Positions 1 through 29,958 of a stretch of 29,958 nt of DNA are shown in pieces. The position numbers were made by a program, and so were the translations under genes. How positions within the stretch are numbered: the stretch's first letter is position 1; each line of letters opens with the position of its first letter. The stretch is from Steroidobacteraceae bacterium (lineage in GTDB: Bacteria; Pseudomonadota; Gammaproteobacteria; Steroidobacterales; Steroidobacteraceae). Location of the stretch: positions 1-29,958 of the forward strand of contig DASYNV010000097.1 of the NCBI GenBank assembly GCA_036008365.1, read 5' to 3'. The notes under the pieces were generated by a model that was given only the letters and a program-made list of their open reading frames with translations, made no database searches and was not told where the DNA came from.

Positions 1-274
1 CAATGTAGGCGAGAAGAATGCACAGGCGCTTGGCCACGGGGTCCATCTCGTTTCTCGCTCGTGGCGCACGTGTCTTTGGTGGCGCAAAGACGATTGCTAA
101 CAGTGCCAGCACCGCCAGCACTAGGTCGAAATGCATGGCCCCTAGCAGGGGCACTCGCTTTGCCAGCCGTCCGAAGTAACTAATGATAAACGCGCAGAAA
201 AGATAGAAAGCAGCATTGCGCGCGCCGTGCTCCCGGAGCGAACGAACTCCATGCTGAATACGTTGTGTTTTCAT
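1..274 (-). CDS. O-antigen ligase/Wzy-like polymerase family membrane protein, N-terminal part only (runs off the window)
   Basis: Not in the ORF track. Manual translation from ATG at 274 is open to position 1: MKTQRIQHGVRSLREHGARNAAFYLFCAFIISYFGRLAKRVPLLGAMHFDLVLAVLALLAIVFAPPKTRAPRARNEMDPVAKRLCILLAYI, with three hydrophobic segments. It follows the GT4 in the same orientation. The family call is inferred from hydrophobicity pattern and context. Confidence 0.6.
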   Translation of the reverse strand, partial: MKTQRIQHGVRSLREHGARNAAFYLFCAFIISYFGRLAKRVPLLGAMHFDLVLAVLALLAIVFAPPKTRAPRARNEMDPVAKRLCILLAYI

Positions 275-351
275 CGGGTGATTATGGCACGGTGCTTTTT
301 CCTTGCAGCGCCGACCCCCTTATGCGGGCCGACAATCCGCGTCGGCGCTCG

Positions 352-1488
352 TCAAGCAATCGCTCCGTAGACGCTAAAATAATCGTCGGCCATTCGGGCG
401 CTCGTATAGCGCTCCGATACCGCGGTAGCCGCAGCCGCTACGCTAGCGTCGTTCGAGTGCAGGCCTTCTTCCATCATGGTTTGCATGGCATGCGTGAGCG
501 CCGCCAGATTATTCGGAGGAACGAGCCGACCGCGGGCGCCGTAGTCGAGTAACTCAGGAATGGCCCCGACCGAAGTTGCCAGGATAGGCGCGCGCCACTG
601 CATCGCCTCGAGCAGCACGAGCGGCATGCCCTCGGTGACGGAACTCATGACAAAACCCGCAGCGCGCTCGAGAAGTCTGTCCGCCCCGTCCACGTAACCA
701 CCCAAACGAGCTACGTTGGTCAAGCCCAGGGCCGCGATGCGGTCGCATAACACGTTGCGGTCAGATCCTTCGCCGACGATCAGCAGCTGGTACTGAGCCT
801 TGATCTGCGTTCGCGCGCGTGCAAAGGCGTCCAGTAACAGCGTGAACCCCTTTTCCGGGGATAACCGCCCGATCGCGATCAAAGTTGGGCTCCGCGTTGT
901 GAAGTCTACGAGCGTTGTCGGCAGAGGTGGGGCGCCCCGCATCGTCAGGTCATTAATCCGCACGCCGAGGGGCGGAATGCCGTTCTCAATGACACGCTGT
1001 CGCGATGCAGCAATCCCCCGCAACGCTCGTAAGGCGAGCATTTGACGTGCCACCACTACTACCGTGTCTATCCGCCGGAGCGCCCACCGATCCAGGCATT
1101 CATAGAGCCACAGGCGGCTGAACGTACGCGTGTTGGTCCAGCCATGGAGGGTGGCCAACATCGCCCCTCTGCGGCGGCGAGGGACTGGACCCAGCAGGAT
1201 GTTAGGTTTATATCCGTGCGAATGCAGCACGTTGGGCTCAACAGTATGAACTGTCCGTAATAGCGCCCGCACCACGCTCGGCGTCGGCCGTGGTGCGATC
1301 CGTATTGGCAGGACGGTCAGTCCTTGCGATGCTGCCCGGGCCTCGAACGGCGTCTGCGCCGTGCCCGGATCGCGTATGCTGCCGATGAGAGGGACGTGGC
1401 CGCGCCGCTGCTGCTCACGCGCCAGATACAATAGAATGGATTCGGCTCCGTAGATGCCCTCGCTGTGAATAAGATGAAGAATCCGCAT
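352..1488 (-). CDS. GT4 (GT-B fold) glycosyltransferase
   Basis: N-terminal MRILHLIHSEGIYGAE; C-terminal IGRLSPEKGF and SSVTEGMPLVLLEAM (E-x7-E) motifs. ATG at 1488 is preferred over the ORF-track start at 1497. Confidence 0.92.
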   Translation of the reverse strand: MRILHLIHSEGIYGAESILLYLAREQQRRGHVPLIGSIRDPGTAQTPFEARAASQGLTVLPIRIAPRPTPSVVRALLRTVHTVEPNVLHSHGYKPNILLGPVPRRRRGAMLATLHGWTNTRTFSRLWLYECLDRWALRRIDTVVVVARQMLALRALRGIAASRQRVIENGIPPLGVRINDLTMRGAPPLPTTLVDFTTRSPTLIAIGRLSPEKGFTLLLDAFARARTQIKAQYQLLIVGEGSDRNVLCDRIAALGLTNVARLGGYVDGADRLLERAAGFVMSSVTEGMPLVLLEAMQWRAPILATSVGAIPELLDYGARGRLVPPNNLAALTHAMQTMMEEGLHSNDASVAAAATAVSERYTSARMADDYFSVYGAIA

Positions 1489-1517
1489 TGGGCTCAAAAC
1501 TTGAGGGCTTGCGGCTC

Positions 1518-2111
1518 ATGAGCTGGAAGCGATGCAAGGCTCTCATAGCGTCGGATCTCTGGCGGCACACCGGCAAGCTCGGCGCCGGAATCTTCTGGAG
1601 CCGGTTCTTGGTCGTGCCGGGGTTCCGCTACGCGGTATTGCTGCGCTTCTACGCCTATGCTCGCTCCGCGGTATGGTGCCAGTTCGGCGTGCGCCAATTG
1701 ACGGTTCTGCTGCTGCACCGCAGCGCGATTCGCTTTGGCATCGTGATCTCCCGCGATGTGCGCATTGGCAGCGGATTCTATATCGGTCACTTCGGCGGCA
1801 TCTTCGTGCCCGGGGACGCGGTCATCGGTGACAACTGCAATCTCTCGCACGACGTGACGCTCGCGCAGGTGACCCGCGGTGAAAAGGCCGGCTCCCCCGT
1901 CATTGGCAACAATGTGTACATCGCACCGGGGGCAAAAATCATCGGGCGCGTAAAGATCGGAGACTACGCAGCGGTCGGCGCAAATTCGGTCGTAGTGAAC
2001 GACGTCGCCCCGCACACCGGCGTGGGTGGCATTCCTGCGCGACCCGTGTCCGACCAAGGCTCCGAAGGATACGTGAATCGAACCGATTACCCGCCCGTAC
2101 CACCAGAGTAG
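1518..2111 (+). CDS. Serine acetyltransferase-like hexapeptide-repeat (LbH) O-acetyltransferase, probably polysaccharide-modifying
   Basis: Hexapeptide repeats IGSGFYIGHFGGIFVPGDAVIGDNCNLSHDVTL and PVIGNNVYIAPGAKIIGRVKIGDYAAVGANSVV. ATG at 1518 (MSWKRCK) gives 197 aa. Confidence 0.88.
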   Translation: MSWKRCKALIASDLWRHTGKLGAGIFWSRFLVVPGFRYAVLLRFYAYARSAVWCQFGVRQLTVLLLHRSAIRFGIVISRDVRIGSGFYIGHFGGIFVPGDAVIGDNCNLSHDVTLAQVTRGEKAGSPVIGNNVYIAPGAKIIGRVKIGDYAAVGANSVVVNDVAPHTGVGGIPARPVSDQGSEGYVNRTDYPPVPPE

Positions 2112-2131
2112 CCTAGCCCCGGCCATTGTCG

Positions 2132-3022
2132 TCACCAGCGGGGTGCGCGCGTGGTGATGAAGGACCGCAATATCGCGCGCCACGCGGGCCAATAACCCGG
2201 CCTGAAGGACAATGCCAGCAAGTAGTCCCGGAATGCATGCAGGCGATCGTGCGCTCGCCACAGTGTTACGTTTCCCCGTCCGGTGTAGGTATGCGCCCAA
2301 GCAGTGCGCACCACGGCACGATCGACCGCGTCCGGGTTTTCATCCAGGAACCGTCGCATGGTGCGAATACCGGTCTCGAATCGCGCACGATAATCCGTCG
2401 ACATCTGGCCGCCCCAGATCCGATAGTGCATGGTGGCCCGCTCGACGAAGTCGAATTGATAGTGAGCCGACAGGCGAAGCCACATGTCGTAGTCCTCACC
2501 CGTACGGAGCGTAACGTCGAACCCGCCGTGACCCTCGAAACATTCGCGCCGCACGATCGCCGATGACGCAGGTATAAAGTTTTCGATCAGCAGAGCTCCG
2601 CTCACCCGGCCGCGATGCATACGCGTTGGCTCGGTCGGCAAGGGCTGCCCTTGGCCGTCGATACGCTCGTAGCCGGAATACACGACCCCCACCTCCGGCT
2701 GGTCCCGAAACAGCGCGATTTGGAGCGCCAGCTTCTCCGCTACCCAGGTGTCGTCCGCGTCGAGGAGCGCGATGAAGGGGCCGCGCGTCAAGGCGATGCC
2801 CTGGTTGCGCGCGTGTGAGAGTCCGCCGTTTGCCTGCCGGTGCACCCGTACGCGCGGATTCCCCTCCCACTGCCGCACGACTTCCGGGGTGTCGTCGGTC
2901 GAGCCGTCGTCGATGATCTGCACTTCGACGTTCGGATAGGTCTGATCCAGCGCCGACTGCACCGACTGCGGCAGGAAGCGCGCCATGTTGTAGCTGGGGA
3001 CGACGACCGAGACGAGTTCCAT
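2132..3022 (-). CDS. GT2 (GT-A fold) glycosyltransferase
   Basis: VSVVVPSYN, IIDDGSTD, FIALLDADD (DxD) and GEDYDMWLRL motifs. Confidence 0.95.
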   Translation of the reverse strand: MELVSVVVPSYNMARFLPQSVQSALDQTYPNVEVQIIDDGSTDDTPEVVRQWEGNPRVRVHRQANGGLSHARNQGIALTRGPFIALLDADDTWVAEKLALQIALFRDQPEVGVVYSGYERIDGQGQPLPTEPTRMHRGRVSGALLIENFIPASSAIVRRECFEGHGGFDVTLRTGEDYDMWLRLSAHYQFDFVERATMHYRIWGGQMSTDYRARFETGIRTMRRFLDENPDAVDRAVVRTAWAHTYTGRGNVTLWRAHDRLHAFRDYLLALSFRPGYWPAWRAILRSFITTRAPRW

Positions 3023-3037
3023 TCGTGAGACCTTCGG

Positions 3038-4381
3038 TCAGATTCTGCAGATCGAGAATCGATACTTGCCCGAGCGCTCCTGCGCGATGCGCTCCACATA
3101 GTTGGGCCGGATCTCGATTCCCGGCCCGAACACGTTATGGAACTCCGCGAGCAGCGCCTGCTCCGTGGCGGGCGTGAAGTCCGGCGCACGCACCACGTTG
3201 AGGACAATCTCGTCGATCGACGGCTGCACGACCTGCAGCTGCTCGAGGCCGGGGATAGCGGTCAGCGTACGCTCAACCAGCGACACGCCGGCCACCATGG
3301 AGCCGTCGCGGCGCTTGAGATAATCGGCGACGCGACCCGTCACCCGCTCCATCAGCGGCAGGCCGCGCCCGCAGGAACAGAGTCGATCGGTCGGCACGCC
3401 GACATCTCCTATCTGGTAACGGATGAACGGCATCCCGCGGTTGACGAGGTCGGTGATGACGATGGCGCCCTCCTCTCCCGGGGCCGCGGCCGCGCCGTCC
3501 TCACGCAGGAATTCGATGTACAGGTGCTCGATGTTGAGGTGCATGCCCTCGTGCCGCTCGCACTCGGCCCCGATCAGCGCGACCTCCTCGGAGCCATAGC
3601 GATCGAAGACCTTGGCTAGGAACGCCTGTTCGATCACCGCACGCTCGTTCGCGAGCAGCATCATGGAAGTGGAGACGATGCCCCGTGGTCGCAGGTCCTG
3701 CATGCCGTGGGCGAGCACGTAGCGGGCGAGCATGAAAAGAGAGTGCGCGTGGCCGAACAGTATTTCCGGGTGACCGCGCCGCCAGCGAGCGATGAACTCA
3801 GACACCGAGCGGTCGTTGAAATCGATGGTGTCGAGAAAGATGAAGCGATCGATGAGCAGCGCGCGGATGTGCCCCTTTAGTGTCTTCGGTATCGGCGGAT
3901 TGCCCCAGAGCGAGGCGACCTTCATCCCGTGAAAGTATCCAGCCCACTCGTTCGAGCGCATCGCATCGGCCGTACGCGGATCGATCCACTCCGGGTCGAA
4001 GTAGGTGGTCAGCGCCACCCCGGTCGAGCCGCCGGTGCGGTGCTCGCCGAGCTCGCTGCGCCGATACTCGCGCGACAGCATCTCGTCGGTGGAGCTGCGG
4101 ATGATCGCCTTGGTGAGGAGCGGCAGCGCCTGGAACTCAGCGGGTCGGAAATCCGCCGGGTCGAAGCGCTCCGCGCGAAACAACCGCTCGTAGTAGGGGC
4201 AGTGTGCCACCGCGTAGCGCAGGATCGTTCCCAGGCGCTCGGACTGCCGCGCGCTCAGTATCTCGAGGGGCAGCCACTGCGTACGCTGCAGCTCCCTGAG
4301 GATGCGCAGCCGGCTGCGCCCGTCCTTGAGGTCCCACAGCGGATGGAACACCCGCCGGGACAGCGCGCTCATCAACGGCAT
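3038..4381 (-). CDS. CapK/PaaK (phenylacetate-CoA ligase)-family adenylate-forming enzyme
   Basis: ANL motifs RTGGSTG (P-loop), DRYGSEE, IRYQIGD and GRVAD; 447 aa; sits between glycosyltransferase genes. Confidence 0.85.
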   Translation of the reverse strand: MPLMSALSRRVFHPLWDLKDGRSRLRILRELQRTQWLPLEILSARQSERLGTILRYAVAHCPYYERLFRAERFDPADFRPAEFQALPLLTKAIIRSSTDEMLSREYRRSELGEHRTGGSTGVALTTYFDPEWIDPRTADAMRSNEWAGYFHGMKVASLWGNPPIPKTLKGHIRALLIDRFIFLDTIDFNDRSVSEFIARWRRGHPEILFGHAHSLFMLARYVLAHGMQDLRPRGIVSTSMMLLANERAVIEQAFLAKVFDRYGSEEVALIGAECERHEGMHLNIEHLYIEFLREDGAAAAPGEEGAIVITDLVNRGMPFIRYQIGDVGVPTDRLCSCGRGLPLMERVTGRVADYLKRRDGSMVAGVSLVERTLTAIPGLEQLQVVQPSIDEIVLNVVRAPDFTPATEQALLAEFHNVFGPGIEIRPNYVERIAQERSGKYRFSICRI

Positions 4382-4386
4382 AGGGT

Positions 4387-5544
4387 CTATCCCGCGCGTG
4401 GCTGCCAGAGTACCTGCTTCTCACCGCGTGCAAAGCGCACGCAAGCCACCGCTGAGGCCCAGTTCAGCAGCAGGAAGTAGTAGCAATAGCGTATCAGGGG
4501 GATGGTACGCAGCCGCGCCGGACCCAGGTTAGCGGCGAGGGCCAGGACCAGAGCCGCGCCTTGCGCCAGCGCGAGCGCCTCGTACAGCCATCCCTGGGGT
4601 ATCAGCAGCCAGTTGATCACGGTCGCCGCCGCCAGCGGCGCGAAACTTAAGTACCGCAGCAGCTTGTGGGAGGCGAGCTGCCAGCTGAAGAGCGGAAAGC
4701 GCACCGGGTTCAAGAGCGCTCGCTTGTCCCATAGTGCCCACAACGCGCGTAGCGCCACCCGCACGCGCATGCGGTACTCGGCCGCTTCGCTTGCGAGCGT
4801 TTCCTCATGGACCACCGCCTCGGGCACATACACTGCCCGATAGCCCTGCTCAACGACCGACAGCGGCAGCACGAAGTCCGGCAGCTGGTCGAAGCGCATC
4901 GGGCGATAGAGCAAGCGCCTCACCGCGTCCACGCCCCCATCCGCCCCCACCACGGAGCCCACGGCGGACTCCCAGGCGCGCAGCTTGTTCTCGTAGCGCA
5001 TGTAGGCGGTGCAGCCGTCGCCGACCAGCGAGCCGTGAGGATCGACGTATAGCATGCGTCCGGAGGCATAGCCGACCTCCGGGTCGGCGAACGCGGCGAC
5101 CAGCCGTCGCACGGTATCCGGGCGGTACATGGAATTGGCGTCGGCGAATACCACGATCTCGCCCGTGGCGCGTTCCACGAGCCCGTTGAGCGCGGCTGTC
5201 TTGCCGCTGCGCGGCTCCTGGCGCAGGCATTTCAGCCGCGGCTCGTGCTCTGCGAGTCTTTTGAGCACCTCGTCGGTGTCGTCGGTCGAGCCATCAGAGA
5301 CCACCAGCACATCGAGCAGTGCCGCCGGGTAGTCCTGGTCGAGCTTGTTACGCAGGGTAGCCGCGATGTGCGAAGCCTCGTTGTAGGCCGAGATGACGAC
5401 AGTCACGCTGGGAGTGCAAGCCCCGCGGCGAGGAGGCCGCGGAGCGAGCCTCTTCAGCAACGCGATGCACAGCGGATACCCCGCATAGGGGTAGAGCCCC
5501 ACGAAGAGCAGGATCCAGAAAAGGGCCTCAAGTGAAGGGTGCAT
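4387..5544 (-). CDS. Membrane-anchored GT2 glycosyltransferase (CESA-like family)
   Basis: N-terminal TM; VVISAYNE, VVSDGSTD, GKTAALN, VFADAN, LPDFVLP and RMRVRVALR motifs; C-terminal TMs. ATG at 5544 (MHPSLEALFW) is preferred; the first 39 codons of the ORF-track call look non-coding. Confidence 0.92.
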   Translation of the reverse strand: MHPSLEALFWILLFVGLYPYAGYPLCIALLKRLAPRPPRRGACTPSVTVVISAYNEASHIAATLRNKLDQDYPAALLDVLVVSDGSTDDTDEVLKRLAEHEPRLKCLRQEPRSGKTAALNGLVERATGEIVVFADANSMYRPDTVRRLVAAFADPEVGYASGRMLYVDPHGSLVGDGCTAYMRYENKLRAWESAVGSVVGADGGVDAVRRLLYRPMRFDQLPDFVLPLSVVEQGYRAVYVPEAVVHEETLASEAAEYRMRVRVALRALWALWDKRALLNPVRFPLFSWQLASHKLLRYLSFAPLAAATVINWLLIPQGWLYEALALAQGAALVLALAANLGPARLRTIPLIRYCYYFLLLNWASAVACVRFARGEKQVLWQPRAG

Positions 5545-5569
5545 GAAACGCTCTGACCCGCGCTTGTCA

Positions 5570-7084
5570 CTAGGGGTAAGGCTGCGGGTTGAACGGCGCG
5601 TTCGGCTGCAGCGGATTCCCCGGGGTGAGAGCCGGCGCAGCCGCGGAGGCTGTCCCGGCACCCTGGATACCGTAAGCGGCTATAACGCCCACCTGGTTGT
5701 TTCTGTAGCCGTTAGGCTCATACGAGTAATGGGCATAGAGGAAACGCAGTGACAAGCGCTGTCCCAGTCGCCAGCGAAGGCTCGTGATGGCATTGACCGT
5801 GTTGATGCGGCCGCCCGAGGCGTAGTCGTCGTGCTCATAGCTCGCACCGATGTCCCAGTTGAGAACCGCGCTCAGCTGCCGCGTAAACACCGCACCGATG
5901 ACTCTCTGGTCCACATCCAGGCTCGGCGTGGCCGAATACCGCTGGGTGATGTAGTTCCCATCGATCTCGAAGGTCGTGCGCGTCTCCTGCAGGCGCCAGG
6001 CCGCGCCGAACGTGCGGTAGGTGAAAGGCTCCCCACTGTTCAGGCGGTAGGCCACCGTGGTGGGCACAGCCTGGTTGACACTGAGGTTGAACAGGTTCGC
6101 CGCATCGGTCACCTGCTGCGTCGCCGTCAGGGATACGCGCTGTGTGGGGCGGATGAGACGCGAAAGATTGAGGTTCCAGGTGACGCCGCTCGGCGACTGG
6201 TTCTGCGGACGCTGGACGAGCCCGACGATGCTCTGCACGTCGATCAGCGTCGTGAGGTAAAGTTTGGTGTAGCCCCCACCGACGTCGAGGCTCGTGCGGG
6301 CATCGACCAGCCGGAAGCCGCCGAAGATGGACTCCTCCCTGAAGTCCGTGTTGACCGTGGTGTCGGAAAACTCGACCTTCTCCTCGACTCCGGTGATGTA
6401 CACACTCGCAATGCTGGAGAACGCACGGCTGATGGTGATGTCGCCACCGTAGGCGTGGTTATTGATGTTCACGTACTGGGGGGACTTCGAGGTGCTGTCG
6501 ACGATCGAGTAGATACCGTCGACGACCACGGTGGTGCGCAGCGTGGGGCGCAGCGTGAAGCGCGGTCCGGTCCTGAAGTAGTTGATCGCCTCCAGGTTAT
6601 TCGGTGTGAGCGGCGCATAGGGGGTCAGCTGTGCCTCGTTGTAACTATCGGTGGCCGTCCACGAAAAGAACCCGGGCACGATCTTGAACTCGCCGGTGCC
6701 ATACGCAAACCCGAACGGTTGGGTCGGGAACTCGGAGTGCAGGTACTTGACCAGCGAGAGGTCGGACACCAGGCTGTAATCGAGCCGTGGCCCATTACGG
6801 GCGGTGTCTCCCACCAGGCCGATCATGGCCAGCGTGTCACCGGGTCCGTTGGGTGTAAGGTCGACGTTGTCGTTATATATCAAGCCGGCATCGACCTCGA
6901 GGTAATTGCCGCGATGCGCGTTGGAGGCCTGGTCGAAGAACAGGCCCTGGGTGCTGATCGGACTGATCTGGGCGAAGGCGGGCGATACCACGAAGGCCAG
7001 CCACATCCCCCGGATCCCGGGGGTGCGGAAGAGCCTCCCCTTTCCTGATCCCTTCATTTCGCCGGCCCCTTCAGCGCGGGTCAT
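5570..7084 (-). CDS. Outer-membrane beta-barrel protein of the XrtA/PEP-CTERM EPS export cluster
   Basis: Signal-like segment ending SPAFAQ; alternating aromatic/hydrophobic beta-strands (YLEVDAGLIYNDN, LNWDIGASYEH, LSLRFLYAHY); directly after the tyrosine kinase. ATG at 7084 overlaps the kinase stop (ATGA); alternative ATG at 7057. Confidence 0.75.
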   Translation of the reverse strand: MTRAEGAGEMKGSGKGRLFRTPGIRGMWLAFVVSPAFAQISPISTQGLFFDQASNAHRGNYLEVDAGLIYNDNVDLTPNGPGDTLAMIGLVGDTARNGPRLDYSLVSDLSLVKYLHSEFPTQPFGFAYGTGEFKIVPGFFSWTATDSYNEAQLTPYAPLTPNNLEAINYFRTGPRFTLRPTLRTTVVVDGIYSIVDSTSKSPQYVNINNHAYGGDITISRAFSSIASVYITGVEEKVEFSDTTVNTDFREESIFGGFRLVDARTSLDVGGGYTKLYLTTLIDVQSIVGLVQRPQNQSPSGVTWNLNLSRLIRPTQRVSLTATQQVTDAANLFNLSVNQAVPTTVAYRLNSGEPFTYRTFGAAWRLQETRTTFEIDGNYITQRYSATPSLDVDQRVIGAVFTRQLSAVLNWDIGASYEHDDYASGGRINTVNAITSLRWRLGQRLSLRFLYAHYSYEPNGYRNNQVGVIAAYGIQGAGTASAAAPALTPGNPLQPNAPFNPQPYP

Positions 7085-7965
7085 GCGCCACTGGCTTTCT
7101 CGCGCGCCCCCGCATAACTGCCGTACTGGTAGTAGTAGCCGTGCGGCTGCCGCACGCACTGGTTGAGCACCAGCGACACGGGCTTGTCTTCTGCCAGTGT
7201 CTCGATCGCTTCGAAGACCACCTGCTGAGGTGTCTGCTCGGCGCGCACGACGATGAGGATCTGCCCGGAGACCTGGGCGAGCGCCTGGGACTCCGTGGTC
7301 AGCAGGAGGGGTGCCGAATCGAACACCACGAGCCGGGTGGGGTCCTGTGCGGCGAGCTGCGCCACGACCTGCTGCATGCGCGAGCTGGCGAGGAGCTCGG
7401 TCGACTTGTCGTCGGGGCGGCCGGCCGGAAGAAAGGACAGCCCCGGCACGTCAGTCGGCATGAGCAGCGATGGCAGGCTTACGGACGAATCCTTGATGAC
7501 ATCGAGCAGTCCGGGCTCGCTCTGGGCGCCGAGCACCTGGCTCAGGCGCGGGTTCACGACGTCGCCGTCGACCAGCAGCACCGTGAGGTCCTCCTCGAGA
7601 CGCATGCTGAGCGCGAGATTGAGCGACATGAAGGTCTTGCCCTCACCAGGCACCGCGCTCGCCACCATGATGAGGTTACCCTGCGGCAGTGCCTCGACCC
7701 CGCGGCCCAGAGCCCGATTGATCAGCGGACGCTTGATCTGTCGATACTGCTGCGCGAGCTCGCGCTCCTGGTGCGGCGGGGGCAGCAGGCCCGCCGCGCG
7801 CAGCGCATCCTGGTTGATCGGAATGGTCCGGGCCGGCGCGATGACCTCCGGCTCGGTTTCACGCCGGCGTGGTGCGGCGGCGGCGTCGAAGCCTCCCTCG
7901 TGCGCGGGCGCGGCGCTGCCGCGGGCAGCCTGCAATCGCTTGATGGCGTTCTCGATGACGCTCAT
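7081..7965 (-). CDS. BY-kinase (Wzc C-terminal/CpsD/CapB-like) protein tyrosine autokinase
   Basis: Walker A SAVPGEGKT, Walker A' VLLVDGD, Walker B VVFDSAP, C-terminal tyrosine cluster GYYYQYGSY. ATG at 7965 overlaps the upstream stop (ATGA). Confidence 0.93.
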   Translation of the reverse strand: MSVIENAIKRLQAARGSAAPAHEGGFDAAAAPRRRETEPEVIAPARTIPINQDALRAAGLLPPPHQERELAQQYRQIKRPLINRALGRGVEALPQGNLIMVASAVPGEGKTFMSLNLALSMRLEEDLTVLLVDGDVVNPRLSQVLGAQSEPGLLDVIKDSSVSLPSLLMPTDVPGLSFLPAGRPDDKSTELLASSRMQQVVAQLAAQDPTRLVVFDSAPLLLTTESQALAQVSGQILIVVRAEQTPQQVVFEAIETLAEDKPVSLVLNQCVRQPHGYYYQYGSYAGAREKASGA

Positions 7966-9533
7966 GCGATCACCCGGTGCAGCAGGTGTGCGACCACGCT
8001 CTCGGTAAGCAGCATCAGGCCGGCCAGCAGGACCAGAACACCGGTCGCCATGGAGTACGCCCACAACGCGCGGCGCTCGCGGGCCTGATGCCGCTCCAGC
8101 CACGTCATGCTGACCATCCCCAGCACCGGCAGCTGTGTCATGTCACCGAGCTGACGCGGGGAAGTGAAGACGGGCCGCAGCTGGTGCAGGAGATAGGCGA
8201 CTCCGGCCCCCGCCACCAGACCTGCCAGCAGTACCACGAAAATCAGCCGCGGCCGGTCGGGGGAGACGGGCGCCTGGTTCCCGGTCGGCGGTTCGACCAC
8301 CTGGAAGCGCACCACCCCGTTCGCATCGGCCTTGTCGGAAAGCTTGGCACGGTTCAACCGGTCGGCCAGCATCTGGTACTGGCCACGCGTGATGTCGTAG
8401 TCGCGGGTGAGCTGCGCGAACTGCGCCTCGACACCCGGTGCCGTGTTGATCATTTTGCGCAGGTCGGCGATCTTCGCCTCCTGGGCGGCCACCTGGCGCT
8501 GACCTGCGGCCACGTCGACGTCGACCTGGCTGAGCTGCATGCGAATCCCCTGGTAAACCGGGTTCGACGCCAGACCGCTGGAGGCGATCGCGGCCGGGTC
8601 GCCCCGGCGCACGGCGGCGATCTCGGCCTGCTGACGCTTCCTGAGATCCTCGAGCTCGCGGCGGGCATTGATGACGTCGGGATAGTTGTCGGTGAAGCGC
8701 AGCAGCAGCTCATCGAGCCGCGCCTGCGTCGCCCGGATCGCGCTGGCGGTGTCCCCGCCGGCCGACCCGGGGCCACCGAGCATCGGCTGCTCGCCGGAAA
8801 GCTGTCGCTGCAGCTCGTTGTGCTTCTGCTCGGCGAGCGTCAGTGCAAGGCGCTCCTTCTCCAGCTCGTCATTCTCGGCACGCAGGCGCGTGAAGTAATC
8901 GCCGGTCGCCCCTGGCACCAGGCCGGCATTCATGCGCTTGAAGTCGGCCAGGCGTCCCTCGGCGGTTTGCAGCCGTTTCTCGTAATCGGCGATCTGCTGC
9001 ACCAGGAACTGCTGCGCCTGTTCGGCGCCTTCCTGACTGCCACCGAGGGAATTCGCCAGAAACAACCGCAGCAGCTGATCCACCACCCGGTGGGCGGTGG
9101 CCCGGTCCGGGTCCGTGAAGCTGATGGTGTAGAGGTCCGCGGGCGCAGTTCTCTGCTCGCCGCCATTGCTCTCGACCTGCAAACGGGCGCGCAGGCCCTC
9201 GATGATGGCGTTCTGCTGCGCCGGCGTTGCGGTCGCATACCCCGGCAGCGCGAGGCGCGCCACCTTGTCGAGCTGGGGGCCGCCGAGAATTGCCTGGCGC
9301 ACCGCCGCCGCCTGTGCGGCGATATTCGACTCCATCGCAATCCCGGAGGTCGCCTGGCTCAGGCGTGTGCGCGTATCGATGTACACCCGCGCCCAGGCGC
9401 TGTAGGTATCGGGCAGGCCGAGCACTACGATCCAGCCGCCGATGCACACCACCCAGGCCACCAGCATCGCCACCCAGCGAAAGCGCCAGATGCCGCGGAT
9501 CTGCTCGAGAATGAATTCGACTGCAGCGTGCAT
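7962..9533 (-). CDS. Polysaccharide co-polymerase / chain-length determinant (Wzz/GumC/EpsF-like, XrtA-system type)
   Basis: N-terminal TM (IWRFRWVAMLVAWVVC), long periplasmic coiled coil, VVEPP..P.SP motif followed by two C-terminal TMs. Confidence 0.92.
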   Translation of the reverse strand: MHAAVEFILEQIRGIWRFRWVAMLVAWVVCIGGWIVVLGLPDTYSAWARVYIDTRTRLSQATSGIAMESNIAAQAAAVRQAILGGPQLDKVARLALPGYATATPAQQNAIIEGLRARLQVESNGGEQRTAPADLYTISFTDPDRATAHRVVDQLLRLFLANSLGGSQEGAEQAQQFLVQQIADYEKRLQTAEGRLADFKRMNAGLVPGATGDYFTRLRAENDELEKERLALTLAEQKHNELQRQLSGEQPMLGGPGSAGGDTASAIRATQARLDELLLRFTDNYPDVINARRELEDLRKRQQAEIAAVRRGDPAAIASSGLASNPVYQGIRMQLSQVDVDVAAGQRQVAAQEAKIADLRKMINTAPGVEAQFAQLTRDYDITRGQYQMLADRLNRAKLSDKADANGVVRFQVVEPPTGNQAPVSPDRPRLIFVVLLAGLVAGAGVAYLLHQLRPVFTSPRQLGDMTQLPVLGMVSMTWLERHQARERRALWAYSMATGVLVLLAGLMLLTESVVAHLLHRVIA

Positions 9534-9537
9534 GGTT

Positions 9538-10206
9538 TCAGAAGATCGACTGCGGCACGACCAGCACGTCGCCGGGCTTCAGCGGCACGTTCTGCCGGAC
9601 ATCACCGTTGTTGACCAGGTCGGCGAGCTTCACGTGAATAATCGTCTCGCGGCCGTTTTCGACACGCACGATGCGCGAACGATTGCCGGAGGCGAACTGC
9701 GTGAGTCCGCCGACCGAGAGCACCGCGTCCAGGACCGTCATGCCCTCGCGGTAGGGCAGCGCCTGCGGCCGGGTCACCTGCCCGACTACCTTGACCAGGC
9801 TGTATGCGCTCGCCGCCGTGGTCACGATGATGTTGACCTTGGGCTGGCGCACGTACTCGGAGAGCACGCCCTCCAGGTCGCGTGCGAGCTGCGGCGCCGT
9901 CTTGCCGACCGCCACCATATTCTCGACGAGTGGCGTGGAGATCTTGCCGTCGGGGCGCACCGGAACGGTGATCGAAAGCTCGGGATTGCGCCACACGAAG
10001 ACTTCGAGTGTGTCGCCCGGACCGATGATGTAGTCGTTGCTGACGCCTTTGGCCGCTGCGGCGGCAACCCCGGTCGCGCCGCCCGGCGCGGGCGCAGCGG
10101 CAGCCGCACCCGGCGGAGTTGCTACGGGCGGGCTGGAGGCGCAGCTGATGGTCAACGAACTTACGACCAGCCAACCGGCCAGCATCAGCGCGCTCGGACG
10201 TCGCAT
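9538..10206 (-). CDS. wza: Wza/EpsE-like polysaccharide export lipoprotein
   Basis: Lipobox-like LTISC; polysaccharide export motif YIIGPGDTLEVFVWRNPELSITVPVRPDGKISTPL; SLBB repeat and NVPLKPGDVLVVP. ATG at 10206 has an AGGAAG RBS. Confidence 0.92.
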   Translation of the reverse strand: MRRPSALMLAGWLVVSSLTISCASSPPVATPPGAAAAAPAPGGATGVAAAAAKGVSNDYIIGPGDTLEVFVWRNPELSITVPVRPDGKISTPLVENMVAVGKTAPQLARDLEGVLSEYVRQPKVNIIVTTAASAYSLVKVVGQVTRPQALPYREGMTVLDAVLSVGGLTQFASGNRSRIVRVENGRETIIHVKLADLVNNGDVRQNVPLKPGDVLVVPQSIF

Positions 10207-10286
10207 CGCACTTCCTGGGTCCAAAAGTTGAGCGTATCAGAAGTCACAGGAGCACCGCCCCTTCTATCGGCAGCGGCCACGGGTCC

Positions 10287-10302
10287 TGCATGGACAGCGC
10301 CG
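10287..10302 (-). promoter_or_regulatory. Candidate sigma-54 promoter for the wza operon
   Basis: Minus strand reads CGGCGCTGTCCATGCA (GG-N10-GC spacing, ATGCA at -12), about 80 bp upstream of the wza ATG. Weaker match than the two central promoters. Confidence 0.4.
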
Positions 10303-10477
10303 CCAGGTGTTTGTTTTATCTTGCCCGACCTGTGCGTGGCGGCAACTGGCCGGACCGTCTCTTTGTCGCGACGAAGCTTGGCCGCGCTAGGGGGTTGGAT
10401 GGCGCGAACGCAGCCACAAACACGCGCCCGCGTAACGCGCCTTTCGCCCCGGTTGAGAGGCGACATAACGCGAAAGT

Positions 10478-10503
10478 GCCGCTGGCCGTTGCCGCTGGCC
10501 GTT
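10478..10503. repeat. 13-bp tandem direct repeat abutting the exosortase stop codon
   Basis: gccgctggccgtt at 10478-10490 and again at 10491-10503. Confidence 0.8.
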
Positions 10504-11965
10504 AGTGCAACGCTCCGCTGGCGGCGAAATCCCCAAGCGTGCGCCGCGCCGCTACGCAGTCGGGCCGGCACGCCGCCCGGAACGCGATGAGAGAGGCCGC
10601 CGGATGCGCGACCGTCGCGTTGAGCCCGTACCAGAACTGGGCCAGCAGCGGGTTGACAAACTCCCTGCCTGCACTTTGGTAGCGCGTCCAGATCACGAAG
10701 AGATCATGCGGATAGGCCCGATCGACCATCTCGCTTTCGCGAAACCTTCCTGCGGGCCCCGTCATCACAGCTTCCGAACGCAGCAGCAGCTGTCGACCGC
10801 CGAGTGAGTTGCCCGCAGCGAGAAGCTTCGCGTCCTGACGCTGCTCGAGGTAGGTGACCGAGAACAGCTCGACGGTTGGGCCGCCATCGGTGTAAGCCAG
10901 GCGCTGCTGCACCGCTGCGCCGGCAAAGCTCGGCTGCCAGGACGAATGTACGTCGACCGGCGCCGCCACCCACGGCGTGCGCGGATTGGCGTCCACCCTG
11001 GGTTTCGCGAGCGGCGCTTGCAGGCGCAGCGCGGCACTCACTGACGGGATCAGCACGAGGACGAGAGCGGCAACCGCGACGCGGCCAAGGTCCGTCCACA
11101 GGCGCGGCGATACGGCCGGCTGCATGGTGGCGGTTGCACCGGGCGCAGGGGCTTCGGGCCAGCGCCCGGTAATCCAGAAGAATGCGAACAATGCGACGCC
11201 GAACAACCCCCAGCCGAACCAGTAGTGGTTGCGCAGCAGCGAGCTGTGCATGTCGCTGAGATAGCCCGCTTCGATGACGCCGTATACCCGCACCCAGTTG
11301 GCGACCAGTGCGAGTACCGCCATGAGCGCCAGCTGCGCCAGGCGCACTTTCCAGGGATCGCGCCGCAGCTCGCCCTGCAGCGCCGCCACCGCGAGACCCA
11401 CGATCAGGTAGTGCAGCCCGCTGCAGCCTCCCTGGATCTCGAACGTACCGTTGGGCACCTGGATCAGATCGCCGGAAATGACGGCCTGCGGCCCGGTGAG
11501 ACTCAGAATGGAGCGCATCGCGCGCACCGTCAGTTCCTGCAGCGGCGCGGTCAGCTCCGACCACGACGGCTCTGCGAACAGGAAGAAAGCCGCGGGGAAG
11601 ACGAGCAGGCGCCCCACCGACCCTCCGAACGCCGCGGTCACAGCGAGCCAGAAGATCACGGGTGCGATCGTGATGTGCAGATCCTGGAAGCTCGCCCGGT
11701 AACACACCAGCCAGACGAGCACGGCGGCAGCGAGCGCGGCGAGCGCAACGGGCGACACCCGTGCCGGAGCGGCCTCGATTTCGCGTCGCGCGGCGATCAC
11801 CAGCACCACGCAGACCGCGACGATCAGCCAGCCGTGCGTGTAGGTGATGTTCGCGAAGTCCGTCCACTGCTCCCCAAGCACTCGCGCGCTCGGCCAGCAG
11901 ACCACCGCCACCAGCACAGCGAGGAGCAGGATCATCCACAGGCGCGGGAAGCGGCCCATCCGCAT
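10502..11965 (-). CDS. xrtA: Exosortase A (EpsH) with C-terminal EpsI domain
   Basis: Multi-TM N-terminus with YTHGWLI; catalytic triad candidates Cys (GGCSGLHYL), Arg (ANWVRVY) and His (RNHYWFGW); soluble C-terminal EpsI-like region. A PEP-CTERM substrate gene lies about 1 kb away. Confidence 0.92.
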   Translation of the reverse strand: MRMGRFPRLWMILLLAVLVAVVCWPSARVLGEQWTDFANITYTHGWLIVAVCVVLVIAARREIEAAPARVSPVALAALAAAVLVWLVCYRASFQDLHITIAPVIFWLAVTAAFGGSVGRLLVFPAAFFLFAEPSWSELTAPLQELTVRAMRSILSLTGPQAVISGDLIQVPNGTFEIQGGCSGLHYLIVGLAVAALQGELRRDPWKVRLAQLALMAVLALVANWVRVYGVIEAGYLSDMHSSLLRNHYWFGWGLFGVALFAFFWITGRWPEAPAPGATATMQPAVSPRLWTDLGRVAVAALVLVLIPSVSAALRLQAPLAKPRVDANPRTPWVAAPVDVHSSWQPSFAGAAVQQRLAYTDGGPTVELFSVTYLEQRQDAKLLAAGNSLGGRQLLLRSEAVMTGPAGRFRESEMVDRAYPHDLFVIWTRYQSAGREFVNPLLAQFWYGLNATVAHPAASLIAFRAACRPDCVAARRTLGDFAASGALH

Positions 11966-11989
11966 AGCGTAGCGAATGAGCCCGGCACT

Positions 11990-12014
11990 AGCCCCGTGAA
12001 ATGATCACGGGGCT
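11990..12014. terminator. Stem-loop between the FN3 lipoprotein gene and xrtA (terminator/attenuator or stabilising hairpin)
   Basis: agccccgtga-aatga-tcacggggct, a perfect 10-bp stem with no clear U-tract. Confidence 0.5.
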
Positions 12015-12031
12015 CTCAGGCAGGAATTGAC

Positions 12032-12415
12032 TCAGCTGATCGTCAGACTGACGATGTCAGACAGTGCGCTTTCTACCCCGGTGTTCGTAAAGGCACGGAT
12101 TGCGAAGTACCAGGTGCCCGTTGACAGACCGTCGACAACATAGGTCTGCATGCCGACACTGTTGACCTGTACGGTCTGCCTGAGCTCCGCCTCAGACACA
12201 CCGTAGTAAATGCGGTAGCCGGCCAGGTTGTTTAGCGGCGCACCGTTGGTATCGGTGGTCGGCGCCTCCCAGGACAGCGTCGCCGCATTGCTGGTCTGCG
12301 CACCGGTCGATGCGGGGCTCGCTGCGCCCACAGTGGCGTCACTCGACCCCTCATGGCAGCCTGCGAGCACCGCGGCCGCTACGAATAAAACCCACACCCG
12401 TTTCAGCGTTTTCAA
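12032..12415 (-). CDS. Small lipoprotein with a single fibronectin type III domain
   Basis: TTG at 12415 with a GGGAGG RBS; lipobox LAGC; FN3 pattern ATLSWEAP..GYRIYYG..TYVVDGLSTGTWYFAIRAF..GVES.LS; 127 aa. Confidence 0.82.
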   Translation of the reverse strand: MKTLKRVWVLFVAAAVLAGCHEGSSDATVGAASPASTGAQTSNAATLSWEAPTTDTNGAPLNNLAGYRIYYGVSEAELRQTVQVNSVGMQTYVVDGLSTGTWYFAIRAFTNTGVESALSDIVSLTIS

Positions 12416-12532
12416 GGCGCAAACCTCCCTCAGGCGCCCGCTCGAGAGCGGGCGTCTACAACACATCCCCAGAAGGAGCTGCACCGGGCGGGAAGCGAGA
12501 GAGCCGCGGCGGTACAGCGCAGAAGGGATCAG

Positions 12533-12548
12533 TGCAAAGGCTGTGCCG
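12533..12548 (-). promoter_or_regulatory. Sigma-54 (-24/-12) promoter driving the FN3 lipoprotein-xrtA arm
   Basis: Minus strand reads CGGCACAGCCTTTGCA, matching the TGGCACN5TTGCW consensus except at position 1. Confidence 0.8.
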
Positions 12549-12672
12549 CTACGGCTAAACGTTGGTTTGTCAGGAACTTACGCGCGCGGGCGACCCTGCC
12601 GCGGAAACCGGGCCTTAAGCTCGCGTCGCAGCAGCGCGACGGCACGAGCTTCAAGCCCGCTTTTTGAAAATA

Positions 12673-12685
12673 TAAATTATTGATT
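12673..12685 (-). promoter_or_regulatory. IHF binding site
   Basis: Minus strand AATCAATAATTTA is an exact WATCAAN4TTR match, inside the most AT-rich tract of the window. Confidence 0.72.
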
Positions 12686-12716
12686 TTTAAGAATAATACT
12701 TGGGTCGCCCTGCGCC

Positions 12717-12748
12717 GACACCGTACATAAGCTTAGACCTACAGTGTC
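12717..12748. promoter_or_regulatory. Dyad-symmetric candidate enhancer (bEBP site)
   Basis: GACACCGTA-N14-TACAGTGTC (8/9 inverted match), roughly midway between the two divergent sigma-54 promoters. Confidence 0.45.
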
Positions 12749-12826
12749 AATGGGTGATGGCCTTCACGTTTCGCGTCCCGAATATGTCGCATGAAGCGCT
12801 TGAGCGGGTTTCAGCTCTGTTAGGCT

Positions 12827-12842
12827 TGTGACCGATTTCACG
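12827..12842. promoter_or_regulatory. CRP/Clp-like binding site
   Basis: TGTGA-CCGATT-TCACG, one mismatch from TGTGA-N6-TCACA. Confidence 0.45.
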
Positions 12843-12887
12843 CCAACGGGGCTTACATAATTGGAGGTCCTGCGGGCGCGTCTGCAG

Positions 12888-12903
12888 CGGCAGACAGCTT
12901 GCA
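12888..12903 (+). promoter_or_regulatory. Sigma-54 (-24/-12) promoter driving the PEP-CTERM gene
   Basis: CGGCAGACAGCTTGCA (GG-N10-GC with TTGCA), about 100 bp upstream of the ATG. Confidence 0.72.
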
Positions 12904-13004
12904 AGGCATTGAGGAAAGCGACGAGCATGTGGCGGCGGCACGGCGTTTTGTGATCAGCCGGTCGGCCCGCGATGGCTAAGGATCGGTCATTGGAGGACTC
13001 TGCG

Positions 13005-13271
13005 ATGAAGAAGATGAAGTTGATCGCTGGCATAGTCAGCGTCGCGGCGGTGGGGACCGTGCTGTGGAGCATGCCTGCCATCGCGGAAACGGGTGACTCG
13101 GGCCGCGAGGCTCGCGACAAGTGGCCGGGCGCGGACAACTATGCGCCCCGCGAGACCAGCACCGCGTCGACCGCTACGGGTCTGCCTGAGCCGGGCACAC
13201 TGGCGCTGTTGGCGCTGGGCCTCGGCGGCCTCGGCGGTGCGGCACTGCGCCGCAGACGCGCTAAAGCCTGA
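13005..13271 (+). CDS. Minimal PEP-CTERM sorting-domain protein (exosortase substrate)
   Basis: GGAGG RBS 8 nt before ATG 13005; signal peptide ending MPAIA; C-terminal LPEPGTLALLALGLGGLGGAALRRRRAKA (PEP motif, TM helix, Arg cluster); 88 aa. Confidence 0.92.
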   Translation: MKKMKLIAGIVSVAAVGTVLWSMPAIAETGDSGREARDKWPGADNYAPRETSTASTATGLPEPGTLALLALGLGGLGGAALRRRRAKA

Positions 13272-13303
13272 AGATCGCGTTCCCGCGCCGGATCTGATCG
13301 AAA

Positions 13304-13330
13304 GGGACGGCTCCGTCGCGGAGCCGTCCC
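13304..13330. terminator. GC-rich stem-loop after the PEP-CTERM gene
   Basis: gggacggctcc-gtcgc-ggagccgtccc, a perfect 11-bp stem with no plus-strand U-tract. Confidence 0.6.
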
Positions 13331-13509
13331 CGACGGGTACGGCGCACTGTTCCCCCGCGTAAGCGTGGGGTGGCAGCATGGATTTTCAGCACGGAAGCTA
13401 TGATCGGACTGCGGGGTACGCGCGCTTGCCACAGATCTCACATTCTCGCGCCTATCCTGCAGACGCGCTCCCCTACGTCCCGCGGCCGGTAAGTCTCAAT
13501 GTCAGCACC

Positions 13510-14409
13510 GTGGCGGCCCATAGCGCGCGGCCGATCAATGCCTTTACCGTGGATGTCGAAGACTACTTTCACGTCGAGGCATTGAGCTCGGTCATCAGCC
13601 GCGAGAGCTGGTCGACACGCGAATACCGGGTTGAAGCCAACACCGAGCGGTTGCTCTGGGTCCTGGCCGAGCATGGCGTCGCCGGCACTTTCTTCGTCCT
13701 CGGCTGGGTCGCGGAGCGCTCTCCGGCGCTCGTGCGCCGCATCGCCGCGGCCGGTCATGAGATCGCCTGCCACGGGTATGCGCACCAGCTCGTTTATCAG
13801 CAGGCGCCGCAGGTGTTCCGGCAGGAGACGGTGCGCGCCAAGAGCTGTCTCGAGGACCTGATCGGGGAAGCGGTGCTCGGCTACCGCGCGGCGAGCTTCT
13901 CCGTGACCAAAGCTTCCCTCTGGGCGCTCGATGTGCTGATCGACCTTGGCTTCCGCTTCGACTCGTCGGTGTTCCCGATCCGCCACGACATCTACGGGCT
14001 GCCGGGCGCCTCACCCGAGCCCCATCGCATCGCCGCCCCTTCCGGGCGCACGCTCATCGAGTTTCCGATGTCCGCGGCGAGTTTCCTGGGAGCGCCGGTA
14101 CCGGTATCGGGCGGCGGCTACTTCCGCATACTGCCCTATTGGCTCACCCGCGCGGGCCTGAAGCAGATCAACGAGCAGCGCCAGCGCCCCTTCACGTTCT
14201 ACATGCATCCGTGGGAGCTCGACCCTGGACAGCCGCATGTGTCCGGCGTCAGCTGGTTCTCACGCTTCCGGCACTATACGAATCTCGAGCGCTGCGAGAG
14301 CCGCCTGCACCGGCTGCTCGGCGAGTTCGCGTTCACCTCCATGCGTGAGGCGCTGCGCCTGCGCGGCCTCGCGGCTGACGTCACCGGCGCCGCAACCGCG
14401 CTGCACTGA
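13510..14409 (+). CDS. CE4/NodB polysaccharide deacetylase, XrtA-system type
   Basis: NAFTVDVEDYFHV, HEIACHGYAH, GYRAASFS and FYMHPWE motifs. Start uncertain: GTG 13510 chosen, ORF open from ATG 13378. Confidence 0.9.
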   Translation: MAAHSARPINAFTVDVEDYFHVEALSSVISRESWSTREYRVEANTERLLWVLAEHGVAGTFFVLGWVAERSPALVRRIAAAGHEIACHGYAHQLVYQQAPQVFRQETVRAKSCLEDLIGEAVLGYRAASFSVTKASLWALDVLIDLGFRFDSSVFPIRHDIYGLPGASPEPHRIAAPSGRTLIEFPMSAASFLGAPVPVSGGGYFRILPYWLTRAGLKQINEQRQRPFTFYMHPWELDPGQPHVSGVSWFSRFRHYTNLERCESRLHRLLGEFAFTSMREALRLRGLAADVTGAATALH

Positions 14410-15786
14410 TCAGGCGGCCACGGCTCGCGACTGTGAGCCCTCGTGCGCACGGGGCGGCAGCAGCACGGTCACCGCGAGACCTCCGCCTTCGAGATTGCGC
14501 GCGCTGATGCTGCCGCCGTGCAGCGCCACCGCCCGTGCGGCGATGGCAAGGCCGAGCCCCTCGCCACCCGCGCTGCGATGCTCGCGCGCTACGTCTGCCC
14601 GATAGAACGGCTCGAAGATGAGCGCCAGATCCTTCTCCGGCACGCCCGGTCCCTGGTCACGCACCGCGACCTCAACAGGAGCGCCGTCCGCGCCCTTCTG
14701 GTGCGCGCTCACCGCCACCACGGCGCCCGCGGGACTGTAGCGCACGGCGTTACGGATCACGTTCTCGAATGCGCTGCGCAGCACCTCGGGGTCGCCCGAC
14801 ACCACGAGCTTGCCCTGCGCCTGCACGCTCACCAGGCAGCCGCGGGCGTCCGCCTCGATGGCGACGTCGGCGGCGATGTTCCGCAGCAGCTCGCCCACGT
14901 CGATGGTGAGGTGCTCGAGTGCGGCCGCGGGCCGCTCGAGCCGCACCAGCTTGAGCGTGCGCGCGATGAGCTGCTCGAGGCGGTCGGCTTCGCAGGCGAT
15001 GCGGGCGAGGTGGCGCTCGGCGCCGGTCTCATCGCGCCGCGCGAGCGACAGCGCGAGCTGCAGTCGCGCGAGCGGCGAGCGCAGCTCGTGCGACACGTCC
15101 CGCAGCAGCTGCTGCTTCGCCTCGAGGAGTTGCCGCAGGCGCTCCGCCATCGCGTCGAGGTCCGCCGCAAGCAGACCCAGGTCGTCGTGCCGCTGGCGCA
15201 GCGCGGGCAGCACGCGCACGTTCAGGTCGCCCGCCGCCATCCGCCGGGTCGCAACGCGCAGTCGGTCCACCGGCGCAGCGAGGTAGCGCGCGAGCACCAG
15301 GCACACCGCCGCGCTCACCCCGAGCGCGATGACCAGTATCGACAGCGGCACGCCGGGCAGCTCGAGCTCGCCAAACAGGCGCGGGCTGTCGCGTACCGGG
15401 CCGATGACCACGTGGTAGGTATTGCCCTCCGGCGCAACCAGCACCAGCGCGCCGCCGATCGGCGAGATCGCATCCCCGGTGGCGACAGCGGCGCCGGCGC
15501 TGAGGGGCGGTGGCAATGGCCGGCCAAGCATCTCCCGGCCGTCCGGCTCGATGACGTAGGTGCGCCCGAACGGCTCGCCGGCGAGCGATTGCAGCCAGTC
15601 CTTCAGCGCGGGCGGGCCGCCGGTCTCGAACGCGCGCGCCGCCTGCGCATACAGTTGGCCGCGCTGCACCCAGGGACGATCGGTGCGATGCGCGGTGGCA
15701 TTGACCGCCACCGTCACCGTGCCCACCAGGATCAGCGCCAGTGCCGCCCAGAACGCGAGGAAAATGCGCCAGTAGAGCGAGTGCAT
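14410..15786 (-). CDS. CpxA-like membrane sensor histidine kinase (HAMP-HisKA-HATPase)
   Basis: Two TMs; H-box DVSHELRSPLARL; N-box FENVIRNAVRY; G1 DQGPGV; F-box IFEPFYR; G2 GEGLGLAI. ATG at 15786. Confidence 0.93.
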   Translation of the reverse strand: MHSLYWRIFLAFWAALALILVGTVTVAVNATAHRTDRPWVQRGQLYAQAARAFETGGPPALKDWLQSLAGEPFGRTYVIEPDGREMLGRPLPPPLSAGAAVATGDAISPIGGALVLVAPEGNTYHVVIGPVRDSPRLFGELELPGVPLSILVIALGVSAAVCLVLARYLAAPVDRLRVATRRMAAGDLNVRVLPALRQRHDDLGLLAADLDAMAERLRQLLEAKQQLLRDVSHELRSPLARLQLALSLARRDETGAERHLARIACEADRLEQLIARTLKLVRLERPAAALEHLTIDVGELLRNIAADVAIEADARGCLVSVQAQGKLVVSGDPEVLRSAFENVIRNAVRYSPAGAVVAVSAHQKGADGAPVEVAVRDQGPGVPEKDLALIFEPFYRADVAREHRSAGGEGLGLAIAARAVALHGGSISARNLEGGGLAVTVLLPPRAHEGSQSRAVAA

Positions 15787-15787
15787 G

Positions 15788-16531
15788 TCAGGCCCCGTGC
15801 GGGGCTGCCGGGGTGCGCGCGGCATTCAGGGTGAGCGCGTAGCCCGAGCCGCGCACGCTCTGCACGTTGACGCGGTCGGTGTAGCGCACCATCTTGCGGC
15901 GCAGGTTCGACACATGGGTATCGAGGCTGCGGTCGGTCGGCAGCAGCCGACGCCCCAGGGCCTGCGTCATGAGGTCATCGCGCGTCACCGTGCGGGTGTC
16001 CGCGCGCACCAGCAGCTCGAGGATGCGCAGCTCCGCCGAAGTGAGCTCGAGATCGTGCTCGCCGACCTCGGCGCGGCGCGCCCGCAGATCGAGCCGCAGC
16101 GGTCCCCATACGATGAGCCCCGCGGGGGCGGCGGTCTCGCCCGGCGTCCGCCGCAGCACCGCGCGGATGCGCGCCACCAGCTCGCGGGGACTGAAGGGCT
16201 TGGCGAGATAATCGTCCGCGCCCATCTCGAGACCGACGACGCGGTCGACCTCCTCGCCGCGCGCGGTGAGCATGATCACCGGCACGCGGCTCACCGCACG
16301 GATGCGCCGCAGCACCTCGAATCCGGACAGCTCGGGCAGCATCACATCCAGCACCACCAGGTCGAACGGCTGGCGCGCGAGCTGCTCGAGGCCAGCAGGA
16401 CCGGTGCCGGCGGTGTGGGTCGCGAACCCCTCCGGGGTGAGGTACTCGGCCAGCATGGCGCACAGCTCCTGGTCATCATCGATGATCAGCAACAGTGGCT
16501 TCGCATCGCCGGCGGTCTCGCGCCCTTCCAT
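15788..16531 (-). CDS. OmpR/CpxR-family response regulator
   Basis: LLIIDDD, VVLDVMLP (phospho-Asp), MLTARG, GADDYLAKPF; winged-helix RSLDTHVSNLRRK and VRGSGY. ATG at 16531. Confidence 0.95.
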   Translation of the reverse strand: MEGRETAGDAKPLLLIIDDDQELCAMLAEYLTPEGFATHTAGTGPAGLEQLARQPFDLVVLDVMLPELSGFEVLRRIRAVSRVPVIMLTARGEEVDRVVGLEMGADDYLAKPFSPRELVARIRAVLRRTPGETAAPAGLIVWGPLRLDLRARRAEVGEHDLELTSAELRILELLVRADTRTVTRDDLMTQALGRRLLPTDRSLDTHVSNLRRKMVRYTDRVNVQSVRGSGYALTLNAARTPAAPHGA

Positions 16532-16590
16532 GAGTGCAGACGATACACGCTCCCGGCCCGCGCCGGTTTCACCGCCGCCCAAACGCAGAC

Positions 16591-16608
16591 TTCTTTGCAT
16601 TTCTTTGC
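16591..16608 (-). promoter_or_regulatory. CpxR-box-like tandem repeat upstream of the response regulator
   Basis: Minus strand GCAAAGAA-AT-GCAAAGAA, i.e. GCAAA-N5-GCAAA with a 10-bp period, resembling the CpxR consensus GTAAA-N5-GTAAA. Confidence 0.55.
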
Positions 16609-16645
16609 CGGCGCGCAGCGTGCGCACGGGGCGCGGCGTGCGGAC

Positions 16646-17974
16646 TCAGGCGGGATTCTCCAGGCTGAAAGCCTGGCGATTGTCGTCGTAGGCGAAGGTT
16701 TCCGCGTAGCGCCCCCAGCTGATGATGGTGCGCAGCGTCTGCTCGGCACCCTCCTCGGCCATGTAGTCCTCGAGCTCGTCGAGGAAGCGGCTCTTGGGGG
16801 CGGTGTGACTGGCGCGCTCATCGAGCACGCGGCGGATGTGCGCGGCGAGCGGTACATAGGTGATGAGGTGACGGGCGAACAGCTTCTTGCGCTCGTCGGT
16901 CTCGCTCTGCGCGAACTGCACTCCGGCTTCCGTGAGCTTGATATCGCCGCCCTCGACCTCGGCGAAGCGCAGCATCTGCAGCGCCTCGGCCGCGGGAAAC
17001 AGGTCGTCGACCTCCAGGTGCTGCTCCTCGGCGATCGCGGGCAGGTCGGCCTTGCCGTTGTACGGCGGCCCGTTCACCGTTTCCATGAGCCCGGTCAGCA
17101 CGTTCGAGGAGACGTGGGTGAGCGTGGTGCCGATGCCCGTGCCCGGGAAGCGCTCGGCCTTAGGTCCCACGCGCGCCTCACCGCCGGGCCTGGCGGTCAT
17201 CTCCACATAGACGCGGTCGATGAGAGCGCGGAAGCGCGGATCATGCGCGTGGCGTGGCTGCGGCAGGTCGACGGCAATCTCACTGACCACCCGCCCGGGG
17301 TTCGTCGAGAAAATCAGCATGCGGTCGCACATCTGCACCGCTTCCTCGATGTTATGGGTCACGAGCAGCACCGCCTTGATCGGCAGTTGCCCCTCTCCCC
17401 AGAGGTCGAGGAAATCGCTGCGCAAGGTCTCCGCGGTGAGCACGTCGAGCGCCGAGAACGGCTCATCCATCAGCAGGATGTTGGGATGCACCACGAGCGC
17501 ACGCGCAAATCCCACCCGCTGCCGCATGCCACCCGAGAGCTCGCGCGGGTAGGCGGACTCGAAGCCGTCGAGACCTATGAGGTCGATCGCCTGCAGCGAG
17601 CGCTTGCGCATCTCGGCCTGCGGGACGCCGAGAGCCTCGAGCCCGAGCTGCACGTTCTCGAGCACCGTGAGCCAGGGGAAGAGCGCGAAGCCCTGGAACA
17701 CCATCGCGATCCCCGAGGCCGGGCCGCGCACCGGGTGGCCCAAATAATTCACCACCCCGTCGGAGGGCTCATCGAGACCGGCGATCGCGCGCAGCAGCGT
17801 GGACTTGCCTGAGCCTGAGCGCCCGAGGAGCCCGACTATCTCCCCGGGGCGCAGTGCCAGGTCGACGTTGTCCAGCACGACGAGCTGATCGCCGTCGGGC
17901 TTGCGGAAGGACTTGCAACAGCTGCGCACCTCGAGGAGTGGCTCGAGGTTGAGCGCGGGAGCGGCTACATTCAT
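16646..17974 (-). CDS. NitT/TauT (nitrate/sulfonate/bicarbonate)-family ABC ATPase with C-terminal AAA-associated domain
   Basis: Walker A GRSGSGKST, signature LSGGMRQR, Walker B ILLMDEPF, H-loop VTHN, plus a ~170 aa C-terminal extension. ATG 17974 with a GAAGGAG RBS. Confidence 0.93.
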   Translation of the reverse strand: MNVAAPALNLEPLLEVRSCCKSFRKPDGDQLVVLDNVDLALRPGEIVGLLGRSGSGKSTLLRAIAGLDEPSDGVVNYLGHPVRGPASGIAMVFQGFALFPWLTVLENVQLGLEALGVPQAEMRKRSLQAIDLIGLDGFESAYPRELSGGMRQRVGFARALVVHPNILLMDEPFSALDVLTAETLRSDFLDLWGEGQLPIKAVLLVTHNIEEAVQMCDRMLIFSTNPGRVVSEIAVDLPQPRHAHDPRFRALIDRVYVEMTARPGGEARVGPKAERFPGTGIGTTLTHVSSNVLTGLMETVNGPPYNGKADLPAIAEEQHLEVDDLFPAAEALQMLRFAEVEGGDIKLTEAGVQFAQSETDERKKLFARHLITYVPLAAHIRRVLDERASHTAPKSRFLDELEDYMAEEGAEQTLRTIISWGRYAETFAYDDNRQAFSLENPA

Positions 17975-17987
17975 CGGCGTCTCTCCT

Positions 17988-19715
17988 TCAGCTGATGCGG
18001 AACTTGCGCTCCGCCCGTGCATACAGCGGGCGCCAGAACACGCGGTTCAAGCTGACCACGAACAGGCTCAGGACCACCGTGCCCAGCACGGTGCGCTGAA
18101 AGTCCCCGGCGGCGGTGGCGTTGGCGATATACGCGCCGAGGCCGTGGGCGGTGAGTTTCTCGTTGCCCCAGCTGGCCACCTCGGCCACGATGCTCGCGTT
18201 CCACGAGCCACCCGAAGCGGTGATCGCTCCGGTCACATAGAACGGAAACACCGCCGGCAGCGCCACCCGACGCCACCACAGCCAGCCGTGCACGCCAAGG
18301 TTGTCGCTGGCGTAGCGCAGATCCGGCGCAATGGCGGAGGCGCCGGCGATCACGTTGAAGAGTATGTACCACTGCGTGCCCAGGATCATGAGCGGACTCA
18401 GCCAGATGTCCGGTGTCAGCTTGAACAGCACGATGCCCGATACCACGATCGGAAACAGCAGATTCGCCGGAAACGCAGCCAGGAACTGCGCGATCGGCTG
18501 CACCAGGCTCGCCACCCGCGGCCGCAGACCCACCCACACCCCGATCGGCACCCAGATGAGGCTGGCGAGCGCAATCAGCACCGCCACGCGCGTCAGCGTG
18601 ATCAACCCGAGCAGCAGCACGTGGCCGATCTCCGCCAACCGCACTTCCTCCTGCACGAAGTGCAGGGTCTTCGATAGTGCCGCGAGCCCGATGAGCAGCA
18701 GCAAGCCGTACCAGGCATAGTCGAACAGGCGCGATCGCCACACGCTCACGGGATGCTCGGCGTCGGTCGCCGTCGGCCGGCGCGGCTTCATGCCGGCGCG
18801 CAGCAGGGCGGCAAAGGCACGGCTGACCAGGCCGAACAGGCGCGAGCGGCGCATCATGGTGAGCGCCCAGGAGCCGCTTTGAGTCAAGCCCGCCTCCTGC
18901 TCCAGGCGGAACCAGTCGGCGCTCGCCGTCAGCGGGCGGAACAGCAGCTGGTCGAAGGCGAGGATCACCACAGCCATCGCCGCAATCGCCCAGCCGATGG
19001 CGGCGAGGTTCTTCTGCTCGATGGCGAGGGCGATGTAGGAACCCACGCCCGGCAGCGTGATCGTGGTGTTGCCGACGCTGATGGCCTCCGAGACCGTCAC
19101 GAAGAACCAGCCTCCGGACATGGACATCATCATGTTCCAGATGAGCGCCGGCATGCCGAACGGCACTTCCAGGCGCCAGAAGCGCATCCACGGATTGAGC
19201 TGGAAGTTGCGCGCCACCTCCACCAGCTCGTCCGGGATGCTGCGCAGCGAGTGGTAGAAGCTGAACGCCATGTTCCATGCCTGGCTGGTGAAGATCAGGA
19301 AGATGGCGGCCAGCTCTGCGCCCGCCACCCGTCCGGGCGTGAGCTGCAGGAAAAACAGGATGGTGAGCGAGAAACTCAGGATCGGCACCGACTGCAGGAA
19401 GTCGAGCAGCGGCACCAGGATCACTTCGGCGCGGTGGCTCTTGGCGGCGAGGGTCGCGTAGCTGAAGGTGAAAATGAGCGAGCACAGCATCGCGATCAGC
19501 ATGCGCAGCGCCGTGCGTGCGCTATAACCGATGAGCGCCGCGGGTTTGAGCGAGATGGGTGTCGCCTGCAGGTGCGCGAGCGAACCGACGAGCCCATGCG
19601 CGGCCTGCGCGGCGTAGACGAAGAACGCGAACACCAGCACGAAGGCGAGCACATCCCAACCGCCGGGCACGTAGCGGGTGCGCAGTACTGAGATCGGCAG
19701 GCGGTCGAGACGCAT
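17988..19715 (-). CDS. ABC transporter permease with two fused binding-protein-dependent TM domains
   Basis: 575 aa; duplicated halves each with an EAA-like loop (SLRSIPDELVEVARNF / ASAIAPDLRYASDNL); adjacent to its ATPase. Confidence 0.92.
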   Translation of the reverse strand: MRLDRLPISVLRTRYVPGGWDVLAFVLVFAFFVYAAQAAHGLVGSLAHLQATPISLKPAALIGYSARTALRMLIAMLCSLIFTFSYATLAAKSHRAEVILVPLLDFLQSVPILSFSLTILFFLQLTPGRVAGAELAAIFLIFTSQAWNMAFSFYHSLRSIPDELVEVARNFQLNPWMRFWRLEVPFGMPALIWNMMMSMSGGWFFVTVSEAISVGNTTITLPGVGSYIALAIEQKNLAAIGWAIAAMAVVILAFDQLLFRPLTASADWFRLEQEAGLTQSGSWALTMMRRSRLFGLVSRAFAALLRAGMKPRRPTATDAEHPVSVWRSRLFDYAWYGLLLLIGLAALSKTLHFVQEEVRLAEIGHVLLLGLITLTRVAVLIALASLIWVPIGVWVGLRPRVASLVQPIAQFLAAFPANLLFPIVVSGIVLFKLTPDIWLSPLMILGTQWYILFNVIAGASAIAPDLRYASDNLGVHGWLWWRRVALPAVFPFYVTGAITASGGSWNASIVAEVASWGNEKLTAHGLGAYIANATAAGDFQRTVLGTVVLSLFVVSLNRVFWRPLYARAERKFRIS

Positions 19716-19827
19716 CCGCCGGAGTTTGCCCGAAGGCGGTGACTATTGGCACCGGCGCAACAGCGCGCGGCGGCCTCAGCCTGCGCGCCGTGCAAAGCAC
19801 GGCGTGACTGTCGTACGATACTTTCCC

Positions 19828-20256
19828 ATGAACGCCATATTGCTCCGGGCGGCCACCGCCGCCACCGCCGCACTGGTTATGGCCGGCCTCGTGCACGCCC
19901 AAAACCAGCAGACCCCCGACACCCAGAACGGCCTGAAGGAAAAGATCGCGACCGCCGGGCACGACGTGAGCCAGGACGCCAAGACCGCCGGACACGAGAT
20001 CGCCGCGAAATCCCGCGAGGCGGGACAGCAGATCGCCGCCAAGTCGCGCGAGGCCGGACACGCCATCGCCACGGACACCAGGTCCGCCGCCGAGACCGTG
20101 CGCGCCGACTCGAAGAAGGCGGGTCAGGCGATCGAGCACGGTGCCAGGACGGCCGGCACCAAAGTCAAGGAGGGAGCGGACAAGGCCAAGACCGCCGTGA
20201 CGCACAAGCCGGCCGACACCGGGGCCACGAGCAGCGCGCCCGCGCCCAAGGACTGA
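19828..20256 (+). CDS. Secreted protein of 11-residue amphipathic repeats (LEA group 3/apolipoprotein-like pattern)
   Basis: Signal peptide ending GLVHA; eight consecutive 11-mers (KIATAGHDVSQ DAKTAGHEIAA KSREAGQQIAA KSREAGHAIAT DTRSAAETVRA DSKKAGQAIEH GARTAGTKVKE GADKAKTAVTH); strong GC3 codon bias. Confidence 0.8.
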   Translation: MNAILLRAATAATAALVMAGLVHAQNQQTPDTQNGLKEKIATAGHDVSQDAKTAGHEIAAKSREAGQQIAAKSREAGHAIATDTRSAAETVRADSKKAGQAIEHGARTAGTKVKEGADKAKTAVTHKPADTGATSSAPAPKD

Positions 20257-20279
20257 CCGGCCCACGCTCACCCAGCGCG

Positions 20280-21320
20280 ATGCGCCCGTCACGCGGCCTG
20301 CATCTCGATTACGTCTCACCGGGCGAATTCCAGACGGCCGGGTGGCCGGACGTGTTGGGCGTGGCCGCCTTCAACGGGGCGGCCGCGGCGCCGCCCGCGC
20401 CGGGCGCCGGCGAGATCCCCGTGGCTCGTGTCCACATGCCGATGCTGTCGGCCGGCCCGGGGCTCTACGAGGTGTGGCGCTGCGGCGAGGCCGCGGCGTC
20501 GGGGCAGCGCCACCGGGTACGCTTCCGCTGCACCGAGAACATGTTGTTCGGCTGCATCAGCGTCAGCGAGGCAACGGCGCGCGGCGCCACCGACGCGGCG
20601 CACTCGCCGTTGCACCAGGCCACGAGCCAGGCGTACCGCGAGATCTGCGCCACCATCGACACCGAGAATTACCCGCACCTGCTGCGGATCTGGAACTACC
20701 TGCCCGACATCAACCGCGCTTCGCACGGCAGCGAGCGCTACCGGCAGTTCAACAGCGCGCGCCAGCAGGCGCTGCGCGACAGCGGCCGGGCACTCAGCGG
20801 CAACGTGCCGGCGGCGTCCGCGCTCGGCGCGGCGCCTGACAGCCCGCTGCTGGTGTATTTCCTCGCCGGGCGCACGCCGCCGACGTTCGTGGAGAACCCG
20901 CGGCAGGTGAGCGCCTATCACTACCCGCCGCAGTACGGCGCGCACAGCCCGGTGTTCTCGCGTGCCACGCTGCTGCGTCAGCCGGGGAGCGTGACACTGT
21001 TCATCTCCGGCACGGCGAGTATCGTCGGGCACCGCTCACTGCACGTCGGCGACACCGCAGCGCAGACCCGCGAGACGCTCGCCAACATCGAGGCGCTGCT
21101 CGCCGAGGCCAACCGCGCGGCACCGGAAGCGCGCTTTACTCCCGGCGCGCTCGCCTGCAAGGTGTACGTGCGCCGCCCTGCGGATCTGCCCATCATCCGC
21201 AGGGAGCTCACGGCGAAGCTCGGCGCGCAGGCGCGCGTCGTCTATCTGCAGGCGGACATCTGCCGTCAGGACCTGCTGGTGGAGATTGAAGCGACCGCCA
21301 CCGGCCCGCTGGCTTCCTGA
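20280..21320 (+). CDS. FkbO/Hyg5/XanB2-family chorismatase (often annotated as pteridine-dependent deoxygenase-like)
   Basis: LLRIWNYLPDIN, ERYRQFN, ENPRQVSAYHYP.QYG.HSP.FSRA, FISGTASIVGH and DICRQDLLVEIEA motifs. ATG 20280; the ORF-track 5' extension overlaps the upstream gene out of frame. Confidence 0.87.
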   Translation: MRPSRGLHLDYVSPGEFQTAGWPDVLGVAAFNGAAAAPPAPGAGEIPVARVHMPMLSAGPGLYEVWRCGEAAASGQRHRVRFRCTENMLFGCISVSEATARGATDAAHSPLHQATSQAYREICATIDTENYPHLLRIWNYLPDINRASHGSERYRQFNSARQQALRDSGRALSGNVPAASALGAAPDSPLLVYFLAGRTPPTFVENPRQVSAYHYPPQYGAHSPVFSRATLLRQPGSVTLFISGTASIVGHRSLHVGDTAAQTRETLANIEALLAEANRAAPEARFTPGALACKVYVRRPADLPIIRRELTAKLGAQARVVYLQADICRQDLLVEIEATATGPLAS

Positions 21321-21347
21321 AGGCATGCGGCCCTCCGACGGCGAATC

Positions 21348-22184
21348 ATGCGCAGCGCCCGCCTCTTTCCGGCGCTGCTGACGGCCGCGCTCGCCGCGGC
21401 AGCGGCCGCTGCGGCGCACGCCGAGGAGAAGCCGCTGTGGGAGCTCGGACTCGGCGCGGGATTTCTCGCCTTCAACGACTACCGCGGCTCGGCGACCACC
21501 CACGTCTATCCGGTGCCCGTGCCCTACTTCGTCTATCGGGGCACGTTCCTCAAGTCCGATCGCGACGGTCTGCGCGGCCTGTTTCTCAACCAGACGCGCG
21601 TCGAGCTCAGTCTGAGCGTCAACGCCACCACCCCGGTACACAACGACTCCGCCCGGCATGGCATGCCGGACCTGCGGCCGACACTCGAGTTAGGTCCCGA
21701 ACTCGACGTGCACCTGTGGCGCAGCGCCGATGAGCGTTGCAAGCTCGACCTGCGCCTGCCGGCGCGCGCCGCCTTCACCATCGAAGCCGCGCCGCACCTG
21801 GTCGGTATGTTCATCGCGCCCAACGTGAGCCTGGACATCGCGCAGTTCCGTGGCGAGCATGGCTGGAAACTCGGCTTGCTCGGCGGCCCGTTGTTCGCCA
21901 ATCAGCGCTACGACAACTACTTCTATACGGTGGCCCCGCAATACGCGAGCGCCGGCCGGCCGGCGTTTGCAGCGCAGGGCGGCTATGCCGGCGCGCAGGT
22001 GCTCGCCGCCCTGACGCGACGCTATCCCCGCTGGTGGATCGGCGCCTACGTGCGCCACGATACGCTCGGCGGAGCGAGCTTCGCGGCCAGCCCGCTGGTG
22101 AAGCGCGACAGCTACTGGTCGGCGGGGCTCGGCGTCGCCTGGCTCATCCGCCAGTCGACGCAGCTCGTCGAAAGCGCGGAGTGA
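21348..22184 (+). CDS. MipA/OmpV-family outer-membrane beta-barrel protein
   Basis: Signal peptide ending AAHA; LWELGLGAG..DYRGS....YP.P.PYFVYRG, GMPDLRPTLELGP and terminal strand YWSAGLGVAWL. Confidence 0.85.
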   Translation: MRSARLFPALLTAALAAAAAAAAHAEEKPLWELGLGAGFLAFNDYRGSATTHVYPVPVPYFVYRGTFLKSDRDGLRGLFLNQTRVELSLSVNATTPVHNDSARHGMPDLRPTLELGPELDVHLWRSADERCKLDLRLPARAAFTIEAAPHLVGMFIAPNVSLDIAQFRGEHGWKLGLLGGPLFANQRYDNYFYTVAPQYASAGRPAFAAQGGYAGAQVLAALTRRYPRWWIGAYVRHDTLGGASFAASPLVKRDSYWSAGLGVAWLIRQSTQLVESAE

Positions 22185-22996
22185 GCCCTTCCGCCACGCA
22201 CCTGGTGCTGATCCCGAGTTACAACCCGGGCGCACGCGCAGTGGCTACGGTGCGTGCGGCGCGTGCCAACTGGGACCCGGTATGGGTGGTGGTCGACGGC
22301 AGCACCGACGGCAGCGCCGCGACCCTCACCGCGCTCGCCCGTAGCGATCCATCGCTGCGGGTGCTGGTGCGCACGCATAACGGTGGCAAGGGCGCGGCGC
22401 TGCTGGATGGACTGAGCGAGGCGCAGCGCGCCGGGTTTACCCACGTGCTCACCATGGATGCCGACGGCCAGCACCCGGCCGAGCGCATCGGCGCCTTCAT
22501 GCAGGCCTCGCTGGCGGCGCCTGCGGCCATGATCCTCGGCGACCCGGTGTTCGATGCGAGCGTGCCGCTCATCCGCCTGCGCGGCCGCCGCATCTCCAAT
22601 TGGTGGACCAACCTCCTGACGCTGTGGGTCGGCATCCACGACACCCTGTTCGGCTTTCGCGTCTACCCGATCGCACCGCTGCTCGCGATCATGCAGCGCA
22701 GCCGCTGGATGCGGCATTTCGATTTCGACGCCGAGGCGGTGGTGCGGCTCGCGTGGCGCGGCGTGCCGGTGATCAACCTGGCGGCGCCGGTGAAGTACTT
22801 CAGCGCCGCCCAGGGCGGCGTATCGCACTTCCACTACGGGCGCGACAACCTGCTGCTCACTTCGATGTACCTGCGGCTGATCGCCGGATTCCTGGTGCGG
22901 CTGCCGATGCTGATTGCGCGGCGCACCGGGCGGCCGGCGGGAGATCATCGCGGCGATCGCAATACCCCCACCGCGCCAAACACTAAAGATTTATAG
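22181..22996 (+). CDS. GT2 glycosyltransferase of the type found in aryl-polyene/xanthomonadin-like loci
   Basis: GTG 22181 overlaps the MipA stop (GTGA); LIPSYN, VVVDGSTDG, GKGAA, TMDADGQH, FGFRVYP, FDFDAE and GGVSHF.Y.RDN motifs. Confidence 0.85.
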   Translation: MSPSATHLVLIPSYNPGARAVATVRAARANWDPVWVVVDGSTDGSAATLTALARSDPSLRVLVRTHNGGKGAALLDGLSEAQRAGFTHVLTMDADGQHPAERIGAFMQASLAAPAAMILGDPVFDASVPLIRLRGRRISNWWTNLLTLWVGIHDTLFGFRVYPIAPLLAIMQRSRWMRHFDFDAEAVVRLAWRGVPVINLAAPVKYFSAAQGGVSHFHYGRDNLLLTSMYLRLIAGFLVRLPMLIARRTGRPAGDHRGDRNTPTAPNTKDL

Positions 22997-24086
22997 GACC
23001 GTCGCCATCTGCGCGAGTGAAATGCATCCGCGTGCCGGCAGCGCGTGCGGCGAGCGGCGGTGACAGCGCCAGGACGAAGTTTGACGGGCCCTGAAGAAAC
23101 CCCTGGCGGCGCAGGGCCGAAATCCAGGCGGGATGAGACTGGTTGCTGACCAGCAGATCGCAGTTCTCCGCCTCCAGGCGTTGGCAGGCTGCGGCCGTCA
23201 CCCAGGGCACGTCCACGGGAGCCGCCAGTCCGTCGACGACGCATCCGAGCGTCATGTTGCCGAATTGCGCATGGTTCTCGAGGCGCGACATGCTCGACAC
23301 CACCCAGCCGATGAGCTTTCCGGACCGGTGAAGGACCAGCCGCGAGAGCTTCGCCTCGCTCGCGGGCAGTTTCTGCTGCATGGCCGCGGCGCGACGATCA
23401 CTCAACAGGCCGTAATCATCACGGACGCGCCCGAACAGCCCGTCGATCTCCGCGGGCAGATCGGCTAGCTCGGCGACGGCAAGATCGGGCGGCAGCTTCA
23501 CACCAAACGCTGCACGGCGCAGGCGCCCCAGGACCGTAACGGCAGCCAGAACTCCGCTGACGCGCGACAGATCGAGCAGAACCCGTAGCGAGCGACGCTC
23601 GCGTAGCCAGCGGATCTCACGCGTGAAGGGACCGGCCCGTTCGATGCGGAACAGGAACGGCACGCGGGAAACTGACCACCCGAGGCGCTGCAGGAGCCGC
23701 GGAAGCGGCCGCGCGGTGCTCCCCATGCCCAGGCAGTAAAGGCACGGCTGCCGGGCGATCGCGTCCTTGATGAGCTGCACGCCGACAATCGAATAGCTGC
23801 GGTCGATGATCCCCTCCGACAGCGGCAATTGATAATTGCCCGCCGCAAAACCGGCTCCCGCGGCGAAGAACTGCTCACTCTTTAGTATGTAGCCGCCGTG
23901 CACCGCGCTCCCGTCGGTCAGCACATAGGCCGTCTGCCAGGGTACCTCGACCCCCGGCACCCGCTGCATCAGCTCGGCGCGCCCGACCGGAAAGGCGAAG
24001 CTCACCCCCGCTCCTGCAAGGCGAGAGTTGAACGCGCGGATGGCGCTCTCGTCCTCCGCAGCCAGCTCGCGAATCGAGACCGACAT
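22983..24086 (-). CDS. Hypothetical protein, possible GNAT/FemAB-like acyltransferase fold
   Basis: 367 aa; ATG overlaps the upstream stop (TGATG); good codon bias; alpha/beta pattern (MSVSIRELAAEDESAIRAFN, GCVVDGLAAP, AACQRLEAENCDLL). Coding is well supported; the function is inference only. Confidence 0.65.
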   Translation of the reverse strand: MSVSIRELAAEDESAIRAFNSRLAGAGVSFAFPVGRAELMQRVPGVEVPWQTAYVLTDGSAVHGGYILKSEQFFAAGAGFAAGNYQLPLSEGIIDRSYSIVGVQLIKDAIARQPCLYCLGMGSTARPLPRLLQRLGWSVSRVPFLFRIERAGPFTREIRWLRERRSLRVLLDLSRVSGVLAAVTVLGRLRRAAFGVKLPPDLAVAELADLPAEIDGLFGRVRDDYGLLSDRRAAAMQQKLPASEAKLSRLVLHRSGKLIGWVVSSMSRLENHAQFGNMTLGCVVDGLAAPVDVPWVTAAACQRLEAENCDLLVSNQSHPAWISALRRQGFLQGPSNFVLALSPPLAARAAGTRMHFTRADGDGPINL

Positions 24087-25024
24087 CAGGTTCTGCCCGC
24101 GGCCAGCTTGTGCGCAAACCAGCGCCATTCCAGGCTGCGGCGCTGCGCCGCAGCGAGCGTGGTCACACCGCGCTGCGAGCGGATGTGATCGAGCAGACGC
24201 GATACAGGCACGAACCAGCCGTTCTTGCCCGCGAGACGGCGCAGCAGCCGCGCAAAGCGCGGCTCGACCTGCTGGCCCTGCTGAAACCCCGCGCCCAGGT
24301 GCGTGTAGACGATGCAGGCTCCGCCCGATTCCTCGAGCCGGTCCTGGTTGCGCTCGCTGAGGAGCCGCAGGCAACTCGGCAGAATCTGTCCGTTGGAGGC
24401 CGCATACCATGCCTGCACGAAGGGGCGCAGCGGATCGTGATAGGGCATCATCGGGCAGGCCGCGAGCGTATCAATCTCACCGAATACAAAGTTGCGGACG
24501 TAACGAATGCGCTGCTGGCACAGATCGCCCCAGAAATAGGGTGATCCAGGCAGATGTCCCTGATGGGGATTCGGCCCGAAGCGGCGCAGCGAGGCACGGT
24601 AGAGCATCCTGACCGCGCCCGAGACGCGGTCGTGGCCCCAGTAGATGCCTTCGCTGGACTCCGCATGATTCGCCATGCTGGAAGGGTAAGCGCCGAACAG
24701 CTGCCGGAAGTGCTCCAGCGCCTGCTCGATGCGCTGACGGGGCAGCCCGGCGAAGTACGAGTTGTGGTATCCGATCTCGAACCCCGACTGCTGCAGGCGC
24801 AGCACCGTCTGCAGGTATGCCGTGTCGTCGCAGGTCGAGCCGTGCGCGCTGCGCGCCTGCAGGTCAGCGCCGGTTGCCGGCCATACCGACTTGGTGGTGC
24901 GCATGCCGAGCGTGCCCAGCAGATCGTAGACGCCCTCGAAGTTACCCGGAACGGTCAGGTCCGTGTCGTCAAATACGGAAAATGCGAACCGCTTGCCGTC
25001 CGGCCACGAGATGCGCGTGCTCAT
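24086..25024 (-). CDS. Glycoside hydrolase/deacetylase-barrel (NodB-like) protein
   Basis: N-terminal WPDGKRFAFSVFDDTD (acidic pair after beta-1, as in CE4 motif 1), FEIGYHNS, late YTHLG. ATG 25024 overlaps the ACP stop (ATGA). Confidence 0.7.
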   Translation of the reverse strand: MSTRISWPDGKRFAFSVFDDTDLTVPGNFEGVYDLLGTLGMRTTKSVWPATGADLQARSAHGSTCDDTAYLQTVLRLQQSGFEIGYHNSYFAGLPRQRIEQALEHFRQLFGAYPSSMANHAESSEGIYWGHDRVSGAVRMLYRASLRRFGPNPHQGHLPGSPYFWGDLCQQRIRYVRNFVFGEIDTLAACPMMPYHDPLRPFVQAWYAASNGQILPSCLRLLSERNQDRLEESGGACIVYTHLGAGFQQGQQVEPRFARLLRRLAGKNGWFVPVSRLLDHIRSQRGVTTLAAAQRRSLEWRWFAHKLAAGRT

Positions 25025-25254
25025 CCGGTCCGTTCTAACCAGTTGCGCAGCTCCGGCAGCGACGTCAGTGTCGCCATGTCGTCGAGGCCGAAACGCACGC
25101 CGAACTCCTTCTCGAGATCGGACAGCACATCGAGGTGCGCAACGGAGTCCCACTGTTCGACGTCGCCGATGCGCAGGTCCGGCCGATACTCGCCGCTACG
25201 CAGCCGCAACGACCTGATGATGCACTCGCGGAATCTCGACTCGTCGACGGTCAT
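25021..25254 (-). CDS. Stand-alone acyl carrier protein
   Basis: 77 aa; QWDSVAHLDVLSDLEKEFGVRF with the phosphopantetheine Ser in WDS; RBS GAAGGG before ATG 25254. Confidence 0.9.
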   Translation of the reverse strand: MTVDESRFRECIIRSLRLRSGEYRPDLRIGDVEQWDSVAHLDVLSDLEKEFGVRFGLDDMATLTSLPELRNWLERTG

Positions 25255-25265
25255 TGGCTTTCCCT

Positions 25266-26906
25266 TCAGCTCACCTGCGCGGCATCGATGCTCACGAAAT
25301 GCTGCGGCAGTGCTTCGGGGCGACGCACGTCGAACTTCCAGGAGCCTGCCGACTCCACGCCGCCGGAACTGCGGAGAAAGTTGCGTGCGACCTCGTTGCG
25401 CGGGGTCTCGAGGCAGCGAAAGGCGACGCTTTGGGCGCCCGCGCGAGCCGCGACACCGACTATCCAGGCGAGGAATGCGTTTTCGACGGTACGCCCGATC
25501 ACCCGGCAGCTCAGCAGGAAGTTCTGCACGATCCACGCCGCGGGGCGGCGCCGGTCGACGAGCGCGAGGCCGGTGATGCCGCTATCGCCGAAGCGGTCCG
25601 CCACCCGCATCCCGAGAACGAGGTACGCCGGGTCGGCGAGCAATGCGCGGAACTCCTCGGCCGACAGCCGCTCGGCGGTGAGATTGAACTGATTGGTCTT
25701 CATCAGCAGCTGGTGCAACCGCGCCGCCTGCTCACCGGCGGCGCTGAATATCGTCAGCCGCAGCTCGAGGGAGCGGTAGAAATCTTCCGCCGAGGTTGCG
25801 CTCGCCCGGCTGGCGTTGCGCTGCGCCTCCTCGAGATAGGCATCGGCGCGCTTGCGATCCTCCTCGGTCTGGCGCAGCGTGTCGAAGCCCGGGTAGGCAG
25901 CGAGCGCGCCGACCAGCCGCACCGGATCGTCGGGAAAATCGAATATGTCGACCTCCGGCAGAAGGCGCGCGACTTCAGCGCGCTCGAGCGCGGAGTCGTC
26001 GACGAACAGCAGCGAGTCGAGGCCGAGACCGAGCGCCTGCGCCGTGCGGGTGATGGCTTGCGATTTTCGGTCCCAGCTGATCTCCAGGTGCGCGAAATCC
26101 GCGGGTCGCAGCAGGCAATCCGGATGAGACTCGAGCACCGCCAGCGCTTCGTCGCGGTTGTTCTTTGAGCATAGCGTCAGCAGGATGCCGCTGCGCCGCA
26201 ATTCCAGCAGAGCGCGCTGAAAACGCCGGTACGCAAGACCCGGTCCGGAATCGGACATCTGCAAGCCGTCGGCGCCGTCCTCGCCGAGAGTCCCGCCCCA
26301 GAGCGTATTGTCCAGATCCAGCACACATACCTTCTTCTGTGGACGTTCCAGACAGCGCAGCGCGCGCAGCCACAAAGCCGCCAGCGCACGGGTACCGGCC
26401 GGAGAGTAGTAGACCTGCGCCGTCGCTTCAAAGCGCGGGTCGTGCAGCGCGTCGATCCCGTGCTGCAGCACCAGGCCGAGCTGATCCACCACGTGAAACC
26501 AGGAATGCGTCTCGCGGAAGCTGAGCAGCCGCTCGTTGACGCTGGCCGCCAGCGCGTGCCGCTCGAGGTTGTTGGCAAGCGGCATGGCATGCAGCGGGTC
26601 GGCGAACAGGTTCGAGAACAGCACCGTCGGCGGCGCGGACAGCGAGCCCAGCCGCTCGAGCGTCGCATCGAGCTGCGCGAGGATGTCCGGCACGTTCTCG
26701 AGCACCCGTGGCGAGAGCACGAACGCCCAGGCGGCGGTCGCCTTGGCAAACAGGGCGCTGCGTGGATCGAGCGGCGCCACCAGCCAGCTATCGTAGCCGG
26801 CATCGATCACGTTCCAGGCGGACCCCGCCTGGCGCAGTTCGGCATTGAGATGGCGCGCGAGCAGGCTGAGTGTCTTGTCGCCGAGGAGGACAACGTCCCG
26901 GGTCAT
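25266..26906 (-). CDS. fkbH: FkbH-like HAD-IIIC glyceryl transferase/phosphatase with C-terminal GNAT-like domain
   Basis: HAD motif I KKVCVLDLDNTLWGG, CSKNN, ISWDRKS, LFVDDSALER; C-terminal KTNQFNLT, DRFGDSGITG and FLLSCRVIGR. Confidence 0.92.
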   Translation of the reverse strand: MTRDVVLLGDKTLSLLARHLNAELRQAGSAWNVIDAGYDSWLVAPLDPRSALFAKATAAWAFVLSPRVLENVPDILAQLDATLERLGSLSAPPTVLFSNLFADPLHAMPLANNLERHALAASVNERLLSFRETHSWFHVVDQLGLVLQHGIDALHDPRFEATAQVYYSPAGTRALAALWLRALRCLERPQKKVCVLDLDNTLWGGTLGEDGADGLQMSDSGPGLAYRRFQRALLELRRSGILLTLCSKNNRDEALAVLESHPDCLLRPADFAHLEISWDRKSQAITRTAQALGLGLDSLLFVDDSALERAEVARLLPEVDIFDFPDDPVRLVGALAAYPGFDTLRQTEEDRKRADAYLEEAQRNASRASATSAEDFYRSLELRLTIFSAAGEQAARLHQLLMKTNQFNLTAERLSAEEFRALLADPAYLVLGMRVADRFGDSGITGLALVDRRRPAAWIVQNFLLSCRVIGRTVENAFLAWIVGVAARAGAQSVAFRCLETPRNEVARNFLRSSGGVESAGSWKFDVRRPEALPQHFVSIDAAQVS

Positions 26907-27017
26907 TTGAAGTCGATCATCGCGTCAACTGCCAAAAGTGCAGCGGCTAGTTTAGCCCAGCGCCGCCGAGGCAAGCGGCGCCCGCGACTGTGCTGTAGTG
27001 CGCATATTTTACTTATA

Positions 27018-27030
27018 TATCAAAGTCTTG
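27018..27030 (+). promoter_or_regulatory. IHF binding site in the fkbH/GT2 divergent intergenic region
   Basis: TATCAAAGTCTTG is an exact WATCAAN4TTR match, preceded by the AT-rich tract atattttacttata. Confidence 0.65.
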
Positions 27031-27221
27031 AGTGCCACGGTGCCGACACACGAGGCTTCGAGCGTACAGGGCGGCGATCCCCTGGCGCGCCGGTAGTGTT
27101 GAACGCCGTCACAAATTTTGAATTTTCCCCGAGGTACACTACCGGCCAATAAGTCCTTCTGCTAGGTTGTGACTCAATTCCACCCTCACGGGGGGAGAAG
27201 AACAAAAAATAAAGACCTGCC

Positions 27222-28361
27222 ATGGCTTACAGTCTCTTATTGATCTCTTGCGGGCTGCTCGCGTACGTCTACGTTGTCTACCCGCTACTCGTCAGGATTC
27301 TGGCAATTCCTTTTGGAATACGCGTAGTGCGCGGCAGGGTATTCCCCCGAGTCACGATCATCGTGACCGCGTACAACGAGCAGGACTGCATTCGCGCCAA
27401 GCTCGATAATCTTTCCGGCCTGAACTATCCCGGCGATCTCGTCGACATCCTCGTAGCCTCCGACGGCTCGTCCGACGCAACCGAGGAGATCGCCGCCGCC
27501 TACGACCCCGCGCGCGTGCGGCTGCTGCGCGCCGAGGGCCGGCGCGGCAAGACGGCCTGTCAGAACGCGGCCGCAAGGGTTGCGACGGGCGAGATCCTGG
27601 TGTTCACCGATGCCACCACCCGGCTGCATCCGGACGCTCTCAGGGCTCTGGTAGAGAACTTTGCCGATCCGACCGTCGGCTGTGTCGGCGGCCATCTGCA
27701 CTACGTTACCGACGTCGACAACGTGAACGGCTGCGGCGGAGAAGCGTACTGGAGCTACGAGCTGCGTCTGCGCGCCAACGAGAGTGCGCTCGGATCCATG
27801 ATCGGGGTAAGCGGCTGTCTGTACGCGGTGCGCCGCAGCGCCTACCGGTCCATAGAGCCGCAGCTCATCAGCGACTTCGTCATTGCCATGAAGATGGCCG
27901 AGCAGGGTCTGCGAACGGTACTCGAGCCCGACGCCGTATGCTTCGAAGCAACGCTCGTCAACGGCGGCCACGAGCTGGCGATGCGCGTGCGCGTAGTGAT
28001 CCGCAGTCTCAACGCGCTGGTGCAGGAGCGAAGGTTCCTCAATCCGTTCACCTACGGGCGCTTCGCCTGGCAGCTCTGGTCTCACAAGGTGCTGCGCTAC
28101 GCCTCGCCGCTGCTGTGGCTGTGCACGCTCGGCGCCAACATCGCGCTCGCGTCCCAGACACCGTTTCTCATCCTGCTCGGGGCGCAAAGCGTGGTGATCG
28201 CCGCCGGCGCGGCGGGTTTTGTGCTGCAGGGGAGCGGTCGCGACCTCGGCATCCTCGGCCGGCCGTACTACCTGCTGCTCACCAACGCCGCATCGCTGAT
28301 CGCCACGCTGCGCTATCTGCGCGGTGAGCGCATGGTGATCTGGACACCGATGCGCCACTAG
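27222..28361 (+). CDS. Membrane-anchored GT2 glycosyltransferase (CESA-like), paralog of 4387-5544
   Basis: N-terminal TM; IIVTAYNE, VASDGSSD, GKTACQN, VFTDAT, ISDFVIA, MRVRVVIR and WQLWSHKVLRY motifs; C-terminal TMs. Confidence 0.93.
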   Translation: MAYSLLLISCGLLAYVYVVYPLLVRILAIPFGIRVVRGRVFPRVTIIVTAYNEQDCIRAKLDNLSGLNYPGDLVDILVASDGSSDATEEIAAAYDPARVRLLRAEGRRGKTACQNAAARVATGEILVFTDATTRLHPDALRALVENFADPTVGCVGGHLHYVTDVDNVNGCGGEAYWSYELRLRANESALGSMIGVSGCLYAVRRSAYRSIEPQLISDFVIAMKMAEQGLRTVLEPDAVCFEATLVNGGHELAMRVRVVIRSLNALVQERRFLNPFTYGRFAWQLWSHKVLRYASPLLWLCTLGANIALASQTPFLILLGAQSVVIAAGAAGFVLQGSGRDLGILGRPYYLLLTNAASLIATLRYLRGERMVIWTPMRH

Positions 28362-28474
28362 CGGAGCGCGTGCCGCCAGCCCGCTGCGACTCGTGGCTGC
28401 CTATCGCCCCCTTTAGCCCGCGTGTATCCTTCGCGCCTGGCGCGGCGCTCTCAGGGATTCCCACCGGGCATTAC

Positions 28475-29509
28475 ATGGGTTGGTTCAGAAGGACGCTGTT
28501 CCACGCCCTCAAACTCGTTGGTGGCTTCGCGGTGGCGCAGCATCTCACGCGCAAGCAACTGCGGATCCTGTGCTACCACGGCTTTTCGGTGACCGACGAG
28601 CACCTGCTCTCCCCTTACGTCTTCATGCGTCCGCAGACCTTCGAGCGTCGCATGCGCACGCTGCGCAAGCGCGCTGTGGCGGTGATATCGCTCGATGAGG
28701 CCGTTGCCAGACTGCGCCAAGGCAGGCTGGGCCAGGCCGAGACCGTCATCACCCTGGATGACGGTTGGGAATCGAATCTAAGCGTCATTCCCATACTCCG
28801 CAGCTACGGCTACCCGGCCTGCATCTACATCACCACCGAGCACCTGAGTGCCACCACCGAGGCCTTCAATGTTACGGTCGTTCACCTGGTGCACGCCTCG
28901 CGCAAGGAGCGCGTGGCACTGCGCAACCTGCATCCGCAGCTCGATGATGAATACCCGATTGCGGCCGACCCGCCCGCCGCCGCCGCCGCACTCATTGCAG
29001 CGGCCGGCAGGATTCGCTCGCTTGCGGAAAGGCAACGTCTGCTCGCGCCACTGGCACAAGCGCTCGGAATCGACTATGGGGAATTCATCCGCGGCGGACG
29101 CTTCCAGTTCCTGAGCGCGCCGCAGATCCGCGAGGTCGCCGGGCAGGGCATCGGCATTCAGCTGCACACTCATACTCACTGCCTCCCCGCGGAAACCTTC
29201 GATGCCATGGCCGACGAGATCCGCGAGAATCGCAGCGCCATCAGGGAACTGACCGGCATCGAGCCGCTGCACTTCTGCTACCCGAGCGGTGAGTATTCTG
29301 CGCACCATGCCGAATGGCTGTCGCGGCTGGGTATTGTTTCGGCGACCACCTGCGATCCCGGCTTCAACGATACGCACGTGCCGCTCCTGCTGCTCAAACG
29401 CTATCTCGATAGCGAATCCGTCTCCGACATCGAGTTCGAGGCGGAGATCGCCGGGGTCCGCGAGCTGCTGCGCCGCATGCGCCGCGGGTTGCGGGCGTTG
29501 CTCTCCTAG
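28475..29509 (+). CDS. CE4/NodB polysaccharide deacetylase
   Basis: ILCYHG, ITLDDGW (motif 1), QLHTHTH (motif 2) and HFCYPSG (motif 3). ATG 28475 is preferred over 28370. Confidence 0.9.
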   Translation: MGWFRRTLFHALKLVGGFAVAQHLTRKQLRILCYHGFSVTDEHLLSPYVFMRPQTFERRMRTLRKRAVAVISLDEAVARLRQGRLGQAETVITLDDGWESNLSVIPILRSYGYPACIYITTEHLSATTEAFNVTVVHLVHASRKERVALRNLHPQLDDEYPIAADPPAAAAALIAAAGRIRSLAERQRLLAPLAQALGIDYGEFIRGGRFQFLSAPQIREVAGQGIGIQLHTHTHCLPAETFDAMADEIRENRSAIRELTGIEPLHFCYPSGEYSAHHAEWLSRLGIVSATTCDPGFNDTHVPLLLLKRYLDSESVSDIEFEAEIAGVRELLRRMRRGLRALLS

Positions 29510-29619
29510 ATCGGCTGCCACACGGTATGAGGTGCAGCTCAGCCTCTTTGAGACTCCTGGCTTTCTCTTGCTCGAGAACCTTCTGCTCTATTACTCGCTC
29601 CGGTCGGGCCGGCGAGTGG

Positions 29620-29948
29620 CTGGTTGCGCCGACACCTATCCCGTAACCAGATTGCGCCAGCTCGCTGTGCGCTTCGGGCCTCAGCACCGATCTCGAGGCC
29701 ATGTATCTCGGCAAGGGTGTCATTGCCCCGAGCGGCCGAGCACGTCAGATCTGCTCACGTATCAAGCTCTGTTGGTGTCTCCCCACGATGTGGCGGCCCT
29801 CACAGAGGCATTCCGCGCGGCGTGGGAAGACGATGTGCAGCGTAACCGCATTGCAGAAGCGGAGCGCGTGTACGCAACTTCTCTGGGCGGGAAAGCGGAG
29901 CTCCTGCAACGCATCTTCAGGCAAGCGCTGAGTGCGTTGTCTGACTGA
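29620..29948 (+). pseudogene. Degraded C-terminal remnant of a GT4-like glycosyltransferase
   Basis: A GT-B tail split across frames: SLCASGLSTDLEAMYLGKGVIA (frame of 29701, preceded by TAA at 29644) shifts at the C4 run 29726-29729 into PSTSDLLTYQALLVSPHDVAALTEAFRAAWEDD...YATSLGG.AELLQRI (frame of ORF 29289-29948). There is no room for an N-terminal domain after 29509. Confidence 0.55.
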
Positions 29949-29958
29949 TTGCGTTCCG

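Follow-up and report, generated by a model that had tools for sequence, protein, structure and literature searches.

How are an exosortase operon and its small PEP-CTERM substrate gene controlled when a single 590-bp intergenic gap (12416-13004) divides them? The question is raised by the window, a 29,958-nt stretch of DNA from a Steroidobacteraceae bacterium (contig DASYNV010000097.1, here C97). What is said of the regulation of exosortase systems is mostly predicted. No footprint exists for the PrsR site, and the literature searched does not describe how the exosortase gene itself is controlled. The explanation that we favour, and hold as a whole to be rather probable, is that the gap, conserved among relatives, is a control region acting in both directions for an XrtA-type exosortase module in soil Steroidobacteraceae-like Gammaproteobacteria, with an exosortase arm that would depend on sigma-54 and a substrate arm that would have been altered. 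A control region of this kind was first described in 2006.

An FN3-domain lipoprotein gene opens the exosortase operon (Table 1), and its TTG start at 12415 and Shine-Dalgarno sequence GGGAGG at 12424-12429 are both conserved among relatives. On the other side of the gap, the 88-aa protein is the only PEP-CTERM protein found in the genome. RNA coverage of its gene and of the deacetylase gene is contiguous, with one contig running from 12968 past 13500, and a histidine kinase and an OmpR-type regulator (two-component system, 14413-16627) are syntenic neighbours in relatives too. The same layout, its gap measuring about 590 bp, was common to 41 loci, 38 of which were unique and 27 of which fell below 93% identity. 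Motifs were counted over the 38 unique loci, the conservation profile was taken over the 27 non-redundant loci, and several spacings were taken over 23 loci. Genome-wide discovery of PEP-CTERM motifs was impossible with one such gene, and the PEP-CTERM genes of four relatives were used instead.

Mis-binning of C97 was considered and set aside. The exosortase is found in 0 of 24 same-genus genomes, where another gene from C97 finds only 35% matches, versus 75% in a Steroidobacteraceae-like genome; the tetranucleotide composition of C97 is unremarkable (rank 14 of 77), and another contig of the assembly carries a gene 83-92% identical to Steroidobacteraceae genes. The contig is treated here as part of the genome, and the exosortase module as patchily distributed.

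Table 1. Genes and sequence elements in and around the gap between the exosortase operon and the PEP-CTERM gene.
Feature	Position	Strand	Remarks
Exosortase, XrtA-like, C-terminal EpsI domain	10505-11965	-	TIGR03109 195.8 bits vs cut-off 208; TIGR02602 above cut-off; TIGR02914 weak match
FN3-domain lipoprotein, first gene of exosortase operon	12035-12415	-	Pfam fn3 match; LAGC lipobox read from sequence
Sigma-54 promoter of lipoprotein-exosortase operon	12533-12548	-	15.1 bits; same place in 38/38 loci
TTTCA-N4-GTTA block between dyad 1 and promoter	12566-12580		conserved (profile of 27 non-redundant loci)
Dyad 1, GTCGC-N6-GCGAC (core GTC-N10-GAC)	12625-12640		38/38 loci, relaxed pattern
Predicted IHF site in AT-rich island	12673-12685	-	exact consensus match
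Dyad 2, GTCGC-N7-CGAC(A)	12704-12719		38/38 loci
Dyad of the first-pass annotation	12717-12748		8/9 match; only outer GACA/GTC letters conserved
TGTGA-N6-TCACG element directly ahead of PEP-CTERM box	12827-12842	+	resembles CRP/Clp site; conserved in clade
PEP-CTERM box, counterpart of published motif 1 (Haft 2006, PMC1569441)	12841-12857	+	clade consensus CGTCGnnnGnnnTTACA
CATAAT hexamer	12856-12861	+	at -12 to -7 relative to RNA 5' end 12868; lineage-specific
Third dyad, GTCT-N8-AGAC	12880-12895		in most loci; 54-56 bp ahead of proximal sigma-54 motif
Distal sigma-54-like site of the first-pass annotation	12888-12903	+	12.6 bits; 4/38 loci (window, L076, L018, L081)
Remnant of ancestral proximal sigma-54 promoter of PEP-CTERM gene	12936-12951	+	GGCAC retained, -12 GC lost
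Conserved 5' leader and Shine-Dalgarno of PEP-CTERM gene	12957-12999	+	strong conservation (profile of related loci)
88-aa PEP-CTERM protein	13005-13271	+	TIGR02595 matches
XrtA-system polysaccharide deacetylase	13378-14409	+	TIGR03006 383.7 bits

The first-pass annotation had read two outward-facing GG-N10-GC motifs in the gap, CGGCACAGCCTTTGCA on the minus strand (12533-12548) and CGGCAGACAGCTTGCA on the plus strand (12888-12903, 101 nt from the ATG), and had taken both for sigma-54 promoters. Both motifs are in the sequence where it placed them; the promoter assignment holds for the minus strand and is not supported for the plus strand, where the motif is rare among the loci and its score common in the genome. 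We regard the exosortase-side promoter as real because it is conserved in every one of the 38 loci. Scored with a sigma-54 weight matrix that approximates published frequencies, only 27 sites in the 2.3-Mb genome reach 15 bits or more, 11 of them intergenic, and the minus-strand site is among them. Sites of at least 12 bits number 206, about 1 per 11 kb per strand, and intergenic DNA is not enriched in them relative to genes. By score alone, the minus-strand site and the IHF site are above chance, and the plus-strand site and the 12717-12748 dyad are not. Minus-arm RNA was low (depth 2-4), with contigs reaching 12500 and 12511 and no further, and the end at 12511 is consistent with our predicted start at about 12522. 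We propose that this promoter drives the FN3 lipoprotein and exosortase genes leftward. No sigma-54 motif of at least 8 bits was found in the gap upstream of the export gene (10225-10501).

The core GTC-N10-GAC is present three times, at 12625, 12704 and 12880, and the first two copies, the conserved enhancer-like elements of the gap, flank the IHF site. The centre of dyad 1 lies about 110 bp upstream of the minus-arm start. Measured from dyad 1, the -24 GG is 85-89 bp away in 15 loci, 95-97 bp in 10 and 108-109 bp in 2, so that the distance varies between lineages in steps of about 10 bp, or about one helical turn. Dyad 2 follows dyad 1 at 76-81 bp, and no sigma-54-like site of the 2.3-Mb assembly other than the minus-strand promoter has two GTC-N10-GAC dyads 40-260 bp upstream. 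The IHF consensus WATCAANNNNTTR, which had been noted as an exact match between the promoters, was confirmed on the minus strand, with 2 matches in the 30-kb window versus 0.07 expected from shuffles. Its position is conserved among relatives: the site is exact in 21 of the 38 loci, and the TTGAT core lies 54-57 bp from dyad 1 in 22 of 23. At 7 of 9 positions the TTTCA-N4-GTTA block agrees with an IHF site, and it may be read as one. In the mechanism that we propose, a sigma-54 activator on dyads 1 and 2 would switch the exosortase promoter on, and IHF at 12673-12685 would bend the DNA between them; we infer these pairings of proteins with elements, and the sigma-factor dependence, from sequence features.

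The 9-bp dyad at 12717-12748, which the first-pass annotation had put forward as the common enhancer and as a candidate PrsR-type site, could not be upheld. Its arms, GACACCGTA and TACAGTGTC, are complementary at 8/9, and about two such arm pairs are expected by chance in 590 bp by our estimate; the dyad is absent from a repeat search with 6-nt seeds, and it is not conserved. The predicted PrsR site, the PEP-CTERM box, was published in 2006 and lies elsewhere, at 12841-12857. Nor is a single enhancer that fires both arms supported: about 110 bp upstream of each promoter lies a separate conserved element, besides the central module of IHF site and dyads.

The substrate side was compared with the scheme of PEP-CTERM box and sigma-54 promoter described by Haft et al. 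2006 (PMC1569441) in Proteobacteria with PrsK/PrsR/PrsT. In the text description of that paper, motif 1 is a box of 17 nt that ends in TTTACA and stands 32-92 nt (mean 63) upstream of a sigma-54 motif, which in turn precedes the PEP-CTERM gene by a mean of 71 nt. The relatives resemble this scheme: a single PEP-CTERM gene is preceded by a large non-coding region, in which a box of 17 nt with TTACA at its end comes first, then a sigma-54 -24/-12 motif, and last a leader of some 57 nt, and PrsR is encoded in their locus. A published-type box plus a proximal sigma-54 promoter was carried by 33 of the 38 related loci, the intact proximal motif (equivalent of 12936-12951) scoring 13-15.8 bits and lying mostly 55-63 nt from the ATG. 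Unlike the published scheme, the region here is shared with a divergent exosortase operon having its own sigma-54 promoter, contains the central GTC-N10-GAC dyads and IHF site, and has a box-promoter spacing of 74-78 nt (23/23 loci) versus the published mean of 63.

The window departs further, with no promoter GC, a degenerate box and no PrsR found. Both arms have sigma-54 promoters in 33 of the 38 relatives, whereas the window has an intact and conserved one on the minus strand only. In the box, CTTACA is retained and the left half is degenerate (CGCCAA). The loss of the -12 GC is not an assembly error, because an independent assembly (L076, exosortase 94% identical) has the same sequence over 12820-13010 and likewise lacks the proximal GC. 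The ancestral substrate arm would have consisted of the box and, about 76 nt later, the proximal sigma-54 promoter; in the lineage of the window this promoter no longer has the -12 GC, and part of the box is degenerate.

Folding of the leader RNA gave z = -0.57, RNAalifold over 12858-12912 found no conserved hairpin, and an Rfam search of 12300-13100 returned only an insignificant SAH match (E = 0.95). With no conserved RNA structure, the conservation of GTCT...AGAC and of TTGCAAG is more likely to act at the DNA level. The third dyad overlaps the -24 element of the 12888-12903 site, and a strict scan of the region for terminators found none.

Contigs from soil metatranscriptomes located the substrate transcript. 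A strain-specific RNA contig of 130 nt (12868-12997, depth 109, run X14) starts directly after an Illumina adapter, and a second one covers 12879-12995 at a depth of 336 (run X9); conserved 31-mers of the leader at 12957-12999 are common to many strains in the RNA runs. Depth was zero over 12548-12867; this RNA evidence consists of assembled contigs and not of raw reads, and contigs can show presence but not absence. The ends at 12868 and 12879 fit neither sigma-54-like motif and are upstream of both. A plus-arm start had been predicted about 12 nt after the GC, near 12915; the contigs begin 9-20 nt before the motif and about 46 nt before that predicted start, which contradicts the prediction for this arm if 12868 is a true start. 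Since the soil RNA starts at about 12868, the 12888-12903 site falls within the 5' leader, between about +21 and +36, and not ahead of the transcript, a caution that a convincing -24/-12 match in a genome of 66% GC can fall inside a transcript. The abundant soil transcript would begin seven bases past the lineage-specific CATAAT, a geometry that fits a sigma-70-type start; a strict sigma-70 scan of the region found no promoter, and no good -35 hexamer accompanies CATAAT. We infer that transcription truly begins at 12868 and that this end does not come from processing. An RNA contig connected to the leader of a related strain crosses that strain's intact sigma-54 motif, although it may be chimeric, and the upstream start may be a feature of the whole clade and not new to the window's lineage. 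The locus is also a natural experiment, in which one arm lost its sigma-54 promoter and is yet among the organism's most abundant soil RNAs.

The link of PEP-CTERM/XrtA systems to PrsR was supported in relatives, four of which encode PrsR, scoring above the family cut-off, within the extended locus on the exosortase contig, 25-33 kb from the exosortase. In the assembly of the window, which is 85% complete so that PrsR may be unassembled, no protein exceeded the cut-off for PrsR (TIGR02915, best 345 bits versus 502.6), the best match to PrsK (TIGR02916) was 88 bits versus 300, and rpoN is present as a C-terminal fragment at a contig end.

The alternative that survives best, a tentative one, assigns the GTC-N10-GAC dyads to a GlrR-like activator encoded on contig C103 and confines PrsR to the TTACA box. 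Loss of PrsR in the window's lineage would then account for the decay of box and promoter while dyads and exosortase promoter stayed intact, and these are indeed intact though PrsR was not found. In E. coli, GlrR binds three TGTC-N10-GACA sequences that are neighboured by IHF-like sites and lie over 100 bp ahead of a sigma-54 promoter (PMC3045617). The C103 protein matches the GlrR model NF011695 over its full length with 585 bits, compared with 297 for a relative's PrsR, and shares 83-84% identity with a gene that the relatives carry 0.1-1.3 kb from PrsR. However, 585 bits is under the GlrR cut-off of 763, and the gene is a family core gene (128 of 151 genomes) whereas the exosortase module is rare, so that the two do not co-occur specifically. 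The dyads mostly lack the outer T and A of the GlrR box, and in one PrsR-bearing relative the same dyad type together with a PEP-CTERM box precedes two other PEP-CTERM genes, which fits PrsR equally. No synteny was found that could show a clean prsR deletion beside the GlrR-like gene. A known counterpart is the GlrR (QseF) enhancer of glmY in Enterobacteriaceae, where a CATAAT sigma-70 -10 element occurs at the same locus in some genera (PMC3045617). The gap resembles glmY in its three GTC-N10-GAC-type dyads, placed over 100 bp ahead of a sigma-54 promoter, and in the IHF-like sites next to these; it differs in that the target is an exosortase operon and not a small RNA, besides the outer letters and the sub-threshold protein. 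A joint reading, in our view rather doubtful, is that the substrate gene escaped PrsR and sigma-54 (GC lost, box decayed, PrsR gone) and gained a new CATAAT start giving very high soil expression, while the exosortase remained under sigma-54 with the phased dyads bound by the GlrR-like activator. If this were true, PEP-CTERM systems would have a second, undescribed activator class.

It is unlikely that the substrate gene has two promoters, a constitutive start near 12868 and an inducible sigma-54 start near 12914, with the 12888-12903 motif having taken over after the proximal decay. With 12.6 bits this motif matches sigma-54 fairly well, its TTGCAAG part is nearly invariant in the clade, and the contigs are compatible with an internal start of lesser strength near 12914. 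In L018 and L081 the distal motif stands beside the proximal one, which dates it to before the proximal loss. TTGCAAG is, however, conserved also where the -24 GG is missing, and one sub-clade has TTTCAAG, without the GC, so a promoter role does not explain its conservation. In addition, only 30 nt separate the end of the box from the motif, below the 32-92 nt reported in PMC1569441, and PrsR was not found in the 85%-complete genome.

Rather improbable is the view that much of the conservation serves regulators other than those of sigma-54, for instance a CRP/Clp-type protein at TGTGA-N6-TCACG or the OmpR-type system at 14413-16627, with sigma-54 minor in situ. The element, as TGTGA-N6-TCAC(A/G), is conserved ahead of the export operon as well as at 12827-12842, the two-component genes keep their synteny, and the soil RNA starts upstream of both plus-arm motifs; against this, the minus-strand sigma-54 motif is invariant in all 38 loci and has phased dyads. 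The centre of the TGTGA element is 33.5 bp from the RNA end, whereas CRP-family activators typically sit at -41.5 or -61.5.

The model of the first-pass annotation, with outward sigma-54 promoters at 12533-12548 and 12888-12903 served through IHF looping by one enhancer at 12717-12748 (as PrsR site), is very improbable, for although both motifs have GG-N10-GC, the IHF site is exact and conserved, and the plus motif is common to L018 and L081, that motif is missing in 34 of 38 loci with a score common in the genome, RNA starts upstream of it, the dyad is at chance level (8/9) and not conserved, the published predicted PrsR site is a different sequence (12841-12857), and PrsR was not found in the 85%-complete genome.

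Returning to the favoured reading, a two-way region with an altered substrate arm, two further systems can be compared. In Aquincola tertiaricarbonis, pepA is RpoN-dependent, its start was mapped to a sigma-54 promoter, and the enhancer sequence predicted in 2006 lies upstream (PMC9850573). It too is a PEP-CTERM substrate gene with a sigma-54 promoter, but the RNA ends found here are upstream of both sigma-54-like motifs. Desulfovibrio vulgaris orp1/orp2 has divergent sigma-54 promoters with functional IHF sites between them (PMC3897727) and the activator OrpR (PMC8359166). An outward sigma-54 promoter pair in one intergenic region (33/38 relatives) with a predicted IHF site between is common to both systems; the genes and the activator are unrelated, one arm is decayed in the window's lineage, and IHF is assigned here by sequence only. 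With its 38 sequences, an invariant sigma-54 promoter, two helically phased dyads and an IHF site, the locus is a compact test object.

Two minor observations concern other places. The composite of TGTGA-N6-TCACG and box also precedes paralogous small PEP-CTERM genes. A sigma-54-like site at 1037-1052 on the minus strand, although scoring 16.1 bits, lies inside a full-length GT4 gene and is probably a chance match.

Comparative sequence analysis indicates that the gap between the exosortase operon and the PEP-CTERM gene (12416-13004) controls transcription in both directions and is under strong constraint, and that the scheme of the locus varies a known one. The window is the whole of a 29,958-bp contig, C97. 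The nearest exosortase matches are in metagenome-assembled Steroidobacteraceae genomes (61-62% protein identity) with the same gene order as the window. With 80 soil contigs added by a metagenome scan, the layout of PEP-CTERM gene, ~590 bp gap, lipoprotein and exosortase was common to 41 loci, of which 38 were unique and 27 were less than 93% identical to each other. Among these loci, L076 was assembled independently and has an exosortase 94% identical to the window's; its plus-arm stretch (12820-13010) is the same as that of the window, and its motif matches are equal over the whole gap. No second PEP-CTERM gene was detected in the genome; the one in the window is followed on the plus strand by an XrtA-system polysaccharide deacetylase gene, and XrtA-system export, chain-length and tyrosine-kinase genes lie on the minus strand beyond a second gap left of the exosortase.

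Genes and regulatory elements of the locus
Feature	Position	Strand	Unique loci	Remarks
XrtA-like exosortase with EpsI tail	10505-11965	-
Lipoprotein, 127-aa, FN3 domain	12035-12415	-		TTG start, GGGAGG ribosome site, LAGC lipobox
Minus sigma-54 motif	12533-12548	-	38/38
Dyad 1	12625-12640		38/38	relaxed pattern
IHF consensus, exact	12673-12685		21/38
Dyad 2	12704-12719		38/38	relaxed pattern
First-pass plus motif	12888-12903	+	4/38
Proximal sigma-54 motif	12936-12951	+	33/38
PEP-CTERM protein, 88-aa	13005-13271	+

The first-pass annotation had placed two outward-facing sigma-54 promoters in the gap, with an IHF site and a 9-bp dyad between them. All four sequence features are present at the coordinates it gave; the exosortase-side promoter and the IHF site stood up to comparison, and the substrate-side part of the interpretation fails in detail. 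The minus motif scored 15.1 bits with an approximate sigma-54 weight matrix, based on published frequencies, by which 27 sites genome-wide, 11 of them intergenic, score at least 15 bits. Of the genome's sigma-54-like sites of at least 12 bits, it alone is preceded at 40-260 bp by two GTC-N10-GAC dyads. The exact IHF consensus is rare: 0.07 matches are expected in 30 kb, and 2 occur. Most loci that lack the exact consensus have a near-exact site. The strongest conserved blocks of the gap are dyads of the form GTCGC-N6/7-(G)CGAC, one on each side of the IHF site. Among the 27 non-redundant loci, the distance between the -24 GG of the minus promoter and the dyad 1 centre falls into three classes: 85-89 bp in 15 loci, 95-97 bp in 10 and 108-109 bp in 2. 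The classes differ by about one helical turn, the pattern expected if a dyad-bound protein must face the polymerase. In this set, dyads 1 and 2 are 76-81 bp apart, and 22 of 23 loci have the IHF core at 54-57 bp from dyad 1. This conservation makes the exosortase-side promoter, the IHF site and the two phased dyads well-supported candidate functional elements, for which we infer protein binding and sigma-54 dependence. The orp operons of Desulfovibrio are a known case of divergent sigma-54 promoters that flank IHF sites (PMC3897727). The exosortase-arm leader also contains a 12-bp inverted repeat (12432-12457, 92% complementary, 2-nt loop) just 5' of the ribosome site; judged by eye, a hairpin of different sequence seems present at this position in relatives.

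On the substrate arm, the gap follows a published scheme. Haft et al. (2006; PMC1569441) reported a three-part region ahead of most PEP-CTERM genes of Proteobacteria: a 17-nt motif 1, which ends in TTTACA and is the predicted PrsR site, then ~63 nt of spacer and a sigma-54 motif, from which ~71 nt lead to the start codon. The clade consensus CGTCGnnnGnnnTTACA at 12841-12857 agrees with motif 1, the PEP-CTERM box. The distance from the TTACA box end to the proximal sigma-54 motif is 74-78 nt in 23/23 loci, and from the end of that motif to the ATG mostly 55-63 nt. RpoN dependence has been demonstrated, and the start site mapped, for pepA of Aquincola (PMC9850573). The match of box and sigma-54 motif to the 2006 scheme, together with the RpoN-dependent pepA, identifies the substrate arm as this known scheme. 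The predicted PrsR site was thus already published, and elsewhere than at the dyad (12717-12748) that the first-pass annotation had put forward as a candidate PrsR-type sequence. That dyad matches at 8/9 positions, is absent from the repeat-finder output, and is of a kind of which we estimate about two by chance in a gap-sized region; only its outer GACA/GTC letters are common to the clade, and it is not the conserved element.

The plus motif chosen by the first-pass annotation scores 12.6 bits with the approximate matrix, by which 206 sites genome-wide reach at least 12 bits with a density between genes no higher than within genes. The motif is present but rare in the clade; the conserved promoter is the proximal motif, which is broken in the window, where it reads GGCAC, six letters, TTTGT, with the -12 GC lost and about ten bases downstream deleted relative to other loci. 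It is likewise missing from L076 and from three further loci (L028, L121 and L131). The highest-scoring sigma-54-like site of the window (1037-1052, minus strand, TGGCACGTCAAATGCT, 16.1 bits) is probably a chance match, since it falls within the coding sequence of a full-length GT4 glycosyltransferase.

A TGTGA-N6-TCAC element followed by the box also precedes further PEP-CTERM genes in the relatives, including that of a paralogous small PEP-CTERM/exosortase pair. This second, divergent pair (L066, L067 and L071, in relatives G070, G043 and G041) lies ~35-40 kb away. It carries the TGTGA element and the box, together with a sigma-54 motif that in L067 and L071 stands 48 nt ahead of the start; its exosortase side showed no such motif.

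Four soil metatranscriptomes contained sequence of the locus, as assembled contigs rather than reads; contigs with 0-1 mismatches over non-conserved DNA were taken as strain-specific. A contig of run X14 covers 12868-12997 at depth 109, with Illumina adapter directly joined at 12868, and one of run X9 covers 12879-12995 at depth 336. RNA depth is zero at 12548-12867, and coverage extends without a break across the PEP-CTERM gene and on into that of the deacetylase, at depths of 70-98 (12868-13500 and beyond). The contig starts and the zero depth upstream indicate that the transcript starts ~46 nt upstream of 12915, the predicted plus start, which places the first-pass promoter inside the leader. 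A CATAAT hexamer (12856-12861) at -12 to -7 relative to 12868 is limited to the window lineage. The end at 12868 could be a processing site rather than a start, and a weaker internal start may exist besides it. One contig joined to a relative's leader passes through that relative's intact sigma-54 motif; either transcripts start upstream throughout the clade, or this contig is a chimera. Minus-arm RNA is 25-300 times scarcer than plus-arm RNA and ends at 12500 and 12511, consistent with a sigma-54 start near 12522. The 88-aa protein mRNA is very abundant in soil metatranscriptomes (strain contig depth up to ~340). Its leader is nearly invariant in the clade at 12957-12999 (GGCTAnGGATnGGTCATTGGAGG), where two GGA motifs resemble a CsrA/RsmA-type target, and the leader-specific contig is 1.6-3.4x deeper than the coding contig in two runs.

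The dyads may be bound by PrsR or by a GlrR-like protein. PrsR is encoded in four relatives (~595 bits, above the family cut-off) on the same contig as the exosortase, 25-33 kb away. In the window's genome (2.3-Mb, 431 contigs, 85% complete, 66% GC), the best PrsR score was 345 bits with none above the cut-off, no PrsK was found, and rpoN is present as a fragment. A second activator gene adjoins PrsR in the relatives, and its ortholog on contig C103 of the window's genome is 83-84% identical and scores 585 bits full-length against the GlrR model (cut-off 763). At glmY of E. coli, GlrR binds to three TGTC-N10-GACA motifs that lie over 100 bp upstream of the sigma-54 promoter and have IHF-like sites next to them (PMC3045617); the window's dyads share the GTC-N10-GAC core, including a third copy at 12880-12895. 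Two findings speak against a specific link to the GlrR-like protein: its gene occurs in 128/151 genomes of the family, in contrast to the rare exosortase module, and the dyad also stands with the box upstream of two further PEP-CTERM genes in a PrsR-bearing relative. The GlrR-like activator is 83-92% identical across Steroidobacteraceae and usually 15-95 kb from an XrtA exosortase; on C103 it lies with a histidine kinase (14785-18225, locus L002) among sugar-epimerase and asparagine-synthase-like genes.

The window exosortase was found in 0/24 same-genus genomes, and the best matches of a second gene of the contig (25269-26906) within the genus were only 35%. The locus is either patchily distributed or recently acquired; composition raised no flag of mis-binning. 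Three relatives also show strong conservation of the gap that separates the exosortase from the export gene (10225-10501). This gap contains no sigma-54 motif and has a CGTCGCGACAAAGAGACG block with a dyad at 10357-10372 and a TGTGAC-N6-TCACA-like element (TGTGGC...TCGCG in the window). A CRP/Clp-type regulator may act on this gap as well as on the PEP-CTERM gene. Genes for a HAMP histidine kinase and a response regulator of the OmpR type (14413-16627, minus strand) adjoin the deacetylase gene, and the kinase occupies the same position, with a nearly identical N-terminus, in three relatives.
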